Virus record (IMG/VR): IMGVR_UViG_2791355164_000001 | Span: 26,242 to 90,241 of that record | Reading direction: 5' to 3' (one strand) | Source of the DNA: a virus | Taxonomy: Duplodnaviria; Caudoviricetes | Length of the DNA stretch: 64,000 nucleotides | In this document: positions 1 through 64,000 of the stretch, one piece after another | How positions within the stretch are numbered: the stretch's first letter is position 1 | How the letters are laid out: every line of letters begins with the position of its first letter | The notes under the pieces: model-generated | Databases searched by the model: none | Seen by the model: only the letters and a program-made list of their open reading frames with translations | What the model was told of the DNA's origin: nothing | Made by a program: the position numbers and the translations under genes

Positions 1-159
1 GGTATCGCGTGCAGGACTATGCCAATGACCGCATAACGCTTGATGACGCACTGGCGCAGCAAAACACACCGCACGGTATCCCGGTAGAATTGCTGTCAGC
101 CAGTTAAATAAATCAGAGTAAAAAATTATTAATCAAGAAGATGAATTGAATATTTATTT

Positions 160-462
160 TTAGAAATTAGTAATGCGAGCCATTAAACAGTCTCTATTTT
201 GTATGGCGAATAAGACAGGAACTGCAATGATTGCGGCAGCAGTTATCGCTATACCAATTGTAAAAGCTGCAGCCGTAATTGTAGTTCCTGCAACAATTGC
301 ATCTAGTGCTATCAATCCCCACGTCGCTGTAACACCAATTCCTATATGAGAATAAGCATCGTATGGCACTTCAACACTGCAAGCAAATGCATGTTTTTGA
401 TAGCTTACTAACAATGCCATCGACATAGCTGATAAAACAAAGGTTCTTCTGGATAAGTCCAT
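160..462 (-). CDS. Small hydrophobic protein with twin-arginine-like signal peptide
   Basis: N-terminus MDLSRRTFVL...HAFA resembles a Tat signal; long Ala/Ile/Gly-rich hydrophobic C-half; AT-rich DNA. Confidence 0.5.
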   Translation of the reverse strand: MDLSRRTFVLSAMSMALLVSYQKHAFACSVEVPYDAYSHIGIGVTATWGLIALDAIVAGTTITAAAFTIGIAITAAAIIAVPVLFAIQNRDCLMARITNF

Positions 463-471
463 ATGAGCACC

Positions 472-1008
472 TTACTTAATCTGAGTAAGCACTGGGGTTG
501 CAGAGACGTTATAGAAATTTTTTAATGCAATGGATGTAACAATGCCTGAAAGCGCAGCTTTCTCAGGGGAGTAACCAGAATAAGCCTGCTGTAGCGGCAC
601 AGATGACAGATATTTATCAATAACCTTATGTATACCATCCATGCTAAGTCCGTTCTTATCATAAAATTCTTTAAATATTTGGGCTACCAAAACCATTCGA
701 TATTCTGCCTTTAGCTTAAATATCCTTGTCCATACATTAAGGTCAGGGTCGTGCCTCAGCATGTTAGCTAGCAATATTGATTCGCCACTTTTTATTCTGG
801 GAACTATTTCTTCAATGAACTGGTTGGCTGAATCACCACATGAAGTACTGAAAATGAAAATTTTGCTGTTGTTAGATATTTTTCCGATTGGGAATGAACT
901 CATAAGCTGAGTCTCAGCCCCCCCAAAAACATGATTTTTGGCTGGCTCAATGGATTGGATTTTAACGTCGCTGATCTTGAGAAGTTTGGGTCGGGCTGAC
1001 AGGTCCAT
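472..1008 (-). CDS. Hypothetical protein, possibly degenerate thioredoxin/DsbA fold
   Basis: FIFSTSCGDS (single Cys) and C-terminal NVSATP resembling the cis-Pro loop; AT-rich. Confidence 0.4.
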   Translation of the reverse strand: MDLSARPKLLKISDVKIQSIEPAKNHVFGGAETQLMSSFPIGKISNNSKIFIFSTSCGDSANQFIEEIVPRIKSGESILLANMLRHDPDLNVWTRIFKLKAEYRMVLVAQIFKEFYDKNGLSMDGIHKVIDKYLSSVPLQQAYSGYSPEKAALSGIVTSIALKNFYNVSATPVLTQIK

Positions 1009-1133
1009 TTATAGTTACTCACAGTTAGTAACATAAATTCAATGTAGCGTAGATGGATGGAGGAATGCCACTTTTTTTTTGTGGGTATCATCCCAAAGTT
1101 TGAATGCCCCGCATAAGGCGGGGTCTTTTCGTT

Positions 1134-3536
1134 TCAGAGCACGGCAATTATGTCGTCTGCCGTTTTGCGCGTATCGCCCTTACAGGACACGGATCGGCGT
1201 GCGGCCAGCGGCATGATCCTGAAGCCGTTACGCGTGTACAAATCTACGACTGACGGCGCGCTGCTGTTGGTAATGACTACCTTAGCGCCGCGCTTGCGCG
1301 CTGCCACCAGGCCCTCCACCAGCCGCGTCTGATGCTCAAACGTAAAGGCGTTGCCGCTGTATGCGGTAAAGCCGCTTTCGTCCGGCATCGGCTCATAAGG
1401 CGGATCGCAGAAAACCACATCACCTTCGCCCGCCTGGCCGATCACATCCTCAAACCCGGCGCAGACAAAAGTCATTTCTTTCTGCAGGCCAGCGAAGTGC
1501 TGCAGTTCATCCAGCGGAAAGTAGTTTGTCCCTGCCTTTTTGTTCCAGCCCACGTTAAACAGGCCTTTCAGGTTATACCGGCACAGCCCGTTAAAGCAGG
1601 TGCGCATCAGCGCCAGGAACAGCGCCGCATGCCGCACCGCGTGCGCCTGGCGTCCGTTAAATTCATCGCGTATGGCCACATAGGCTTCGTTAGTGAGACA
1701 GCCCTTTTCCAGCTGGTGAGCCGTATTAATCACGGCGTCCGGGTTGCCCTGCAGTTGATTGAAAAGGTTAATCAGATCCGGGTTGATATCCCCCAGCAGG
1801 TTGCGCTTAAAGCCTGCGTTGATGAATACGGTACCGCTGCCAACAAATGGCTCAATCAGGCGCTTCCCGGCTGGCATTACCGCCAGTATTTCATCAAGCA
1901 CGGAGTGTTTGCCGCCCGCCCATTTCAGGAACGAACGCGGGTATTTATCCTCTGCAACCTTTCGCGCCGGCGCGCGTTTTTTCTTTGCTGCCGGCAGAGC
2001 GGGGAGGTCCACAGGCCGGGTCTCTGCTACGCTGGCCACCAGCATGATCTGATTAGCAATGCGATCGCCAATCCAGCGCATGACCGGTACCGCCATAGAG
2101 TTACCAATCGCTTTATAACGCGGACCATCAGCCGCCAGGCGGTGCGCTTCTTCTTCCGGCATGTCAGGGTGCGTCAGGCGCAGGTAAGCCAGTTCATCAG
2201 CAGCAAGCGCGTTGCGCTTCTTTTCCGGTATCAGTGTCCAGCCATCCGGGAAGCCCTGCAGGCGTTCACATTCTTTGGGCGTCAGGCGCCGGACTTCGCA
2301 GCGGGTGACAATAGAGGGATAGCCCTGTCCGGGCTTTCCGCCGCCGGCCGACAGTGCGCCCGTTATCTGTCCGTCGCCGTTGACCAGGCGGACTTCACCA
2401 CGGGTGTTTTCAGGAAATGCTGCGTGCTCCCCACAGCGGGCAATACATGGTGCTGCATCACCTTTGCCCGTTTCGCCAGATTCAGCGTTAAGCGTGTGGC
2501 ACAGTTCGCCCGTAGCGCTCTGTACTGCGAACGTCTCAACGTCAAAGTCATTACGCTGCCCTTTAGCCGTCAGGCATGCTGCCACATCCAGCGCACCAGA
2601 ACAGTTGCCGCCGCCAAACGCAACAGGTTCAGCAACGAGCCCGGCGCCACGTTGGCTGAAAACTTCCTGATTGCTGGTGCCTATTCCGCCTGTATTAAAT
2701 GACTGGTACAGGGTTGGGTGAGGGTTGCCCGCGTCGTCCCAATGGCTACTGACTTTAACGCCAGCTGCAAAAGTGTCGGGAGCTGCCTTCCCCGGTTTTC
2801 TGCACGGCGGAGAATCCCGGCGCAGGCCGTCGAACTCAAGAAGTATTTCTGCGGGATCAACATCGTTTCGAGCACTTGCGACAACGAAGATACGACGGCG
2901 GCGTTGGGCCACTCCGAAGAATTGGGCATCAAGGAGCCGCCAGGCAAGCTGCCGCTGCGGTCCGTAAATACAACCAGACTTCGGCCATTTCGCCAAATGC
3001 TCACCGGCGCTGCTTCCTTTTTCGGGGTCTTTCTTCCATCGCCAGAACTCGTTACTTTTGCCGCGCTCAGGTCTTGGGCCTGGTTCAAATGCTTCATTTT
3101 CGCCAGCTATTCCGGCAAGGAAGAATCCAAAGGCGTTGTCAGGTGTGCTGAGACTTCCTGGCACGTTTTCCCACAGGTGGACGGCAGGCTGCTCGCCGTT
3201 TTCAATTCGTTTTTCATCAATGGCGTTCGCTAAATCTACATAAGAAAGGGAGAGCTGACCGCGCGGGTCGTCAAGGCTTTTACGGAGCCCGGCGATAGAA
3301 AACGCCTGGCAGGGGGTACCGCCAACCATGACGGCCGGCGCCGGAATAGAACCGGCGCGAACGCCGGCCGCAATCTTTGTCATGTCGCCCAGGTTCGGCA
3401 CGTCCGGGTAACGGTGAGCCAGCACGGCTGCAGGAAACTTTTCTATCTCAGCAAACCATGCGGCTGTCCATCCCAGCCCGTCCCAGGCCACGCTGGCCGC
3501 TTCAATGCCGGAACAGATAGAGCCGTAAGTGATCAT
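1134..3536 (-). CDS. dmt: Bifunctional DNA methyltransferase (C5-cytosine MTase fused to Dam-type adenine MTase), P1 Dmt-like
   Basis: N-half SICSGIEA, GGTPCQAFS, WENV, QRRRRIF, ERLQGFP, YKAIGNS; C-half KWAGGK, EPFVGSG, DPPY. Confidence 0.92.
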   Translation of the reverse strand: MITYGSICSGIEAASVAWDGLGWTAAWFAEIEKFPAAVLAHRYPDVPNLGDMTKIAAGVRAGSIPAPAVMVGGTPCQAFSIAGLRKSLDDPRGQLSLSYVDLANAIDEKRIENGEQPAVHLWENVPGSLSTPDNAFGFFLAGIAGENEAFEPGPRPERGKSNEFWRWKKDPEKGSSAGEHLAKWPKSGCIYGPQRQLAWRLLDAQFFGVAQRRRRIFVVASARNDVDPAEILLEFDGLRRDSPPCRKPGKAAPDTFAAGVKVSSHWDDAGNPHPTLYQSFNTGGIGTSNQEVFSQRGAGLVAEPVAFGGGNCSGALDVAACLTAKGQRNDFDVETFAVQSATGELCHTLNAESGETGKGDAAPCIARCGEHAAFPENTRGEVRLVNGDGQITGALSAGGGKPGQGYPSIVTRCEVRRLTPKECERLQGFPDGWTLIPEKKRNALAADELAYLRLTHPDMPEEEAHRLAADGPRYKAIGNSMAVPVMRWIGDRIANQIMLVASVAETRPVDLPALPAAKKKRAPARKVAEDKYPRSFLKWAGGKHSVLDEILAVMPAGKRLIEPFVGSGTVFINAGFKRNLLGDINPDLINLFNQLQGNPDAVINTAHQLEKGCLTNEAYVAIRDEFNGRQAHAVRHAALFLALMRTCFNGLCRYNLKGLFNVGWNKKAGTNYFPLDELQHFAGLQKEMTFVCAGFEDVIGQAGEGDVVFCDPPYEPMPDESGFTAYSGNAFTFEHQTRLVEGLVAARKRGAKVVITNSSAPSVVDLYTRNGFRIMPLAARRSVSCKGDTRKTADDIIAVL

Positions 3537-4441
3537 CGTTTTGCCTCACCGCCCAGTGCATCCACCAGCCCGGAGAAGAAAGCAGAAAACTCGGACGTGA
3601 ACAGCATAAAATCAGCCAGCATGCGTGCGCGCTGATCCTCACGGTCAATATCATCGTTCTGCTCAGTGAGCATGTCGGCATACTTAATGCCCTTAATGCT
3701 CAAATCGTCCGCCACACGGCAGAAAATGCGATTCTGCCAGTCAAGGCTCAGGTGCGTGACTACTTTCCCTGCCTCAATATGCGCGCGCACTTCATCGCTG
3801 ATTAGATCCTGCTTCTTACAGCGGATTTTGCCGCCTTCTTCCAGAATCGCCGCGAGCTCGGCCTCGTCGCCCAGCAAAAAGCCCGCCGGCAGGTCGCCGG
3901 AGCGCAGCCATTCAGTCAGCGTGAGCTCGACAGGCTCCTCAGCCATCAGCGGCACAACCGGCAGCGAGCCGATAGTTTTGCGCAGCATGGCGAGCATATC
4001 CTCTGCCGCTTTAGCGCTGGCTGCGTCAACGTAGATGCGGCTGTTCACGCTGTCGATCCAGATATAAGCCTGCGTGCGGCGGGTAAAGGCGCGCGGCAGC
4101 AGCGTGTAAAGGGCTTCATCCTTCAGGGAAACGCGTTCACTGCGACGCACCTTGCGCGCCTCTTCCTGCTCAATTTTCGCCACGCGGTCAGCCACAAACT
4201 CGTTAAGCGTGGCGGCGGGCATGATTTTGCTTTCGGTCTGACAGCACAGGAGGTACTGACCGTTTTCAGCCAGCAGCAATTCCTCTGAGGTAACGCTGAT
4301 CCAGCCTGATTTCGCCATGTCCTGCGCGGCACAGGGAGTAAACGCCATCGCCTGCAGCTGCTGCGCCAGTTCTTCCGCGTCCAACGGAATTTCCCGGTTC
4401 AGGCCGTAGACCATGACGTTTTTGAAGAAGGGAGATTTCAT
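3533..4441 (-). CDS. rdgC: Recombination-associated protein RdgC
   Basis: FFKN start, FTPC, LLPRAF, LRKTIGSLPVVPL, ADFMLF, LGGEA end typical of RdgC. Confidence 0.92.
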   Translation of the reverse strand: MKSPFFKNVMVYGLNREIPLDAEELAQQLQAMAFTPCAAQDMAKSGWISVTSEELLLAENGQYLLCCQTESKIMPAATLNEFVADRVAKIEQEEARKVRRSERVSLKDEALYTLLPRAFTRRTQAYIWIDSVNSRIYVDAASAKAAEDMLAMLRKTIGSLPVVPLMAEEPVELTLTEWLRSGDLPAGFLLGDEAELAAILEEGGKIRCKKQDLISDEVRAHIEAGKVVTHLSLDWQNRIFCRVADDLSIKGIKYADMLTEQNDDIDREDQRARMLADFMLFTSEFSAFFSGLVDALGGEAKR

Positions 4442-4472
4442 GCAGAAAAGCCTCAATGCGGATATTAATCAC

Positions 4473-4494
4473 ATTCTAAGGATTTTCTTAGATT
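4473..4494. promoter_or_regulatory. Putative bivalent repressor operator upstream of rdgC-dmt
   Basis: ATTCTAAGGATTTTCTTAGATT; AWTCTAAG half-sites on both strands, motif recurring in many intergenic regions. Confidence 0.65.
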
Positions 4495-4505
4495 ACGCAT
4501 AATAA

Positions 4506-5114
4506 TTACTGACTGAACTCAAACTGAGGCGCTGTAGCGCTGAAAGTATCGCCTGAATCAAACACGGTTTTCCCGCCTGCTTTGACCTTCACATTGCCGC
4601 CCACGTCGATAACCAGATCACCCGGCCCCAGAATATAAATCTGCCCGCTTTCGTTCATGCCTATGCGTGAACTGCTGGCCGTGTTGGTAATTTCATACCC
4701 GCCACCAGCGGACCGGATTTCCAGCAGATTATTGCGGTGGGAGACAAAATCATCCGTTGCGCTCAGGGCAGGGCGCGCCGGTGCGCCGTCAACGGCTGGT
4801 GGCTCGTAGGCGCTGCCCTGTCCGGAGGCTTCAGGTGCCACGCTTGGCACGCCACCTGGCGCTGATTGTGCCGCACCGGTGATAAGCGGCCGGCGCGTGT
4901 CCGGGCGCCCGCGCGCGTCGGTATACGGGAACTCTACCCACACTTCATCCCCCGTTTTGCAGGGAACAAACGCGTTGCCTATCGGCAGCTGGTATTCAGC
5001 CCAGGGCAGTGTTTCTGCTTCGACGTCCGCCCACTGCGGCGTCAGGCGGATCTGCGCGCGCATGTGTCCTGCCGGGTCTTTGGTGGCCGTGATTACGGCG
5101 CGTTGCTTACTCAC
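4506..5114 (-). CDS. Baseplate spike/gpV-like protein (P1 gp5-like)
   Basis: DP..MRAQIR, LPWAEY, GDEVWVEF OB-fold motifs, beta-rich C-terminus; synteny with P1 5-6-24-7-25-26. Confidence 0.7.
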   Translation of the reverse strand: MSKQRAVITATKDPAGHMRAQIRLTPQWADVEAETLPWAEYQLPIGNAFVPCKTGDEVWVEFPYTDARGRPDTRRPLITGAAQSAPGGVPSVAPEASGQGSAYEPPAVDGAPARPALSATDDFVSHRNNLLEIRSAGGGYEITNTASSSRIGMNESGQIYILGPGDLVIDVGGNVKVKAGGKTVFDSGDTFSATAPQFEFSQ

Positions 5115-6103
5115 TGGTTGGGTACTCCTAAAATCATGCGCGTGGTGTAGCCAATGCGATCCTCATGGTGAATGGCCGCTGCAACGATAAAGTTTTTCGG
5201 CAGCGTTTCGTCCGTCTGGTTTTCCGGGTCATAGCGGTGGATCTGTACGCCTATCACCATGCCAGCGGTAATGTCCGCGTTGCCGCTGACCTCGATATCC
5301 AGCTTTGGAATAAGCACGCGCCCCATGTTGGTGAGCGTGGCCACGTCGGCATCAGAGATATATTTAACCGGCTTGGATTTATCGCCCACGGCAATGTAGC
5401 CGTCAGTCATGGAGTAACCCACAAACTGATAATCAGCGCTGCTTGTGGCGGCGGCGTCCTGGTTGATATGGCTCAGTTTGCTTATCGTGTATTCCGCTTT
5501 CGGGTTATTGGCTTCATAGACAACCGCCGGTTTCGTGCCAATGAGTTTGCCTATCTCCTTCATGCAGAACATGCCGCGGGCGCACCACACCAGCGCGCCA
5601 TGATCTTCTGCCATCTGGCGCAGAACGCCGGACGGCTTCTCGCTCATATTCAGGTGATAGGTCATCGCTTTTTTGAATGCGTCAGCCTCGATCGTCAGTG
5701 TGCCGGCAAACTCTTTCATGACGTCGCCAGGCTGACGATCGGCGTACAGGCGCACGCGGGCTGAGGGCGTTTTCAGTCGCTTCAGGTCGGCTGACACGGC
5801 GATAATGCGCACCACGTCGCCGCTGGCCGGCGCGGACGTAACGAAAAACGTCTCACGGTACGCGCCGCGCTTCCCGGTCGGGTCGCCCAGCTCCGCCACC
5901 AGCGTTGCGCCGTAGCGGGCGCCCATTTCGTCCATCAGTTTGCCTTCCGGATCGTGCGCCTCCAGCACCAGCAGCGGGGCAGTGAGGGCGGTTTTCTCAA
6001 TGTAGAGCGCCGACGTTATCCAGCTGCGCGGCAGTTCTTTGTCATTGATGATCACCGACTGCAGGAAGTACTGCATGGGCTTGTTCTTCTGCTCTGCTGC
6101 CAT
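5111..6103 (-). CDS. Baseplate hub/tail protein (P1 gp6-like)
   Basis: 330 aa, translationally coupled in tail block; size and position match P1 gene 6. Confidence 0.6.
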   Translation of the reverse strand: MAAEQKNKPMQYFLQSVIINDKELPRSWITSALYIEKTALTAPLLVLEAHDPEGKLMDEMGARYGATLVAELGDPTGKRGAYRETFFVTSAPASGDVVRIIAVSADLKRLKTPSARVRLYADRQPGDVMKEFAGTLTIEADAFKKAMTYHLNMSEKPSGVLRQMAEDHGALVWCARGMFCMKEIGKLIGTKPAVVYEANNPKAEYTISKLSHINQDAAATSSADYQFVGYSMTDGYIAVGDKSKPVKYISDADVATLTNMGRVLIPKLDIEVSGNADITAGMVIGVQIHRYDPENQTDETLPKNFIVAAAIHHEDRIGYTTRMILGVPNQ

Positions 6104-6106
6104 CCG

Positions 6107-6880
6107 TTATGCCCCCGCCGGCGCAAGCTGCGTGTCGTGGCGCACGCTGCGCGCGGTGACTTCGTATGCGGTCAGCACGTCCACCATGACGATCATCGAC
6201 GTCTGGCAGGCGTAAATGCGCTCCTGCGAGAACGGCGGCGACATATCGCTGAACATGATCGATTTGGCGTCCTGAATGCTGCAGTTGAGCTCAACAGGCC
6301 AGCCAGCCAGCTTGTCATGCGCCATAAAGCGGGTGGAAAGGCGGGAGCGGAAGTTAGCGGCCAGCGTATTGCACATCAGCGACAGCGTATCTTTGTCGCT
6401 GGCAATCAGCGTGATGGTGTAGTTCAGCGAGGCCTGCGCGGCTTCGATCTCCGCCAGCGGCTCATCATCCTGCGCAGACGCGATCACATCGGCGTAGTTG
6501 CGGCGGTCAATCTCATGATCGTTGTTGTCGTAGGTGATATCGAACCCGCGGGAGAGGTTGATAACCGGCAGCGCGTCGCGGTTGAGGTTCGGCATATCTT
6601 CCTGCTTTACGCTGTGGCGTCCGGCGCCCGCCTGGCGGACGGCGCGCAGGAACTCCAGCACATCATCAAACTTGCCGACGAATACCCGATCCTCCGGTTT
6701 GCGTGCCAGGAAGGCGGCGTAGCGCGCTTCATGCGGGCGCGGTGCGACAATGACAGCGCCGCGGAACACATCATTCAGCGCCTTTGCAATGGCGGCATCA
6801 GCAGCGGTAAAGCCCGTACTCTGCATCTGGCCGGTGCGCGTGGTTTCCCATTCACGGGTGCGGGCGAGTAATTGTTTCAT
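6107..6880 (-). CDS. Tail/baseplate stability protein (P1 gp24-like)
   Basis: 257 aa, synteny. Confidence 0.6.
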   Translation of the reverse strand: MKQLLARTREWETTRTGQMQSTGFTAADAAIAKALNDVFRGAVIVAPRPHEARYAAFLARKPEDRVFVGKFDDVLEFLRAVRQAGAGRHSVKQEDMPNLNRDALPVINLSRGFDITYDNNDHEIDRRNYADVIASAQDDEPLAEIEAAQASLNYTITLIASDKDTLSLMCNTLAANFRSRLSTRFMAHDKLAGWPVELNCSIQDAKSIMFSDMSPPFSQERIYACQTSMIVMVDVLTAYEVTARSVRHDTQLAPAGA

Positions 6881-7662
6881 TCGATACGTCCGTTGCTGGT
6901 GGTGTCAAAGTTGCGGGCGGGAATGCAGTAGTAGAGCGATCCGACGTTCTGCGTGCCGAAGCCGTAAATGCGGTGGACGTACCACCAGCGGCGCGCCAGG
7001 GTGCCGCTGGCCATCTCTTCGTTCCACTCAAGAATTGAGCCAACCGGCACGCCTTCTGCAGCAATGCGCAGGATCAGCACGTCATCGGTTAAACCGTCCT
7101 GCTCGTCGCCGGCATCGAGCACCTGAAAGCTCTCGCGCTCGTCCGGGCAGTCCAGCACCGTGACAATGGCCGGATCGGCATCCTGATAGCTCAGCGTGCG
7201 CTGGTTGTTGTTCAGTTCGGTAAACACGGGTTGTTCAAAGCCGGTTTCGTCGTCCACCTCGCCCACGTCGCGCATATCCGGCAGGTACAGCAGCGCCTGA
7301 AACGCGCTGTAGTCGCTCTCAATTGCCTTAACCCAGTCGCGGCGGACCATGTTGTTAAAGGGGGCGTGACCTTTAAAGCGGGGCTTAATCGCCGTGCTCT
7401 GCTCGCGTGCGGCCAAAGAGTCCGGCAGCGGGGCGCTCAGCGGGTCATAATTTTCACTGCTGCTGCCGTCAGGGTCATCAGCACCGCCAGTGGCAACGCC
7501 ATCGGGTGAGGCGGCGGCGGATTCGCCAGACGCTTCCAGATCGGTTGCAGCGCTGCTGCTGTCCGGCACATCTTCTGCAGGCGCGGGCTGCTCTGTTTCA
7601 CTGCGGGTTTCCTCGCTGGTGGAAGGGGGCGTGTCATTAAGAAATTCGTCGTAGCGTCCCAT
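6877..7662 (-). CDS. Tail stability protein (P1 gp7-like)
   Basis: 261 aa, acidic low-complexity N-terminus, synteny. Confidence 0.6.
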   Translation of the reverse strand: MGRYDEFLNDTPPSTSEETRSETEQPAPAEDVPDSSSAATDLEASGESAAASPDGVATGGADDPDGSSSENYDPLSAPLPDSLAAREQSTAIKPRFKGHAPFNNMVRRDWVKAIESDYSAFQALLYLPDMRDVGEVDDETGFEQPVFTELNNNQRTLSYQDADPAIVTVLDCPDERESFQVLDAGDEQDGLTDDVLILRIAAEGVPVGSILEWNEEMASGTLARRWWYVHRIYGFGTQNVGSLYYCIPARNFDTTSNGRIE

Positions 7663-8876
7663 TACTGATTACCTGCTTTTGTCTGGTTCTTTGCGTAGTC
7701 GATAAACATTTTTTCCGCCTGCGCGCGCGGCGTGCCGCTCAGCACCAGGGCATCAATGAACGTCTGGCGCTGGATCTTCGCCTGGTCGGCCAGCTGCTGA
7801 CGCAGCAGCGCGTTTTTCGCCTTTTCGTCCGCCAGCTGCGCCTGCTTTTTCGCCGCGCGGGCGCGCTCCGTGGCAGTAACCTTTTTGGCGCGGGTCAGCT
7901 GGCCGCGCAGCTTATCGATCCGGCCATCGTCGTTGTTCAGCCGCTTCGCCAGCGCGCCCATGCGCTTCTGGTATTTCTCATGCTCGCGCTTTACGGCGGC
8001 GGCGTTGGTCTGCGAGTTACGGTTGCGGTTGAACTTCGCCTTATCGGCGTCGGTGAAGTGCTCAGTGGTTTTACGCGGATCATCGCCGTAAGCGTTGTTG
8101 CCGGCGCTTTTGAGCATCGCCTGGCCGATCCGCACCTGCCATGAGGCGGACTGCAGGCGTGTGAAGGCGTGAATGACGTGCTTACAGGCCACGCCTTTCA
8201 GGTTCGGGTTTTTCTCTTTTGGGTAGGCGTACTCTTTTGGCGGGGCAAGGGCGAAGTTGCCCGCTGTGGCAATGTAGCGGTACCAGTACTGGTGACGGCC
8301 ACAATCGCAATCAAAAGAGACGCGGCCAGCGCAGAGTCGCTTAGCAATTTTGGCGCTGTCTTTGCCATCCGTGACCTCCTCGATCAGCTGATCCCACTCC
8401 TCAAAGCGGAACTTCACGCGGTGATGTTTATCAACCGATACGGCGGACGCCTCCACGCTTACCGTGAGCACGTTGTGTTTGAGCGTGGTGGGCGTGGCGC
8501 GCTTAATACCGGAACCGTCGTCCACGCGGTTATTGGCGCGCTTAATGTCGATCTGCTGACTGCCTGCCACCAGCTGCGCATACGTGATCCCCGCAACAGC
8601 CGCATTAAACTGCTGGCGTGCGCCGGCGCGGTTTTTCTCAAACCCTTTAAGATCCTCTCTGGTGTAGAAGGTGCCGGACTTCTTTTTGCCCAGGGCAATA
8701 ATGTCGTCGAGCGCCTTGTTCTTCAGGGTGAGAGGGCTAAGCGTGCGGTGCGCAATGCGGCGCGAACGCCGGCGGTCTTTGTCTATCTGGTCGAACACGC
8801 GGGAGAACTCTTTCGAGGAGAGCCCGGCGGTGTCATAGCGCCCGGATTCGGTGCGGGCAAACGGAGTATCAGCCAC
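7662..8876 (-). CDS. Tail protein (P1 gp25-like) with SWIM-type Zn finger
   Basis: CDC...CKH motif; 404 aa; synteny. Confidence 0.65.
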   Translation of the reverse strand: MADTPFARTESGRYDTAGLSSKEFSRVFDQIDKDRRRSRRIAHRTLSPLTLKNKALDDIIALGKKKSGTFYTREDLKGFEKNRAGARQQFNAAVAGITYAQLVAGSQQIDIKRANNRVDDGSGIKRATPTTLKHNVLTVSVEASAVSVDKHHRVKFRFEEWDQLIEEVTDGKDSAKIAKRLCAGRVSFDCDCGRHQYWYRYIATAGNFALAPPKEYAYPKEKNPNLKGVACKHVIHAFTRLQSASWQVRIGQAMLKSAGNNAYGDDPRKTTEHFTDADKAKFNRNRNSQTNAAAVKREHEKYQKRMGALAKRLNNDDGRIDKLRGQLTRAKKVTATERARAAKKQAQLADEKAKNALLRQQLADQAKIQRQTFIDALVLSGTPRAQAEKMFIDYAKNQTKAGNQ

Positions 8877-9201
8877 TGATTAACTCCGGCTTGCCGCCCG
8901 CGTATTCGCGCATGCGGTTACGCAGCCATGCCATATCCGGCAGGGAAAGCGTCTGGCCGGCGGGCAGCGGCTCCATCTCTGACTCAATCCCGCACAGCAG
9001 CCGGAAGATCCAGCGCAAATCCGCGTTGCCCTCATAGGCGCGGTATGCCGCCAGGTCAGCGCGGAATATCTCGTCGAGACGGATGGTGTAGTCCTGATTC
9101 TCTTCGTGAAAAGAGGCGGAACGCTTTATAACTTCCTGGTGAAAGAGGCTGCGCAGCACCACATCCTCAATAGAGCGATCGTCGAGGCGGTTATAACTCA
9201 C
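8869..9201 (-). CDS. Baseplate protein (P1 gp26-like, LysM-like)
   Basis: RADLAAYRAY...LRW...GQTLSLP pattern; synteny. Confidence 0.65.
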   Translation of the reverse strand: MSYNRLDDRSIEDVVLRSLFHQEVIKRSASFHEENQDYTIRLDEIFRADLAAYRAYEGNADLRWIFRLLCGIESEMEPLPAGQTLSLPDMAWLRNRMREYAGGKPELISG

Positions 9202-9851
9202 AGAATCCGCTCCTCGTCGCTGATGCGCATCCCGGCCAGCGTCTCCGGCACAGCCTCAGCGGCTTTGATTTTCTCGTAGCCGATAAGGCGCTTAAACGCG
9301 TCCATGACGGACGGCTTTTCATCTGCTGCAGCGGCGCTCATGGCGTTAACGTAGTCCGCTGACGCCACGTTGTTGTAGCCCACGGCAAAGCAGCACAGGA
9401 TGGTGAGCACATGCTCCGGGCGTATATCACGCCAGTTGATGCGGTACACCTCCTCGCCGCTGGCGTTGTACTCCACCTCCACGATGGAATCGGGGATCTC
9501 GAAAGCACCTTTGTTTTCTTTTGGCAGCGCGAGATTTTCCTGCAGCATGAGCTCGTTGTAACGCTCAATACCGATCAGCACCGCCGCGCGGCCATCGCTG
9601 CCTTTTGCTTTGAGAGAAACATGATTGCCGCCCACGACGCCGGCCACTTTGCCCGTGGCTTCATCCACCAGCACCTTAAAGCCCTGCGCGCGCAGCGTTT
9701 CAATGTAGGGCGTGAGTTTGGCTACCTGCGCCCGCATGCCCTTTGGCAGCGGCTGCGGCTTTGACATGACCAGCGTATGATCTTCGTAAATGGCGGTGAT
9801 CGCCATTGGCTGACTGGTTGAGAGACTGATTACTGCGATTTTCTGTTTCAC
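9198..9851 (-). CDS. mat: Particle maturation protein (P1 Mat-like)
   Basis: Resembles P1 Mat as recalled (DGRAA, KGAFEIPDSIV, INWRDIRPEH); lies downstream of ref with a late-promoter motif upstream. Confidence 0.55.
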   Translation of the reverse strand: MKQKIAVISLSTSQPMAITAIYEDHTLVMSKPQPLPKGMRAQVAKLTPYIETLRAQGFKVLVDEATGKVAGVVGGNHVSLKAKGSDGRAAVLIGIERYNELMLQENLALPKENKGAFEIPDSIVEVEYNASGEEVYRINWRDIRPEHVLTILCCFAVGYNNVASADYVNAMSAAAADEKPSVMDAFKRLIGYEKIKAAEAVPETLAGMRISDEERIL

Positions 9852-9980
9852 GTCTGTACCCCTGAAAAGGCGAAAGGCCGCATATAGCGGCCTCTCTGGC
9901 TTTTAACGTTCCCAACCGCGCGTTGCAGATTAGGTAAGTTGTCAAAAATTCCATCAGGGAACCGCTAACAGCTTGGGGCG

Positions 9981-10002
9981 ACTTTAAGCGGTTTGTAATT
10001 TG
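9981..10002 (-). promoter_or_regulatory. Putative late promoter for the mat-tail operon
   Basis: CAAATTACA-N7-TAAAGT on minus strand; same geometry before pacA, pro and lyz. Confidence 0.7.
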
Positions 10003-10027
10003 TGATGTTAGGTGTCAAACATTTTTT

Positions 10028-10816
10028 TTAAACATTTTGCTTAGTTAGCACACTTTCGATGTAACCATTTGTAAATGAAACATACATCCCTATGTTGTCA
10101 ATGGCTACATTCATTATATGAGGTGTTATTTCATTATCCTCGCCATTAATTTTTTTCCCATTTCGGTGCGCAATATCATGCCTTAATCTCATAAAACGAT
10201 GAACATCTTGCTTTAAACTGCCCGGCATCTCTGGAAATTTTTCACCTAAAATAATTGAGTAAATTAAATTAACTTTAGGCAAGTTGTGGTAAAGGATTTT
10301 TGATAAAAAATCTAAAATTGCAGCATCAATAATAGCTAAAGGGTCGCGATCAAATAAATCGTTAACTTTTATTTTAAGGTCTTTCAATTCATCAATGGAC
10401 TCCATCGCGTTTCTTTTAAAAACATCGTTAGACAATGTAACCGACTTCAACATTTCGCTTAAACACGATTCCATTAGAGTAACAGCATACGAGAATCTCA
10501 TTTTATGATAAAGTATTTCATCTTCAACGTTATGCCTCAGATCGGTAAGTTTAAGCATTTGCACTCTAAACTGCTCATAAGCTTCAGTATGTGGATGACG
10601 CCTAGACCATGTAACTTCACTTTGAAGTTTATCCCAAATAAATTCATCAACCAGCTGATCAAACAGAACACCTCTGTCTTTCATGTCGAAAATAGTTTTA
10701 TCATATTCTTCAGCAAGTAAATTCCATTCAGGTGAGTCTTTTCGGATACCCTTACCGGATTTAGTCTCTATCCAAATTTTTTTAACTTCATCTAGAAATT
10801 CAGCTTTAGCATCCAT
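10028..10816 (-). CDS. HEPN-domain protein (putative RNase/defence effector)
   Basis: C-terminal RHDIAH (Rx4H) motif, upstream VTLMES motif; AT-rich insert between ref and mat. Confidence 0.7.
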   Translation of the reverse strand: MDAKAEFLDEVKKIWIETKSGKGIRKDSPEWNLLAEEYDKTIFDMKDRGVLFDQLVDEFIWDKLQSEVTWSRRHPHTEAYEQFRVQMLKLTDLRHNVEDEILYHKMRFSYAVTLMESCLSEMLKSVTLSNDVFKRNAMESIDELKDLKIKVNDLFDRDPLAIIDAAILDFLSKILYHNLPKVNLIYSIILGEKFPEMPGSLKQDVHRFMRLRHDIAHRNGKKINGEDNEITPHIMNVAIDNIGMYVSFTNGYIESVLTKQNV

Positions 10817-10876
10817 ACTCTACCAACCTCATAATTTTATAATCAATATTGCAATCTTATTTGAATCTAAAAAATT

Positions 10877-11533
10877 TTATAGCGGCATAAGATGAAAAAT
10901 GTCAGCTATTTTATATGCTTTTTCCATGAGTTGTCTTTCACTTCCATTCAAACCAACGAAATTTGTTTTACCGCCTGTTTTCCCATCCGCGTGTACCGGC
11001 ACCAGCCAGGGGAACTCTGCGCGAATGTGTGCCGGCGCGGCAAGCTGGTGATGATAGTCGCAAAGGGGGATCTGCAGCAGGTGTGCGCCAGGTTTGGTGC
11101 GACCGTCAATGTGATGCAGGCTGATTAGCGGTGATTCCTTTCCGTGCTGAAGGCAGGCAATGCAGGGCAGTTTGCCTAACGCATCCATAACCACGCGCTC
11201 TGCTGCCGTGGGCGTGCGCCCTTTAAGTCCTTTTCCTGACGCGCCGGCGCGCGTTTGCCGCTTTGCTGCTATCCGTGCAGGCTTTTTCTCTTTCATGCGC
11301 TCAAAGGCGCTTACAGTGCGTTTTGCTGCTTTGGCTTTTTGCTCTGCTTTCCACTCCGGCGAATTCCGGCGCTCTATCTGCTTGGCGAGCATCCTGTTGG
11401 CGCTGGCCTGCTGTTTATCATACTGCTGCTGGCGGTACTCCGGATCGGCCTGCTTGGCTGCTTGTTTTTCGCGCTGGCGCTGCAACATTCTGGCCTGTTT
11501 TTCCCGTGCTGCCTGATACTGTGACGCTTCCAT
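10877..11533 (-). CDS. ref: Recombination enhancement nuclease Ref (HNH)
   Basis: Basic charged N-terminus, GRTPTAAE, CIAC...LHHIDGR...PLCDYHH. Confidence 0.88.
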   Translation of the reverse strand: MEASQYQAAREKQARMLQRQREKQAAKQADPEYRQQQYDKQQASANRMLAKQIERRNSPEWKAEQKAKAAKRTVSAFERMKEKKPARIAAKRQTRAGASGKGLKGRTPTAAERVVMDALGKLPCIACLQHGKESPLISLHHIDGRTKPGAHLLQIPLCDYHHQLAAPAHIRAEFPWLVPVHADGKTGGKTNFVGLNGSERQLMEKAYKIADIFHLMPL

Positions 11534-11542
11534 GTGTGACCT

Positions 11543-11564
11543 AATCTAAAATTTTCCTTAGATT
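11543..11564. promoter_or_regulatory. Putative bivalent repressor operator upstream of ref
   Basis: AATCTAAAATTTTCCTTAGATT. Confidence 0.65.
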
Positions 11565-11787
11565 TTTGATCACTTAAATGATGTTGTAAAGCGTTATGGA
11601 ATTATCCAGTGGGAGATTTAAGATTTCTGCGGGCAGGCTACCAGAGTGCTTGTACGTCGCTTACAGCTGCGATCTGCGGTTCATGTGTTCCACGGGGAAT
11701 ATGGTAAAGAAAACGCTGCAGAACATCGCTGAGGCGGTGATACACGCGATTGGTAGTGAGATGTGAGAGCGGCATAGGGTGCTGGAG

Positions 11788-12032
11788 TGTGGATAACTGT
11801 TTAGCCTCATGAGTTATCCACTTATCCACTGAATAGATCCTAAAAATAGATCATTAGTAGATCAAAGATAGATCAAAGAAGATCACCGCCGTTATAAGGC
11901 AATGATTTTAAATATAAAAACAGCTTTTTGCGTTAGTCTATTCATGGTAAATGTTAGTCTATTCATGGTAAACGTTAGTCTATTCATGGCAAATGTTAGT
12001 CTATTCATGGTAGGTTGTTAGTCTATTCATGG
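11788..12032 (+). other. Plasmid replication origin (P1 oriR-like)
   Basis: DnaA box TGTGGATAA at 11788 and tandem TTATCCAC at 11814/11822; five AGATC repeats at 11835-11884; five iterons follow. Confidence 0.88.
11932..12032 (+). repeat. Origin iterons (incC-like), 5 x GTTAGTCTATTCATGG
   Basis: Copies start at 11932, 11953, 11974, 11995 and 12017 (21-22 bp period). Confidence 0.92.
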
Positions 12033-12076
12033 TAGCGAACCATATTACTCACATTTCACAGTGGCAGAATGATATC

Positions 12077-12958
12077 ATGCAAAAAGATAATGAAATCATA
12101 ACTATATCTGATGCTCTATGTGTTGAAGGTGGCGATAATGGGGAAAGTTATACTCTTACGCCAACGGATAACAAAACAGTTCAGCCTATTGCTCTCATGC
12201 GCTTAGGGATTTTCGTTCCTGGTTCCAAAAGGTTGCCTTCGCGTGGGTATGTGTCTGTCGATGCTACTCAAGAATTGGGCACTTTAGAGCTTGCCAAATC
12301 AGAGGGTTATACGGATATTTCTATCCGTGGAAGCCGTCTCGATATGAGCACGGATTTTAAAACATGGATCGGCGTTATTCGTGCGTTCTCAAAGCATGGC
12401 AAAAGTAGCAACCGAATTACCCTGCCTTTCACCGAATTTGCCAAGTTAACCGGCATAGCTGTTGACGATATAAATCAGCGTTCGAGAGACAGATTCTTTG
12501 ATTCTCTGGTGCGCCTGTCCTCTTTAGTGGTTTCTTTCAAAAATAAAGACGGAAGTAAGGTTACGATCACACACCTGCTTCAATACGCTACCTATGACAT
12601 AAAGAGTGACACCATTAGTTTGGAAGGTGACTCGCGCCTATGGGAGCTTTATAGCTATGATCACAAGGTTTTGTTGCAGCTTAAAGCTATTCAGGCATTA
12701 CCTCGAAAAGAGTCAGCACAAGCGTTATATGTCTACATCGAAAGCATGCCAAACAGTGCATTACAGCTGTCGTTACCGAGGCTACGTGAACGTCTCAATC
12801 TAAGATCCAGCCTTAGTGCGCAGAACCTTGCAGTACGAAATGCTATGAAAGAGCTGGAGAAGATTGGGTATTTGACATACAGCGAAGTGAAAAAAAACGG
12901 GACGGTATTTTTCCTGATTCACTCACGCAAACCAGGCTTAAGACCTCAATTGAATTGA
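12077..12958 (+). CDS. repA: Plasmid replication initiator RepA (P1/RepFIB-like)
   Basis: TVQPIALMRLGIFVP, RLDMSTDFKTWIG, LPRKESAQALY motifs; flanked by iterons. Confidence 0.92.
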   Translation: MQKDNEIITISDALCVEGGDNGESYTLTPTDNKTVQPIALMRLGIFVPGSKRLPSRGYVSVDATQELGTLELAKSEGYTDISIRGSRLDMSTDFKTWIGVIRAFSKHGKSSNRITLPFTEFAKLTGIAVDDINQRSRDRFFDSLVRLSSLVVSFKNKDGSKVTITHLLQYATYDIKSDTISLEGDSRLWELYSYDHKVLLQLKAIQALPRKESAQALYVYIESMPNSALQLSLPRLRERLNLRSSLSAQNLAVRNAMKELEKIGYLTYSEVKKNGTVFFLIHSRKPGLRPQLN

Positions 12959-12960
12959 GT

Positions 12961-13843
12961 GTTAGTCTGTTCATGGCAACTGCGGTGTAGCTCACTGCAA
13001 CGTTAGTCTATTCATGGTAATGAGTGTTATTTACTCACAATGTATAAACAACCGGCGGTTTAGACTAACGCCACCATGAATAGACTAATAGCTGGTTCAA
13101 AAATAGCCGCTTTACCATGCACAGACTAACAAATTTACCACTTCTAAGCCCTGAGCCTTCCAGTGGTACCGGTAGTAATCACGAAAACATTAGTCTATTC
13201 ATGGTAAAAGCTGGCTAACACATACATATCGTTAGTCTATTCATGGAGAAATCGGCACTAATTCCTGAAATTGAGTGCTTTGTATACTGATTGTCATGGT
13301 TTGCCATGAACAGACTAACAGTTGCCATGAACAGACTAACGCTGCCATGAATAGACTAACGATGTTTGCAAGCATGGTAGCCACCAGCTATCTGACGGAA
13401 AATGTATATAAACATGCCGAGCGTGTTTGCAAACATGATGGACGCTGATCATGCACGGTACATCGCCCCGGTGTAGGTCGGCTTTCACTCACGCCAGCAT
13501 GTTTATAAACACTTTTCAGCCTGGCACTCGATCCCATCATGTTTATAAACACTGTTAGTCTATTCATGGCAACGGCTGACGCCTGCCATGAAACCAGCAA
13601 CACGGCAGCGATTGGCCGTTTAGGTGTGAGGGCAATTTCTACACTTCCCACAATCGGCCCTGCCGCTGGTGGCTGTCATGTTTGCAAACATCGTTAGTCT
13701 ATTCATGGTGAAGGTTGCTGGTTTCGTGGTAGAGGGGCGCGCAGCCACCAAATATGTTCGCAATATGTACAGGTTGAGCCTGTTTACCATGAATAGACGA
13801 ACATTTGCCTGCTAACTGAGTGGGCTACCATGAATAGACTAAC
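12961..13843. repeat. Copy-control iterons (incA-like), about 13 copies in both orientations
   Basis: GTTAGTCT(A/G)TTCATGG or its reverse complement near 12961, 13002, 13074, 13115, 13190, 13231, 13304, 13325, 13345, 13554, 13693, 13787 and 13827. Confidence 0.88.
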
Positions 13844-13927
13844 GTTTGCCATGAAACCAGCAACATGAGGGCAAATCTTACATTGCTGGCAAAAATGGCA
13901 TCCCACCAGCGCACATAAGCCACAAAC

Positions 13928-13951
13928 AAAAAAGCCGCCCGAAGGCGGCTT
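13928..13951 (-). terminator. Intrinsic terminator of small-peptide gene
   Basis: AAGCCGCC-TTCG-GGCGGC-TTTTTT on minus strand. Confidence 0.8.
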
Positions 13952-13955
13952 ACTA

Positions 13956-14078
13956 TCACTTACTGTGGATCACTGTCACCGGAGCATTGATGGTGGTATT
14001 GATGCTCATACCCTCACCGCCGCTATAGGTGTTCAGTAATGCCATCAGCAGTGACACAACAAGTGCGTTGCGTCCCAT
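13956..14078 (-). CDS. 40-aa hydrophobic peptide, candidate type I toxin
   Basis: MGRNALVVSLLMALLNTYSGGEGMSINTTINAPVTVIHSK, own terminator, leader complementary to divergent sRNA. Confidence 0.45.
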   Translation of the reverse strand: MGRNALVVSLLMALLNTYSGGEGMSINTTINAPVTVIHSK

Positions 14079-14397
14079 GCTTGTAGCCTTACGATTCGAC
14101 CAGTGGCTTTCGGCTCGCCGCGCAAGAGAATTGAATGCTTCTGCTTGTGCTTGGTCTGGTTGATAGGACAGCATGATGCCGAAAAGTCTGAGTAACTATC
14201 CTGCTGTTTATGTTGGTGTTGATATTGCCACACAACGGGGCCAATAGATTGCCTTTTACGAATGCCAGCTAATTTTTTTAAAAAAATCTGATTTTCAAAA
14301 AACAGCAAAACTCCAAAAGTCACTTTTTCGCAAAAGTGCGCGAAAAATTTTCAGCGTTTACACGTTGCAACCATAATACTAAACCGTATACTGGCCA

Positions 14398-14536
14398 TGA
14401 ATGCTTCTGCTTGTGTTTGCTGTTTCAAGCAAATCTGCAGTGGTGAAAATCGCCTGAGAACGGTTTTCGCCTTTCTGGAAAAATGCCTGAGAACAGTTTT
14501 CTGGATTCATCAAAACCGCCTACGGGCGGTTTTTTT
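14398..14536 (+). ncRNA. Candidate antisense sRNA (antitoxin)
   Basis: Promoter TTGCAA-16-TATACT (14365-14392); first 18 nt identical to 14132-14149; terminator at 14512-14536. Confidence 0.55.
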
Positions 14537-14893
14537 GTGGCTATTTATAAGCAAGACGTCACCAGCGAGATAAGCATTACACATACTAAGTATCAAATGA
14601 AAGATCTTGCGCGTCTTATTCGTTTACGCTTTAGCATACTATATTTTTTTATGTATATTAATCATTAACTTAAGTTGCTTTCTTGTAAGTCTTAATTTTG
14701 CAACATTATCCATAGGGCTTGTCTTTGTTCTGGTTCCGTTCCTACTCTTTCCATAACTCCTGTCTATCCCGATGCTCCAGCCCTTAATGCTCACAAGGAT
14801 ACTGAGTATTGCTACACCTTTCATACACTCATTCAGCGCTGCCAGGTTATGCCACCAATAAAAAAGCCGCTATGTGCGGCTTTTTGTATGGGT

Positions 14894-15115
14894 TCAGGAA
14901 ATTGTTTTCAGAAGAGGGTAAAGCATTTCGTTAGATTTTAGTTTGTTCCCTCTGTCGTCATATGACACCCACTGCTTTTTCTCAAATGCGATGTGATAAT
15001 CACCGCGATCTATGCGTAATGGCTGCTCTTTCACGCGTGAATCCCGGAATCCTTTTGCTCTCCAGTACCCGCGCCATTTATCCAGTTCAATCTTCTTTAA
15101 ACCCAAATTAATCAT
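14894..15115 (-). CDS. Hypothetical protein
   Basis: 73 aa ORF followed by terminator-like hairpin at 14859-14885. Confidence 0.5.
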   Translation of the reverse strand: MINLGLKKIELDKWRGYWRAKGFRDSRVKEQPLRIDRGDYHIAFEKKQWVSYDDRGNKLKSNEMLYPLLKTIS

Positions 15116-15196
15116 AAGGTAATTCTTAATTTTTTAGACTTTGTTTAATTCTACCTGAAATCGCCCACTGGTCAATTCCGTGTGCGTAATCTTATA

Positions 15197-15212
15197 CTGT
15201 ATTTTTATACAG
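15197..15212. promoter_or_regulatory. LexA (SOS) box
   Basis: CTGTATTTTTATACAG (CTGT-N8-ACAG) just upstream of umuD. Confidence 0.9.
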
Positions 15213-15228
15213 GCAAAAGGAGGTGGAT

Positions 15229-15672
15229 ATGATGCGATTAGAACTGATAGCCAAACCGGCACACACCGCGCCACGACAGGCGTATTTACAGTTTCTGGAG
15301 AAGGTGGCAGCAGGTTTTCCGTCGCCGGCAATAGGCTACGAAGATACGCCGCTAGATCTGAATGAGTACTGCGTGCGGGCTAAAACGGCGACCTATTTTG
15401 TCCGCTGCCAGGGTGAGTCGATGATTGATGCCGGTATTTTTGACGGCGATCTGCTGGTGGTGGACAAGTCGCGCACGGCAGCAGACGGACAGATTGTGAT
15501 TGCCTCAGTGGACGGAGAATTTACGGTAAAAAAGCTGCAGCTGAAGCCGGAGCCGATGCTGCTGGCGATGAACCCGCGCTATAAGCCGATCCCGGTTGAG
15601 CCGGAGTCACTGGAAATATGGGGCGTGGTCACTTACGTGATCCACAGTACTGACAATGTTTCTTCACAGTGA
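15229..15672 (+). CDS. umuD: SOS mutagenesis protein UmuD family (S24 peptidase)
   Basis: VAAGFPSPA cleavage site, GESM, GDLLVVD, EFTVKKL. Confidence 0.95.
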   Translation: MMRLELIAKPAHTAPRQAYLQFLEKVAAGFPSPAIGYEDTPLDLNEYCVRAKTATYFVRCQGESMIDAGIFDGDLLVVDKSRTAADGQIVIASVDGEFTVKKLQLKPEPMLLAMNPRYKPIPVEPESLEIWGVVTYVIHSTDNVSSQ

Positions 15673-16921
15673 CGTTAACGCGTTCTACGTGTCCGCCGAG
15701 CTGGCATTCAGACCGGACCTGTACGGGCGCCCGGTGGTTGTGGCGACGAACAATGACGGGTGCATAGCCGCGCTGAACAAAGAGGCAAAAAACGCCGGAC
15801 TGAAGCGGGGTGATCCGCTGTTTAAAATCCGCGACACAATCCGGCGCTATGGCGTGGTGGTATTCAGTAGCAACTACACGCTGTACGACGCATTCAGTAA
15901 GCGCTTCCATTCCATTGTGGGTGAGCATGTTCCTAACCTGGAAGCATACTCAATCGACGAGGTATTTGGCTCTCTGGATGGCATGTCAAAGCTGGTGGAC
16001 TATCAGGCGTTTGGAGAGGAGATCCGCCGGACCGTCACCCAGCACACCACGATGAAGTGTGGCGTGGGGATAGCGGAAACCAAGACGCTCTGTAAGGTTG
16101 CCACGCACGCAGCAAAGACCTGGCCGAAAACAGGCGGCGTGGTAGTGCTGACCGACCCGGCGCGGCGTGACAAGCTGCTGTCGCTGCTGGACGTGTCCGA
16201 AACGTGGGGAGTAGGGAGCCGGATAGCCGCCAGGCTGCGCATGATGAACATCAAGACGATGCTCGACCTTGCCCGCGCTGACACAACCACGATCCGCAAA
16301 ACGTTTAATGTGATGCTGGAGCGCACGGTAAGAGAGCTGCGCGGCGAACGCTGCTTTGAGCTCGAGGAGAACCCGCCCACGAAACAGCAAATCGTGGTGA
16401 GCCGGTCCTTTGGCAAGCGCCTAACCAGCCTGGACGAAGTGAGCAACGCTGTTTGTTTCTTTGCCACCAGCGCCGGCGAAAAGCTGCGGCGTGAAAAGCA
16501 GTACTGCCGGAATATCACGGTATTCATCCAGACCAGTAAACACGATCCGAACTACCCGTATTACTCGCGCGGCGCCAGCCATTCGTTTACCACGGCCACA
16601 CAGGACACACGCGATCTGATTGATGCCGCCGTTCGCGGCCTGCGGGCTATCTGGCGCGATGGCTACCAGTATGCAAAGGCAGGCGTGATGCTGGGAGAGT
16701 TCTGCGGCTCTGAGCAGCAGCTTAACCTGTTTGATGAAGCGCCGCCGCGCCCTGGCAGCGATAAGCTGATGGCTGTTATGGACAAACTGAACAGCTACCA
16801 GCGTGGCACGCTTTTTCTGGCAGGTCAGGGCGTGAATCCGGCCTACCAGATGAAGCGGGAAATGCTCTCACCGCGCTATCTCACGCGATGGGAAGAGTTA
16901 CCGGTAGTAAAAATAAAATAG
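15656..16921 (+). CDS. umuC: Y-family DNA polymerase V subunit UmuC
   Basis: DVNAFYVS, NNDGC, YSIDE, SRSFG, MKREMLSPRYLTRW. Confidence 0.95.
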   Translation: MFLHSDVNAFYVSAELAFRPDLYGRPVVVATNNDGCIAALNKEAKNAGLKRGDPLFKIRDTIRRYGVVVFSSNYTLYDAFSKRFHSIVGEHVPNLEAYSIDEVFGSLDGMSKLVDYQAFGEEIRRTVTQHTTMKCGVGIAETKTLCKVATHAAKTWPKTGGVVVLTDPARRDKLLSLLDVSETWGVGSRIAARLRMMNIKTMLDLARADTTTIRKTFNVMLERTVRELRGERCFELEENPPTKQQIVVSRSFGKRLTSLDEVSNAVCFFATSAGEKLRREKQYCRNITVFIQTSKHDPNYPYYSRGASHSFTTATQDTRDLIDAAVRGLRAIWRDGYQYAKAGVMLGEFCGSEQQLNLFDEAPPRPGSDKLMAVMDKLNSYQRGTLFLAGQGVNPAYQMKREMLSPRYLTRWEELPVVKIK

Positions 16922-17108
16922 GGTGATTTAAACCCTGGAATTACAATAATTTAGGTTAAAAATAATCAGCCACTATGTTACCCCGTATTTATTCATTGCA
17001 GCAGCCGATCAAATGTTGATCACCCTTTAGGATGTGCATACAATCAGAAAAAACTGAAAGTGCATATTTTATTAGCGCACTCAATTAACAACCGGGATTT
17101 ATAGGGAT

Positions 17109-17246
17109 ATGGCTGATATTTTATACATGGCAATGATGCTTTTCTTCGCTGTTTTTTCGCTTGTCGGTTTGTTTATTTCGCTCCGTTTGCCTGCAATGTT
17201 GCGTGCTTTTGATGCTGAAATGATCAAAAGCAAGCTTTCTCACTGA
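17109..17246 (+). CDS. 45-aa membrane peptide (not in ORF track)
   Basis: MADILYMAMMLFFAVFSLVGLFISLRLPAMLRAFDAEMIKSKLSH with AGGGA RBS. Confidence 0.4.
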   Translation: MADILYMAMMLFFAVFSLVGLFISLRLPAMLRAFDAEMIKSKLSH

Positions 17247-17392
17247 CTCCATCCTGCGAAACTCACCAGCCAGCCGCCATCATGCGGCGCTGGTGGGACT
17301 TGTGCAAAGCACCCCATTGGTTAATGAAAAATTTAAACTTTCCTTAGAATATTATATCATTTAGTCCGAAATTAACCATTGGACTAAATGAT

Positions 17393-17578
17393 ATGACCAG
17401 TGCCACTAAACCCCCTGTTTTGTCACAGCCGGCGCTTATCGGCGCGATCCTGTCCGAAATTGGCAATCAGCAACCGGGTGCCACCATCAGCGCCGCACAG
17501 TTCAAAGCGATCGCTAAAGCCGCTAACAAAGTTATTGACGCTTTCAAACCTCAAGTGAACGAACAGGCTGATGAATAA
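17393..17578 (+). CDS. Hypothetical phage protein
   Basis: First gene after operator-like site at 17338-17350. Confidence 0.5.
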   Translation: MTSATKPPVLSQPALIGAILSEIGNQQPGATISAAQFKAIAKAANKVIDAFKPQVNEQADE

Positions 17579-17624
17579 TGATCATAGCGCTGGTGTCCGA
17601 TTTAAGCGCATGGAGGGTATGTAG

Positions 17625-17891
17625 ATGCCGGTAAGCAGAGCACAGCTATTTACTCTGCGCAGAATGCGCAACGGAACCCGCTACATGATGCGGGGCGACA
17701 AGGGCTATGGCATTGAAGTTCGCTATGACGTTGCGACCGGGAACCGTGATGATGTTAATTGCCGCAGTCTCGCACCGCTGATGCGCAGCGGGCTTATCCG
17801 CTTCAAGACCAAACCCACAGACATGACACGCTACTACGAAGTGGAGCTAACTCCACAGGGTATTACAGCAGCGAAAGGGAATATTCAATGA
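17625..17891 (+). CDS. Hypothetical phage protein
   Basis: GGAGG RBS; coupled to next ORF. Confidence 0.55.
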   Translation: MPVSRAQLFTLRRMRNGTRYMMRGDKGYGIEVRYDVATGNRDDVNCRSLAPLMRSGLIRFKTKPTDMTRYYEVELTPQGITAAKGNIQ

Positions 17892-18214
17892 GCCAGGGAG
17901 TAAAACATTATCCGATGCCGGTTGTGCCGGCTGAGCTGGTGGAGCCGCTGATCCGCTTTCTGTCCGACCGTGAGGAGCGTATTGAGTTTCCACCTCATAT
18001 GTTTTCAATGCTTAAAACTCTGGGGGAGGAGATCGCGCTGGCCGCACTGACTGCAAAGCCACTGGCAGCTACTGAAAAACATGAAATAAGCAACATGCAT
18101 GCGACAGGGCTTTACCTTAGAGCATGGCCTCTATGCAGACGCCTCAACCAGCAGGAGGGCTATAACGTAAACCTGTATACCGCTCCACCAGCGCTAGTGA
18201 GTAACGGGCAATGA
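17888..18214 (+). CDS. Hypothetical phage protein
   Basis: ATGA overlap with upstream gene; LYTAPP C-terminal motif common in phage proteins. Confidence 0.55.
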   Translation: MSQGVKHYPMPVVPAELVEPLIRFLSDREERIEFPPHMFSMLKTLGEEIALAALTAKPLAATEKHEISNMHATGLYLRAWPLCRRLNQQEGYNVNLYTAPPALVSNGQ

Positions 18215-18340
18215 ACCTGCGTAAATTCTTCCGCCTGAAAGCGCCCTGCGCGAATTGCCCGTTTTAAAAAGCCGGTGGTATAGAGCTGAATCATGGGCGT
18301 AAAATGAAGATGAACCATTTACACGCATGTGCTACATAGT
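18211..18340 (+). pseudogene. Truncated Cys-containing phage gene at the colicin cassette junction
   Basis: MNLRKFFRLKAPCANCPF*KAGGIEL...; in-frame stop at 18265, then AT-rich insert. Confidence 0.35.
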
Positions 18341-18403
18341 CTGCAGGTGTTTGTTGTAAATGGTATTTAATGGAAAAAATAAAGCTGAGAAAAAGGAGTG
18401 TTG

Positions 18404-18934
18404 ATGGAAAGTTTTAAAGACATGCATTCTTCTAAAGGTGAAGAGAAAAAGATTATCCTTTCTTTGATTCTGGCACTGATGCCGCTCATGGTTTTTTTAC
18501 TGTGCCAGCTGCTTAATAATGACTCACTATTATTGCATTTTATCTATGACAAAACAGCAAACTTACCGGCTGTCATTTCTTCAAAAAGCATCCTGCTAAG
18601 TAAGTCGATGGATGTTTATTGTAAAACTGCGCCATTTTTGGCGGTGATTGTATTTGTTTTATTTTTAAATCCAAGAAGTTTGATTCGCAAGGTAGATCCA
18701 AAGCAACTGGTGAAAGGATTTATTTCCTGCTGTATTCTCCTGTCTTGTGCATTTTACTTTTTTATGTTCTCCAGTTTTGATTTGTATCAGTCAAAAAGGT
18801 TTTTAAGGCTTTTTTCTTACAATGATTATTCACTGACCATTTTTTATGTCAGCCTGTATGCGATTTTCTATATGTTTACACTGGCTCTTTTGTTCTTTGT
18901 AGTAAGGATTGCTGAAATGATAAAGGAGAGGTAA
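18404..18934 (+). CDS. Pore-forming colicin immunity protein (colicin A/B/N-type)
   Basis: About 4 TM segments, SKSMDVYCKTAPF motif, convergent with toxin gene. Confidence 0.85.
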   Translation: MESFKDMHSSKGEEKKIILSLILALMPLMVFLLCQLLNNDSLLLHFIYDKTANLPAVISSKSILLSKSMDVYCKTAPFLAVIVFVLFLNPRSLIRKVDPKQLVKGFISCCILLSCAFYFFMFSSFDLYQSKRFLRLFSYNDYSLTIFYVSLYAIFYMFTLALLFFVVRIAEMIKER

Positions 18935-18959
18935 ATATCACCTCTCCTTTTATTTTTAC

Positions 18960-20309
18960 TTATTGCGCCCGAGAGATAAGGTAGCTGTTGAAAGCAGCAG
19001 TTGCCTTATCGTCAATAAGTGAACTCAGGTAGGCAATCAGCATTAGACCGGCAACTGTCAGTACAGTTGCCGTCACAGGAAGAGAAAGGGTAAAAGTGGC
19101 AACGATGGCCGAAAATAAACTTAGCGCAACACTGCCAGCTATACCGGCCAGCACCCAGGATTCCACTTCAAGCATTAATGGTCCCCAGTTGCCGGTTCGA
19201 TAACCCTCCATGCTCTTTTCAGCCACTTTCTGCACTTTTTGAGCCAAGTCGCCAACCTTGAATGCTTTTGCAAGACGACCCATTTTTTTTGCCATATCTG
19301 CAGCGTTGACATGCTGCCAAGCATTCGCCAGAACCTGCGTATCTGCTGCATTAAATCGCATTGCCGGGTTAGCTCTGAGCTGATTAAGTGCATTCATAGC
19401 CTGAGCATATCCGCGTATGTTCTTGCCCTGAAAATTACGCACATTGGAGGCAATGCTAGCCGCTACCTGTTTGTACTTATCTCCGGCATAACTACTCACC
19501 TTTTCACCAACATCAGTGATAAGACCTGCAGCGCTGTTGATCGCTTCAGTGGTTTGTGCGGCTTTGTTTTGTGTAATTGCTTTATCCAGATCTGCCAAAA
19601 CCTCACCGCGCACTTTGTTCAGTTTGTACCTGACTGGATTGTTTACCTGTACAGTATGGCTGTTGCCGTTCCTGCCGCCGCTATCACGAGTCTCTGTAAC
19701 TTTTTCTGGCTGAACGTTGTATGCAGTCTGCCATGCCTCGGCAATTTGCGTGCGTGCAGCAGGCTGCTCACTGAAAGCCAAAGCATCAAAAGAGGCACGG
19801 AGTTGTTTGTAAGAATTAATTTGAGTTGAGGGGGTAACCTTTTGGTTAGGCATTTCGTAATCAGGCACATTTTTGAGAGTGTCTGCAATGGCTGTATTGA
19901 TCAATGCTTCATCTAATCGGCCTTTACTGGACCAGCTTCCACCTGCCAGATAATTTTCAACAACCGTCTGCGCTAATGGTTTACCTCCTGCCGCTTGGTT
20001 AGGAGCAGGGGTACGACGGGCAAGTTCATTTAGGACGCGCGTATAATGAAAGCCGTCGCCTGGAACTTTAACCATTGAAGAGTTTGTTGCGGTCATTCTT
20101 ATGCCATTCATCATGGCATAACCATCAGTGATAGTGATACGGCCCCACGGGGTCATATAGGATGTGCCGGCTTTAACTGATGTTATTTTATCTCCAATAC
20201 TGACACCGCCGTTTACACCGTCACCAGCATTGCTGTGCGTTTCTCCGTGGCCGGGTAACGGGCCGCGCTCAGAACTCCATGGTGTACCATCACCGTATTT
20301 GTTGCTCAT
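18960..20309 (-). CDS. Pore-forming colicin-like bacteriocin
   Basis: C-terminal pore domain (NFQGKNIR, EGYRTGNWGPLMLEVESW, hydrophobic hairpin); N-terminal DGTPWSSE TolB-box-like motif. Confidence 0.9.
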   Translation of the reverse strand: MSNKYGDGTPWSSERGPLPGHGETHSNAGDGVNGGVSIGDKITSVKAGTSYMTPWGRITITDGYAMMNGIRMTATNSSMVKVPGDGFHYTRVLNELARRTPAPNQAAGGKPLAQTVVENYLAGGSWSSKGRLDEALINTAIADTLKNVPDYEMPNQKVTPSTQINSYKQLRASFDALAFSEQPAARTQIAEAWQTAYNVQPEKVTETRDSGGRNGNSHTVQVNNPVRYKLNKVRGEVLADLDKAITQNKAAQTTEAINSAAGLITDVGEKVSSYAGDKYKQVAASIASNVRNFQGKNIRGYAQAMNALNQLRANPAMRFNAADTQVLANAWQHVNAADMAKKMGRLAKAFKVGDLAQKVQKVAEKSMEGYRTGNWGPLMLEVESWVLAGIAGSVALSLFSAIVATFTLSLPVTATVLTVAGLMLIAYLSSLIDDKATAAFNSYLISRAQ

Positions 20310-20770
20310 TAAAACCCCTTTCTAAAATAAATTAAAAAATCCTAACGAGTGCAAATTTATATTATCACTCCGTTTTAATTAAGTACAAATGGTTAAACGG
20401 ACTTTTACCACTATTCTTAATAATTCGATGATTTATAAAATTTATCTTCTATACCAGTTTCCACTGGTTATTAAATTTTATTGGATGCTAATGTTCCTAT
20501 ATGAGCTTTTTTGTATTGTTGGTGTGTTTTTTGGTTGTTATTGGAAATAACGGTTAACTTATTTTTATATTGCTATATAACCAACGGTTGTGGCTGGTTA
20601 GGCAAAGAGTTGCCTGCCTTTGATTTTTAGCTGGCAAAGATCACTACAAGCATTGCTAAGCAGCGGCTGCTGTCAGGCCAGCCGCACGGGTTTTCATGCG
20701 AGCGCGATGTTCAATGGGGGGAAGCCTGTTCTTATTTTTTTAGGGTTGCAATGCTATTTGGTTCTGATGA

Positions 20771-21322
20771 TCAGGCGCTGCGGCGGCGTTCTATCAGCAT
20801 ATGCGCCATAGATTCCACTTCCTCAAAATCCCTTGAGGCTGCGGTTCTCAGTATCAGATTCCATTTGCTGAGTGTGCGCGCATTTTTAGCCAGATCACTT
20901 CCTGCTTTCACACGTCCGCTTTCTTCCAGCCAGGCGGCTACTTCTGACCAGTCCCAAAGGGGAGACTGACCCTTTATGCGCTGGACAGGGCAGGGGAAAT
21001 TGCCGTTGCCGCGCGTGCCGTCTTTGAGCATGGCGATTGCCTGGCGTGACATTTCGGTGTTCTCTGCAATGTCGCTCAGTCCCACCAGCGCCGAATCGAC
21101 AGACGCCACTACAGCGCCGATTCCGGCTGATTCAACGTTTTCAACCGCTGACATAATGGCTTCATGCAGGGATTCTGCTTCGCGGTCAAACTCCAGATAA
21201 ACGGCGTGGCCATATGCGCAAATCAGCGCATCATCACAGCCGCTTTCAAACAGCGCATCTTCCAGTCCTTCGGTCTCATACGTTACGCCTGAGAGTGTCA
21301 GAGTGAAGTTATAAAGCGCCAT
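20771..21322 (-). CDS. HicB-like/HTH DNA-binding protein (putative antitoxin)
   Basis: FDREAESLHEAI N-domain, LVGLSDIAE...SRQAI HTH, PLWDWSEV. Confidence 0.6.
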   Translation of the reverse strand: MALYNFTLTLSGVTYETEGLEDALFESGCDDALICAYGHAVYLEFDREAESLHEAIMSAVENVESAGIGAVVASVDSALVGLSDIAENTEMSRQAIAMLKDGTRGNGNFPCPVQRIKGQSPLWDWSEVAAWLEESGRVKAGSDLAKNARTLSKWNLILRTAASRDFEEVESMAHMLIERRRSA

Positions 21323-21392
21323 AGTACCTCTTCTTTTTCGTGGGTGTGTAACTCGGTAAAGAGCGGCGTTAACCACTCTTTACCGGGCAAAA

Positions 21393-21617
21393 TCATGTGC
21401 AGTGATCGACCTTGCGCCTGATTTGCTTCGCGTGGTTCTCCGGGCTTCGCGGAGTAGACCACACACTCATTTGATGATCTCGGTGTTCATCTTCTGGATT
21501 ACCGCAGCGCAGCTTGCAAAAGCAGTGAGCTGAATCGCCCGGTGGAACCCAAACCCAGCCTTTCGTTAACGCATAATCAATGGCTGCTTGAATATGCTTG
21601 TTCGGATGTTTCTTCAT
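21393..21617 (-). CDS. HicA-like small protein (putative toxin)
   Basis: GW...SAH...SVWSTP pattern; upstream of HicB-like gene. Confidence 0.55.
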   Translation of the reverse strand: MKKHPNKHIQAAIDYALTKGWVWVPPGDSAHCFCKLRCGNPEDEHRDHQMSVWSTPRSPENHAKQIRRKVDHCT

Positions 21618-21857
21618 TCTCCTCCGAATAATAGTATTCTATTCTCCGTGTTGACATCCGTCAACGGCGGTGACTCTATCCGTTGATGCCCGCACCCCTA
21701 ATTACCTGGTCACATGCTGCTGACTGCCAGCCCGGACTAACAACAAGATAATCCATTTTGATTGTATTGACAAGCAAAAGGTTTGTCTGTACATTACACC
21801 TCATGGCGCAACGTTGCGTCGTCGCCCTGGCGCACCAGGCATTTAAGGAACTTCTTC

Positions 21858-22538
21858 ATGACTCACGCACCAATGACTTCTACCGCTGCTATCCAGCATA
21901 TGTCCCACACTTTGACCGGCGCGATTGCTCAGAGCCACCAGCCTGGCTTTATCGCTGCTGAAGCGTATACGGATATCAAAACCAACTACGAGCTGGTGGC
22001 CTCCAGCTGTACAGACCTGGCAACCGTCGTCTGGCTGCGTAACAACATCTGCTTTGGTTACATAGGCGATGACTGCACCTTTGAAGAGGTCAATCTCACA
22101 TACCGCGATCACTATGACTTCATCCTAAAGTCCGGCTGGCGTCCGGGTACTGCACCTGCGAATAAGCTGGTACTCAGCAATATGTATGAACTGGACTGGT
22201 GGGAGCCACAGGATATCGTGGTAACAGGCCACACTGACACTGAAGTAAGCGGCACTGCCACCATGATAGACAGTGAGGGCGAGTATCAATTCGCGTTTGA
22301 GTGGACGATGATCATGGGCGAAGAGGCCGAGCAGTACGATATACCGTTTATGGTTAACATCACGGCAGCACGCTTTACCCTGCCGTATGAGTTCTCGCTC
22401 TACGAGTGCGACGGAACCCCGCTTGATGCACTGACGGCCTTGCAGGAAATGGATTGCGCCCTGGGATTTTGTGTAGAGTCTTTCCTGGACGTTTACAAAC
22501 AATACGCTCCGGCTGAAGGAGCCACTGACAGAGGTTAA
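21858..22538 (+). CDS. Hypothetical acidic protein
   Basis: AAGGA RBS; long ORF. Confidence 0.6.
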   Translation: MTHAPMTSTAAIQHMSHTLTGAIAQSHQPGFIAAEAYTDIKTNYELVASSCTDLATVVWLRNNICFGYIGDDCTFEEVNLTYRDHYDFILKSGWRPGTAPANKLVLSNMYELDWWEPQDIVVTGHTDTEVSGTATMIDSEGEYQFAFEWTMIMGEEAEQYDIPFMVNITAARFTLPYEFSLYECDGTPLDALTALQEMDCALGFCVESFLDVYKQYAPAEGATDRG

Positions 22539-22540
22539 TC

Positions 22541-22750
22541 ATGACCGATAAAGCACGCGACCCACGGGCTTTAAACTCAGTTAAGGGAGACGTCCCGGCG
22601 ACGTCTCAGATTCAGATGCGCGTTACGCCTGACATTAAAGCCCGCTATGTCAATCAGGCACGGCAGGAAGGTATGAAGCTGTCAGAGTGGATTCAGCATC
22701 ATCTTAATGCGGTATGTCAGGCGGCAGACGACGCAAAGCAACAGGATTAG
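22541..22750 (+). CDS. Ribbon-helix-helix DNA-binding protein
   Basis: IQMRVTPDIKARYVNQARQEGMKLSEWI. Confidence 0.65.
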   Translation: MTDKARDPRALNSVKGDVPATSQIQMRVTPDIKARYVNQARQEGMKLSEWIQHHLNAVCQAADDAKQQD

Positions 22751-22757
22751 AACATCA

Positions 22758-23066
22758 GTGATCAAACAGGAAATCAGGGAGCTTTTTCTGGCGCACGGCT
22801 TCAAGATGGAGCCGCAACCTGACGGCAGTACCGATTTTGACCCGGCGTATTACAGCGTCGCTCAGGCGCTCGCAGAGCGTTTTAATGATATTTACGGGCA
22901 ACCAGTAGGAAACGTGGAGATCGCCGCTGCTGGTGGCGCAGAGGCACGGACAGTGCCGCTTTTTTACGATAAGGCAGCGAGTATTGAGTTTCCCGTGTAT
23001 GTCATGCGTGAGCCGTCCCAAAAGCCCGCGCTGGCCACCAGCAACAATCCGGCGTTCGTGCGCTGA
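22758..23066 (+). CDS. Hypothetical phage protein
   Basis: IRELFLAHGFK.EPQPDG motif typical of phage proteins. Confidence 0.55.
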   Translation: MIKQEIRELFLAHGFKMEPQPDGSTDFDPAYYSVAQALAERFNDIYGQPVGNVEIAAAGGAEARTVPLFYDKAASIEFPVYVMREPSQKPALATSNNPAFVR

Positions 23067-23428
23067 TGGACGAACGACTAAGGCAGTACGGCTGGTGCTC
23101 GTTTGAGGGCTGGCCGGAAAGTGAAGTGCGCGATTTTCTTATCACCAAATGCCATATACTCCACGCCCGCCAGCTACCCGACGGCAGCTGGTGCGGGCTG
23201 CTGCAGCTGCTGTACACGCTCAGCGTCTGCATGGGGATCACGCCCACTGACGCTTACGTGTACCGCTGGTGCTTTGAAGATCCGAAAGAGGCGGCACACT
23301 TCTATAAAACCGCCGTGGAGTATGACGAAATCCCGGTGCGCCGGGAGTCGCTGGTGGGGCATCGGCACACGACAGGCATTCCGCTTTACGTGGAATTTGA
23401 CCAGCTCGGTCTGCCAAAGTGGCGTTAA
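23066..23428 (+). CDS. Hypothetical phage protein
   Basis: Coupled ORF, 120 aa. Confidence 0.55.
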   Translation: MDERLRQYGWCSFEGWPESEVRDFLITKCHILHARQLPDGSWCGLLQLLYTLSVCMGITPTDAYVYRWCFEDPKEAAHFYKTAVEYDEIPVRRESLVGHRHTTGIPLYVEFDQLGLPKWR

Positions 23429-23500
23429 CACCTTTTTACTGACCACCAGCTACCCGGTTGGTGTCAGTGTTTCAATAACAGCAATACAGAATGGTAAAAA

Positions 23501-23932
23501 ATGGAAATCAGGATTAAATGCCCGCACTGCGGATCAGGGAGCGTCAAAAAGAGCAGGGCGGTTTATGAGCAGGGAACCTCAAAGACGCGCAGCGTGAGCC
23601 ACACGGGCTGGATCTCAAATCGGGGATCGGGCGGCAGCAGGCGGCAGGGCAAATCAACGCGCCAGTCAGTAGCCGCATCGCGGAACGCACCAACCGGGGG
23701 AGGATTGGAAGGCATGGCTTTTGTCGGTTCATTCTTCCTGTTTACCTGGCTGGCTCTCTACATACCGGCAACCACGCTTATGATCTCGTTAATCATGGGC
23801 TTTATTCTTTCGTTGTTGTTTACAGCGCTGGTGGCTCACCTGAACCGGCACAACCGGCGCAGGGCGCGGGAAGATTACGAAAGGCAGTGGTATTGCAGCA
23901 AATGCGGCGACACATTTTTACGTGGTAGCTAA
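23501..23932 (+). CDS. Zn-ribbon membrane protein
   Basis: CPHCGS at N-terminus, two TM helices, CSKCG at C-terminus. Confidence 0.65.
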   Translation: MEIRIKCPHCGSGSVKKSRAVYEQGTSKTRSVSHTGWISNRGSGGSRRQGKSTRQSVAASRNAPTGGGLEGMAFVGSFFLFTWLALYIPATTLMISLIMGFILSLLFTALVAHLNRHNRRRAREDYERQWYCSKCGDTFLRGS

Positions 23933-24078
23933 TCCAGAGCATTAAATTGGCTTTGATATAGTTACCCATATCAATTAAATCAGGCGCTTAGTGCGCCTTT
24001 TCTATGGTTGCTCTTGGTGTATCGCATCCCTAGAATGCGGCCACCTTTACGTTTATCAGACAATCCTCATACGGACTC

Positions 24079-25155
24079 ATGACACAACAGCTCAAATCTA
24101 TTCAGGCGCTGCGCGGGCTTGCCTGCCTTGCCGTCGTAACTTTTCATTTTCGCTATCAGATCAAAACGCAATATCCGGCGTTAACCAAAGTGCTTTCAAC
24201 CGGCGCTATTGGCGTGGATCTGTTTTTCATCCTCAGTGGCTTTGTTATTACGCTCTCCGTGTCGCGCATGGGTACAGGGTTCGCGGCAGCGGGTGACTTC
24301 CTGAAACGCCGTGCGCTGCGCCTGCTGCCCGCCTATTTCATTCTGCTGCTGATCAACTTCCTGTTAAGCGGGGCTATGGCGACGTTCCACTATGCGGATA
24401 AGACTCAGGCGCTGATTAGTGCGGCAACGCTCTCCGTCTACCTGCCGCAGCACGCGCCGTTTTACGTGGACGACGGCGGGTTTATGAACGTGCGCTGGAC
24501 GCTCAACTATGAGTTTCTGTTTTACCTGATGATGGCCGTATGCCTGCTGGTGCGCGCACGCTGGGTGGCGCTGGCCGCAATGCTGGGCGCGGCGCTGGTG
24601 GCGGCACCAATGGCAGCAGGCCACCAGCCGACGCTGCTGGTGCATGGCTACGATATGGGTTACGCCTACCTGAACCTGATGACCAATCCGATTATCTGGC
24701 AGTTTGCCGCGGGCGTGCTGATTGGCCTGGTTTACCCGTACATGGCGCGCCTGCCGGTGGCAACCCGTGTGCCGTTCCTGCTGGCAGCGGTTGCCCTGTT
24801 TGTGCAGCACATTATCAGCCACCAGCATATCGGGCATGGTCTGATGGCGTCTGGTACCGTGCTGGCGCTGCTGCTGGCCGCTGTGGCGTTCAATGACAGC
24901 TGGTTAGGACGCATCACGCCGCGCTGGCTGGTATTCCTGGGGGATATCTCTTTCTCCGTATACCTGATCCATATCGTGACCAAAGATCGGTTATCAAAAT
25001 CCTTCACGGATCAGGGTATGACGTTCTTCGTGTGCAACGTCCTGCTGGCACTGCTGGTGGGCTGGCTCAGCTACCGCTACATTGAGCCAATTGGCCAGAA
25101 GATAGCGCGCCGGCGCAGAGAGAAAGCGCTCCGTACCGTAAGCGATGCCGCATAA
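24079..25155 (+). CDS. Acyltransferase-3 (OafA-like) membrane acyltransferase
   Basis: IQALRGLA, GVDLFFILSGFV, RRALRL, WTLNYE, LGDISFSVYLIH, YRYIE. Confidence 0.9.
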   Translation: MTQQLKSIQALRGLACLAVVTFHFRYQIKTQYPALTKVLSTGAIGVDLFFILSGFVITLSVSRMGTGFAAAGDFLKRRALRLLPAYFILLLINFLLSGAMATFHYADKTQALISAATLSVYLPQHAPFYVDDGGFMNVRWTLNYEFLFYLMMAVCLLVRARWVALAAMLGAALVAAPMAAGHQPTLLVHGYDMGYAYLNLMTNPIIWQFAAGVLIGLVYPYMARLPVATRVPFLLAAVALFVQHIISHQHIGHGLMASGTVLALLLAAVAFNDSWLGRITPRWLVFLGDISFSVYLIHIVTKDRLSKSFTDQGMTFFVCNVLLALLVGWLSYRYIEPIGQKIARRRREKALRTVSDAA

Positions 25156-25231
25156 CCCCGCAACCCTTCTGCCGCAAGGTTTCAGGCCTGTCAGCTATAC
25201 TTAGTGGACAGGCTCAACAGAGGAGTAAGCG

Positions 25232-25438
25232 ATGAAATGTCCGACATGCGGTGCAGAGGCTTTTGTTTACGACACGCGCGACGTCCAGCTGAATACGGGC
25301 AACCCGGATGACATTGTAGAGGATGTGAAAGGGAGTCATTGCCTGGCCTGCGGAGAGGTGATCGTGGATATGTCAGAGGCCGATTCTTTCATGCGAAAGA
25401 TCAGCGCGCTGGAAGCTGCAGCGGCACACAATCATTGA
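25232..25438 (+). CDS. Stand-alone MqsA/YgiT-type Zn-finger protein
   Basis: MKCPTCG...DTRD...V.G..CLACGE; no C-terminal HTH. Confidence 0.7.
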   Translation: MKCPTCGAEAFVYDTRDVQLNTGNPDDIVEDVKGSHCLACGEVIVDMSEADSFMRKISALEAAAAHNH

Positions 25439-25820
25439 CTCAACAGCCCGCATCGAGCGGGCTTTTTACTTGCGCGCACTGGCCGTCATTCACCAGCTGT
25501 CTACAATCGCTCAAAATAATATGCCCGAACAGAGTTAGCCTTTCATCTCAATTAGCGTTAATGGCGTTCCTGATTGCACGCGCCTGCCTACCCCATTCAT
25601 CCCGGTCATTCCATGTGCCGGAGCCACAGCCGCCTAATGCCGCTGGTGATGACAACAGAGGTACACGGGTGCAGTTTATAGTGAATAGTGAATAGTGAAA
25701 CGGTGGCGTTTGAGGACGATTCTTATGCAGCAGCAACGATGTTTATCGACACTATGACGCACTGGGATAAAGATACTTATCACTATTATTCAATGATATT
25801 AGCTGATCTAGAACAGCCAT

Positions 25821-26450
25821 TTACTGGGGCTGTTTTAGGTCGTTTGTGTTGCCTGTATCAGTTACACCCGGTATTGGCGATGAAGGAATTAATGAATCTA
25901 TAGCATTTTTCATCGCATCACGGGCTGTATCGCGAATGCCTGGTTTTGCGATTGAAATAATGCCAACCAGAACAATGGTTGTGACCACTGTAGCGAGTAG
26001 ACCAGAAATACCGCCTCCTATCCAACCTAAGAACCAGTAACCAAGTCGCTTCGCTAAATGCGGCTTTGTTAAATGTGCGCTATATGCAGCAGCATTATCG
26101 CCCCATTCAACCCATTTTTTTCTTATTTCTGCTTCATGGGACGCTTCCATAGCTGATATCCGCTGATCATAAACGTGACCAACGCCCTCACTAACTGTCA
26201 AAATCAGTTGGTCTACAGTTCTCCGCGCTTTGCCACGGTAATCATCTAGCTGGCGTTCGGAATGGGCGATACCATCATGAAAGCTTTCAAGTTCTGTATT
26301 AACCTGAGCATCAGTCATTCCACGAGTACGGCATTGGTTAGCGCGATCATCTTTGTCGGCTTTATACATTGCATAGGCTATCAACTGTAAGGGATCGTTA
26401 GAATCTTTAACGAGCTCAGTGAACACCCATTTCTTTGGCTGCGTTGTCAT
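25821..26450 (-). CDS. Hypothetical membrane-anchored protein
   Basis: LIAYAMYK helical N-domain, one C-terminal TM segment. Confidence 0.65.
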   Translation of the reverse strand: MTTQPKKWVFTELVKDSNDPLQLIAYAMYKADKDDRANQCRTRGMTDAQVNTELESFHDGIAHSERQLDDYRGKARRTVDQLILTVSEGVGHVYDQRISAMEASHEAEIRKKWVEWGDNAAAYSAHLTKPHLAKRLGYWFLGWIGGGISGLLATVVTTIVLVGIISIAKPGIRDTARDAMKNAIDSLIPSSPIPGVTDTGNTNDLKQPQ

Positions 26451-26504
26451 TTCTCACCACAAAATAAAACGCCCCAACTAAGGGGCGTCCAAAAAATTTT
26501 ATTT

Positions 26505-26810
26505 TTAGCCTTTGCGGGCTTTGTTAAAGGCTTCTTTGAAGAAGTCCCGCCCTTCTGACTGCGATAAGACTGAACCCGCAAGTGCCTTTTGCACTTCGGA
26601 AGCGCTTGTGCTTGCCAGCACTTTAGTTGCCAGGTAAATGACCGCTTTGCCGCCTTTAGCATGGCGGTGCGCGTGTCGTCTCGGCTTATGTGCACCGGAT
26701 TTTCCTACTTTTGTCGTAGTAATTCTCTGGCGGGCTACATCCGCAACGGCTTTTTCGCCGATGCTGCGTATCTCTTCAGCTGTAAGCGCAGGCATGCGAT
26801 ATGTGGTCAT
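26505..26810 (-). CDS. Hypothetical basic protein
   Basis: GGAGGT RBS; upstream of membrane protein gene. Confidence 0.55.
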   Translation of the reverse strand: MTTYRMPALTAEEIRSIGEKAVADVARQRITTTKVGKSGAHKPRRHAHRHAKGGKAVIYLATKVLASTSASEVQKALAGSVLSQSEGRDFFKEAFNKARKG

Positions 26811-27228
26811 AATTTATACCTCCGTATAGACACTGAGTGTATATCGACCCAAAACCATTTGCATTAAATTAGACAATAGAATTTACAGCTAGCAGCGCAT
26901 TTCCTACTTGTCGAAGCAGGTACGCGCACCATAATGGCCTGATGATGCTCTCACAGTGGCTGGTGGACGCAGAGAAAGAGCGTGACACGCTGTGGGCGGA
27001 AGATCACCGCCTGCGGTCAGGCGGCAACGTTCACTGTAATCAGTGCATAAGCTGTAGTGAGTGAGTTAGAGCCAATAAAAAAGCCCCTTAACGGGGCTTT
27101 TGAGTAAGAGCTAATGGCAACGGGTAAGAAATTTGCCTTGTAAAATTAGCAAATCCTTAGAATTTAGAAAGATATTTAAACCCAGCACCGCACCACCTGG
27201 CGCATAGCCTGACAGGCGTTACCGGGGC

Positions 27229-28029
27229 TTATTCCGCTGCCGCCGGCGCAGCCTCTGACGCTGTGGCCACCAGCTCCGGGTCGGGCTGCAGGGCGTCAGT
27301 TTTCGCCTTTCCCTGCGCGATAGTGCGCAGCAGCTGCGCTTTTTCAACCGCTTCCTGCACCAGATCCTGATCCATACCCACTACAGCATATTTATCCAAG
27401 CCTTCCATGCGGTAACGGTCGAGCTCCGGCACGAACTGCAGCATGTTCTTTTCGTTATCCGGCGTCAGGTAGACCAGCTGCCCCTGCGCGTCCGCGCCGG
27501 CAGGGAACAGCACCCAGGCACGCTGGCCCACACCCAGGACCTGCAGGAACAGCAGGGCAACCGCCAGCGGCAGGGACTGCGACGCGCAGCTGACGTGCTG
27601 CTGCCTGTTTACCAGCAGGCCGTGGCTCTGCACGTCATACGGGTTAAAGCGGGAAACGGTCTCCGCGCGCCACTGGCCCGTCAGGGAGCCCGACACAAAC
27701 GCCTCGCCGGTTACGTTCATTGGCAGCTGGCTCATGAGGTGCTGCGCTAAGCTGTGATCCATTGACGGCATCAGCAGGCGGGCGCCCGTTTTCTCATTGA
27801 TGGCTTTCACCGCTGCAGCGCGTTCTTCGTCGTGCGCCGGCAGCGACTGCTCATGCGCCAGCCAGAACGATTTATCGTCATTTTCATGGCTCCAGACGGT
27901 AACGCCTTCAACGTTCTGCGGCGTAAAGCCCATCGTGGCCAGCAGGGCGATTTCCAGATCGGCAGGGCTGATCTCGCCTTTCTCGTTAAGCTCAATGGAC
28001 GTTTTGCTGCTGAGAATATATTTGGTCAT
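27229..28029 (-). CDS. Hypothetical phage protein
   Basis: 266 aa ORF downstream of dut. Confidence 0.65.
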   Translation of the reverse strand: MTKYILSSKTSIELNEKGEISPADLEIALLATMGFTPQNVEGVTVWSHENDDKSFWLAHEQSLPAHDEERAAAVKAINEKTGARLLMPSMDHSLAQHLMSQLPMNVTGEAFVSGSLTGQWRAETVSRFNPYDVQSHGLLVNRQQHVSCASQSLPLAVALLFLQVLGVGQRAWVLFPAGADAQGQLVYLTPDNEKNMLQFVPELDRYRMEGLDKYAVVGMDQDLVQEAVEKAQLLRTIAQGKAKTDALQPDPELVATASEAAPAAAE

Positions 28030-28038
28030 GGTCTGGCC

Positions 28039-28683
28039 TTACTTGCTGGTGGTTTTCTTGGTAGTCGTGGTGGTCTTGGTCTCTTCAGCTGGCTCAGCAT
28101 CCGACGACTCTGCAGGGGCATCCTGCGACGTTACAGGCACGTCGATTGGTGCTGGCTCCTGCGAAACTGTTGCGGTGCTGTCGTCGGCCGGCGTGCTGTC
28201 GGCAGTAGGCGTCGGATCGGTTTCCGCCGGGGTGGTGGAGCCAAAGCCGTTGTCGCCGCGGTCGGTTTCGGACAGTTCATCAACTTCTGTCCAGGTGACT
28301 GGCTCCACCTTCTCAATCACAGCCTGCGCAATGACCATGCCCGCCTTCGGCTCGATGGCCAGACCGCCTTCGTCGGCAATCATGCGCAGCTTGATCTCGC
28401 CGCGGTAGTCGCTGTCGATGATGGCCACGCAGTTGGACGGGCGCAGGAAGTTAGCGGTACCCAGCCCTGAACGCGCGTAAATCTTCATGCAGTAGCCCTC
28501 GGGGATCTCCACGGCCAGCCCGGTAGTGATCCACCACGCGCGCGGCTGGCGGGCGCCGCCCTGCGTCTGTACAACGTTTAGTTTTACGTCCAGCGCGGTG
28601 ATATCCCACGCTGCAGCGCCTTTTGAGCCACGGAAAGGCAGAACGGCATCAGGGGTGAGGCGTTTAATCTTTACTTCAGGCAT
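28039..28683 (-). CDS. dut: dUTPase with low-complexity C-terminal tail
   Basis: AAAWD, ARSGL, IIDSDYRGE, IAQ, RGDNGFGST motifs. Confidence 0.92.
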   Translation of the reverse strand: MPEVKIKRLTPDAVLPFRGSKGAAAWDITALDVKLNVVQTQGGARQPRAWWITTGLAVEIPEGYCMKIYARSGLGTANFLRPSNCVAIIDSDYRGEIKLRMIADEGGLAIEPKAGMVIAQAVIEKVEPVTWTEVDELSETDRGDNGFGSTTPAETDPTPTADSTPADDSTATVSQEPAPIDVPVTSQDAPAESSDAEPAEETKTTTTTKKTTSK

Positions 28684-28686
28684 GAC

Positions 28687-29160
28687 TTACTCCGGGTTTT
28701 TAAAGGTGTAGTGGCGACGGGTGCGGTGCGAGTTTTCCTCAACGGGAACGTCGCGGTATTCCACCAGCCCGCGCTCAATGAGTTTTCTGGCTGACTGCAG
28801 GAACAGGGGATGACTGACGGCAAATTCTTTGCGCATATCGTTGGCGGTAATGAATTTACGATCGTTGAGCAGCATCAGAATGGCATGTTCGATCTTTCCC
28901 ATTCTCATAGGCGTCAGGCTGACGGCAAAAGAAGGGCGCATGGCCAGCGAGTATTCGCCGTCAATAGAGCGCTCAGCCAGGCCGACTTTACACAGGTCCA
29001 GCAGCGTTCCCCGGATGACGTGCGTTTCGGTGCCGGGAAGGGCGCGCGTAAAGCGCCGGCGCGTCGCGGTGCGCTCCTCTTTCAGCAGCAGCAGCACAGC
29101 CTTTGCCGTCTCCGGATAGCGCGCACGAAAAATTTTAAGTTTCGGTAAAATATGCTTCAA
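28687..29160 (-). CDS. Putative tandem winged-helix DNA-binding protein
   Basis: Two wHTH-like segments (LCKVGLAER, LIERGLVEY). Confidence 0.5.
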   Translation of the reverse strand: MKHILPKLKIFRARYPETAKAVLLLLKEERTATRRRFTRALPGTETHVIRGTLLDLCKVGLAERSIDGEYSLAMRPSFAVSLTPMRMGKIEHAILMLLNDRKFITANDMRKEFAVSHPLFLQSARKLIERGLVEYRDVPVEENSHRTRRHYTFKNPE

Positions 29161-29260
29161 AGTTCTGTTATCCTCGCCAGTGGTTTATTTCAGAAGTCCA
29201 CGTCCAATGGTTATGAGTAAACCAAAGGAATAAGGGAGCCAGCGATGGCTCCCTTTTTCT

Positions 29261-29719
29261 TTAGTCCTGCGTCCACTTCTCGCCCGTATCAGCACACTCC
29301 ACGCCATGACACACGCGCCCCTGATCCAGACGGTAGGCCATGCCGCCCAGCTTTATGCGCTTGCGGCAGTGCTGCGCGCCTGACAGGTAGGCATGCGGAA
29401 CGGCGGAGTCAATCGCCCCTTCCTCGGTGCATAAGCCGTCCTCAGCGTCGCTGTACCCGCGGGCAAACTCGCTCAGCACTTCGCGCCGATCCTCAAAACG
29501 TATTGTCTCGCCCCGGTCCAGGCAGCGGGTGTACTCAATCGCGCCGTACTTCGCCAGAGTGGCAATAGTTTTGGGGTGTCTGAATATCTCCTCGCCCCAG
29601 TAATGCCCGGTGCAGGAGTCAACGTAGGAGCCGTTGGAATAGGTGCCGATAGGATTAGAGACGTCGTGTGCGGTCGCCACTGCGACAAAGAAGTTAACGA
29701 CGTTGCCGGTAACAGACAT
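29261..29719 (-). CDS. Hypothetical protein
   Basis: Coupled to upstream ORF. Confidence 0.55.
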   Translation of the reverse strand: MSVTGNVVNFFVAVATAHDVSNPIGTYSNGSYVDSCTGHYWGEEIFRHPKTIATLAKYGAIEYTRCLDRGETIRFEDRREVLSEFARGYSDAEDGLCTEEGAIDSAVPHAYLSGAQHCRKRIKLGGMAYRLDQGRVCHGVECADTGEKWTQD

Positions 29720-30051
29720 TATTGCCCCGCAAAAAGCCGCTGGCGGCTGCTGAACGTGGGTTTACCCTGCTGGCTGAATGCGTCGTCCACCAGCCCGACA
29801 AACCCGGCAAATTCCTTTCTGTAATACTCCAGTAGTTTATTTGCGGCGCGGTCGGTGATGTTGGAAACGTAGAAGCAGGCGCTGTGTCGGTCGCAGTAGG
29901 TCTTATCGAGGGTCAGCAGCGGGGCTGCTTCTGACAGGGTGCTTACACCAAACTCCACCAGCGCAACTCCGCCGCGCATAATGGCGGTAAAGCTCAGCTG
30001 GTGGGCGTCTATGTCAAAGGTGCGGTGCAGCAATATCTGTTGTGTGGCCAT
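29719..30051 (-). CDS. Hypothetical protein
   Basis: ORF downstream of cre, operator-like site at 30114-30126. Confidence 0.5.
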   Translation of the reverse strand: MATQQILLHRTFDIDAHQLSFTAIMRGGVALVEFGVSTLSEAAPLLTLDKTYCDRHSACFYVSNITDRAANKLLEYYRKEFAGFVGLVDDAFSQQGKPTFSSRQRLFAGQ

Positions 30052-30143
30052 CGTTATTCGCAGGTGCGTGACAGCCAGGATTGTGCGACAAAAGCACTAT
30101 GGTTACAAATTATATTTCTTTAGAATTTAATTAACCTAAAAGA

Positions 30144-31175
30144 TCACTCTCCGTCCAGTATTCCCGACATTTTCCCTTTCTGACTTTCAGAGCGACGGAG
30201 GTATCGCATGACGGTTTTCGGGTCTTGCCAGGTACCTTCCTGCATGATCTGCGTGATGGTCGCGTCGCGCTCCGCCATGTCCATCGCCGCGCCCACGCGC
30301 GCGCTGTGGCCGGACCATTTTGTGTAGCGCCCTTTATTATCTTTTACCGGCTCTTTCCCCAGCAGATCCCAGGCGTCTTTGAAAATCTTCTCCGTGGCCG
30401 GGGCGCTCATGGGCTTTTCCGACACGCCGGCCGTATTGTTGTGGCGGACGGGGCCGAATATCACGGCATCAGGGCAGTTAATCAGCCCGGACACGTCCAG
30501 CCAGCGCAGCAGGTGGCCAGCAGCAGATTTGCTCAGGTGCTTTATCACGCCGGCGGCAGTCACCATCGTTTTGGTGTGGGTCAGGTTAACAATTACATGC
30601 CCACTTACGTCGATATCCAGATCGCGCACCCGGATGCGGCTCAGTTCAGACATACGGCACAGGGTGTTATAGGCCAGATACAGGAACGCCAGATTGCGCA
30701 TATCGGTGAGTTTGTCAGACCGGCTCATGAGGTGCGACAGCAGCTGCAGATCCGAAAGCCGGAACGGTATGGCCTGCCCGGTGCGCTCGCCGCCCACCAC
30801 GGCCTCGCGCTTGATGCGCTTCATGGCGCGCTGCACGTCCACATTCAGCAGCAGCTGCGGCAGGCCGCACTGCTTGCAAAGCATGTTCATCATGGCGTAG
30901 TGCTTTTCGATCGTGCTCGATGCAAGCCCGCTTTCCGCCATAGACAGAAAGTAAATGCGGGCCAGCTCCGGATCGATTGGCAGATATGACAGGCCGCGCG
31001 CGTTGCACCACGTCGCCCAGCGGCGGATCACCGAAAGCAGGTCGCGGAATGTATTCTCAGAATACGCGGCTTTGTCGGCAATAAAGCGGCGCAGGTTATT
31101 AGCAACGTCCTGCGGCGTTAATACGGTTAATTCCGCCGGAATAACACTGCTTTTAATTTCCGCTAAATGTTTCAT
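30144..31175 (-). CDS. cre: Cre-family tyrosine recombinase
   Basis: 343 aa; AYSENT, GERTGQA, AYNTLCR, TKT, WSGHSARVGAA, VMRY. Confidence 0.95.
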   Translation of the reverse strand: MKHLAEIKSSVIPAELTVLTPQDVANNLRRFIADKAAYSENTFRDLLSVIRRWATWCNARGLSYLPIDPELARIYFLSMAESGLASSTIEKHYAMMNMLCKQCGLPQLLLNVDVQRAMKRIKREAVVGGERTGQAIPFRLSDLQLLSHLMSRSDKLTDMRNLAFLYLAYNTLCRMSELSRIRVRDLDIDVSGHVIVNLTHTKTMVTAAGVIKHLSKSAAGHLLRWLDVSGLINCPDAVIFGPVRHNNTAGVSEKPMSAPATEKIFKDAWDLLGKEPVKDNKGRYTKWSGHSARVGAAMDMAERDATITQIMQEGTWQDPKTVMRYLRRSESQKGKMSGILDGE

Positions 31176-31376
31176 CTATATATTTCCCTCAAAAACAGCA
31201 TGACGTCGCTACGCAAAATCTATCAAAACAGCAGGGGTGGAGTTCGTCAGATTTCACGTAGCGACGCCAGGCGATTGTTCGTTGCCGCTTCGCTCAGAAT
31301 CTGTACAAAATGCCACGATTTGCACCAACTGATCATTTGATCATCCAACTACTGATCAAGCATACATGAAAGGCAC

Positions 31377-31410
31377 CAAACTTTATATAATGTTTATTAT
31401 TTAAAGTTTC
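31377..31410. other. lox-type recombination site (34 bp)
   Basis: CAAACTTTATATA-ATGTTTAT-TATTTAAAGTTTC: 13-8-13 layout, arms 11/13 complementary, upstream of cre. Confidence 0.85.
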
Positions 31411-31688
31411 CCATTCCGGCCAAAATCGCGCAATGTCTGGTCTGAGGGTAAACTAAATCGAAAATTTTTAGAAAAGCATGCGTTTTCTTCGTGATCGGCT
31501 GCATGCCTTCATATATGATCATTTGGCATTCAATTTTGATTGCGGCTGGTAACTGTTATCATCTGAAACCTTTGGGCGTTACATCGCGGGCGATGTAGCA
31601 GTACCGGCACGAAACCCGAGCTTATTAAATGACGTGTACAGCAGATATATCCGACAGTTAAGGATTACGGACTATTCTTATTATTGCC

Positions 31689-31703
31689 ATTCTAAGGATT
31701 TGC
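31689..31703 (+). promoter_or_regulatory. Putative operator upstream of repressor gene (autoregulation)
   Basis: ATTCTAAGGATTTGC, identical to reverse complement of 27149-27163. Confidence 0.65.
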
Positions 31704-31791
31704 AATTTTACATGCCTTCCTTTTCTGTCTATATTCGCGCTCATTAAGTCCAGAGAGACTGTTGGCTCATTACATTTTTGGAATAACTATT

Positions 31792-32868
31792 ATGCCTAAC
31801 TTCAGCGACCTAGAATTTGAAAAGCGCTACAAACAATTTCTGCAGGTTCAACATGACTGGCTGACTCTCATTACGGACAATAAATTCTTTTCTGACACTA
31901 ACGCGGTGGGTGAAGAGTGCCGTCCGGCTGGCCTTCTTACCGATTCATCACAGTTTCAGCATGCCCAGCACCTGCTGGCTGAATGGCAGAGTTTTGCCGA
32001 CCTGGCAGAAGAAAAGCGTAAAGAGCGCAGTATCGCCATTACCACAAACCTTTATCTGCCTGTTCCAGTACTGCTGATTAATCCTGCATACGTTCAGATT
32101 GACCGTTTTCGCGCTACAGCGACCGCTAATCATAAGCGTGAAGATATCCTGATGCGCTATGAAAAGCAGATCGGCAAGCTTAAGAAGATTACCCACGCTT
32201 TCGGTGCAATCATGACGCTGGAAGATGAACGTAAGTACTTTGAGGCTGCACCGGTTGCTACCGTGTTCCGCGCCCGTACCAGCACCTATACCGATATCCA
32301 GGTAAGCGTGCGTCATACAGCAGATCAGCAGGAAGTTGATAAGTTCCGCTACGGCGCGCACGGTATGCTTATCATCGGTGACGACCTCGCGCTGGGGCGT
32401 AATATCAAACTCAACGTGAGCGTATCAAACACCAAAAGCTCACTGTACGACTTCATCCAGCCTATTCCGTGCTCCGTTCTGCCGTCCGCGCAGGTCTACA
32501 CCCTTGAGGACGTGGAGCTGGGTAAAAAGATGGTTTCGCAGCGGGCGTCTGTTGCCTATGCCGTTAAACAGCGTCGCTATCAGTTTGATAAGCGCGCGAA
32601 GGAAAAGATGGCGCGGGCAAAAGGTCCTGAAGAGGCGCGTGCTATCAGCCAGGAAATTGAAACCGGACGCGAAGTGCTGGAACTTATGGACGCACACGAC
32701 TTTGAACTGCTCGACCGGAAGCTGGCCGCAGGGGATGAATCGCAGCTTACCATGCTGCAGATCCGCGAACGCTACGGCAATGAATCCGACCGCACCGGGA
32801 AAAATATCCGCAACATGCCGGAATTTCTCGCAAAACTGATTGCTAAAGAAGAGAAGAAGGGCAATTAA
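31792..32868 (+). CDS. Probable primary repressor (P1 C1 position)
   Basis: Between lox and pacB, convergent with pacB as in P1; operator upstream; mainly a positional call. Confidence 0.55.
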   Translation: MPNFSDLEFEKRYKQFLQVQHDWLTLITDNKFFSDTNAVGEECRPAGLLTDSSQFQHAQHLLAEWQSFADLAEEKRKERSIAITTNLYLPVPVLLINPAYVQIDRFRATATANHKREDILMRYEKQIGKLKKITHAFGAIMTLEDERKYFEAAPVATVFRARTSTYTDIQVSVRHTADQQEVDKFRYGAHGMLIIGDDLALGRNIKLNVSVSNTKSSLYDFIQPIPCSVLPSAQVYTLEDVELGKKMVSQRASVAYAVKQRRYQFDKRAKEKMARAKGPEEARAISQEIETGREVLELMDAHDFELLDRKLAAGDESQLTMLQIRERYGNESDRTGKNIRNMPEFLAKLIAKEEKKGN

Positions 32869-32929
32869 TAAGCGGTAACGGGTAACAGAAAGGGCGCACA
32901 AGCGCCCTTTTTTATTGCCTGGCTGGTGG

Positions 32930-34441
32930 TCACGCCAGCAGCGCGTCCAGTTCCTCCAGCTCTTTGAGTTTGCTCTCCGCGAAATCTGCCATGCCTTCGT
33001 CAATCTCTGCCTCTGCCGGACGATAACCAATCAGGAAGATAAAGCAGTATGTGTCCCAGCGGTCAGGCGACTTGATGTTGAGTTTCTGTCGCATCTGAGG
33101 CTTCGGCACCATCATGATCCTCCCCATTTCATCCATGTAATACGGTATCTTTGATCCCTGCTCCGCCGTGTGCTGAGAGGCGTCTATACGCATCCTGCCG
33201 GAGCGGACAGCATCAGCGGCCATGATGTTCGCCCAGGCGCGCTGGTTCTTGAAGCGCTCGCGCACCTTCTTACTGAACGGCGGTTGCCCCCAGCGGATAT
33301 TGACCGCATTCACGCCCCGGCGCTCCAGCTGCTTCAGCGTGGCAGAGCCCACGCCGTCACCATCGACGGCAATCGTGATCCCCGGATAGCGCTCCTGCGT
33401 ACACTCGTTAGCGACGAAGTCACCGAAAGATATTGGGTCCATCGTGCCAGGCATTTCCACCAGCTTAAACGACACCACGCGCCGCGCATCACCATGCCCA
33501 GACACCCTGCAGATATTGAGTATCGACTTATCGCGCCCATTACCGACGTCAGCGGTAGCCACCCAGCCCCAGCCTTTCTCCAGGTATACTTTGCGCCGTG
33601 CGGCGCGATCGCACTCGTCACGCCCCAGCAGATAGCCGCTGATGTTGCGCGGGAAGCGCCCCAGCACCTTCACCATGTACTCCAGAGAGTCACGCCCGCC
33701 GTACTCCAGCAGCTTTTCCCTGATGAACTTCAGGGTAACGTGCGGCGCCTCTTCAGAATTGAGGACAATGGCATTCCAGATCCCGTCCGGGTTATCGGGG
33801 TTACGGGCTAATGAGTGGTGCGAGTCATAGAAATAGCCGCTTGGCCGCGTGGGCTGCGACATCATCAGCATGCGGTTATCGGTCTCTGTCAGCGCACCAC
33901 GCATGATAGCTATCGCTTTATCAGAAATACCTGACGCTTCATCGAGGATCAGCAGGATATGCGCGGCGTGCTCGCCGGCCAGCGCTTCTTCGTTACCCAG
34001 GCGGAAGCCCTTACAGAGCACTTCCCATATCCCCTTACGCGACTTCTCATAAAACATGGTGTCCGTCAGGGTGAAGTAGTTCTGCAGCCAGGGGTGACGT
34101 TTAGCGGCGTTAGCCCAGTAAGTTTTGACGTATTTGAATACGCCCGTTTTAACCTGCCCGATTTTGTTGGCCACGATGATTACGCGCGCATCCGGGAACA
34201 TGATCATGTAAATCAGCAGCATCATAGCCGTCAGGGATGATTTGCCGGTACCGTGGCCGGACGTTACCGTAGTCTGGCTTCCGGTCTCCTGTACGGAGTT
34301 AAGTATCTCTTCCTGCTGCCAGGTGGGGATAAGGCCAAATAGCTCGACTACTGCCGTCGCCCAGTCATAGCGATAGCGGATCACCATGTCGCGCCAGCGC
34401 GGGTCGGTGGTGACGCTCCTGATGCGTTTTTTGCCGCTCAT
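32930..34441 (-). CDS. pacB: Terminase large subunit PacB
   Basis: SGHGTGKS Walker A, ILDEASG Walker B, SPDRWD nuclease motif. Confidence 0.93.
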   Translation of the reverse strand: MSGKKRIRSVTTDPRWRDMVIRYRYDWATAVVELFGLIPTWQQEEILNSVQETGSQTTVTSGHGTGKSSLTAMMLLIYMIMFPDARVIIVANKIGQVKTGVFKYVKTYWANAAKRHPWLQNYFTLTDTMFYEKSRKGIWEVLCKGFRLGNEEALAGEHAAHILLILDEASGISDKAIAIMRGALTETDNRMLMMSQPTRPSGYFYDSHHSLARNPDNPDGIWNAIVLNSEEAPHVTLKFIREKLLEYGGRDSLEYMVKVLGRFPRNISGYLLGRDECDRAARRKVYLEKGWGWVATADVGNGRDKSILNICRVSGHGDARRVVSFKLVEMPGTMDPISFGDFVANECTQERYPGITIAVDGDGVGSATLKQLERRGVNAVNIRWGQPPFSKKVRERFKNQRAWANIMAADAVRSGRMRIDASQHTAEQGSKIPYYMDEMGRIMMVPKPQMRQKLNIKSPDRWDTYCFIFLIGYRPAEAEIDEGMADFAESKLKELEELDALLA

Positions 34442-35751
34442 TCTGCGCCATCCTTGTCTTTCATAACGGATAGCGCATCGGTCATAACGGATTCATCGTC
34501 GGACATAACGGATATCTCCGGCGGGATATCGTCGTCGTACAGGTCAGCAGTAGCCGCATAGTCAAAATTGCCGCTCAGATTGGCCTCGCCTGCGGTTTCG
34601 CCGGCGCGCAGCTCTCCGTCTGCCTGGACGTCACCAAACCCGCCTTTGTCCACCAGCGCGGCAACTTCAGCGCGACGTGTCTCAACAAAGGCAGCGGACG
34701 CGGCCTGCTGCCGGCGATACTCCTGCGCCTCCAGTTCCAGCTCCGCCTCGCTGACCTGGCCGCTTTCATCTACCGGCGGTTCAGCGTTCTTAAGCTCGTT
34801 TTCGAGACGTCTGGACAGAGACTCAGGCAGTTTGATGCCGTGGCGCTCGATGTACTCTGCCGTCTGCAGCAGATCCCAGTCCTCCGCCTCTCGCAGCTGG
34901 TATGCGCGGCTGATAACCTCGCCGGCGTTATGCGTCAGCGCATGCTTCTCATTGTCGCGCCGGTTCTTATCGGTACTGCCGGCGATTGCCGCTACCCGGG
35001 TAGCGTGGTCATTGACCAGATAGCCGACCTCGATCATCAGCTTGGTCATTTTCAGGATAGGGTGTGGTCCGCCGCCGTCGTCCTCCTCCCCCTTCTTTTT
35101 GCCGCTGGCCATGTTGTCGGCCTCAAGCTCAAACAGCTCTACCGCACGCGCCGTGGTGCGCTTGAGCATGTCCATGTGCGCCAGAGAGTCAAACAGCGCC
35201 GTCATGGCGCTGGCTTCCAGCCCCTCGCCCAGCACCTCTAACGCCGCTTCATAATCCTGTGGCCGCGGGTAGGCACGCCGGTTGGCGACCAGCTTAGTTT
35301 CATGGCCTTCCTCAAAGGGTTTACCCTCGCCGCGGGGCTTTGCGGTGTGCTTCGGGCGCCCGTCACTTTGATCACCGTCATTTATGATCTTTTTGGCATG
35401 TGAAGCATTGGGCTTTTTCTTCCCGCCAGGCTGCGGCGCTGCGTCAGCGCGTGGTTCCAGCACCCCCTCTAAAGCCGCGCTGTGCCTGAGTTTGCGCCCG
35501 TTCCGGCGTATGGTGAGGTCGTCTTTTCTGGTGTGATCATTTTGATGATCAGAAGCGTGATCACCCGAATGATCATGATTGTGATCACCACTTTGATCAC
35601 CCATCGCGGCCAGCGCTTTACCGTTCAGCTCCCGACGGGCCGTGTTGAATGGCAGGTCATAGTACTCGCAGTACTCTTTGACGGTTATTCCGCTCTCGGC
35701 CTTCTGCTCAATGAAAGCCCTTCTGTGTTCATCCCAGTTAACTTTGGACAT
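34438..35751 (-). CDS. pacA: Terminase small/DNA-recognition subunit PacA
   Basis: N-terminal HTH (FNTARREL), coupled to pacB, contains TGATCA array. Confidence 0.85.
   Translation of the reverse strand: MSKVNWDEHRRAFIEQKAESGITVKEYCEYYDLPFNTARRELNGKALAAMGDQSGDHNHDHSGDHASDHQNDHTRKDDLTIRRNGRKLRHSAALEGVLEPRADAAPQPGGKKKPNASHAKKIINDGDQSDGRPKHTAKPRGEGKPFEEGHETKLVANRRAYPRPQDYEAALEVLGEGLEASAMTALFDSLAHMDMLKRTTARAVELFELEADNMASGKKKGEEDDGGGPHPILKMTKLMIEVGYLVNDHATRVAAIAGSTDKNRRDNEKHALTHNAGEVISRAYQLREAEDWDLLQTAEYIERHGIKLPESLSRRLENELKNAEPPVDESGQVSEAELELEAQEYRRQQAASAAFVETRRAEVAALVDKGGFGDVQADGELRAGETAGEANLSGNFDYAATADLYDDDIPPEISVMSDDESVMTDALSVMKDKDGAE
35534..35599. repeat. pac site hexamers, 6 x TGATCA at exact 12-bp period
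   Basis: Starts at 35534, 35546, 35558, 35570, 35582 and 35594; further copies at 35369, 35810 and 35822. Confidence 0.8.
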
Positions 35752-35784
35752 GGTTTATCGTTCAAATGAGGCCAATAAACCAGG

Positions 35785-35806
35785 ATGGTAAGGAGTCTGT
35801 AATTTG
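35785..35806 (-). promoter_or_regulatory. Putative late promoter for pacAB
   Basis: CAAATTACA-N7-TACCAT. Confidence 0.7.
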
Positions 35807-35957
35807 CAGTGATCACAATAATGATCACTTAGTCAGCAAACAGTTTTGGTTGTGCCTTTTTTCGAGCACAAGCGCGCTTTTTTAAGTGTACAAGTGTGCT
35901 CTGTGTGATAAATTCAGTCCCGGACTTTCAATATGAAATTAACCATTGGACAAATAA

Positions 35958-37085
35958 ATGACTAAGAACAAAGCAGTTTTAGTAGCAGTGGATGCAGGCT
36001 CCGGTAACATTGCTCTGTCGTTCCTTGACGAAGCAACCGGCAAGATTAAAACCTCTGTGACCCCGGCGCTTGTGCATGAAGGCCACCAGCAGACGCTCGC
36101 TACTGAGTCACAATCTTCATGGCATACAACAGATGCGCAGGGTAAAGAGCGCACGTACACCGTCATGAATGCAGGCTATGACCTGTATGACACCTGTGAC
36201 CCTGATTACCAGGTTTCCGCTGCTCACCGCGTTCTGGTTAATGATGCGCTGGTTCGTGCTGGTCTCGGTGGCCGTGACATTATCCTCGGTGAAACGCTCC
36301 CGGTAAGTCAGTTCTACAGCGCTGCAGGCAACATCAATGAAGCGCGCATCAAACAGAAAGCTGACAGTCTGAAAACGCGTGTTGAGAACATTAATGACAG
36401 CATCAAAGCTGCAAACATCATTCACGTAGAAATCTATCCAGAGGCTGTCCCTGCCATTCTTACCGCGCAGGCTGATCTGCCAGAGCTGGCAGACGCAGAA
36501 AAGACGCTGGTAATTGATTTAGGCCGCTTCACCTGTGATATCGCCCTGGTTGACTCTGACCTGATGCCGATCCGCAGAAGTGGCTTTGAGCACGGCGTGC
36601 AGACGATGATTAAGCGTGTTCACACCCTGCTGATCGAGTTTGAAAAGACGCTGGATAAGTCGTTTAACGCCTCAGACCTGAGCTTGGACAGCGTTGATGC
36701 AATCATCCGTCAGGGCTATATCGGTTCCCGCCTGGAGAGAGCGAAAGATAAGCGCATCAATGTTCTGCCTGTTATCGATCAGGCCGCAGCTGAACTCGCT
36801 GAAACCATCATGAAAGATGTTCGTGCGCTGCACCGTAATACCCACGACATTGACGTTGTGCTGGTTGTGGGCGGCGGTGCTAACTATATCGCCGGTAAAC
36901 TGCCTGGCCTGACAGATCACACCGCTGACTGGCATGATGTGGTGGTTGTGCCAGATAACCCAGAAATGGCTATCGTGCGCGGCGTTCATATGGCGCTGAC
37001 GGCTGCAGAAGAAGAAATCCGCGACGAAATCAGCGAAGCCGCCACCGTGAGTGATATTCGCAGCAGGACTGGCGATAAGGCGTAA
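35958..37085 (+). CDS. ParM/StbA-family actin-like ATPase
   Basis: VDAGSGN, YPEAVPA, IDLGRFTCD, VGGGA actin-fold motifs. Confidence 0.85.
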   Translation: MTKNKAVLVAVDAGSGNIALSFLDEATGKIKTSVTPALVHEGHQQTLATESQSSWHTTDAQGKERTYTVMNAGYDLYDTCDPDYQVSAAHRVLVNDALVRAGLGGRDIILGETLPVSQFYSAAGNINEARIKQKADSLKTRVENINDSIKAANIIHVEIYPEAVPAILTAQADLPELADAEKTLVIDLGRFTCDIALVDSDLMPIRRSGFEHGVQTMIKRVHTLLIEFEKTLDKSFNASDLSLDSVDAIIRQGYIGSRLERAKDKRINVLPVIDQAAAELAETIMKDVRALHRNTHDIDVVLVVGGGANYIAGKLPGLTDHTADWHDVVVVPDNPEMAIVRGVHMALTAAEEEIRDEISEAATVSDIRSRTGDKA

Positions 37086-37087
37086 AT

Positions 37088-37633
37088 ATGGGAAAAATAC
37101 TGCGAATTGCGAGCCTGGAAGAAAGCGGCATTCTTAATAGCCACTTCCAGAAGGAATATGACAAGCTGCCGTCAAATGCTACCCGGCGCGCGTGTCTGCA
37201 TTCGGTTGTGCGTTCAGGTCACGCTGCTGAATTGATGGGGCTTGCACCGATGATCGCCATGCTGGAGGCGAACTTAGGCCAGAAGTTCTTAAAAATGTCT
37301 AAACAGGAGCGTCTGCAGCGACTGCTGACGTTAATCAGCGCTGTTACGGGTGAAGATGTTCCTGTTGTGGCCCCTGCGCCAGCGCCTGCAGCAGCAGCAG
37401 CTGAACCGGTAACGCCACCAGCTGAACCAGCCCCTGTGACGCGCGTTTCTTCTGTACAGGAAGTGCCACCAGCGGCTGAACAACCCGCTGAGCCTGTGCC
37501 AGAAGCCAGCGAACTCCCTGTTATTACACGGGACGAGGAAACGAACTCAACCGAAAGGCTGGATAATCCGCCTAAACAGGTTCCGTCATCGTTAACCAAA
37601 GCCCGCAGGCTGCACCGCAGCGGTCAGAAGTAA
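37088..37633 (+). CDS. Putative ParR-like adaptor with Pro/Ala-rich tail
   Basis: Directly downstream of ParM-like gene. Confidence 0.5.
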   Translation: MGKILRIASLEESGILNSHFQKEYDKLPSNATRRACLHSVVRSGHAAELMGLAPMIAMLEANLGQKFLKMSKQERLQRLLTLISAVTGEDVPVVAPAPAPAAAAAEPVTPPAEPAPVTRVSSVQEVPPAAEQPAEPVPEASELPVITRDEETNSTERLDNPPKQVPSSLTKARRLHRSGQK

Positions 37634-37650
37634 GCAAATCAGCACCCCGT

Positions 37651-38058
37651 TCACATGAGCGGGGTGTTTTCCATCCTTCCCCGCATACATTTGTCCATCA
37701 GTTCCCTTGCCATCACGCATACAGAACGCTGCTCAATCTCTTTCGTCTGCCGGCGGTGTTTCGTGGCGCTGGCTACAATCAGCGAGTCGTAATCGATATC
37801 CGAACGTCCGCGTGCTTTGAAGATGTAGCCGTTTACCGCATCCAGCCTGTACTTACGGGGATAGGCTTCAGGATGTACCCGGCATTGTGCAAACGGAGAG
37901 CGGACAAAGGAGCGCAGGATATTAGAGACGATACCGGGGTTTACTGTTAAATGCGGGTATTCTGTTTCCACCAGCCTGGTTACTTCTGCAACCGTCATAT
38001 AGCAGCGACGACGAATTAACAGATCGGCTATCTCAATACTGCTTACCTTTTTGTCCAT
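37651..38058 (-). CDS. lpa: Late promoter activator Lpa
   Basis: SSIEIAD, EYPHL, VMAREL resemble P1 Lpa; operator-like site at 38089-38101 upstream. Confidence 0.75.
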   Translation of the reverse strand: MDKKVSSIEIADLLIRRRCYMTVAEVTRLVETEYPHLTVNPGIVSNILRSFVRSPFAQCRVHPEAYPRKYRLDAVNGYIFKARGRSDIDYDSLIVASATKHRRQTKEIEQRSVCVMARELMDKCMRGRMENTPLM

Positions 38059-38410
38059 GTAGCGCTCCGGTTGAATTAAAAACACGCTATTCTAAGGTTT
38101 GTCTAATCCGTACAAGTCTTAACGTCGTCGATTTTGGATTTTTTGACAGGGCTGGCGTGTTTTCAGGAGCAATCTGACTCGGATTTACAGATCCCTTTAC
38201 TGGCTGGTGGTGCGGCATTACAGATTGGCTTTGGCTCTGCATTCCCTTACAGCGGCATAATTATCGCCCGAATCAGTACCATCATTTAATGCAGGTTTGG
38301 CGCTAATACGCACGATATCTGGAAGGGGTGTTTTAGAATCGCGGGCGTTTGTGGCGAATGCAGAGTACCGGATAGCGCTTACTATCCGGCATATTGTGGC
38401 CTGCCCGGGA

Positions 38411-38809
38411 TCAGCGGTAGCTTTTCAGAAGGTGGCTGACTGTATTTGACCAGTTAGTTACGGTGTCACGGGCTAAGCGGTGAACGACCTGGCTGTAAAG
38501 GTTATCCGGTAATGGTTCCCCGGCTTCATCCTCAAACCGTAATCCTTCTGTCGTACCTGACTTACTCATATTCACACTGTAATCAAACTTGCCCGTTGCT
38601 CCGTACATGCCTATCTGTTGCTGAGCCTGCCAGGTAAAGCGCACGCCACACCCTTTCCTGAGCTCAAACACTACGGTCCCTTCCACCAGCATCACTGACT
38701 GCTTCTCACCTGTAGGCAGTGACTTATTGCGGCATGCCACTGATGTGACTTTGCAGTGATCCGCGCGCCAGCCCAGCAGTTCCAGCCCTTTGAGTTTTAC
38801 CGTCTCCAT
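38411..38809 (-). CDS. Hypothetical protein
   Basis: Coupled to upstream ORF. Confidence 0.55.
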   Translation of the reverse strand: METVKLKGLELLGWRADHCKVTSVACRNKSLPTGEKQSVMLVEGTVVFELRKGCGVRFTWQAQQQIGMYGATGKFDYSVNMSKSGTTEGLRFEDEAGEPLPDNLYSQVVHRLARDTVTNWSNTVSHLLKSYR

Positions 38810-39387
38810 TAAATCAGTCTCCAGTCGCTTGCCAGCAGATCGGCGGTTACGGGCGTCCAGTCAGCCGTTGTCAGCTGCTCGGTATTGGTCAGAACGAACT
38901 GAGGCATGCGCGTTACGGACGCCTGCGGATCGTGGTCAAAGAATCGCGCCGGCACGCCGTACATATCGGTGCCGTTCAGCGGGTGCCGTGTGGTGCCTCT
39001 GTTGAGGCGCAGATGCGTTCCCTCTCCCCACGCTTTACGTGCCACTTTTGCGCCGTCAGAGAGCCACACATGCGCGACGGCCATAGGCGCGCCCTCTTCC
39101 CTGAATTTCAGCATGCCCTCGTCTATCAGCTGTTCGCTGCGCAGGATCAGATCGTTCAGTTGCAGCATGGCCAGACAGGTAGCGTGATTAAGCGATTCCC
39201 CGCGGGCGGTCATGGTCAGTGCGCCTTTGCTCACCGTGGCTGACCAATCAGTTGCGGTCTGTGACTGGTGCGTTACCACAAAGCCCAGGTGCTCCAGAAC
39301 GTTCAGCATCGCCATATAGTCGCCGGTATAGTTGCCTGCAGCGCCGGCAATCATGCCAATCATTCCGTTTATTTGTTGATCGTTCAT
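38809..39387 (-). CDS. Two-domain protein with C-terminal DUF2829/Tad2-like domain
   Basis: KVARKAW ... WTPVTADLLASDW motif; N-domain resembles phage ABA-sandwich family. Confidence 0.65.
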   Translation of the reverse strand: MNDQQINGMIGMIAGAAGNYTGDYMAMLNVLEHLGFVVTHQSQTATDWSATVSKGALTMTARGESLNHATCLAMLQLNDLILRSEQLIDEGMLKFREEGAPMAVAHVWLSDGAKVARKAWGEGTHLRLNRGTTRHPLNGTDMYGVPARFFDHDPQASVTRMPQFVLTNTEQLTTADWTPVTADLLASDWRLI

Positions 39388-39390
39388 CGT

Positions 39391-39642
39391 TTAGTAACCC
39401 CGTTTGCTTTTGCGCTTGTGGGCGCTCTGTCTGCGCTTCTGCGCGGTCAGCCGCTCACGTTCGCGGTGCTGATGCGCTTCTTCCATGCTGGTGGCCAGCC
39501 GCTGTATTCCTTCCTCGGCGGTCAGCTGCGGGCGCTCCGGCAGCTGCAGCGACCTGACCTGCAGCACGGGAACGGTTGGCGGCCGGCGCGCCAGCAAGGT
39601 GAGACTTCCCATTAATGCGCCCATCAGTGCGATCTTTTTCAT
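39391..39642 (-). CDS. Hypothetical protein
   Basis: Hydrophobic N-terminus, basic C-terminus; first ORF after ncRNA array. Confidence 0.5.
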   Translation of the reverse strand: MKKIALMGALMGSLTLLARRPPTVPVLQVRSLQLPERPQLTAEEGIQRLATSMEEAHQHRERERLTAQKRRQSAHKRKSKRGY

Positions 39643-39783
39643 GCTCTCTCTCTGTCGTGCAGGCGTGCAGAATCCCCGGCGATTGCCGGTGGTTAAAATT
39701 CACCTGATTAATTCCGGCGCCGGGTGCGCACGGGGATGTTCTGAGACCTGTCCCGGCGGCTGGCCGGGTGGCTATGTAGGCAT

Positions 39784-39884
39784 TGTGCTGGCCGGATTTG
39801 AACCGGCGACCTTTCGCTTGTCCCTATCACCGCCCTGCAGGCCGAATAAAAGAGCGAACGCTGCTGCCGCTGAGCTACAACACA
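39784..39884 (-). ncRNA. tRNA-like RNA with 36-nt insert in place of the anticodon loop
   Basis: TGTGTTG-TA-GCTCAG...; stem TTCGC/GCGAA; AGGTC; GCCGG-TTCAAAT-CCGGC; CAGCACA. Confidence 0.65.
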
Positions 39885-40140
39885 ACGATAAAAGCCCGTC
39901 TGCCGGCGCTCTTACCTGTTGGCCTGTATCAGCTGGCCACCAGCTGCGCGATCAGCCATTTATGACCGGCAAACAATCCGGCATTCAGCAGCAGATGAAA
40001 CATGACAAACTGCATCGCTCTGACTGTTTTGGTGTACATGCTGGTGTCCATACTGCTTAAACCCTGATTAGCTGACTGAATTGCTCTAATCATGCCTCAA
40101 TTTTCTTGTCAGCGCTTATGCATGCGTATCTGTTATGCGT

Positions 40141-40283
40141 TGGTGGTGGCCGGTGCCATACCCGGCAAGTAACCTCTCAAGCGACTGGTCAACTCGGTTA
40201 CTGGCGGCTTAAACCCCTATGCGTTGCGATTGATGAAGCGGGGGCCAGTCTTGCGATCGCAGCAGCAACTGCGAATGCACCAC
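40141..40283 (-). ncRNA. Structured RNA with tRNA-like closing stem and T-arm-like hairpin
   Basis: GTGGTG...GCCGG-GTATGGCA-CCGGC-CACCAC-CA. Confidence 0.45.
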
Positions 40284-40694
40284 AACGGAAAGAGTACTGA
40301 GCGGCTAATGCGCTTTCCTGTTGGGGTGTCGTGCTATTTGCGGCGCTTTTTCTTCGCGTCGCTGCGACAGGCTTTGATAACCGTTTCAAAGCCGTAAATG
40401 ACCACCAGCGTGTAAATGATGGTGAGGGCTGGATGCTCTGCAGCAAACGCTAAAAACGGCATATCGTGTCCTGTCTGTTAGGGATGCTGTCTCTTCCAGC
40501 TGTCAGAACTACTCGCCCCGGCGCTCAACCGGAAGATGACAGAAGTATGGCTGGATGACATTACGTGTTGACCGGATAACCTGTTAGCTTCAAAGGAATT
40601 AAAAGCCAGACTCCGCACTCACATATCCCAAGTGACCCACTTTCGACCACCAGCAGGGGGCGCTGGCTCCAATGCAACTGGTCTGTACTGAAAC

Positions 40695-40778
40695 TGGCAG
40701 TGACGGCTGGATTTGAACCAGCGACCTTCCGTACTCCTGAGTTAAAGCCGGACGCTCATTCCTCTGAGCTACGTCACC
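40695..40778 (-). tRNA. Atypical tRNA (encoded CCA; enlarged, irregular anticodon arm; identity undetermined)
   Basis: GGTGACG-TA-GCTC-AGAGGAAT-GAGC-G-TCCG[17 nt]CGGA-AGGTC-GCTGG-TTCAAAT-CCAGC-CGTCACT-G-CCA. Confidence 0.65.
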
Positions 40779-41138
40779 ATAAACGGGTTGCTGTGATCGG
40801 TTTCCGTTAGCGCGATTGTTCAATGAGGCGGGAGTGATACCCGCTTTGCCTTCGCAGCCCATCGCTGACTGCCGGCGTCGATTCGCCGGCAGGGCTTTCG
40901 CCCCGTGGATTGACTCCACAACTCCTACGGTGTGTTAAAGCAATCACCACAACGGTCGAGAGCACTGGCTAACCAGGCGCGTGGCGTCATCTGTCATTCA
41001 CCACTCAATACTCTCGCCGTTGTGTGCTGGTCTTTCCCAGCTGCCACGAACTTTTTTTAGGTCTGCCGCTGACCTTGCCCTGCCACCAGCCAAATTAGCC
41101 AGTAAGCAGCGCGTCGCCTGGTGTTGACGTGTAGTGCA

Positions 41139-41250
41139 TGGGGGGCTGGTGCCTCCAGCTGTCCGTTACGGAACCTACGGACGGGTGTAGAAGATTTTCA
41201 TGACAGGAAAATATTATTCCGCCCCGCGTGCGCATAGCCGCATTCCCCCA
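41139..41250 (-). ncRNA. Structured RNA, same architecture as 40141-40283
   Basis: GGGGG...GCTGG-AGGCA-CCAGC-CCCCCA. Confidence 0.4.
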
Positions 41251-41493
41251 TTTGTGAGCGTGCTGCCAGAGGTAGTTTTACCCGTCGCCAGGCAGCAAGA
41301 GGATGCCAGCACGCTCACAAATGGCGATCCCTTACGGGGATCAGACGGGAACCTGTTTAAGCCTCACGGGGCGTTCTATGCGCGGGGTAGTCCAAAACCG
41401 CGTTCACTGCCGTGACAGGAGGGGCTACATGCCGTTCACCCTACTCATAACACGCCCGGAAAAGGTAATAACCGGGAGCGGCCCGTTACGAAC

Positions 41494-41557
41494 TGATGCA
41501 GGCTGGCGGAATCGAACCGCCGACAATGAAACACTCTACCGACTGAGCTAAGCCTGC
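41494..41557 (-). ncRNA. tRNA-like RNA lacking the anticodon arm
   Basis: GCAGGCT-TA-GCTC-AGTCGGTA-GAGT-GTTTCATTGTC-GGCGG-TTCGATT-CCGCC-AGCCTGC-ATCA. Confidence 0.7.
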
Positions 41558-41907
41558 TGAATTGGTGCCGGTGCATACCCGGCTCGGACACTTAGGCATC
41601 TGGTCAACCTGTCCGCTTGCGTAAACAACAGGGAAGGAACCACCCCTGCCAGATTTGCATTGCGTCTGCCTCGCTGCTGAATCCTCTCTCCGATTCAGCC
41701 GTGAGCACACGTCATGCACTCACGGTTAAACCTGAAAAAAAAGCCCGAAAACTATCGGGCATAAAGCCACCTCATACAGCGCAAAAATCACTCGGAAATG
41801 AGCTTTGCGCTGTAAAAAATTGCGGATTAAACAATGGGTTAATGCTTAATCCGCGAAATACCAATTCAGATAACTTTCAACGATTATGGGCGTTGCCAGC
41901 GGGTAGG

Positions 41908-41962
41908 AATGTACACAATGAGGAGATCTGAATCAATGAAAATCTAAGATATCTCTTAGATT
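41908..41962 (-). promoter_or_regulatory. Promoter and adjacent bivalent operator for the ncRNA array
   Basis: TTGATT-17-TACATT on minus strand; AATCTAAGATATCTCTTAGATT at 41941-41962. Confidence 0.6.
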
Positions 41963-41996
41963 TTCATATTTATTAGCGGCGGGTAATTACGTCACG

Positions 41997-43286
41997 TTAG
42001 CGACGTTTCAGGTTGTTATTTTTGATAGGTTCAATATCACCATTGGATTTTGCCCAGGTGATGCACCAGCTGTTAACCGCAGCGCGGATCTCGTCTACCG
42101 TGGCCTCACTTAGCCCTTTGACCTTCACCAGTTCCGGCGGCAGCTCACCGCCCACCGCTGCCACGGTGTCATAACCGGCTTTGACCAGCGCGTTAAGCGC
42201 ACGCGCAGGGATAGCCAGCTCGGAGACCGGCGCGGCCTTACCGTCAGTGATGCGCTTGTGGAGTCGTGGGAAGTCCAGCGCCAGGCGGGTCATGATGCGC
42301 TCATGCAGTTCATCGTTGATGGCTGTGTCCCACATAGGGAGTAAATCAGGCAGGATGCGGAATACCGGATTACCCCATATACCCGGCACAACATCCATTG
42401 CCAGCATCATCGCCGTGCGGATCTGATAGTGGAAATTTGCTGTTTCAATGGACACGTCACGGATGCCATGAAATACGCTGAGCCCGAAGTGGTAATTGTA
42501 GATATAACAGCCCACGTCGCCGCTGCCGTCCGGCAGCTGCAGGAGGAATTGCGCCACGTCTTCCTGCCCGTCGTGAAACTCCACGCGCTCTTTCAAATGA
42601 TTGTGCGAGGCAGTGAGTTTAATGAGATCGTTGGCCGTCTCACCGCGCAGGCGGCGCTCTTTGCCTACTTCTTTATCTGCAATATTCAGCTTCTGCTGCA
42701 GTTCCTGTATCAGTGCGCTCTGTTTTTTGCGATCGGCGCGGTGCTGAGAAATGGTTTTGTCGCGCTCCTGCAGATCCGCCGCCAGGCGTTCAGGATTCTT
42801 GCGGCGGTAGTGTGCAAATTCCTGATTCAGAGTGGTCAGCGCCAGCTGCGCGGTAACCAGCGCATCTGAGTTGCGATCACGGTCGTTTTCAGCATTGATA
42901 GCGCGATTTTCGGCCTCACCTTCACGAATACGGGCTTCCTGAATGGCTTCATCAGCGGTGTTCTTCGCCTCAAGGCGAATCTGAGCTATCTCTGCAGCCA
43001 GTACGGAATGGCTGTCCAGCTCCTGCTGTACGTGCTCCAGCGCCTCTGCCAGCACGTTATAGGTATCAGCTTCGTGATTAAGGCGCAGGTTGATATCAAT
43101 CTGCACCTGCTCCAGCGCGGACAGGCAGTTATCCAGCAGGCGTTTTTCAAGATCGTCGAGTTTCAGGCGCTTGCGCATAGAACTCAGTTGGCCATAGGCC
43201 GTTACAAACGTCTGGTGAAGTACTTCATCGTCAACGGGGCATTCAGGAAGTTGCTGCAGCTGCTGGAGAACATTTTGAGAAGTCAT
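41997..43286 (-). CDS. Coiled-coil protein with C-terminal helix-hairpin-helix domain (possibly P1 PmgS-like)
   Basis: Heptad-rich N-half; RALNALVKAG...VKGLS motif; operator at 43344-43364 upstream. Confidence 0.6.
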   Translation of the reverse strand: MTSQNVLQQLQQLPECPVDDEVLHQTFVTAYGQLSSMRKRLKLDDLEKRLLDNCLSALEQVQIDINLRLNHEADTYNVLAEALEHVQQELDSHSVLAAEIAQIRLEAKNTADEAIQEARIREGEAENRAINAENDRDRNSDALVTAQLALTTLNQEFAHYRRKNPERLAADLQERDKTISQHRADRKKQSALIQELQQKLNIADKEVGKERRLRGETANDLIKLTASHNHLKERVEFHDGQEDVAQFLLQLPDGSGDVGCYIYNYHFGLSVFHGIRDVSIETANFHYQIRTAMMLAMDVVPGIWGNPVFRILPDLLPMWDTAINDELHERIMTRLALDFPRLHKRITDGKAAPVSELAIPARALNALVKAGYDTVAAVGGELPPELVKVKGLSEATVDEIRAAVNSWCITWAKSNGDIEPIKNNNLKRR

Positions 43287-43427
43287 GATTGGTTTCAGGT
43301 CCGCTGTAAATTTGCGGCAGATGATAACCTGAAATTAACCACTGTCTAAGAATTTTCTTAGATTTTATTTATATAAAAAGAAGGGCGGAATTGGTGGCAA
43401 AGCAGAGCGCCCTGCCACCAGCAGGAA

Positions 43428-43727
43428 TTACACCAGTTTGAGCGCCACCAGCACGCCTGCTACAGCAACGGCCATCATCAGCATATGCAGCAGCACGGAC
43501 GGCGCTTTGATCTCTCCGCTTTCATACTCTGCCTGCGACATACGCCCCAGGTAACTGTGTGAGACCAGAACGGCGTTTTCATCAAAGCCCAGCTGCAGGC
43601 GCACGTCCTGCAATGTCGGGCGCGTAACCTGACGCGAGACAAGCTGTACCACGCCTGAGCGCATCTTACCGTTATCACCCATATAGCAGATCGAATGGTA
43701 GTGGAGCTGTGTATTACGCCCGATCAC
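43428..43727 (-). CDS. Hypothetical protein with C-terminal TM anchor
   Basis: SYLGRMS motif and hydrophobic tail. Confidence 0.55.
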   Translation of the reverse strand: MIGRNTQLHYHSICYMGDNGKMRSGVVQLVSRQVTRPTLQDVRLQLGFDENAVLVSHSYLGRMSQAEYESGEIKAPSVLLHMLMMAVAVAGVLVALKLV

Positions 43728-44242
43728 TGAATGGCCACCCAGTCATGAACACGCATATCATCCACACTCAGGCAGTGGATTTCTTCACCGCCATCAGGGC
43801 GAGTCAGCCGCAGCACGTCGTCGCCTTCATGCTCCTGCTCCAGTGACACGAAAAACCCCGCTGGCCAAGCCTCGCGGCGCATCAGAAGTTCGGGATCTTC
43901 TTTCATCTGAAGCAACGCCTGACTGTGACAGCACGCAATGGCACCGATACCAATTTTCCCCAAACCTTCGATCTGTGCCACCGTCATGCGTGCTCGTCCT
44001 TCTGTAAATGATTTTCGTAAGATATAGCCGATACCTTTAACGCCACCGTAGTAGTTCAGCTGGCGATTGTTCATGCCGCATCGCGCCATGAGTTCCTTTT
44101 TCGGTACCCCGAACATGCCTGTTTCCAGTGCCAGTTCGGCAAATACTGCGAGCCCCAGCCCTAAGTTGCTGCGCGTCTTAGCGCGTCGCGCATAGTGTTC
44201 AAACGTGGGGCATCCGGAAAAAAAGTCCGCGTCAAAAAGCAC
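43724..44242 (-). CDS. Protein with C-terminal DUF2829/Tad2-like motif
   Basis: MRREAW ... LSVDDMRVHDW. Confidence 0.5.
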   Translation of the reverse strand: MLFDADFFSGCPTFEHYARRAKTRSNLGLGLAVFAELALETGMFGVPKKELMARCGMNNRQLNYYGGVKGIGYILRKSFTEGRARMTVAQIEGLGKIGIGAIACCHSQALLQMKEDPELLMRREAWPAGFFVSLEQEHEGDDVLRLTRPDGGEEIHCLSVDDMRVHDWVAIQ

Positions 44243-44833
44243 TTATTCGCTCCAGAATCCGTCGTTTTCGTGCGCGGGCATTACTCCGCCTGCTTCAAGT
44301 GCTGCGTACTGCTCTGTCACCCTGATCGTCTCTTCCGGTGAAAATGATAAAAGGACGTAAAAGCCCTGCGCTTTAAGGCGCTGCATCCACTCTATCTGCT
44401 TCTCAGAAGGCATGCGCTTACCATGTTTTTGCTCTATGCGCATACCGTGATAGACACCAGATGGCATTTCCAGACACATATCAGGAACGCCACGCTTTGC
44501 CCCTTCTGCCTCAATCGCTGCAGCGGTTTTTTTTAGGCGGAATCCTCCGTTGGGTACGGCGTACAGGTGATCATAAATAACCCTGTTATTGCGGTGAAAA
44601 TGGTCAAAAATACGAACCTGGTCGTAATGCTCTTTTTTGCCTGCCAGCAGGTCGGGGTTTTTAACGAGTGCGGCTAACGCTTTTGCGTGAACCGATACTT
44701 CTGTCAGTGCGGTTAACCAGGCGGACGCTTTGACGGATTTTACCGACGCGACACCCTCAGCTTTATCTGCTGGTTTACTGCGTGTTTTAGGTTTTTTCTT
44801 GTAGGAGTGAAACCACTCTTCACTGAAGCGCAT
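44243..44833 (-). CDS. VRR-NUC domain nuclease
   Basis: AVPNGG, EGAKRGVPD, IEQK, SEKQIEW. Confidence 0.85.
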   Translation of the reverse strand: MRFSEEWFHSYKKKPKTRSKPADKAEGVASVKSVKASAWLTALTEVSVHAKALAALVKNPDLLAGKKEHYDQVRIFDHFHRNNRVIYDHLYAVPNGGFRLKKTAAAIEAEGAKRGVPDMCLEMPSGVYHGMRIEQKHGKRMPSEKQIEWMQRLKAQGFYVLLSFSPEETIRVTEQYAALEAGGVMPAHENDGFWSE

Positions 44834-45288
44834 ATCCGGAATTGTCAGCCGATGATTAAGTATTCTAAAAGATGGATTTGCGTCGGGGGGTATTTTTAAC
44901 GCTGGGACGGGAAAAAACAAGCCTGTAATTGGCATCTTTCAAAGATAATGATTACAGGCCTTTATCACATTACTGGTGTGCCATCCACATCAGCATGAGG
45001 CAGCAGACGATGCCAATTGTGCTAAAACAAAGCGTGAGGAATTTGCCGATCGTATTAGTAATAGCGTCAGTGTTGACGTCATTTCCTTTGATTGAAGTGG
45101 TATTAACAAAGTCACGCTGTGCAAAATTTTTCATGCTATATTCTCTTCGTTATGTGCAGAGATGACGTCGCCAAACACAGTCTCTGCAGGTAAAAAAAAG
45201 CCCGGCCATCTGGTCGGGCTTTTTTCATGCTTACCGCCTGAGCGGATATGCAAAATCTAAGCTGTTTATAGTTTTCAGTCAACAAATA

Positions 45289-45573
45289 TCAAAAGTTTTT
45301 GTCACTTTTCAGCTGTGGCGCGGCCTCAGCCTCTTCTTTAAGGCGTTTTAACGCATCGTCCAGGGCTATCAGCCAGCTGGCTTTATCCAGATGACGTATT
45401 CTTTCTATCCGGTATTTTGTATACGGATTAAGCACCCATACCCATCGCTTATCATCCTGGCGATCGCGCAACGTAAATACCCCGCTCGGGTGATAAAATT
45501 GCAGCTCTGCACCGGCAGCACTGGCGTAGGCCTCTAATTCCTCCAGTTTTAAATATTTATTTTCTCGTGCCAC
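45289..45573 (-). CDS. Small protein at P1 lxc position (possible co-repressor)
   Basis: Follows darB-ulx; weak resemblance only. Confidence 0.4.
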   Translation of the reverse strand: MARENKYLKLEELEAYASAAGAELQFYHPSGVFTLRDRQDDKRWVWVLNPYTKYRIERIRHLDKASWLIALDDALKRLKEEAEAAPQLKSDKNF

Positions 45574-45581
45574 GGTGTCTC

Positions 45582-46010
45582 CTAAAGTCTTCTTTTTTCT
45601 ATGGACTCGTCATAGCTGACGTATAAATACGGCTCCGTATCGTCCGCTGATAACATAACGGGCAGCAGGTGGTTTGCACTGTATACCGCGTCGTTCTCCG
45701 TGCGATCGTCAGCGTACAGGTGCGCTGCTACTACCGTCAGGGCTGGCCGGGAGAGCGAGTATATTTCGGCAACGTCACTTTCGACTACCTGCCCGAATTT
45801 AGTAATAGCACTTTCCAGTAAAAGTAGCTTGATTGCAGGCCACCACGGGCCAAACGCGCGATACGCAAAGCGCGCGCTGCTGACGCGCTTCACAACGTTT
45901 TCCAGGTAGTATGCGACAAACGCCTCTTCGGTACGTCCGTCCAGGGCAAGCGGCAGCAGGCTTTCTATGTAGGTCTCGGTTGGCTTAATGGTATCAATCA
46001 GTGTCGTCAT
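45582..46010 (-). CDS. ulx: Ulx-like antirestriction accessory protein
   Basis: DTIKP, FGPWWP.IK.LLLE, RPALT, HLLPV resemble P1 Ulx; follows darB. Confidence 0.8.
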   Translation of the reverse strand: MTTLIDTIKPTETYIESLLPLALDGRTEEAFVAYYLENVVKRVSSARFAYRAFGPWWPAIKLLLLESAITKFGQVVESDVAEIYSLSRPALTVVAAHLYADDRTENDAVYSANHLLPVMLSADDTEPYLYVSYDESIEKRRL

Positions 46011-46040
46011 GTGTGACGGCCCTTTCGGGCCGCTCCTGTG

Positions 46041-49000
46041 TTATGCGTTTTCGATATCCGCGCGCAGCGCATCGAGATCGTGTGAGGAAGGGATAAGCCA
46101 TGCAGGCTGTGTGAACTCGTTCCCGGCTACCGGATCGGCTTCAAAGTTCCAGAATTTCGCGCCGTACTTCTCTTTCATCAGGTCGCGCACCGCTTTGCGC
46201 TTGAGCACCGGCTTATCGCTGGTGTCCGTGAGCACGTAGGCGCCGCCGGCCGGGAAGTCGATTTTAAAGGTGCGGTTCTTCCACTTGCGCGAGGCCACCA
46301 GCTCCTGCTCGTTTTTCAGCACCTGGAAACCGGACGCCTGTTTCTGCGCCTGCTCAGCCCGCACGGCGGTTGCCGCTGTGGTGGCCGCAAGGTTCGCTGA
46401 CGCGCGGCGCTCTGCCAGTTCTTCAGGCGAGAGTTTGCCGGTCATCAGCGCTTTATAGTCCGTCCACGTCGGCGCGTGATCCCGATATCCGCCCTCTTCC
46501 ATCTGCTCCAGGAAGGTATAAAGACCGCCCACCAGCGCCTTAACCGTCCGGGAGGACAGGAAGGTTTCAGCCGTCACGTCTGATTCGCTCAGATCGCCCA
46601 GAGCCACGCTGGCGCGCAGGAACTGCGCCGCAGGCGACTCGGTAACGTTGGCCGCGTTATCAATATCGCCCATCGCTTCGTAGCGCGTTTTGTCCAGCAC
46701 CGTGGCAATGGTCGCCTGGATGCTTTCCGGGGTGTACTGGCGGAACTGCTCCAGCGCTGCAGCAGCGTACTGATCAGCCAGCGCTCTGACGGCTTTAACC
46801 TTGCCTTGCCCCATCCCGTCGCGCAGCTGGTTAAACATCGCCTCGTACTCGTTGCTGTTGGAAAAGCCCGTCATGGCATTACGGAACTGACGGATGCTGA
46901 TGCTGTTGCTCCAGAAAAAGCTGTCCTGGCTGGTGCCTAAGAAGTAAGCCTTTGCCTCAGCGTCCGTTGCGCCGGTCACTTTGCGCCCCTGTGCGTCGCC
47001 TGCCTCAAACTCCGCTACCAGCTGGCTGAACACCTTAACGACGTCCTCCATGTCCGCCTGCTCGCCGTAGCCCTGCATCGCCGCATTGTAGTTTCCGCCA
47101 AATACAGCTTTGAATACGGCCTGCACTGAATACAGGTTTTTGGTCAGGCTGTACTGATACAGCTCGCGCTTCAGCTGCTCGTCGCCGTGATCCGGATAGA
47201 GCCAGTCCTCTGCTTTGATGCTGTCCCGGACGGTAATGCCCGCGTGGATATATTCATGCTTAAGCTCGCCGGCCGCATCGCGGTACATCCAGGCGTCTGC
47301 CTTCACATTCATCACGCCGGCGCGTATCGCCACATAGAAGTCCGCGCGGCTCAGCGTGTCGGCCAGCGAGACCGGATCGATACCTCTTGCCGCCTTCTGC
47401 AGCGCTTTTGCCTGGTCAGTCGTGATTTCCACGCGATCGCCAACCAGATCCGACGGCATTTCCGCGAATCCGCCAATGTCCGGCCTGGTATAACAGCGAA
47501 GCGGCTTGTGGATCAGCTCAACCTCAACCGTGCCTTTTTCCGGGAAGAATTTGCGGATCTGGAAAACGCCCTTTTCCTGCTTATCGTCATCCATCCAGAT
47601 TTCATAGCACGCCCCGATGCGCACCAGCTGCCCGCCGGCCAGCTTCATGTACTGCTCTGGCGCGCGCAGCACGTCCGGGTCGACTTCCAGCGCGCCGGAC
47701 AGAATGGCACGCTCAACCTCACCGCGTGAGCGCTTAATGGTGTTGGCGGCGCTTTTAGAGCGCGTCAGCGCCTTGCGTGCGCCGTTCAGCTCCTGCTCCA
47801 GCTTCTTCTGCTTCGCCAGGCCTTCTTTAAGTGCCGCACGCGCGTTGCGGCGGTCCTGCCCGCGCCAGTTGTCCGCAGACCGCTTGCCGTCTCTTTCGAG
47901 CTCAATGTTATAAGCCGTTTCGGCGTCTGTGACGTCTGCACGCAGCCCGTCAATGCTGCCGTTGATTTCGTCAAAAGCGGCTGACAGGTCAGTGATATTC
48001 GCTTCCAGTACCTCTGTCGGCGTGGCAGCGGCAACGCTCGCTTTCAGGTAAATGTCCAATGAGGCGGCGGCTTCGCGCTCAGCCTGCTGGCGCTCTGCTT
48101 CGCGTTTTGCCTTCAGCTGTGCGTCCACGCGTGCGCGGCGTTCTTCCGGGTTTGCGGCCAGCAGCAGGCTCTGCTCCTCTTTGGATTCCACATCGCCGTT
48201 TTTCATGCTGGACACGTCAGACTTCATGACGTCATTGATCCAGTTTTTCTTGCGCTGCAGCGTCTCCAGGCGGAACTCGTCAAACGAACCCTTACCGCAG
48301 TAGTAATGCACGCGCATGCTGTCGCGCTCCGAGCCCACGCGGGCGCCGCGCCCGTTGCGCTGGTCAATACTGGCCGGCGTCCAGGGCAGCGTAAGATGGT
48401 GCGTATCAGCGGTGCCTTTGTGCAGGTTGATCCCCACTTCGGCTTTTTTGTTGCAGATGATGATCGGCGTGCGGCCTTCGTTGTAGTCGGCGGCGATCCC
48501 CTCCATCCCGGCAAGCGAGGCGTCATTCAGCGCGGCCTGATAGTCCTCATAGCGCGCCAGCTCCTGATAGTACTTATCCCACGCGCCCTCCTTAAAGCTG
48601 CCGTCCGCTTTCTCCACCGGCTCCACCGGCTTCTTCACGGGCTTAACCTTCACGCCAGATGCTTTCGCTACCGTTGTGGCGTTGATGATGCCTATCTGCT
48701 GCTCCTGCAGGCCCAGGGCGCTTGCGATGATGCGGCGCAGTTTGTTGTGCTGCGTCTTTTCATCCATGAAGATGATCTGCTTACCGTCCGGCAGGCCAGC
48801 TTTGAGGTTTTCTATCAGCGCGGCGTACTTCGGCGGGACCGGGTGCGAGACGTGCTGCATATCAATGCCGGCGGCAGCGATCGCGTCCAGCACCTGCTGC
48901 TCCAGCGTGTCGCTTACCACCAGCTCCACGACGCCCCCGCGGTTCTTCAGCATGGTTTTGACAACCTTGCTGGTGCGCGTGTCGGTCAGGCCGCTCTCTG

Positions 49001-52000
49001 CGTCCTCTGCTACTTCTTCTTCGTCGCCCGCCAGCTGCACGCCGCCCGCTTCGCCCGGGAGCGCGCGTGCAACCTGCTTCACCTTTTCAAGATCCTCTTC
49101 GCGGAAGCGGAACGTGATAGCGGAGCGATACAGATCCGGGTCAATCACCACCTTATCCATGTCGCGGATCACGGAGAAAATGAAGTCATCATCGTTCTGC
49201 ACGATGGACATGGTGCCGTCGCCGTTATCCTGCACGCTCTCTTTCTGCCCGATGCGGCTGGCGCGCACGCGCAGCTCCTCATAGAGCGCCTGCTGATCGC
49301 GCGTCATCGGCACGCCCACGGTTTTCTCGTCCAGGCCGGGGATTTTCACGCTGTCTTTCACGTCAGCAGCAGATTTAAGCGTCGTCCAGCGGTGGAAGAT
49401 GCCGCGCAGGCCATCAAGGTTTTTAAAGCCCACCAGCCCCTGCTTATCCTCGAGCTCGCCGGAAATTTTCTGCACGGTTACGGTGTCGGTTTCCCCGAAC
49501 ACCCGCACAAAGTCATCCGGCGTCAGAATCCCCATCGCCTTCCACTCTTCCAGCGACACAACGTGAGAGAGCATGTTGAATGCGTCGATCGGAGAGTTAA
49601 CCAGCGGCGTTGCGGTCAGCATCACCACCCCGCGCCCGTTGTACTTTTTCATCATGTACTGGCTTTTCACGGCCATATCTCGGGCTGTTTTGGAGACGGA
49701 CGGATTAGGCAGGTAAGCCAGCTGGCCAGCTTCACGGCCGGCGCTGTGCGAGTTGCGGTAGTTATGGCCTTCGTCTGCGATTACGCTGTCAAAGTGCATA
49801 TCTTCAAAGTAGGGGATCTGGCTCTTTTTCTTCGTGCCGGTATCGGCGGCTTTATCACGGAGTTTGTTGCGGGACGTGGCGGCGCGGTGCGTGGACTTCA
49901 TCAGATCCGTGCGGCCATTCTCAATCTGGTTAAAGACTGCCTGGCTGGAGTTCTCTTCAATCGTCTCCGGGCGCATCGGGATATCGCCAAACTGCTCTTT
50001 GGTCATCACCACGGCGCGGTAGTTGGAGACCGGGATCATGTTCATGCGCTCAAGCACGGTCGCGGCAGCGGACTCTTTTACCACGTTGCGCATGACCGGC
50101 TGGCCATCTTTGTCCAGCTTAGGCTCGTTGTTTTCGTCGCGCTCCGGCGCCTGCATGATCTGGCCATCATCGCCGCGCACTTCGTCCAGGCCAACAAACA
50201 GGATTTTCTCAAACGCCTCGGCGCTGTAGAAACCGTGGGCTTCGTGATACCAGTTCTGCAGCACGGCTTTAGGCACGACGTACACGGTACGCTTGCTCCG
50301 CCCCACCTCGTAGTTATAGGCCTCCAGCGCCAGCGCGGTTGTGGTTTTACCCAGCCCGGTACCGAATCCCATAATGCCCCGGCCATCTTCCGACAGGCGG
50401 CGCACTTCGGCGTTCTGGTAGCTCAGCGGAATGCGCTTGCCGCTGATCTGCTGCAGCTGCAGGGACGAGGACGAATGCTCAAACGGCACGTAGCCGTTAA
50501 ACGCGTCGTTGTAGTCGCTGACAACCGATTCAACGTCCGGATGCGTGCGCAGCCAGTGGTTAAACTGTGCCTCCAGGCCGCTGATGCGCTTCAGATAGAC
50601 GTTAGCGTTCACGCCGCGCGGCTTCACGCCGTTCAGGTAGTTTTCCAGCTGGTTGTAGAAGCCGTCTTTGTAGCTGGCGCGCTTAAATTCAGTCACGCCA
50701 CCTTTGCCGGTGACGGAGCGCACCTGATAGCCGGAAAATACGCCGTCTTTCCCCGCGTAGTTGTCCTCCGCGGTCAGGTAGCCGTTTTCGTTTTCCAGAT
50801 CCTGCGTGTACTTAAAGTCGTCAAAGCCCTGGTCAATCAGGAACTCTTTAATCAGCCGGCGATCCAGCCAGCGTGCGTTAAGGTTGACCGTAATATCTTC
50901 AATCGGCGTATGGTTGCGCTTCTCGTTGATCGTTTCCAGCTGGCGAACGTAGTTAGCCTTAACCGGCCCGTCCGGCGCGTCGTTAATCAGCGCCGCCAGG
51001 CGGGACACCTTGCCGCGCACGTTGCCGGTTGTAGCGCGCGCCAGCGGCATAATGTTGCCGTTACCGTCGAGCGCAATCTCCGGGAAGGTCGCCAGGTGCG
51101 CCAGTAACGCCTCGTCATCTTCCGGCAGTTCGCCTTTAAACGCGGCGCGGAAAGCGGCCAGTGCCACCGGTACCAGATCCACATCGCTGAAAAGGTGCGA
51201 TACCACCTGCTCCGGACTGGCAAAGTCCACCGCCACCGCCTCGCTGCGGTCAATGGTTCCGTTCAGCAGCGCGGACAAATCCCCTTCGCGGCTGACGTTG
51301 GCCTGAAAACTCAGCCAGCCTTTGGCGCTCGCATCAGAGAGACCGGCCAGCTTCAGGCCTTTCGGCGTGCCGTACTGCCCGACTTCTTCACTCACCAGGC
51401 GCGCGGCGTCAGCAATAATGCCGCTGGCGTCGCCGCCCAGCATCTGCGTATCGAGCGCGTCGTTGATGCGCAGGCCGATGATCGACGCGCGCATCACGCG
51501 CCAGCGATGCCCCGGCTTCTGCTGCATCGCAAAGCGAATGGCCGCGTGAATGCGATCGTCAAACAGCTGCGGGTATTCCACGCTGGCCGCGTACAGGGCG
51601 CGGCTGTCCAGCGAGAGCATGCCGTTAATCGTGCGCGTTTTCGTCTGCAGGTCGCCAAACGTGGCGGCACCGAACCGCTCCGCGTCGATCCCGCTCGAAG
51701 CCGTGGTGGAATCTTTAATAAACCGCGTGCCATCGTAGGTGTGCCAGACGCCGGCCATCAGCCGCTTATCACCCTCTACCGGCGACTGCCAGACCGCAGC
51801 AGGCGTACCCAGCCGATCCCAGTCGATGCGGCTGTCAAAGCGACGCGACAGCGCGGCTTTCATCGCCTCATTGGTCAGCTGGCCATCTTTTTTGACCACC
51901 AGGATGTTATTGAAGTCAGATCGCTCGGTTTCGCCGTGAACGTAGCGCCGCCCCTCGGTTTCAAACCACTTGCCGCGGATAAACGTTGGCCACAGCACGC

Positions 52001-52910
52001 TTGCTGCCTCAAGCGACTGTTCATCGCTGTCATGCACCAGCTGCGTCAGCGCCTCGGTGTGCTTTCGCAGCACCCACACATCCACCACCGTGGCGGTACC
52101 GCTCTCGGCAAACGTGCCGGACGGCATGCGGTGCGCGCCCAGGAACTCCGCCACGCGGGAGACGCGATCGCGCAGCTTCTTGTTGGCGCCGCCGCCGTCG
52201 GTCATGCCGTTTGGCACCACCAGCACCACCAGCCCGCCGTATTTCACCTTGTCGATGGTGCGCATCACGAAGTAATGCCCGACGTTGGTTTCATCCCGGT
52301 AGGCCGGGTCGAGCTCGGCAAAGCCCGTGCGCGAGTCGCCAAACGGCACGTTGCCGACAGCGTGGTCATAGCTGTTGTCCGGTACTGACGCGGCCAGCTT
52401 CTCAAACGCGCCCATGCGCACGTCATCTTCCGGGTGCAGCAGCTGGTTAATGCGTCCTGACGTGTCGGAGATCTCCGCGGACGTCATCATTGCGCCGGCG
52501 GGCTTGGTTTCCTGAAAAACGCCCGTGCCGGCGGACGGCTCCAGCATGTGACCGCCGGTAATGCCGTAGTCCGCAAACAGATCCCATATTCCCTCCGCCA
52601 TAAACGGCGGGGTGTAATATTCATACTGGCTGCCGCCGCCGCCCTCCAGACCGCCCTCACCGCTGTACCCGGCCAGAATCCGGCGCTGTTCATCGGTGAG
52701 TTTGTTCCCGTCAAAACCCGCCGGCAGCGAGTTAAGCAGGCTGACAGCATTATCATTAGCGGCGCGGCGTTCGCGCTGCAGGCTCACCCCTTCCCGTTTT
52801 GTCACGCCAAACGCCACAACCGTTCGCTGTTTGTGCAGGCGCATGACCAGGCGGATCAAGTCCTCAACGGACCCGGCTTCCTGGACCGCCCTGTTTTCTC
52901 TTTTTTCCAC
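46041..52910 (-). CDS. darB: DarB antirestriction protein (MTase + SNF2-type helicase)
   Basis: EYYTP, LEPSAGTG, GNVPF; GTGLGKT, DEGH, TATP, QRNGRGAR; about 2290 aa; probable GTG start. Confidence 0.92.
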   Translation of the reverse strand: MEKRENRAVQEAGSVEDLIRLVMRLHKQRTVVAFGVTKREGVSLQRERRAANDNAVSLLNSLPAGFDGNKLTDEQRRILAGYSGEGGLEGGGGSQYEYYTPPFMAEGIWDLFADYGITGGHMLEPSAGTGVFQETKPAGAMMTSAEISDTSGRINQLLHPEDDVRMGAFEKLAASVPDNSYDHAVGNVPFGDSRTGFAELDPAYRDETNVGHYFVMRTIDKVKYGGLVVLVVPNGMTDGGGANKKLRDRVSRVAEFLGAHRMPSGTFAESGTATVVDVWVLRKHTEALTQLVHDSDEQSLEAASVLWPTFIRGKWFETEGRRYVHGETERSDFNNILVVKKDGQLTNEAMKAALSRRFDSRIDWDRLGTPAAVWQSPVEGDKRLMAGVWHTYDGTRFIKDSTTASSGIDAERFGAATFGDLQTKTRTINGMLSLDSRALYAASVEYPQLFDDRIHAAIRFAMQQKPGHRWRVMRASIIGLRINDALDTQMLGGDASGIIADAARLVSEEVGQYGTPKGLKLAGLSDASAKGWLSFQANVSREGDLSALLNGTIDRSEAVAVDFASPEQVVSHLFSDVDLVPVALAAFRAAFKGELPEDDEALLAHLATFPEIALDGNGNIMPLARATTGNVRGKVSRLAALINDAPDGPVKANYVRQLETINEKRNHTPIEDITVNLNARWLDRRLIKEFLIDQGFDDFKYTQDLENENGYLTAEDNYAGKDGVFSGYQVRSVTGKGGVTEFKRASYKDGFYNQLENYLNGVKPRGVNANVYLKRISGLEAQFNHWLRTHPDVESVVSDYNDAFNGYVPFEHSSSSLQLQQISGKRIPLSYQNAEVRRLSEDGRGIMGFGTGLGKTTTALALEAYNYEVGRSKRTVYVVPKAVLQNWYHEAHGFYSAEAFEKILFVGLDEVRGDDGQIMQAPERDENNEPKLDKDGQPVMRNVVKESAAATVLERMNMIPVSNYRAVVMTKEQFGDIPMRPETIEENSSQAVFNQIENGRTDLMKSTHRAATSRNKLRDKAADTGTKKKSQIPYFEDMHFDSVIADEGHNYRNSHSAGREAGQLAYLPNPSVSKTARDMAVKSQYMMKKYNGRGVVMLTATPLVNSPIDAFNMLSHVVSLEEWKAMGILTPDDFVRVFGETDTVTVQKISGELEDKQGLVGFKNLDGLRGIFHRWTTLKSAADVKDSVKIPGLDEKTVGVPMTRDQQALYEELRVRASRIGQKESVQDNGDGTMSIVQNDDDFIFSVIRDMDKVVIDPDLYRSAITFRFREEDLEKVKQVARALPGEAGGVQLAGDEEEVAEDAESGLTDTRTSKVVKTMLKNRGGVVELVVSDTLEQQVLDAIAAAGIDMQHVSHPVPPKYAALIENLKAGLPDGKQIIFMDEKTQHNKLRRIIASALGLQEQQIGIINATTVAKASGVKVKPVKKPVEPVEKADGSFKEGAWDKYYQELARYEDYQAALNDASLAGMEGIAADYNEGRTPIIICNKKAEVGINLHKGTADTHHLTLPWTPASIDQRNGRGARVGSERDSMRVHYYCGKGSFDEFRLETLQRKKNWINDVMKSDVSSMKNGDVESKEEQSLLLAANPEERRARVDAQLKAKREAERQQAEREAAASLDIYLKASVAAATPTEVLEANITDLSAAFDEINGSIDGLRADVTDAETAYNIELERDGKRSADNWRGQDRRNARAALKEGLAKQKKLEQELNGARKALTRSKSAANTIKRSRGEVERAILSGALEVDPDVLRAPEQYMKLAGGQLVRIGACYEIWMDDDKQEKGVFQIRKFFPEKGTVEVELIHKPLRCYTRPDIGGFAEMPSDLVGDRVEITTDQAKALQKAARGIDPVSLADTLSRADFYVAIRAGVMNVKADAWMYRDAAGELKHEYIHAGITVRDSIKAEDWLYPDHGDEQLKRELYQYSLTKNLYSVQAVFKAVFGGNYNAAMQGYGEQADMEDVVKVFSQLVAEFEAGDAQGRKVTGATDAEAKAYFLGTSQDSFFWSNSISIRQFRNAMTGFSNSNEYEAMFNQLRDGMGQGKVKAVRALADQYAAAALEQFRQYTPESIQATIATVLDKTRYEAMGDIDNAANVTESPAAQFLRASVALGDLSESDVTAETFLSSRTVKALVGGLYTFLEQMEEGGYRDHAPTWTDYKALMTGKLSPEELAERRASANLAATTAATAVRAEQAQKQASGFQVLKNEQELVASRKWKNRTFKIDFPAGGAYVLTDTSDKPVLKRKAVRDLMKEKYGAKFWNFEADPVAGNEFTQPAWLIPSSHDLDALRADIENA

Positions 52911-52988
52911 TGTGTGAATTTTCCCCGGATTGCATAAAGCGGTTATGGTTATATAAATTCTAAGGGTTTGTAAAAAGGACACTATACA

Positions 52989-54683
52989 TTGGCTAAAAGA
53001 AACAAGGCGCTTTCTGTAATCGGCGCACTCAGGCAGGCATTCAGAGGCTCAACCAACGACGCGCCTGACTCACTCGCGTGGACTAACGGACAAAACGTTG
53101 TGGTGTCCCGATCCGGGCTGGCAGCACTGGCGTATCAGGAAGGTAAGGCAGGTGAAATGACCACGGCCGGCGACAGCCTGTACCTCGGCGCAGAGCTGCC
53201 GCTGGACCGGCTGCAGCGCTACGCCATTCTTGAGGAAATGGCTAACAGTCCAACCTGCTCCGCCGCGCTGAATATCCACATTGGCCACGCGCTCGCGCCG
53301 GACAAAAAGACCGGGCTGGCGTTCTGCATTGCCCCGGTTGACCCGTCGGACAAAGAAGGCGCGGCGCGCGCAAAAGAGCTGCAGGATGATTTAGGGGCGA
53401 TGATCAATAAACATTTGCCATCGCTGGCTATGACTATGGCGATTTTTGGCGTCTCCTACGTGCGTCCTTATGCCCGGACCGGCAGCGGGATCACCAGCCT
53501 GGAAAACAGCTATTACTCGCTGCCCTACTTTGTGCAGGAGTTTTATAAGGGCGATCAGCTGGTGGGGTTCGGCGGGGATTACGTGCTGTCACCCGATACG
53601 CATACGCGCACGCTTTCCTCGCCGTGGTCTCTGGTACCCATGAAAAACCCGTACTGGACACCCACGCGTAACGTGCAGCCGGTCACGTCCGGCAACCGGG
53701 GCTATTCGCTGCTGACTGAGGAGGAGGATAAGGAAATCGCGGAGACGCAGAACTACGGAACCAGCTTTCTCGCGCACGCCTATGAGCCGTTCCTCAACCT
53801 GACGGGCGCACTGAATGCGCTGAAAGCCACGCGCTACAACGCCGCCAAAATTGACCGCCTGATTGCGCTCACCACCAACTCACTCGATCCGGTTGTGGGC
53901 GCCAACTACACCCGAACCGTATCGCAGACGCTCAAACGCCACGGCGAGGCGTTGCAGAAAAAAGCGGTGAACGGGAACACCATGCCAACCGTGATGAACC
54001 ATGTGATCCCGGTTATGGGGGATGGCAAAAACGGGATCACGATTGATACGCAGTCGATACCCGCGGACATTACCGGCATTGAGGACGTGATGTTTCACCT
54101 GCGCCAGCTGTGCGCCGCGCTCGGGATTGATTCAACGATGCTGGGCTGGGCGGATCAGATGGCAGGCGGGCTGGGGGAAGGTGGCTGGATTCAGACGGCC
54201 ATTCAGGCGGCGCTGCGGGCGCAGTGGCTCCGCCAGGGCGCGCAGGAGATGATTTACCGGCTTATAGATATTCACCTGGCGTTTAAATACGGCAAGGTAT
54301 ATCCGGAGAATGACCGGCCCTACGTGGTACAGTTTAACTCCATGAACACGGCGATTCAGGAAGAAGAAAGCCGTGAAATGGACGCCCGCGCCAACTTTAT
54401 TACGCTCATGGTGCAGGTCATGGACGCGCTGCAGGCCAACAACAAGCTGGCGGAGAATGACACGTTCATGCGCTACCTGTTCAGCGATCAGCTGAAAATG
54501 GACGACGGAACGCTGGATAAGATGCTGGCGGAGTTCAGCAAAAGCCGTGACAAGGCCGATGCGCAGGAGGATGACGCCGGCAGCATGATGAACGAGTCAG
54601 CGCCTGACGGCGACGATCCGGCCAACTGGACGCATGAGGAGCTGGTGGCGTTTGCCCGATATGTTGTCAGACCGGAAAGTTAA
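52989..54683 (+). CDS. prt: Portal protein (P1 Prt-like)
   Basis: 564 aa, divergent from darB as in P1. Confidence 0.75.
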   Translation: MAKRNKALSVIGALRQAFRGSTNDAPDSLAWTNGQNVVVSRSGLAALAYQEGKAGEMTTAGDSLYLGAELPLDRLQRYAILEEMANSPTCSAALNIHIGHALAPDKKTGLAFCIAPVDPSDKEGAARAKELQDDLGAMINKHLPSLAMTMAIFGVSYVRPYARTGSGITSLENSYYSLPYFVQEFYKGDQLVGFGGDYVLSPDTHTRTLSSPWSLVPMKNPYWTPTRNVQPVTSGNRGYSLLTEEEDKEIAETQNYGTSFLAHAYEPFLNLTGALNALKATRYNAAKIDRLIALTTNSLDPVVGANYTRTVSQTLKRHGEALQKKAVNGNTMPTVMNHVIPVMGDGKNGITIDTQSIPADITGIEDVMFHLRQLCAALGIDSTMLGWADQMAGGLGEGGWIQTAIQAALRAQWLRQGAQEMIYRLIDIHLAFKYGKVYPENDRPYVVQFNSMNTAIQEEESREMDARANFITLMVQVMDALQANNKLAENDTFMRYLFSDQLKMDDGTLDKMLAEFSKSRDKADAQEDDAGSMMNESAPDGDDPANWTHEELVAFARYVVRPES

Positions 54684-54816
54684 TTTCCGGAAAACCAAAA
54701 AGGCCGCACACAAATTTACAGGGGAGTGTGCGGCTTGATGAAACCAGTCATCTAAAGCAGATATAAAAACTGAAGGAAAATATATCTGCGCTCCGGGATG
54801 ATTAATTGCCCTGTCT

Positions 54817-55125
54817 TTAATTGTTATCCAGATGCTTTACTGCCCTAAATATCTTTTTTTCAGCAGGTTTTTTAGGTTTCTTCGGGGTGTTAAGTACCAG
54901 GTATTCTTGCTGTCCTTCTTTTTCATCCGGCCTGGTAATACAGAACGGACAAACCTTCACGCCCGAAAAGTGCATAGAGGCTACGGTCAGTGCCTGATTA
55001 AGCGTATAGCAGGTGCCAATGAACGTTCGTTCTTCAAGTGAAGGCAGCTGCGGGCAGTCTATCCGGTGTAGGAGCAACCCGGATGGAAAATGATCACTGA
55101 CAAAATATTTCATAGCCTTATACAT
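54817..55125 (-). CDS. Hypothetical Zn-binding protein
   Basis: H...C and CPFC motifs; AT-rich upstream region. Confidence 0.55.
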   Translation of the reverse strand: MYKAMKYFVSDHFPSGLLLHRIDCPQLPSLEERTFIGTCYTLNQALTVASMHFSGVKVCPFCITRPDEKEGQQEYLVLNTPKKPKKPAEKKIFRAVKHLDNN

Positions 55126-55662
55126 ACTTCATCCTCTTGCTGTGTGCATAAAACTTCCATGTTAGATATGAAACTTTTCAGCGTAAATCTACGCTAAAGA
55201 GCTTACGCAAATGTTATGTGATGTTTATTTAATTTCATCAACACATTAACTAATTTGCGTTAAGAGAAACTAACATCATAAATTAAATTTAAAAAAGAAC
55301 TTTTTAAAAAACTAAATTAATCTTTAGTAAGTCCAAATCAAATTATGAATGTCACATTCAGTGGCTCAATTTTTGTAAGTACATGATATTTACCGATTCG
55401 CTTACATATGCTGAACTGCACAAAGTTGCACCATTAAGAAAACGTCCGTTAAAAAAAACCATGACTTTCTGAGTGAATTTTTTTCATGTAACGCTAGCAC
55501 ATAATTTGCTCAGTATTTCTGACAATAAACCTGGTTTATGCTCAGAATATTTGCCGTTTCGCTTTGCCATGACAATGTTGATAATCTATCTTCGCAACCA
55601 TTCATAATCTAACTAACTACGTGGTCAGACCATCTGATTAGATAAATTTTTCACTTATGCAG

Positions 55663-55920
55663 TCAGTCTGAGAGCGCGATAACCTGCCAGTCAGCAGAAA
55701 GCATATCTTCAGGTGATGGACAGTAGAAATTCAGTGTCCCGATGTCATTCATGAAAACGTACTGAATCTGATCGTCAGCATCAGGCAGTATGGATACGTG
55801 GTTAGCCGTATCGCCCCACTTTGCACGGCGGCAAATGGCGTCACTATTCTGACTGATTGTTAACATGGCAGAAGCGAAAGTGTGCGCTGCAGGGGATGGC
55901 GCGCGAGGGATATCAGACAT
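55663..55920 (-). CDS. Stand-alone DUF2829/Tad2-like protein
   Basis: TFASAM...CRRAKW...YCPSPEDMLSADW; GGGAG RBS. Confidence 0.7.
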   Translation of the reverse strand: MSDIPRAPSPAAHTFASAMLTISQNSDAICRRAKWGDTANHVSILPDADDQIQYVFMNDIGTLNFYCPSPEDMLSADWQVIALSD

Positions 55921-55972
55921 GGTGTGCTCCCTGTGCTTAAAGAAGCGTCACTACAGGAGGTTCCAATCTCCG

Positions 55973-56053
55973 GGTGGTGACGTTGACAGGGTTGGAACTA
56001 CCGGCGCACAAGAAAACCGGCCTACCCGAAGGTAGCCCCACCAACGCCACCAT
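55973..56053 (-). ncRNA. C4-type antisense RNA
   Basis: ATGGTGGCGTTGGTGGGGCTACCTTCGGGTAGGCCGG...CCGGTAGTTCCAACCCTGTCAACGTCACCACC cloverleaf; GTTCCAA loop complementary to TTGGAAC targets at 56124-56133 and 55959-55968. Confidence 0.8.
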
Positions 56054-56255
56054 AGATACGCCCGGAATGATCCGGACGTGGTAGCGCCGAAGGCACTATG
56101 TGCCAGCTCTCATGCTTTTTCAGGGTTCCAATCCCGACCGCTGTTTTGCAGCGGCGCGCACACTATATCCGCCGCACTGATAAATTCAATATGTCTAATG
56201 TGAAATTATCCACTGGTCATTAGATCCACGCATGGATCAAGAAAAGTTACCTACG

Positions 56256-56277
56256 CAAATTACAACCGTCCTACCAT
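56256..56277 (+). promoter_or_regulatory. Putative late promoter for pro
   Basis: CAAATTACA-N7-TACCAT. Confidence 0.7.
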
Positions 56278-56346
56278 CAGTCCGCGCTGACAACCGCCAG
56301 CGCTGCCGCCGCTTTGCGGGGCATCCATTGAAGTTATGAGGACAAT

Positions 56347-57351
56347 ATGAAAGCACTCCGCACGGTAACGGATCGTTTTTCACTCATTGATAAAATTCGT
56401 CGTTTCACGCCGCAAAATGATCGCAACTACCTGCTGCGCTCGGTCCGGGAAACGTTCAGCAGCCCGGAAACGCAGGAACGTATTCAGCTGGGGGAAATGT
56501 TCGGCTACTACGGCCACGGGCGACGCGCCGCCTACTATGCGAAAACCGGACGGCTGAACCTGCCGGAATTTGCCGTTGTCATGGTGGATGGTAAGCCGGT
56601 GACGATCGAAAACGTGCCTTCAAACCGGACGCTTGAAGTGAGCGTTGATGATAACGGAGTCGTCACTCACGTTCAGGAGATTCTGGACACCGATCCGGGC
56701 AACATCGTTGACGGCATGAGCCGTTCCCGCGCCGGTGGCTGGTCATGGGCGACCGGCGGCGATGATAGCGCGGTCTCCAGAGTCAACAGCCTTCACGGCT
56801 TTGATTACGTGACTTTCCCTAACTACATCAGCCTGGATAACGCCTCAGCAATGCTGGAGTCCGCCAGCGATCGTGAAAGTATGATTTGCGCAGGGCTGGT
56901 GGAAAAAGGGTATTCGGAGAATCAGGCAGCGGACATTTTTCAGCACTTTGAAAGTATGCGCGGCCAGGCGGCAATGTTTGAGTCGGGAGACGCGTCACTG
57001 CTGGAATCGGCGCTACACATTGAGCACGGCAAGCGGCTGGAGCTGGAGGATCGGCTGCGCAGCGCCAACCTGATGATTGAGAGCGCCGGCAACGTGGCAA
57101 AGTCCCGTCGTAAAATTATGAAAGAGGCGCTGGCCAACATGCCGCTGTTTTTCAGTAAAGAGCAGACTGCTGCGCTGTGCCGGATGGACACGCCGGAAGA
57201 TGCGATGATTGTTGCGTCCATGCTGGAATCTATCGGAGCAAAAGCAACTGCTTCACTGCCTATGGGCGCAGGAAAACAGCATGCTCTGCCGCAAAAAAAG
57301 AGTATGACTGCAGAAGAAGGACCGCTTTTCTGGATTACAACAGGGAAATAA
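56347..57351 (+). CDS. pro: Head-processing protease (P1 Pro-like)
   Basis: GYYGH, GGWSWA, GFDYV..P motifs; synteny after prt. Confidence 0.75.
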   Translation: MKALRTVTDRFSLIDKIRRFTPQNDRNYLLRSVRETFSSPETQERIQLGEMFGYYGHGRRAAYYAKTGRLNLPEFAVVMVDGKPVTIENVPSNRTLEVSVDDNGVVTHVQEILDTDPGNIVDGMSRSRAGGWSWATGGDDSAVSRVNSLHGFDYVTFPNYISLDNASAMLESASDRESMICAGLVEKGYSENQAADIFQHFESMRGQAAMFESGDASLLESALHIEHGKRLELEDRLRSANLMIESAGNVAKSRRKIMKEALANMPLFFSKEQTAALCRMDTPEDAMIVASMLESIGAKATASLPMGAGKQHALPQKKSMTAEEGPLFWITTGK

Positions 57352-57614
57352 ATTAGGGAGGAGATACCGCGCCCGGTGAAGGGCGCGGTTATGGTTTCTC
57401 TAAAATTAAGAAAAACCTTAATCTTGATCCTTAAGCTGATCAAGTTTATTATCCGCGCTCTGACCAAGCCGGCAAGCCTGGTCAGAACAAAAAAAAATCG
57501 CCTGCTGGTAACAGTCGATTTTTCTACAACTTTATGTGGTTAGCGCCACAACGGCATTGCGCCGTACAACAAAACGATAAACAACAACCTGCTCACTTAC
57601 AGGAAGGTAAATCA

Positions 57615-57689
57615 ATGGAAATATCCATTCACAGGGAAAGAGATAACCAGGAACGATTAACCATTCACAGGGAAGGAAATAACCAGTGA
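57615..57689 (+). CDS. 24-aa leader peptide overlapping next start
   Basis: MEISIHRERDNQERLTIHREGNNQ*; GTGA overlap; built from two 26-bp repeats. Confidence 0.35.
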   Translation: MEISIHRERDNQERLTIHREGNNQ

Positions 57690-58573
57690 AGATAGTAGCT
57701 AAAAACGCCGATCACGGCAACTCTTTTCCCTTGCATTGCTTAGATAATAAGCAAAATCCTGTACGAATTACCGGGTATGATTTTACCCACGTTATTGAGC
57801 TTTCACCTCTTCCAAAATCCCTCACTCGCGTACTGAAATTCGCGTGTAATTTGGCGTGCTCTACGTCCAGATTTGAGATCATCAAATCCCTCAGCACTTT
57901 GGCAGAGGAAGCAGGCGTGAGCATTTCTACCGTTCAGCGCGCTTATCGCCTGGCGGTTAAACTCGGCATCCTTACTCATGAGGAGCAGCGCTGCAAAAAC
58001 AACCACAAGTGGAGTAAGCCCAGCAAGTACACGTTCACCAGCAAAGCGCTGGCTTTTGTACAGGCGAGTCTGGCTGAACTGAAAGCGGCTAATCTTCAGC
58101 CTGCGGGGCGTCAGAGCCTCGTCCGGAGAATCGTTGCTGACACCTTCTCAAAATTAAATTTCACCCTCGCTACCCCTGGTCAGAATGAACAGGCTACCCC
58201 TGGTCAAAATGACCAACAAGAAGTAAGAGATCTCTCCAGAACAAGAGAAACACAATACAGTGAGTCAGCAATTTCGGAATCGAAAGAGATTGCGTCAGAG
58301 CCATCAGCGCCAGAGAAAAAATTCGGGATTTATCAGGAGTCACTGCAAAGCCTGGCAGCAGGATCAGCAGCAGCAGACAAAGAGCGCCGCGCAGAGGCAT
58401 ACCAGCGCAACGGCCAGTTGATGCACAAGGTCTACGGCTATATTAAATCCACGTTTAAGCCCAAAGCAGCTGCGGGCCGGAAACCAGAAAGCCGCCGCCA
58501 GACGGGTGATTTCGCTGGCGACGGTCTGAAGCATGATAACTACGCGATCCCGGAAGGGTTCAGAGGCGCTTAA
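57686..58573 (+). CDS. HTH replication-initiator-like protein (candidate lytic replicon)
   Basis: SLSTLAEEAGVSISTVQRA HTH; internal 24-bp tandem repeat next to AT-rich stretch. Confidence 0.55.
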   Translation: MKIVAKNADHGNSFPLHCLDNKQNPVRITGYDFTHVIELSPLPKSLTRVLKFACNLACSTSRFEIIKSLSTLAEEAGVSISTVQRAYRLAVKLGILTHEEQRCKNNHKWSKPSKYTFTSKALAFVQASLAELKAANLQPAGRQSLVRRIVADTFSKLNFTLATPGQNEQATPGQNDQQEVRDLSRTRETQYSESAISESKEIASEPSAPEKKFGIYQESLQSLAAGSAAADKERRAEAYQRNGQLMHKVYGYIKSTFKPKAAAGRKPESRRQTGDFAGDGLKHDNYAIPEGFRGA

Positions 58574-59061
58574 TCGGTAACTGTGCCACCAGCATCACGA
58601 TAGGCAGTCAGCAGCGTTTCGATAGCGTGCGTTTTCTGACCATATGGCGAGCCGGTGAGCGACGCCCAGATATCGTTAGTTTTGCCAATGGCCGTGCGGA
58701 TTCGTCCGGCGTGGACGTCGGCATACGCGCCCTGCTCTTTCAGCAGCTGGTCAAGCAAGCGCTCCTGTGACGCGGGGCTGAAGTCGGGCAGTTTCAGCTG
58801 TTTTTTGTAGACCGGCCAGTAGCGGTAAAGCTGCTGATATCGGCCTGCTGCAGTCGAGGCCAGACCATGCTTATTGAGCACTTTAGCGCGGCGGTTTGAG
58901 AACGGGTGATCGGTGAAGTCGGTAAAGATTTCGCCCAGCTTGTCGCCCAGCCCGGTCACGATAACGTCATAGCCACGCATGCGGGTTAACGGGTGAGTAC
59001 TGGTGCCTTCTGAGAACGCCAGCATGTCGCCAAAGGCTTTACGGTTTGCGGATTGCTCCAT
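58570..59061 (-). CDS. lyz: Endolysin (lambda R-type lysozyme)
   Basis: AFSEGT, GYDVIV, STAAGRYQ, DFSPASQ, IWASL.G. Confidence 0.9.
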   Translation of the reverse strand: MEQSANRKAFGDMLAFSEGTSTHPLTRMRGYDVIVTGLGDKLGEIFTDFTDHPFSNRRAKVLNKHGLASTAAGRYQQLYRYWPVYKKQLKLPDFSPASQERLLDQLLKEQGAYADVHAGRIRTAIGKTNDIWASLTGSPYGQKTHAIETLLTAYRDAGGTVTD

Positions 59062-59093
59062 TGTGATACCACTCTGTAATGATTGAGAGCGGG

Positions 59094-59115
59094 ACTGTAT
59101 GGAGTTTGTAATTTG
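59094..59115 (-). promoter_or_regulatory. Putative late promoter for lyz
   Basis: CAAATTACA-N7-TACAGT. Confidence 0.7.
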
Positions 59116-59341
59116 TAGTGGGAAGAAAGGCCGCATGGTGCGGCCATTGTGTGTTAGCTCATAGCGGGCATTAAGCACCCACAGTCCGCTCTGTGACAGA
59201 AGCGGTTTTTACTACCATTTCTTAATAAGGGAATTCTAAAGAAAAAACGACTAAAACGGAGGGTTTAATTAAATTCTGATATTTCCATTCGTGCATTTGA
59301 ACGATAAAGTCAATGTAAATTTTTCTCTGAATGGGGTGAAG

Positions 59342-60217
59342 ATGAGGTTATCACGGTCACTATGCAAAGTTGTTGGGGACGTTATTGCTAACACTGCGTC
59401 TCATGAAGCAATCGAATCATTATTTTACTCTGTGGGCGCTCGTGGTGAACCACCAAAAGGAGCTCATGATACTAAGTGGAAGAACTGGTTATACCTCACA
59501 GGTCAGGATAAGGAGGTTGATAGCCTATCTGTGTTAGGTGGGGTGATTGAAGAGTTTATGGATCTTCCTCCGAAACAAGGAAGCCCCGAGTATATTGAAT
59601 GGTCTGAAAAAAGAGAGGGTGTCGAAGCCGCGTTACATGATAATGGTTTTCAATATTATCGTTTTGGCCGCATTTTACCTTTGGGTCACATCCCTGCAGA
59701 TGATATCCCATATGAAGAGACTTTAAGAATTAGTCAGCAGCCAGTTATTCCTCAGAAAGTGGAAGCTTTGCTGGAAAGGTTGGTTAGAGGTTTGCAACGT
59801 GCTATGCACCCTCTCACACACCGAAGAAAAGGAAGCCAGAATTTAACGTTTAGCAATGAATATGATGTGCAAGATTTACTTCATTCATTATTGAGACCTT
59901 GGGTTCAAGATATACGCCCAGAAGAATTTACTCCTAGCTATGCTGGTTCTAGCACTAGGATGGATTTTCTTTTGCCTGCGCATAGTCTTGTTCTTGAAAC
60001 AAAAATTGTAAGAGACCGTACTCATGCCAAAAAAATTGGCGATGAGCTTATAATTGATATTGAACATTACAGACGGCATAGTGAATGCAATAATTTATGG
60101 TGTATCGTATATGACCCAAACAAATATATAACTAATTCACAAGGATTTAAAACTGACCTGGAAGGTGAACGATCAAGTAAAGATGGAAAAGTCTTGGTGA
60201 AAGTATATGTGATCTAG
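59342..60217 (+). CDS. PD-(D/E)xK nuclease, DpnII/MboI-like REase domain (putative defence gene)
   Basis: NEYDVQD, EEFTPSYAG, RMDFLL...LETK, DIEHY, VYDP; AT-rich. Confidence 0.75.
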   Translation: MRLSRSLCKVVGDVIANTASHEAIESLFYSVGARGEPPKGAHDTKWKNWLYLTGQDKEVDSLSVLGGVIEEFMDLPPKQGSPEYIEWSEKREGVEAALHDNGFQYYRFGRILPLGHIPADDIPYEETLRISQQPVIPQKVEALLERLVRGLQRAMHPLTHRRKGSQNLTFSNEYDVQDLLHSLLRPWVQDIRPEEFTPSYAGSSTRMDFLLPAHSLVLETKIVRDRTHAKKIGDELIIDIEHYRRHSECNNLWCIVYDPNKYITNSQGFKTDLEGERSSKDGKVLVKVYVI

Positions 60218-60263
60218 GATGCATCCATAATTAATATCAACTAAAAATCTATGAGGCATAAAA

Positions 60264-60563
60264 ATGACAGATTACATCTATAATTCTCAAGGAAAAGCCG
60301 TAGGGTTTATCCGTGGAAAATACATACATGGTATGAACGGCAATGCCGTCGGCCAACTTCATGCAACACATGTATATAAACTCTCTGGTCAATACATTGG
60401 GGAACTTCATGAAAGCATGATCCTAAACAAGCACATGGGTAACTTAGGAAACATCGGTAATCCGGGAAATCCTGGCAATTCCGGAAGGCCAGGTAATCCT
60501 GGTAATCGGGGTGCACGCAATTATGGATTTCCAGATGTCTCAATGCATCTATTTGATCAGTAG
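60264..60563 (+). CDS. Small beta-repeat (beta-flower-like) protein with GNP repeats
   Basis: YIYNSQGKAVG / HGMNGNAVG / YKLSGQYIG repeats. Confidence 0.6.
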   Translation: MTDYIYNSQGKAVGFIRGKYIHGMNGNAVGQLHATHVYKLSGQYIGELHESMILNKHMGNLGNIGNPGNPGNSGRPGNPGNRGARNYGFPDVSMHLFDQ

Positions 60564-60684
60564 TGATGACATCAATCGCTGACGTCCGCTTCTCGCTCAA
60601 AGCAGACGGCCAGATTTAATGATGCGCAGCCAGTGAAAACCGTCAGCTCAAGCCAGAGCTGACGCATATTATTAACCAGTAAAA

Positions 60685-62061
60685 TTAGTTCGTTACTGGC
60701 GCCCTGACAGCCTCAAACATGGCAAAGTTGAGCCCCTTGCCTTCGCCAAACTCCTCCTCAATTTCTCCTGATACAGCTGTCAGCACGTCATTCAGCGTCA
60801 GCTCACCGCCGCCGAACATATCACCCAGCGCCTGCTGCTGGTGTAACAGCTCGTCGTTGATCTTCTGCGCCATCTTTTTAAACGCTGCGCCAATCCGCTT
60901 CGCGCTGCGGTTGTTGGCCACGATAAACAGCGCCAGGGCTTCGGCCTCTATACTGGCCTCCTCAAAGAGCCCCTGCTGCGCCAGCACTTCCTGTATCGCC
61001 TGCCCGCTGTCTTTCGCCTGGCGCACCAGCTTAATTGCCTCCTGTAGCGCAGCTATCGCCTGCTGATCCAGCCCGTTCACCGACTGCACGCCGTCCACCA
61101 GCCCAGTAACCGCCTGGCGGTGAACGTCACCGGAGAGCGTCTGCATCTGCGCAAACTCACTGGCAGCGGTATTAAGCGCCGTCAGGATGTTGCGCATATC
61201 CGGATCGGGTTCCTCAGATACCAGCTTTACCAGCCGTTCATCCTTATAGGCGCGGGCAAAGATCGCATTCTGAATGCGGTCAATCAGCTGCTTTGTCGGG
61301 CGCCCGTCGTCAGTCAGCAGGCCTGCTGTTGCCGTGTCGCCTATCTCTTTCATGAATGCCCGGATAAAGCCGTCATTTGAGCGCGCCAGCAGGTTGCCGT
61401 CATCGGACGGATTGAAGATGGCCATTAGGCGTTCGTCGAGCATTTCCGCATCCACAAACGCCTTTTCGCTCGCCGCCATTTCCTGCAGATCGGAGAGGTT
61501 GGAATCCTTCGCAAACTGCGCCCGGTCAACGTCCGTCAGGCGCTCGCGCACCAGCACGGGCATATCCATCTGCGCGATATCCGACGCCTTCAGGCCATAG
61601 TCTTTCGCGTGCTCAATCAGGTACTGGCGGTATTCATCGGCCTGCCCCTGCTCATAGGCGCGCGTGATCCCCATTGAGCGCCCGTTGCCTGACTCCACCA
61701 CGTTATCCGCGCCCACGATTGGCGCGCCGTGGCTGCTCATGCCGGAATCGGTCAGCTTCGCCGGCCGCAGGTTGCCCGCAATTTTTGAAACCTGCACTTT
61801 ACTGGTCAGGCGCGTGCGGTCGCGCGGCTGCAGCTCTGCCGGGAACGCCGGATTAATTGTACCGTCGAGGTTGTTTGAGATAATCAGGTCGCGGGCATCC
61901 ACTACCTTAAACGCAGTTTTCACTTCCTGACCTTTGCCCGTCACGACGTAGGATGATCGCCCGGTTTGGGTCTCTGTTTTGCGCAGTGAACCCACGAGCC
62001 CAATCAGGGCAAATATGCTGCCGGCGTCGCCCAGCAGGCTCTTTAATTTCTCGTTAAGCAT
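60685..62061 (-). CDS. ddrB: DdrB-like protein (ParB-like domain)
   Basis: ELQPRDR, GAPIVG, VESGNGR, PVLVRER; downstream of darA/ddrA. Confidence 0.75.
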   Translation of the reverse strand: MLNEKLKSLLGDAGSIFALIGLVGSLRKTETQTGRSSYVVTGKGQEVKTAFKVVDARDLIISNNLDGTINPAFPAELQPRDRTRLTSKVQVSKIAGNLRPAKLTDSGMSSHGAPIVGADNVVESGNGRSMGITRAYEQGQADEYRQYLIEHAKDYGLKASDIAQMDMPVLVRERLTDVDRAQFAKDSNLSDLQEMAASEKAFVDAEMLDERLMAIFNPSDDGNLLARSNDGFIRAFMKEIGDTATAGLLTDDGRPTKQLIDRIQNAIFARAYKDERLVKLVSEEPDPDMRNILTALNTAASEFAQMQTLSGDVHRQAVTGLVDGVQSVNGLDQQAIAALQEAIKLVRQAKDSGQAIQEVLAQQGLFEEASIEAEALALFIVANNRSAKRIGAAFKKMAQKINDELLHQQQALGDMFGGGELTLNDVLTAVSGEIEEEFGEGKGLNFAMFEAVRAPVTN

Positions 62062-62105
62062 TGTGATCCCGGTAATAAAAAACCCCGCCGAAACGGGGTT
62101 GCTGA

Positions 62106-62525
62106 TTAAGCTGCGAGGCCGCTGGCGGCTATCCAGCTGGCGGTTTGCTCTTTCGCGTCGTCCAGCGCCAGATAAACGCCGATGTAGTCACCGACTTTGC
62201 GCAGCGTCTCCACAAAATCCAGCTGTGCCTGATGCGTGAATTTCCCGGCCAGAAAGTCTTTAACCACTTCCGGGACAGGCTGATCTTCTTTAACAGGGTC
62301 AGGCTGTGGCTCCGGTTCCGGCGCCGGGGCGGGCGCTGGCTCCGGTACCGGATCGGGAGCGCTGGTGGCTGGTGCCGGCGCTGCGCCATAACCCAACTGC
62401 AGCATGATTGCTTCCATCTGGTCATTAAGATCCAGAAGGTCCAGCCCCTTTACCGTCGGGGCTTTGATAATCAGTTCGTCCAGCTGGTCGGCTAAATCCA
62501 GCTTTTCAAGGGCGGTTAACGTCAT
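62106..62525 (-). CDS. ddrA: DdrA-like protein
   Basis: Position between darA and ddrB; PEP linker. Confidence 0.55.
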   Translation of the reverse strand: MTLTALEKLDLADQLDELIIKAPTVKGLDLLDLNDQMEAIMLQLGYGAAPAPATSAPDPVPEPAPAPAPEPEPQPDPVKEDQPVPEVVKDFLAGKFTHQAQLDFVETLRKVGDYIGVYLALDDAKEQTASWIAASGLAA

Positions 62526-64000
62526 GCTGCTACCCCTTTACGCTGCACGGCCACCAGCAGATCGCTCAGGTGCTGCACCGCGCCGTTCACCAGCGCTTCG
62601 TTTTCATCAAACACGCCTGCAGCCGTCAGCGCGGCAATCGCCTCGCGCACCTGATTGCGGCCGGCGCGGATCACGTCCATGTCGTCGGTATCAAGTGAGG
62701 TCAGCCCCTGCAGGTAGTCGATCGCCTTCTGCGCTTCAGAGTCTGCTTCCGGCACGGGCTCTGGTTCCGGCTGTGGTGCTGGCTCAGGCTCTGGCTGTGG
62801 TTCTGGTGCCGGTTCCGGGGTGTTGAGTTCCTCCACCAGCGGAATACGCTTGCCGGTGATCATCGCGGTTTGTGCTGCCTTCAGATATTCAGGACTCTGA
62901 TTAGCTTCCACGTAGTCAGCCGCCTGCTTCAGCTGCTCACTGCCATAGCCCAGCGCCTCAGCCCAGGCGTTTACCAGGTCAGATGCCCAGCCCACCAGGT
63001 CGCCCAGGCGTTTAGCAGCAATCCAGAACGGGTCTGTGGTTTCACGATCGTCAGTCACGTCGGTCTCTTCTCCTTCGCCTGCTGCCAGCTGCTGCAGCGC
63101 GGCTTTGATAGCGCCCGTGAAATAGGCCTCATCTTCCCCTTCCGGATATGCCACGCCGGTCAGCTGCTTACGGGCCACCATGCGCACCTGTTTGGCGTAG
63201 GTGTCCGGATCTTCTTCTGACATTTCCAGATACTGCGCGGCGTAGTCGCTCATTTTCTCCGCCACGGTTGCGGCCAGCGCATCGAGATCCGCATGCGTCG
63301 GGATCAGCTTCAGCTCAAAGTCAGCAATCTCTTTGTCAGTCAGCGGACGGTCATAGGAAATGATGCCGTTACGGGCAACGCCGCTGTACGGCTCGCCTGC
63401 TGCTGGCTGATCCGCCACGGCGGCAAAGTTCGGCGGTACCGCCCCAATACCTGCAGGACGGTTAACCAGCGCATAGCGCCAGACGGTTGCCGGCGTAACG
63501 GGTTCCGGCTGTGGCTCAGGGGCTGGTGCTGGCTCAGGCTCCGGCTGTGGCTCTGGTACTGGCTCTGGTTCCGGCTGTGGCGCGGGTTCCGGCGCCGGGG
63601 CTGGCTCAGCAGCAACGCGGTACTTTTCCGCCGCGCCGGTGCGGTAGGCTTTCAGCATCTTTGTTGCCGTTTTACCCATCTCCGCACCCTGGCTGGATTT
63701 AGAAGGCATTTCATACGTGGTGCCGTCGGCTTCTGTGATGATCACTTTGCCTTCCAGTTCGCCGTTCTGGTCAGCGACCTGATAACGAACCGTCGCGCCG
63801 TTGCTTAGCGTGGCCTGCCCGTCCATGTTCAGGCGCGCTTTAACCTGAATAGTGCGATCGCCGAAGGTGTCCGTGTTTTCCGGCTCGCTGGCTTTTGCCT
63901 GCTGCAGCGCGGCCAGCTGCCCGGTAAGGTCGGCATTCAGCTGTTTCTGGCTGGCGAGTTTGCCGCGCAGCGTCTGCTCATTGCCCTGCATCTGCTGCGC
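62522..64000 (-). CDS. darA: DarA antirestriction head protein (5' end outside window)
   Basis: YALVNRPAGIGAVP...RNGIISYDRPLT DarA C-terminal-type motif, coiled coil, PEPQ linkers. Confidence 0.78.
   Translation of the reverse strand, partial: AQQMQGNEQTLRGKLASQKQLNADLTGQLAALQQAKASEPENTDTFGDRTIQVKARLNMDGQATLSNGATVRYQVADQNGELEGKVIITEADGTTYEMPSKSSQGAEMGKTATKMLKAYRTGAAEKYRVAAEPAPAPEPAPQPEPEPVPEPQPEPEPAPAPEPQPEPVTPATVWRYALVNRPAGIGAVPPNFAAVADQPAAGEPYSGVARNGIISYDRPLTDKEIADFELKLIPTHADLDALAATVAEKMSDYAAQYLEMSEEDPDTYAKQVRMVARKQLTGVAYPEGEDEAYFTGAIKAALQQLAAGEGEETDVTDDRETTDPFWIAAKRLGDLVGWASDLVNAWAEALGYGSEQLKQAADYVEANQSPEYLKAAQTAMITGKRIPLVEELNTPEPAPEPQPEPEPAPQPEPEPVPEADSEAQKAIDYLQGLTSLDTDDMDVIRAGRNQVREAIAALTAAGVFDENEALVNGAVQHLSDLLVAVQRKGVAA

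Follow-up and report, generated by a model that had tools for sequence, protein, structure and literature searches.

The window analyzed here, a 64,000-nucleotide stretch of a phage-plasmid record (all positions refer to this stretch), contains a gene for a colicin-like toxin, and this raises the question of what such a weapon is doing on a phage genome and how its product would leave the cell. The original prediction held that a pore-forming, colicin-like toxin and its immunity gene are carried together on a P1-like phage-plasmid and that the toxin is set free by phage lysis. The locus combines a colicin A-like toxin with an immunity protein, i.e., a known kind of weapon, in a phage lineage where it was previously undescribed. 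The explanation that we favor, to which we give about an even chance, is that this is a working bacteriocin cassette, that it rides as cargo at a variable site, and that the toxin escapes by the element's own lysis.

The carrier is a P1/D6-type phage-plasmid of Pantoea. It is complete at 90 kb, with a 127-bp terminal repeat and a CheckV completeness of 100, and it encodes a DarB-like protein (2313 aa), Ref, Dmt, PmgS, a terminase pair, portal, baseplate, and tail proteins, an endolysin, ParA, and a Cre-like protein; the virion, packaging, and anti-restriction genes of P1-type phages are thereby represented. The predicted kinship with P1 was confirmed, and the element proved nearer to phage D6 than to P1, with portal identities of 64% and 50%, respectively. 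TGATCA pac-type repeats lie inside the terminase small-subunit gene. A plasmid replication and partition module is also present: the repA gene (12029-12958) is flanked by a 12-mer iteron core, with five copies upstream and nine downstream, and a ParA-like gene was found. The closest DNA relatives of the element are circular, non-mobilizable Pantoea plasmids of 87-95 kb.

35958-37085: ParA-like gene.

The toxin is encoded by an intact reading frame with a good ribosome-binding site, as is the immunity protein, and falls into three parts.

18960..20309, minus strand: colicin A-like pore-forming bacteriocin gene (open reading frame call; 449 aa, 48.0 kDa).
19914..20309, minus strand: toxin residues 1-132, colicin A-type translocation domain (BLASTP and PDB matches).
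19566..19913, minus strand: toxin residues 133-248, compact module of helices and a single beta-hairpin (AF2 model).
18963..19565, minus strand: toxin residues 249-449, A-type pore-forming domain (PDB 1col, model superposition).

Colicin A and the toxin share approximately 50% identity across 73% of the length. The predicted pore-forming activity is supported by a Pfam match to PF01024 over residues 253-424 (38.3 bits, above the cut-off of 23.4), and the assignment of the pore domain to the A type by a match to PDB 1col at residues 249-446 (1.1e-66). The toxin model superposes on 1col_A with a TM-score of 0.93 and an rmsd of 1.7 Å, and a hydrophobic helical hairpin lies at about residues 384-434; the toxin possesses both the C-terminal ten-helix pore domain and the hydrophobic hairpin typical of A-type pore-forming colicins.

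At the opposite end of the protein, residues 6-132 align to residues 10-144 of colicin A with 44% identity (BLASTP, E 1e-19). The TolB-box-like motif DGTPWSSE pointed out earlier is part of DGTPWSSERG at residues 7-16 (nucleotides 20262-20291), and the Pfam family ColA_N (PF22348) matches residues 52-81. PDB sequence searches returned colicin A from its complex with TolB (3iax_B; residues 5-98, 1.2e-14) and from its complex with TolA (3qdr_B; residues 46-99, 1.4e-7). Disorder was predicted for residues 1-42. Judged from these alignments, the N-terminus is a TolB box with a predicted TolA-binding ColA_N segment; at the sequence level, it carries the translocation domain with Tol-binding epitopes that distinguishes group A colicins, and the toxin would be expected to depend on the Tol system of its target.

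The middle module stands where colicin A has its receptor-binding coiled coil and is presumed to be the receptor-binding part of the toxin. The central region had been described as unfamiliar, and residues 133-250 indeed show neither similarity to colicin A nor a Pfam family. AF2 modeled the module with pLDDT values of 82-95. Foldseek against the PDB gave 0 matches at E<=1e-3 and a VIA wide search gave a best Z of 7.5, which is in the noise range for helical models; these blank searches are no proof of a new fold. In the Atlas, the module found nothing usable by features and only matches with a TM-score below 0.5 by structure. Among the 25 matches to a query of residues 1-250, 14 cover most of the module, and Pfam searches of 13 of these 25 showed it coupled both to pore domains that differ in sequence type and to a DNase. 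The toxin is a natural hybrid that unites a colicin A import module with a middle module without family. Given its recurrence alongside both pore-forming and DNase warheads, this module could uncover a novel receptor specificity, and such a specificity could serve narrow-spectrum control of Erwiniaceae.

The toxin gene is followed by an immunity gene on the opposite strand, with a hairpin shared between the two.

18404..18934, plus strand: immunity gene, 176 aa from ATG (Pfam Colicin_im, PF03857, at 1.1e-26).
18922..18950, no strand: perfect 11-bp stem hairpin (inverted repeat I25) between the convergent stop codons.

The immunity reading frame opens at a GTG at 18398 (18398-18934); the likely start is the ATG at 18404, which has AGGAG 6 nt ahead of it. 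A convergent gene for an immunity protein with four transmembrane segments had been predicted, and the product shows four hydrophobic stretches in addition to the PF03857 match; it is 34% identical over 175 residues to the colicin A immunity protein Cai. The stop codons of the two convergent genes are 25 nt apart, and the hairpin between them is likely a two-way terminator. A cognate four-helix Colicin_im protein, encoded convergently and just downstream, accompanies A-type colicins, and the immunity gene is the toxin's cognate A-type partner. A search of phage records with the immunity protein returned no match.

Both genes lie in a segment that differs from the surrounding backbone.

18293..20680, no strand: toxin-immunity cassette of about 2.4 kb (synteny breaks, GC).
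18211..18292, plus strand: backbone-gene remnant, interrupted by an early TAA and truncated at the cassette edge; the gene has 118 aa in pPSP-26e.
20681..20770, minus strand: decayed remnant of a small gene that follows the hicB-like gene (comparison with contigs L028 and L029).

The cassette has a GC content of 41.8% compared with 53.8% for the genome and about 0.53 for its flanks, which bears out the AT-rich composition noted earlier. Synteny with the Pantoea plasmids breaks at about 18290 and picks up again at about 20681-20805, placing the cassette site between umuDC and a hicAB-like pair. The neighboring gene reported as broken is indeed so: in relatives, a 118-aa gene starts at 18211, the window has a TAA at codon 19 (18265-18267), and homology of the remnant to the relatives ends at about 18292. 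The counterpart of the remnant on the other side is intact, at 45 aa, in two metagenome contigs, L028 and L029. These contigs carry a diverged allele of the cassette at the same site, with 87% DNA identity over 18302 to 20161, and their cassette stops directly after the immunity gene. Such a same-site allele occurred in these two of the 40 colicin-bearing loci examined, and the cassette was present in none of 20 related viral contigs. Because L028 and L029 carry an allele where the related viral contigs have none, we interpret this variable site as a cargo hotspot. Near-identity DNA searches of plasmid and phage collections with the cassette found nothing, and a distant-mode search picked up similarity over no more than about 300 bp, in the pore domain.

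The alleles in L028 and L029 also bear on whether the cassette works. With a dS of 0.3-0.6 between alleles, dN/dS was 0.14 for the toxin gene and 0.28 for the immunity gene, and the pore domain was 98.5% conserved; these ratios indicate that both genes are under purifying selection and probably working. They weigh, as do the two intact reading frames with good ribosome-binding sites, against the view that the cassette is silent or decaying cargo, i.e., an unexpressed, AT-rich remnant of horizontal acquisition. We regard that view as very unlikely, even though the DNA is AT-rich and foreign, no strong promoter was found, and the genes on both sides have decayed.

A role in stabilizing the plasmid-prophage was also considered. 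Cells that lose the element would lose immunity and be killed by the toxin of their siblings, and such population-level addiction would complement the partition system and the hicAB-like (toxin-antitoxin) pair. As a plasmid, the carrier has a low copy number, ParA, and iteron control; the hicAB-like pair adjoins the cassette, and the toxin and immunity genes have been kept together under purifying selection, all of which suits this idea. The lack of the cassette at all 20 related viral loci means, however, that it is unnecessary for maintenance. Stabilization is moreover compatible with a role in warfare and requires the same release step; as the main role of the cassette we consider it improbable.

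We return to a working bacteriocin cassette and to how its toxin might be controlled, for which the region upstream of the toxin gene was scanned.

20310..20680, minus strand: AT-rich region (32% GC) upstream of the toxin gene (sequence scans).

The original prediction had found no SOS box, and we likewise found no CTGT-N8-ACAG with at most one mismatch within 20310-20800. A perfect LexA box at 15197-15212, ahead of umuD, served as a positive control, and both LexA boxes of the colicin A promoter were detected, with one mismatch each. A 20-mer LexA consensus found nothing better upstream of the toxin gene than a site with two core mismatches, which is the commonest background value (121 of 184 genome tiles). 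The toxin gene lacks the LexA (SOS) box that lies over the promoter of classical group A colicin operons. No strong sigma-70 consensus was found upstream on the toxin strand. The upstream region is not homologous to that of the L028 and L029 alleles, and because these regions differ no conserved regulatory site can be read from them.

We also searched for links to the phage program. A 17-mer taken as the P1 C1-operator motif had no match near the toxin gene and one in the 64 kb (515-531), at chance level with three mismatches; this null is weak, given that the repressor of this element may recognize a different site. No 15-mer from upstream of the toxin gene was shared by several of the element's other promoter regions, and there were scattered single matches; the longest shared match, near 56207, looked like chance on inspection. 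A search of the element for recurrent short inverted repeats returned the pac-type TGATCA repeats only. No regulatory element was found that ties the toxin promoter to the phage program. The hicAB-like pair lies upstream on the same strand as the toxin gene, with no terminator-like site on that strand between them, and read-through from it into the toxin gene is therefore possible in lysogens.

The other expected component of a colicin operon, a lysis gene, had been reported as missing, and the wider searches agree. Pfam PF02402 (Lysis_col) had no match at E<=1 across the 90,241-bp record, the colicin A lysis protein Cal had none as a query against the genome, and none of the 98 open reading frame variants of at least 25 aa in 18150-20850 had a convincing signal peptide or lipobox. 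The downstream lysis lipoprotein gene of classical group A colicin operons is absent. A 53-aa hydrophobic open reading frame (20389-20550, plus strand) was considered as a release or holin-like gene and rejected; it has no relative in 61 loci and no clear ribosome-binding site. Cal-like genes were detected in 10 of 41 sequences scanned and gave no match in the other 31, although some of these loci are cut and a single query can miss divergent lysis proteins. Colicin-like loci commonly lack a lysis gene, so that its absence does not alone indicate phage-mediated release.

The element does carry a lysis enzyme of its own.

58570..59178, minus strand: the element's own phage endolysin gene, proposed as the route of toxin release (PHROG; phrog_90 endolysin at 4.1e-49).

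Toxin, immunity gene, and phage lysis enzyme are found together on one replicon, and it is plausible that the toxin would be released by the phage's own lysis. Phage-independent leakage has been described for other colicins and bacteriocins without lysis genes. Release independent of this phage, whether by low constitutive or stress-dependent production, leakage, vesicles, or the lysis of other prophages, is in our assessment a possible though less probable course. A 48-kDa cytoplasmic protein leaks inefficiently and here has a lysis system on its own replicon, and for colicin Ib the exit route is phage lysis, according to PMC7374059. Consistent with phage-independent release are the lack of a lysis gene, of a LexA box, and of any detectable phage-type control element upstream, the 31 of 41 scanned colicin-like sequences without a Cal-like match, and the possible read-through from the hicAB-like pair in lysogens; a chromosomal colicin-like protein, bacteriocin 28b, also offers a parallel (PMC13101503).

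Escape by the element's own lysis, our favored explanation, would proceed as follows. Because the cassette has no lysis gene and the promoter no LexA site, the toxin most likely accumulates and escapes by phage lysis; the site of this accumulation would be lysogens, where we infer that the gene is expressed. A minority of cells would enter the lytic cycle and be burst by the lysis genes of the element, releasing toxin and virions together. On a target cell, the middle module would presumably bind an outer-membrane receptor, the colicin A-like N-terminus would recruit TolB and TolA, and the colicin A-type C-terminus would open a depolarizing pore in the inner membrane. The four-helix membrane immunity protein would protect all cells carrying the element. 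From the genes present, lysogens should be immune and non-lysogens not: cells without the plasmid-prophage, whether they never had it or have lost it, would be killed, while carriers and new lysogens would be spared.

A bolder reading, which we put forward tentatively and consider doubtful, is that a lineage of Pantoea P1/D6 phage-plasmids has a single fixed cargo site at which diverged toxin-immunity alleles of colicin type replace one another through recombination, that the phage lytic switch and lysis genes have replaced SOS control and the lysis gene, and that the middle module is a new Erwiniaceae receptor-binding fold. If this were true, a single transducible replicon would supply weapon, trigger, exit, and antidote, and the 115-residue module would be aimed at an outer-membrane protein of Erwiniaceae. 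The cassette does not overturn current understanding; it provides a compact, one-replicon system for asking whether phage lysis can replace a colicin lysis gene.

Among known systems, the closest counterpart is the caa-cai-cal operon of colicin A on plasmid ColA (NC_001373). The two toxins share 44% identity in their N-terminal 130 residues, a stretch that holds the TolB box and the TolA-binding segment; the pore domains are 54% identical and superpose at 1.7 Å, and the immunity proteins are of the same length and 34% identical, the colicin A gene for it being likewise convergent and immediately downstream. The differences lie in the middle and in the setting. Colicin A has 592 aa and a coiled-coil receptor domain, whereas the toxin has 449 aa and an unrelated 115-residue module instead; the colicin A operon includes cal and its promoter two LexA boxes, whereas the cassette has no cal lysis gene and its toxin promoter no LexA box; and colicin A is carried by a 6.7-kb mobilizable plasmid, the toxin by a 90-kb phage-plasmid.

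The same middle module follows a colicin A-like N-terminus in proteins of about 450 aa from Pantoea sp. (P0006), Erwinia typographi (P0100), and Serratia odorifera (P0055). P0006 and P0055 are 39-43% identical to toxin residues 1-250. The pore domain of P0055 and P0100 is of another sequence type than the colicin A-like one of the toxin, and in our reading may be of the colicin E1 type. The contigs of this group measure 47-228 kb. Bacteriocin 28b of Serratia possibly belongs with the group, in view of its size; it is not known to have a lysis gene or SOS control. It is a chromosomal, colicin-like protein of 47.5 kDa (PMC13101503). An E. coli sequence of 436 aa (P0019) was considered as a possible P1-borne relative and set aside, since the plasmids related to it are small and colicin K-like.

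Colicin Ib depends on the Ton system and is under SOS/Fur control, whereas the toxin shows Tol-type motifs and lacks a LexA box. Phage-dependent release of colicin Ib is already in print: according to PMC7374059, this pore-forming colicin, with no lysis gene of its own, leaves the cell when temperate phages lyse part of a Salmonella population. By analogy, this coupling would be the mechanism proposed for the toxin. In the colicin Ib system a separate plasmid carries the toxin and the phages reside in the chromosome, whereas the element unites toxin, immunity, and lysis genes on one replicon.

Colicin-like toxins of phage-plasmids are likewise already in print, as the telocins TelA-TelE of N15-like Klebsiella telomere phages, for which PMC12042878 describes a colicin-like toxin paired with an inner-membrane immunity protein of four helices. 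The same text reports that the telocin cassettes are exchangeable at a fixed phage-plasmid locus, that some related phages lack a cassette, and that these toxin-immunity cassettes are expressed in lysogens and confer a competitive advantage. The element resembles the telocins in that its phage genome holds a cassette made up of a bacteriocin gene and the cognate immunity gene. The carriers differ, the telocins residing on linear N15-type phages of Klebsiella and the toxin on a circular, P1/D6-type, myovirus-like plasmid-prophage of Pantoea. Four Klebsiella phage records match the toxin with 34-40% identity, mainly in the pore domain. TelA shares 97% identity with KpneA and klebicin E, and a title cited there (PMC12042878) names OmpC and the Ton system as what klebicin E uses, whereas the import module of the toxin is of the colicin A/Tol type; the middle modules also differ. 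The recently described arming of hosts with colicin-type toxins by phage-plasmids is thereby extended from the N15-like phages of Klebsiella to those of the P1/D6 group and to a plant-associated host, Pantoea.

The toxin and its immunity gene converge on a hairpin within a cassette of about 2.4 kb. The features needed to read this region are:

11930-13840: P1-style replicon span, with the replication gene at 12029-12958
15197-16921: umuD-umuC operon (translesion polymerase V), carried by the element
18398-18934, plus strand: immunity ORF, convergent with the toxin (Pfam PF03857, E 1.1e-26)
18922-18950: hairpin with a perfect 11-bp stem, between the toxin and immunity stop codons
18960-20309, minus strand: toxin ORF, intact, 449 codons
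20771-21376, minus strand: hicB-like DNA-binding gene, 201 aa
21393-21617, minus strand: hicA-like gene, 74 aa; the hicAB-like pair (20771-21617) lies directly upstream of the cassette

Both ends of the toxin resemble colicin A. Pfam recognised the colicin pore-former family (PF01024) over residues 253-424 and ColA_N (PF22348) over residues 52-81; neither the toxin nor the immunity protein has a model in NCBIfam or PHROGs. A search against solved structures matched the C-terminus to the colicin A pore domain (1col, E 1.1e-66), residues 5-98 to the colicin A peptide crystallised with TolB (3iax_B, 1.2e-14), and residues 46-99 to that crystallised with TolA (3qdr_B, 1.4e-7). The TolB-box string DGTPWSSERG occupies residues 7-16. 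BLASTP paired residues 6-132 with residues 10-144 of colicin A from plasmid ColA (44% identity), and detected no similarity between residue 132 and the pore domain. In the whole-toxin AlphaFold2 model (44-row alignment, mean pLDDT 76), the first 42 residues are disordered and are followed by a small beta region, which is the TolA-binding part, and a middle helical module; the pore domain superposes on 1col_A with a TM score of 0.93 and an rmsd of 1.7 Å. The pore domain, the immunity partner and the Tol-type N-terminus together place the toxin among the A-type pore-forming colicins; public protein databases already contain its sequence, but give it no curated name. Given these homologies to colicin A, import would proceed through the disordered N-terminus with its TolB box and a ColA_N segment binding TolA, and the C-terminal domain would kill by inserting from outside into the energised inner membrane.

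The immunity protein shares 34% identity with the colicin A immunity protein Cai over 175 residues and has four hydrophobic stretches. Its start codon is likely the ATG at 18404, which has AGGAG 6 nt before it. In carriers, this putative four-helix protein would block the pore domain of the toxin.

The original prediction described the central region as unfamiliar. Residues ~112-225 form a confident helical module with one beta-hairpin (pLDDT 82-95), joined to the pore domain by a long helix. Modelled alone (pLDDT 80.8), residues 91-250 gave no Foldseek match in the PDB at E ≤ 1e-3; the best VIA Z against 48,161 chains was 7.5, the noise level for helical models, and there was no usable match in Atlas. 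A HMMER search of residues 1-250 against 1.84 billion representatives returned 25 matches at E ≤ 1e-3, 14 of which span the greater part of the module; where a carrier is named, it is Pantoea, Erwinia, Erwiniaceae or Serratia. Among the 13 matches analysed with Pfam, eight have a colicin pore domain, one (P0103) combines Pyocin_S with a DNase warhead, and another (P0115) carries Pyocin_S with ColA_N. With few matches, and both pore-former and DNase partners, the middle module (residues 133-248) is a rare, shuffled bacteriocin module without a family name. Colicin A has a receptor-binding coiled coil at this position, and we infer that the module binds the receptor.

The absence of a lysis gene and of an SOS box, both put forward in the original prediction, held under dedicated searches. 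Across the whole record there was no match to the Lysis_col model at E ≤ 1, and a query with the colicin A lysis protein Cal matched neither the record nor L028 and L029, two metagenome contigs bearing an allele of the cassette; the same query matched 10 of the 41 sequences scanned, some of which are truncated loci, and divergent lysis proteins may escape a single query. Of 98 ORF variants of at least 25 aa in 18150-20850, five have a lipobox-like tetrapeptide, all inside the toxin or immunity genes and without signal-peptide character. The LexA-type pattern CTGT-N8-ACAG with at most one mismatch occurs 31 times in the 64 kb (19.5 expected), and never in 20310-20800, upstream of the toxin; three one-mismatch sites fall within the toxin ORF. 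The only perfect site is the LexA box CTGTATTTTTATACAG at 15197-15212, 11 nt before umuD. With a 20-mer consensus, which detected both overlapping boxes of the colicin A promoter as a control, the best site upstream of the toxin has two core mismatches, the same as 121 of 184 background tiles, and the best in L028 has three. L029 has a GC-rich one-mismatch site ~270 nt upstream that departs from the 20-mer consensus at 11 of 20 positions. Because it lacks both a lysis gene and a LexA box, the toxin locus does not, on sequence grounds, qualify as a classical colicin operon. Divergent from the toxin lies a very hydrophobic 53-aa ORF (20389-20550, plus strand), followed on the same strand by a terminator-like hairpin with a T-run (20599-20616). 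The 61 fetched loci contain no relative of this ORF, which probably reflects chance in AT-rich DNA but may be a small membrane protein.

The cassette was also correctly described as AT-rich and adjacent to a broken gene: its GC content is 41.8% versus 53.8% in the element, and decayed genes flank it on both sides. The window is homologous to the Pantoea plasmids pPSP-26e and pMMD61212-C_C as far as 18290, and again from about 20805. On the left, a gene that starts at 18211 in relatives is interrupted in the window by a TAA at codon 19, and homology ends at ~18292; on the right, a small gene after the hicB-like gene, intact in relatives (45 aa), no longer has a start codon or an intact frame and is truncated at ~20680. 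A set of 20 related IMG/VR loci, retrieved by way of the hicB-like neighbour, contains neither the toxin nor the immunity gene. In the closest of these (L008, flanks 96-97% identical), the umuC/hicB junction is filled by two unrelated ORFs in place of the colicin cassette:

L008:6806-8490: two ORFs, 253 and 256 aa

Only two of the 40 colicin-bearing loci fetched with the toxin, L028 and L029, share the backbone. They carry the cassette at the same site, directly abutting the end of umuC, with the right-hand small gene whole. Since L008 holds unrelated ORFs at the junction and L028/L029 a cassette allele, the umuC/hicB junction is a cargo hotspot.

Window cassette and neighbouring umuC compared with L028/L029
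Toxin, whole: 87% identical; dN/dS 0.14
Toxin, first 100 residues: 63% identical, dS saturated; dN/dS 0.08-0.10
Toxin pore domain: 98.5% identical; dN/dS 0.02
Immunity gene: 81% identical; dN/dS 0.28
umuC (backbone): dS 0.095 versus 0.3-0.6 in the cassette; dN/dS 0.05

The higher dS in the cassette and its uneven identity indicate that the alleles predate the divergence of the backbone and are mosaic, and the dN/dS values point to purifying selection on both toxin and immunity gene. Upstream of the toxin, the window and L028/L029 share no DNA homology.

Several observations concern the neighbours. To our knowledge, P1 itself has a umuD homologue only; the Pantoea relative NZ_CP134736 has a second umuC copy. 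Between umuC and the cassette (16922-18214) lie small ORFs (17393-17578, 17625-17891 and 17759-18214) that are absent from L028/L029 and match no Pfam or PHROG family. The stretch homologous to the hicAB-like pair is annotated HicA/HicB in Escherichia phage Cyrano, and PHROGs labels the 201-aa protein an excisionase/transcriptional regulator.

The carrier was rightly called a P1-like phage-plasmid, with D6 the closer named phage. The window covers bases 26242-90241 of the 90,241-bp record, whose completeness is estimated at 100 and which has a terminal repeat of 127 bp. PHROG matches over 42 large ORFs include a 2313-aa DarB-like protein, Ref, PmgS, both terminase subunits, portal, baseplate and tail proteins, Dmt, a Cre-sized integrase-family protein, ParA and endolysin. 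The portal is 64% identical to that of D6 and 50% to that of P1. Iterons with the common core CCATGAATAGAC surround the replication gene, five upstream evenly spaced at 21-22 nt and nine downstream in both orientations; PHROGs names this gene a replication helicase, a label apparently given in error for RepA. Within the terminase small-subunit gene, a run of TGATCA hexamers spaced at 12 nt (35534-35600 and 35810) is similar to the pac site of P1, which is Dam-methylated. By DNA, the closest relatives are circular, non-mobilisable Pantoea plasmids of 87-95 kb, in a list that also has one Acinetobacter-labelled record. Some Pantoea relatives share an O-acetyltransferase/O-antigen acetylase-like gene (24079-25155, 358 aa; phrog_3333, 3.3e-82), likely a surface-modifying conversion gene.

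The sole lysis function found in the element is the phage's own, an endolysin at 58570-59178, and we take phage lysis, as originally proposed, here of an induced minority of cells, to be the likeliest exit route for the toxin, with about an even chance of being right. Two precedents make such release plausible. Lysis by temperate phages in a fraction of the cells sets free colicin Ib, a colicin that lacks a lysis gene (PMC7374059). Lysogens of N15-like Klebsiella phage-plasmids express telocins, the toxin-immunity cassettes of these elements, and gain a competitive edge from them; the available text of PMC12042878 makes no statement on their exit. Against release by phage lysis, nothing was detected that ties the toxin promoter to phage regulation, and no strong promoter was detected on the toxin strand. 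Transcripts of the hicAB-like pair, which lies upstream in the same orientation, could possibly extend into the toxin gene, as no terminator-like site lies on the toxin strand between the two. A population-level addiction role for the cassette follows from the same parts and is compatible with release by phage lysis.

The L004-type loci (L004:5530-7228; also L005, L006, L032, L033 and L039) are another instance of colicin cargo on a phage, unrelated to the first. They encode a 370-aa colicin-like pore-former with a glycine-rich N-terminus and a convergent 182-aa immunity gene, adjoin DnaC-like and S24-type repressor-like genes on viral contigs of 19 and 45 kb, and have no Cal-like gene. In the literature available to us we found no published description of a colicin-type cassette in a P1/D6-like phage-plasmid, although supplements may list such cargo; for P1-like elements of clinical Enterobacteriaceae, the accessible text of a large survey names resistance genes, Cnf3 and defence systems, and mentions no colicin. 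Modestly surprising are a Tol-type, colicin A-like toxin without lysis gene or SOS control, a fixed cassette site with allelic variants in a P1/D6 backbone, and a middle module without an assigned family. In operation the cassette would resemble the telocins, but it falls outside the term as their authors define it (PMC12042878), because its carrier is not a telomere phage.

Follow-up and report, generated by a model that had tools for sequence, protein, structure and literature searches.

Can an antisense RNA of the C4 type, which in P1 and P7 silences icd-ant once it has accumulated, keep watch over a gene of the Tad2 family instead of an antirepressor? This question is raised by a locus in a P1/D6-like phage-plasmid of Pantoea, where a cassette with all its elements on the minus strand (promoter, a1/b1 leader, C4, a2, b2 and an 85-aa ORF, in that order) occupies positions 55663-56189 of the window, that is, of the whole 64,000-nt stretch of DNA analysed here. 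A sequence-only reading had proposed that the C4 switch times the production of an anti-defence protein at this locus. The nearest characterised relative is phage D6, with a portal protein 63.7% identical. The genome of 90,241 bp contains a single C4 and encodes, at about 31819-32538 of the window, a C1-like repressor, which fits a temperate life style. Within this genome, icd and ant1 gave no tblastn match, a domain search detected none of the ANT, Bro-N and Rha domains (PF03374, PF02498, PF09669), and Coi had no match. The ORF is followed by a spacer, a 102-aa ORF and the end of the convergent prt gene, in agreement with the earlier statement that no icd or ant genes lie downstream. The locus thus falls outside the P1-type immI regions, which have an icd-like ORF and an antirepressor 3' of C4, the ORF after C4 belonging here to PF11195. 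When a phage collection was searched, the cassette had no megablast match and the ORF no tblastn match; blastn matched the C4 portion alone, in three records corresponding to phiP27 (two accessions) and Shae_phiSM.

The C4-type cloverleaf with GTTCCAA described in the sequence-only reading proved to be a full-length match to the Rfam C4 model (RF01695; 84.0 bits against a gathering score of 45, E 4.6e-15, model positions 1-87 of 87), and its minimum free energy fold is indeed a cloverleaf (-39.3 kcal/mol). The upstream and downstream targets were also recovered: on the minus strand, GATTGGAACC occurs twice (56133-56124 and 55968-55959), and both TTGGAAC sites are complementary to the C4 junction GUUCCAA (Table 1). 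TTGGAAC has four copies in the 90-kb genome when both strands are counted, three of them within the cassette. All seven pairs with a' are formed and invariant across 12 distinct sequences, for a1 as for a2; since these sites never vary, no covariation can be drawn from them. A further TTGGAAC on the minus strand inside repA (window position 12222), which has a b-like site 19 nt further on (-15.1 kcal/mol), was considered as a trans target or C4 mimic and rejected: it is not conserved in repA of pEuc3, pPA-MXU-90 and pMMD61212-C_C, whatever the loop type, and is taken as a chance occurrence.

Table 1. Features of the C4/Tad2-like cassette and its surroundings (window coordinates).
Feature	Position	Strand	Details
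Late-promoter-like motif CAAATTACAA-N6-TA	56256..56273	+	ahead of pro
Conserved 15-mer GAAATTATCCACTGG	56202..56216		12 nt upstream of -35
Sigma-70-type promoter	56162..56189	-	TTGAAT (56189-56184), 16 nt, TATAGT (56167-56162); 9/12 consensus matches
Two-hairpin leader, c4-a1b1 type	56117..56168	-	RF03163; a1 in loop of hairpin 2
a1 target TTGGAAC	56125..56131	-	complementary to a' of C4
b1 target GCATGAGAG	56107..56115	-	pairs with b' loop, G-U included
C4 antisense RNA gene	55970..56057	-	RF01695; b' loop UUUUCUUGUGCG 56016-56005; a' junction GUUCCAA 55998-55992
a2 target TTGGAAC	55960..55966	-	3 nt past C4 3' end
b2 target GCACAGGGAG	55927..55936	-	contains SD GGGAG 6 nt before ATG
85-aa Tad2-like (DUF2829) ORF, regulated cargo	55663..55920	-	PF11195
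AT-rich spacer, 537 nt	55126..55662		poorly conserved, without convincing ORF
102-aa accessory ORF	54817..55125	-	weak Pfam/PHROG rows, unnamed Atlas clusters only

The a' and b' stretches of C4 are complementary to a1/b1 and again to a2/b2, with b2 at the ribosome-binding site. The duplex between b2 and the b' loop (hairpin 2 of C4) reaches -14.6 kcal/mol, a value matched by 1.9% of 3000 random 53-nt windows. Across the 12 distinct sequences, 99.2% of the cells of the 10 b'-b2 pairs are paired, with two two-sided and four one-sided changes, against 33-49% in slid controls. The sequences fall into two loop/target specificity classes; duplex energies are -14.6 to -19.7 kcal/mol for cognate and -7.7 to -12.2 kcal/mol for non-cognate combinations, and the natural cassettes are of type I (UUGUGC) or type II (UCGUAC). 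Lying over the Shine-Dalgarno (SD) sequence, b2 is a mechanistically important target. The earlier reading had named the a-type targets alone (TTGGAAC twice), and b2 over the SD did not figure in it. The upstream b1 site fared less well: the best duplex with the own loop lies 5-10 nt past a1 in 13 of 14 sequences, an alternative site in the window beats b1 by 0.4 kcal/mol, and in the MAFFT register, with 85% of cells paired and zero two-sided changes, b1 pairing is unsupported. A cis hairpin hiding the SD, formed between CUCC by a2 and GGAG, was also rejected; it occurs in several variants, but with low stability (-10 to -18 kcal/mol) and with a fold that changes from one variant to the next.

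Upstream, the promoter TTGAAT-16-TATAGT of the earlier reading is present, and both hexamers are unchanged in 14/14 aligned relatives; by scan alone the call is weak (five promoter-like sites in a 1.8-kb scan, 3.7 +/- 1.8 in shuffles). The pattern GAAATTAWCCAYTGG of the neighbouring 15-mer has five sites in the window for 0.02 expected, and the distance from the 15-mer to the -35 hexamer is identical in 19/19 cassettes, 18 of them with the exact 15-mer and one with a single mismatch. By analogy with Oc4 of P1, this 15-mer is a candidate operator for the C1-like repressor. Of the two Rfam comparisons proposed earlier, that with C4 held, and that with c4-a1b1 (RF03163) gave a full-length match to the leader, where such a motif would be expected, that stays just below the gathering score (43.9 bits against 46.7; with 901 nt searched, E 1.2e-9). 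On the other side of the cassette boundary, the late-promoter-like motif ahead of pro (four sites in the window for none expected) resembles annotated P1 late promoters; it adjoins the switch without belonging to it.

Nineteen loci with a similar protein were fetched, of which 18 are real relatives; the remaining one (L003) has the word DADDQIQY in common, and its ORF is unrelated. A full C4 lies about 50 nt upstream of the ORF in 16 of the 19 loci, and in two more the contig ends inside C4. The same cassette is found between pro and prt in all 18 real relatives and in the four named plasmids examined, three from Pantoea and one recorded as Acinetobacter. Together with the b'-b2 covariation, this linkage backs the pairing of C4 with the ORF leader that had been suggested from the window alone. 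While promoter, leader and C4 are 94-100% conserved, the adjoining ORF goes down to 65% DNA identity. In four relatives (L011, L014, L063, L064) the spacer is missing and the ORF abuts the convergent prt, being the sole gene between it and C4, which identifies the ORF as the cargo. Elsewhere the spacer is variable (its identity to L012 and L002 is 71%, whereas the flanks reach 91-98%). The 102-aa ORF, to which Pfam, PHROG and Atlas assign no family, is missing from L011 and L014 and has two copies in L018; because it is variable and not always present, it probably lies outside the switch. Given this linkage, the covariation between b' and b2 and the lack of icd and ant matches in the genome, control of the Tad2-like ORF by C4 appears highly probable. 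As far as the relatives go, this is a known switch in a new variant, in one phage-plasmid lineage so far.

The cargo itself is genuinely protein-coding and evolves rapidly (omega, dN/dS, of 0.13-0.70; dN 2-12 times that of pro). Its assignment to the DUF2829 family, made earlier from the translation, was borne out by the PF11195 profile (29.8 bits, E 8.9e-7), by a margin of only 4.8 bits over the Pfam cut-off of 25; all 19 subfamily members match PF11195, with a best E of 2.4e-9. The subfamily is small, with 22 matches among 1.84 billion representatives. PHROG gave no match for the ORF, and NCBIfam release 20 no family at E 0.01 or better. An AF2 model (pLDDT 88.3) predicts the element order H-E-E-E-E-H-E, in keeping with the Tad2 layout of an N-terminal helix ahead of an antiparallel sheet; the Foldseek matches obtained with it are all Tad2 or AcrIIA7 up to rank 24 (TM 0.63-0.68), and VIA aligns it with these proteins at Z 8.6-10.0 (rmsd 1.9-2.6 A over 67-69 residues), the next fold scoring 4.2. 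A fold other than that of DUF2829, which would have spoken against the sequence-only reading, is thus not what the model predicts. Against PDB sequences, profile A1 found none at E up to 10, and profile A2 found Tad2 matches alone, at weak E values of 0.03-0.39.

Five residues are invariant in the ORF subfamily (R32, W35, P68, D77, W78), and D72 nearly so. The SPO1 Tad2 preprint gives W25, N26, W73 and D79 as ligand-pocket residues (bioRxiv 10.1101/2023.05.01.538930). In a weak profile alignment (E 0.03-0.06) these correspond to W35, G36, Y66 and D72 of the ORF, so that three of the four pocket residues named there would be kept or conservatively replaced, N26 being replaced by G36. Judged by family, predicted fold and these pocket positions, an anti-defence role of the product has roughly an even chance. 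The orthologue in three Pantoea plasmids bears the RefSeq name 'MW1434 family type I TA system toxin'; membership of that family found no support in NCBIfam release 20, and the name is confined to plasmid records, where it is likely an annotation error. The same likely applies to an 'ash family' CDS that plasmid records place across the C4 gene.

In P1, RNase P cuts C4 from the leader to give a stable RNA of about 77 nt, and Tad2 proteins are known to sequester immune signalling nucleotides. Our overall explanation, to which we give a probability of about 0.5, is that a P1-type immI c4 module has had its cargo exchanged for a gene whose product is a sponge, made in a pulse and then silenced. 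One RNA starting at the operator-flanked promoter would carry the a1/b1 leader, C4 and the 85-aa ORF, and C4 would be excised from it, presumably by RNase P as in P1. The a' junction of the released C4 would bind a2, and its hairpin-2 loop b' would bind b2 over the SD, thereby blocking translation of the ORF. The product would most likely be a sponge for nucleotide immune signals, namely the gcADPR of Thoeris and possibly cyclic oligonucleotides. The first transcripts after DNA entry would give a pulse of protein, followed by silence once stable C4 accumulates in the plasmid-prophage. What the analysis establishes is which parts are present, how they are ordered, spaced and linked, that b' and b2 covary, and to which family and predicted fold the protein belongs; we infer processing, translational repression, ligand binding and timing, the burst-then-silence course by analogy with P1. 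Since a single transcript supplies C4 and its target in a 1:1 ratio, the pulse requires that C4 outlive the mRNA, a property known from P1 only. A look for RNA runs containing the stretch returned none; four runs guessed to be RNA yielded just short, fragmentary contigs, and three of these runs were flagged as probable DNA.

Other readings of the locus have to be weighed against this one. The best placed among them keeps the switch and has the Tad2-fold protein act as an antirepressor or modulator of the C1-like repressor, replacing icd/ant in the lysis-lysogeny decision. C4 modules elsewhere usually control antirepressors, and since none is recognisable here the ORF could fill that role: among 26 first ORFs at other C4 loci the Pfam-named cargo is mostly of antirepressor types (pRha 3, Bro-N 2, AntA 1), D6 carries a c4-icd-Roi-like antirepressor arrangement, and the antirepressor niche of the present genome looks empty, with C1 present and ANT, Bro-N, Rha and Coi without matches. 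The fast evolution of the ORF could also mirror co-evolution with the repressor. However, we know of no Tad2-family protein that acts as an antirepressor, which counts against this reading. The residues invariant in the subfamily are moreover those of the hallmark Tad2 motif, and three would line the ligand pocket known from SPO1 Tad2. An antirepressor function is on balance unlikely, with some weight left to it.

A type I toxin-antitoxin-like addiction system of the plasmid-prophage, in which the ORF product is harmful and C4 prevents it from being made, is very improbable. The RefSeq name of the plasmid orthologues would suit it, the arrangement, in which an antisense RNA covers the SD of a small ORF, has the form of a type I system, and the P1 record describes the P1 counterpart Icd as an inhibitor of cell division. 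Yet the current NCBIfam library yields no toxin match at E 0.01 or better, the product is predicted to be a soluble alpha/beta protein of Tad2 fold and not a small hydrophobic peptide, and addiction requires an unstable antitoxin, whereas C4, a tRNA-like RNA, is stable in P1. Finally, the idea that C4 has been left behind by an icd-ant operon since lost, and stands without regulatory meaning beside an independently expressed ORF, is scarcely credible: the invariance of the a sites would allow it, but the joint change in two b'-b2 pairs far above the slid controls, the linkage in 18/18 real relatives and the divergence of the ORF beside a well-conserved promoter, leader and C4 all argue against it.

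If the sponge reading with C4 control is right, a well-understood RNA switch, whose pairing rules were worked out in P1, has apparently been recruited to a Tad2-family gene. Counter-defence signal sponges are useful at entry and probably costly or dangerous in the lysogen, because the host is also disarmed against other phages; the known brake on anti-CRISPRs is a protein repressor. The natural loop/target variants form a ready set of compensatory mutants, so that the idea of a timed anti-defence gene is directly testable. A rather improbable extension is that the C4 of a resident prophage silences, in trans, the Tad2-like gene of an incoming relative of the same b'/b2 type. If it were true, the silenced newcomer would be exposed to the signalling-based immunity of the host, amounting to superinfection exclusion through lost counter-defence, and escape from silencing would have left its mark in the two b'/b2 classes and in a cargo that evolves fast within an otherwise conserved cassette. 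For annotation, a C4 match should not by default be taken to mean antirepressor control; in other genomes, the ORFs that come after C4 include ankyrin-repeat and Ner-like ones.

Among known systems, immI of P1/P7 has its promoter, a1, b1, C4, a2, b2 over the SD and first ORF ordered and spaced as they are here. In the P1 record, a2 lies 3 nt after C4, b2 by the icd start and icd 51 nt after C4; in the present cassette a2 again lies 3 nt after C4, b2 over the SD and the ATG 50 nt after C4. An operator-like site stands beside the promoter in both, and the two loop/target specificity classes resemble P1/P7 heteroimmunity. In contrast to P1/P7 with their icd and ant, the Tad2-family ORF is the sole cargo here, and the cassette, in inverted orientation, separates prt from pro, two genes that overlap in P1. 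In phage D6, C4 (69.6 bits) and c4-a1b1 (55.9 bits, above gathering) likewise sit among prt, pro, repL and lysozyme; where the present cassette has its Tad2-like ORF, D6 has icd and then a Roi-like antirepressor. The two Tad2-like genes of D6 lie elsewhere, without C4 within 1.5 kb.

With the Tad2/AcrIIA7 sponges (SPO1 Tad2, ModTad2, SptTad2 and HgmTad2), the ORF product has in common the Pfam family, the size, the predicted fold and the conserved R..W and P-S-x-x-D...D-W motifs, at an identity of only 14-21%. In the literature library searched, no Tad2 gene is reported under antisense-RNA control and no paper links C4 to Tad2, Thoeris or anti-defence. The ORF subfamily may already be listed among the Tad2 homologues of Yirmiya et al. 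or in the anti-defence tables that accompany a phage-plasmid preprint.

A further parallel is the isrK-orf45-anrP region of Gifsy-1 in Salmonella, whose IsrK model (RF01394) matches the leader weakly, at 32 bits for a gathering score of 50. The Gifsy-1 report describes a stable processed RNA, STnc1160, after IsrK and a small ORF whose translation is RNA-controlled (PMC4825925). The cargo in Gifsy-1 is orf45 with the antirepressor AnrP, unlike the Tad2-like ORF. The terminator-like hairpin of the present cassette, GGCACAUAGUGCC, is followed by UUCGGCG and no U-run, and the scan calls no terminator there, so that a separate short activator RNA of the IsrK kind is not expected. Anti-CRISPR operons follow a comparable logic, in which the DNA-binding repressor Aca shuts off transcription after an early pulse. 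The course proposed for the C4/Tad2-like cassette, an early pulse of counter-defence followed by auto-shut-off from the same operon, would be the same, with one difference: the Aca brake is a protein acting on transcription, whereas here translation would be the step that is braked, by an antisense RNA released through processing.

The arrangement proposed by the sequence-only reading, a C4 antisense RNA placed ahead of a Tad2-like gene, was upheld in each of the parts it listed. On the minus strand, between pro and prt, are a promoter (TTGAAT-16-TATAGT), a leader, the only C4 RNA of the genome, matched over the whole length of the Rfam model (84 bits, gathering threshold 45), and an 85-aa ORF confirmed as Tad2-like by PF11195 (29.8 bits, cut-off 25). 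The leader scored slightly below threshold against Rfam c4-a1b1 (43.9 vs 46.7 bits). As a sequence match alone the promoter is at chance level (5 promoter-like sites vs 3.7 +/- 1.8 in shuffles); all 14 aligned relatives nevertheless keep both hexamers unchanged. As to the targets, the a-type site GATTGGAACC had been correctly recognized on either side of C4, but the b sites had been overlooked: the loop of C4 hairpin 2 (b', UUUUCUUGUGCG) pairs with b1 (GCAUGAGAG) in the leader and with b2 (GCACAGGGAG) in front of the ORF. This second site includes the Shine-Dalgarno sequence GGGAG, with the ATG 6 nt further on, and its duplex with b' (-14.6 kcal/mol) was equalled in 1.9% of 3000 random 53-nt genome windows.

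Location of the cassette parts and of other features (window positions, except where a comparison locus, L0xx, is named)
Feature	Position	Strand	Remark
Promoter	56189-56162	-	
a1	56133-56124	-	
b1	56115-56107	-	
C4 RNA	56057-55970	-	
b' loop	56016-56005	-	
a2	55968-55959	-	
b2	55936-55927	-	
Tad2-like ORF	55920-55663	-	85 aa
AT-rich spacer	55126-55662		
102-aa ORF	54817-55125	-	no family assigned
15-mer GAAATTAWCCAYTGG	17368, 29177, 35935, 43331, 56202		copy at 17368 inside a longer palindrome
CAAATTACAR-N6-TA	9985, 35789, 56256, 59098		third copy spans 56256-56273, upstream of pro
Iterons CCATGAATAGACTAAC	11940-12040		5 direct repeats
repA	12029-12958	+	Rep3-type
repA candidate C4 target	12180-12230	-	rejected
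C1-like repressor	about 31819-32538		
Second Tad2-like protein	38809-39387	-	192 aa
tRNA-model match	39783-39884	-	102 nt
Restriction endonuclease ORF	59291-60217	+	DpnII/MboI-type
Ankyrin-repeat ORFs after C4	L050 1643-2050; L052 804-1484		genome G048
HTH_35/Ner-like ORFs after C4	L033, L045, L051		genome G093
'ash family protein' CDS over C4 gene	L059 2793-2933		CP060164.1

The pairing was examined in an alignment of 14 sequences, 12 of them distinct. Across the ten b'-b2 pairs, 99.2% of cells were formed, with two-sided changes at two pairs (UA to CG in three sequences, GC to AU in three) and one-sided changes at four, and shifting the partner by 1-3 columns left 33-49% of cells paired over the whole tested structure. 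The a'-a1 and a'-a2 pairs, which involve the C4 junction, are invariant and thus uninformative for or against pairing. For b1, 85% of cells were paired in the MAFFT register, with zero compensatory changes; when each sequence was folded separately, the best site for its own loop lay 5-10 nt past a1 in 13 of 14, the exception being the window itself, by a margin of 0.4 kcal/mol. Two loop classes occur, UUGUGC and UCGUAC, with loop-b2 duplexes of -14.6 to -19.7 kcal/mol for cognate and -7.7 to -12.2 kcal/mol for non-cognate combinations, a situation we take to be akin to the specificity difference between P1 and P7. A possible trans target in repA (TTGGAAC, with a b-like site 19 nt on, -15.1 kcal/mol) was rejected, being probably due to chance since it is absent from three related plasmids.

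The subfamily of the ORF is small: a word-indexed search found seven close proteins, and a profile run against 1.84 billion cluster representatives gave 22 at E <= 0.001; after exclusion of long repetitive proteins, PF11195 matched 19 of 19 short members. Contig searches with these proteins gave 19 loci. In 16 of them a complete C4 (81.8-85.4 bits) stops about 50 nt short of the ORF; two more are contig ends on which a2, b2 and the 3' half of C4 are retained. The last one, where the ORF is unrelated and has a word of 8 residues in common, was dropped, so that the cassette occurs in 18 of 18 real relatives. It was also present in the four plasmid records examined among six covering most of it, and all loci with sufficient flank belong to the same lineage and place it between pro and prt. 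At four loci the convergent prt ends within about 55-80 nt after the ORF, which is therefore the sole gene available to the switch there. In the window, a 102-aa ORF and an AT-rich spacer follow instead; both are variable or absent among relatives, the ORF occurring twice in one locus, and the region may be a small accessory-gene hot spot.

Elsewhere, this cargo is not usual. A survey of 151 genomes from the order containing the Pantoea MAG revealed 37 C4 matches in 19 genomes, and at 29 non-cassette loci the first plausible ORF after C4 was taken, three having none by the rule applied. The 26 ORFs included pRha (3), Bro-N (2), AntA (1), HTH_35 (3) and ankyrin-repeat (2) proteins, none with PF11195, as well as small Icd-sized products without a family, as is P1 Icd itself; the cargo of C4 switches is thus more varied than the term antirepressor implies. 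In the reverse search, 5 of 401 genomes from this order carried PF11195, and no C4 lay within 1.5 kb of Tad2-like genes at ten other loci (eight from these genomes, two from D6), four more having been left out as overlapping a scanned locus or being the cassette itself.

The AlphaFold model of the protein, built from a 19-sequence alignment, has a pLDDT of 88.3 and a pTM of 0.73. With Foldseek, all rows to rank 24 were Tad2 or AcrIIA7 (TM 0.63-0.68, E 0.004-0.1, none at E <= 0.001), and VIA-align gave Z 8.6-10.0 for ten Tad2-family entries (rmsd 1.9-2.6 A, 67-69 residues) vs 4.2 for the next fold. Comparison of the subfamily profile with PDB Tad2 sequences was weak (E 0.028-0.39), and placed W35, G36, Y66 and D72 opposite W25, N26, W73 and D79 of SPO1 Tad2, the residues that contact gcADPR according to a preprint (bioRxiv 10.1101/2023.05.01.538930). 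Sequestration of immune nucleotides would follow from this family and predicted fold. The ORF is under purifying selection yet fast-evolving: identity to relatives is 92-99% for prt and 78-99% for pro but only 39-59% for the ORF, dN in matching pairs is 0.005-0.05, 0.008-0.14 and 0.10-0.57, and omega 0.05-0.06, 0.11-0.15 and 0.13-0.70, respectively, dS being saturated in two pairs. At one locus the ORF DNA is 65.5% identical without gaps, compared with 91-98% for C4, leader, promoter and flanks. The second, unlinked Tad2-like protein carries its domain at residues 108-191 (PF11195, 44.2 bits), and its gene adjoins tRNA genes, with no C4 close by. Three tRNA hits fall within 39.7-41.6 kb; one of them, the 102-nt tRNA-model match, is interrupted around the anticodon by an insert of 35 nt and may represent a degenerate tRNA or one with an intron.

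These data show the components of the switch, their pairing and their linkage, and C4 very probably controls the ORF. A single transcript would carry a1/b1, C4 and the ORF; C4 would be excised, build up and clamp a2 and b2 on subsequent transcripts, masking the Shine-Dalgarno sequence. The protein would then be made mostly from the earliest transcripts after entry and be off in the plasmid-prophage. An anti-defence role of the protein has about even odds, and for the statement as a whole, a C4 switch timing an anti-defence Tad2-like protein, we estimate a probability of about 0.5. Alternatively, the protein might act in lysis-lysogeny. The absence of icd and ant after C4, already noted in the sequence-only reading, extends to the whole genome, which lacks icd and ant1 homologues as well as ANT, Bro-N and Rha domains, and its antirepressor niche appears empty; we nevertheless hold this role unlikely. 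A type I toxin-antitoxin-like pair formed by C4 and the ORF is far less probable: plasmid records name the ORF 'MW1434 family type I TA system toxin', but NCBIfam release 20 has no match to it, and this label, like the 'ash family protein' CDS placed over C4 genes in CP060164.1 and in many E. coli P1-like plasmids, looks like an annotation artefact. That C4 and the ORF lack any regulatory link is highly improbable.

Switch and protein family were each already known, and what is new is their combination, so far confined to a single Pantoea phage-plasmid lineage. A literature search outside subscription journals and supplements returned no paper joining C4 antisense RNA with Tad2, Thoeris or anti-defense, and none among the matches listed held both a C4 term and DUF2829. 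Among phage-plasmids, DefenseFinder detected Tad2/AcrIIA7 in 93% of the D6-like and 56% of the P1-like ones, as stated in passages of a 2025 preprint (10.1101/2025.09.12.675607) that contain nothing on its regulation.

The element is itself a D6/P1-like phage-plasmid. Its record (90,241 bp, the window covering bases 26242-90241) has direct terminal repeats and a completeness rating of 100%, and its related or near-identical elements are 87-96-kb Pantoea plasmids and one record labelled Acinetobacter. Immediately upstream of the Rep3-type repA, the iteron array is the plasmid origin. A search with 21 P1 proteins gave homologues for 11, with best-segment identities of 24-57%: prt (50%), pro and darB (43% each), ulx, cre, ref, mat, darA, pmgC, tub and isaA. 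The other ten, icd, ant1, lyz, simB, simC, ssb, lxc, c8, hxr and lydD, gave none; the portal is 63.7% identical to that of D6 vs 50% for P1. A C1-like repressor was found (23% identity over 246 residues, E 8e-11), and no Coi homologue. The 15-mer, with five copies in the window vs 0.02 expected, precedes the -35 hexamer by 12 nt in all 19 cassettes, much as operator Oc4 adjoins the c4 promoters in P1, and is probably an operator of the C1-like repressor. The motif CAAATTACAR-N6-TA (four sites vs 0 expected, each upstream of genes) is similar to P1's Lpa-dependent late promoters, one copy preceding the lysozyme gene as in P1. Since the cassette separates pro from prt, the copy upstream of pro would supply this gene with its own late promoter. 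Next to the lysozyme gene is an ORF with a restriction endonuclease domain (PF18742, E 9.7e-47).

The switch closely follows that of P1, in whose record a targets (TTGACAG) and b targets (GTTAGTG) each occur once before and once after C4, and in whose sequence b2 extends into the icd ribosome-binding site. In both, a2 lies 3 nt past C4, and the distance from C4 to the ATG is 50 nt here and 51 nt in P1. In D6, within the same prt-pro-repL-lysozyme neighbourhood, c4-a1b1 and C4 precede icd, 47 nt on, and a Roi-like antirepressor, whereas its two Tad2-like genes are located apart from the module, one of them adjoining a tRNA in a position like that of the 192-aa gene. The two genes prt and pro overlap in P1, and in D6 a gap of 13 nt separates them; here the cassette is inverted between them. 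The simplest history is that the cargo was swapped inside a conserved switch, the cassette now being inverted between prt and pro.
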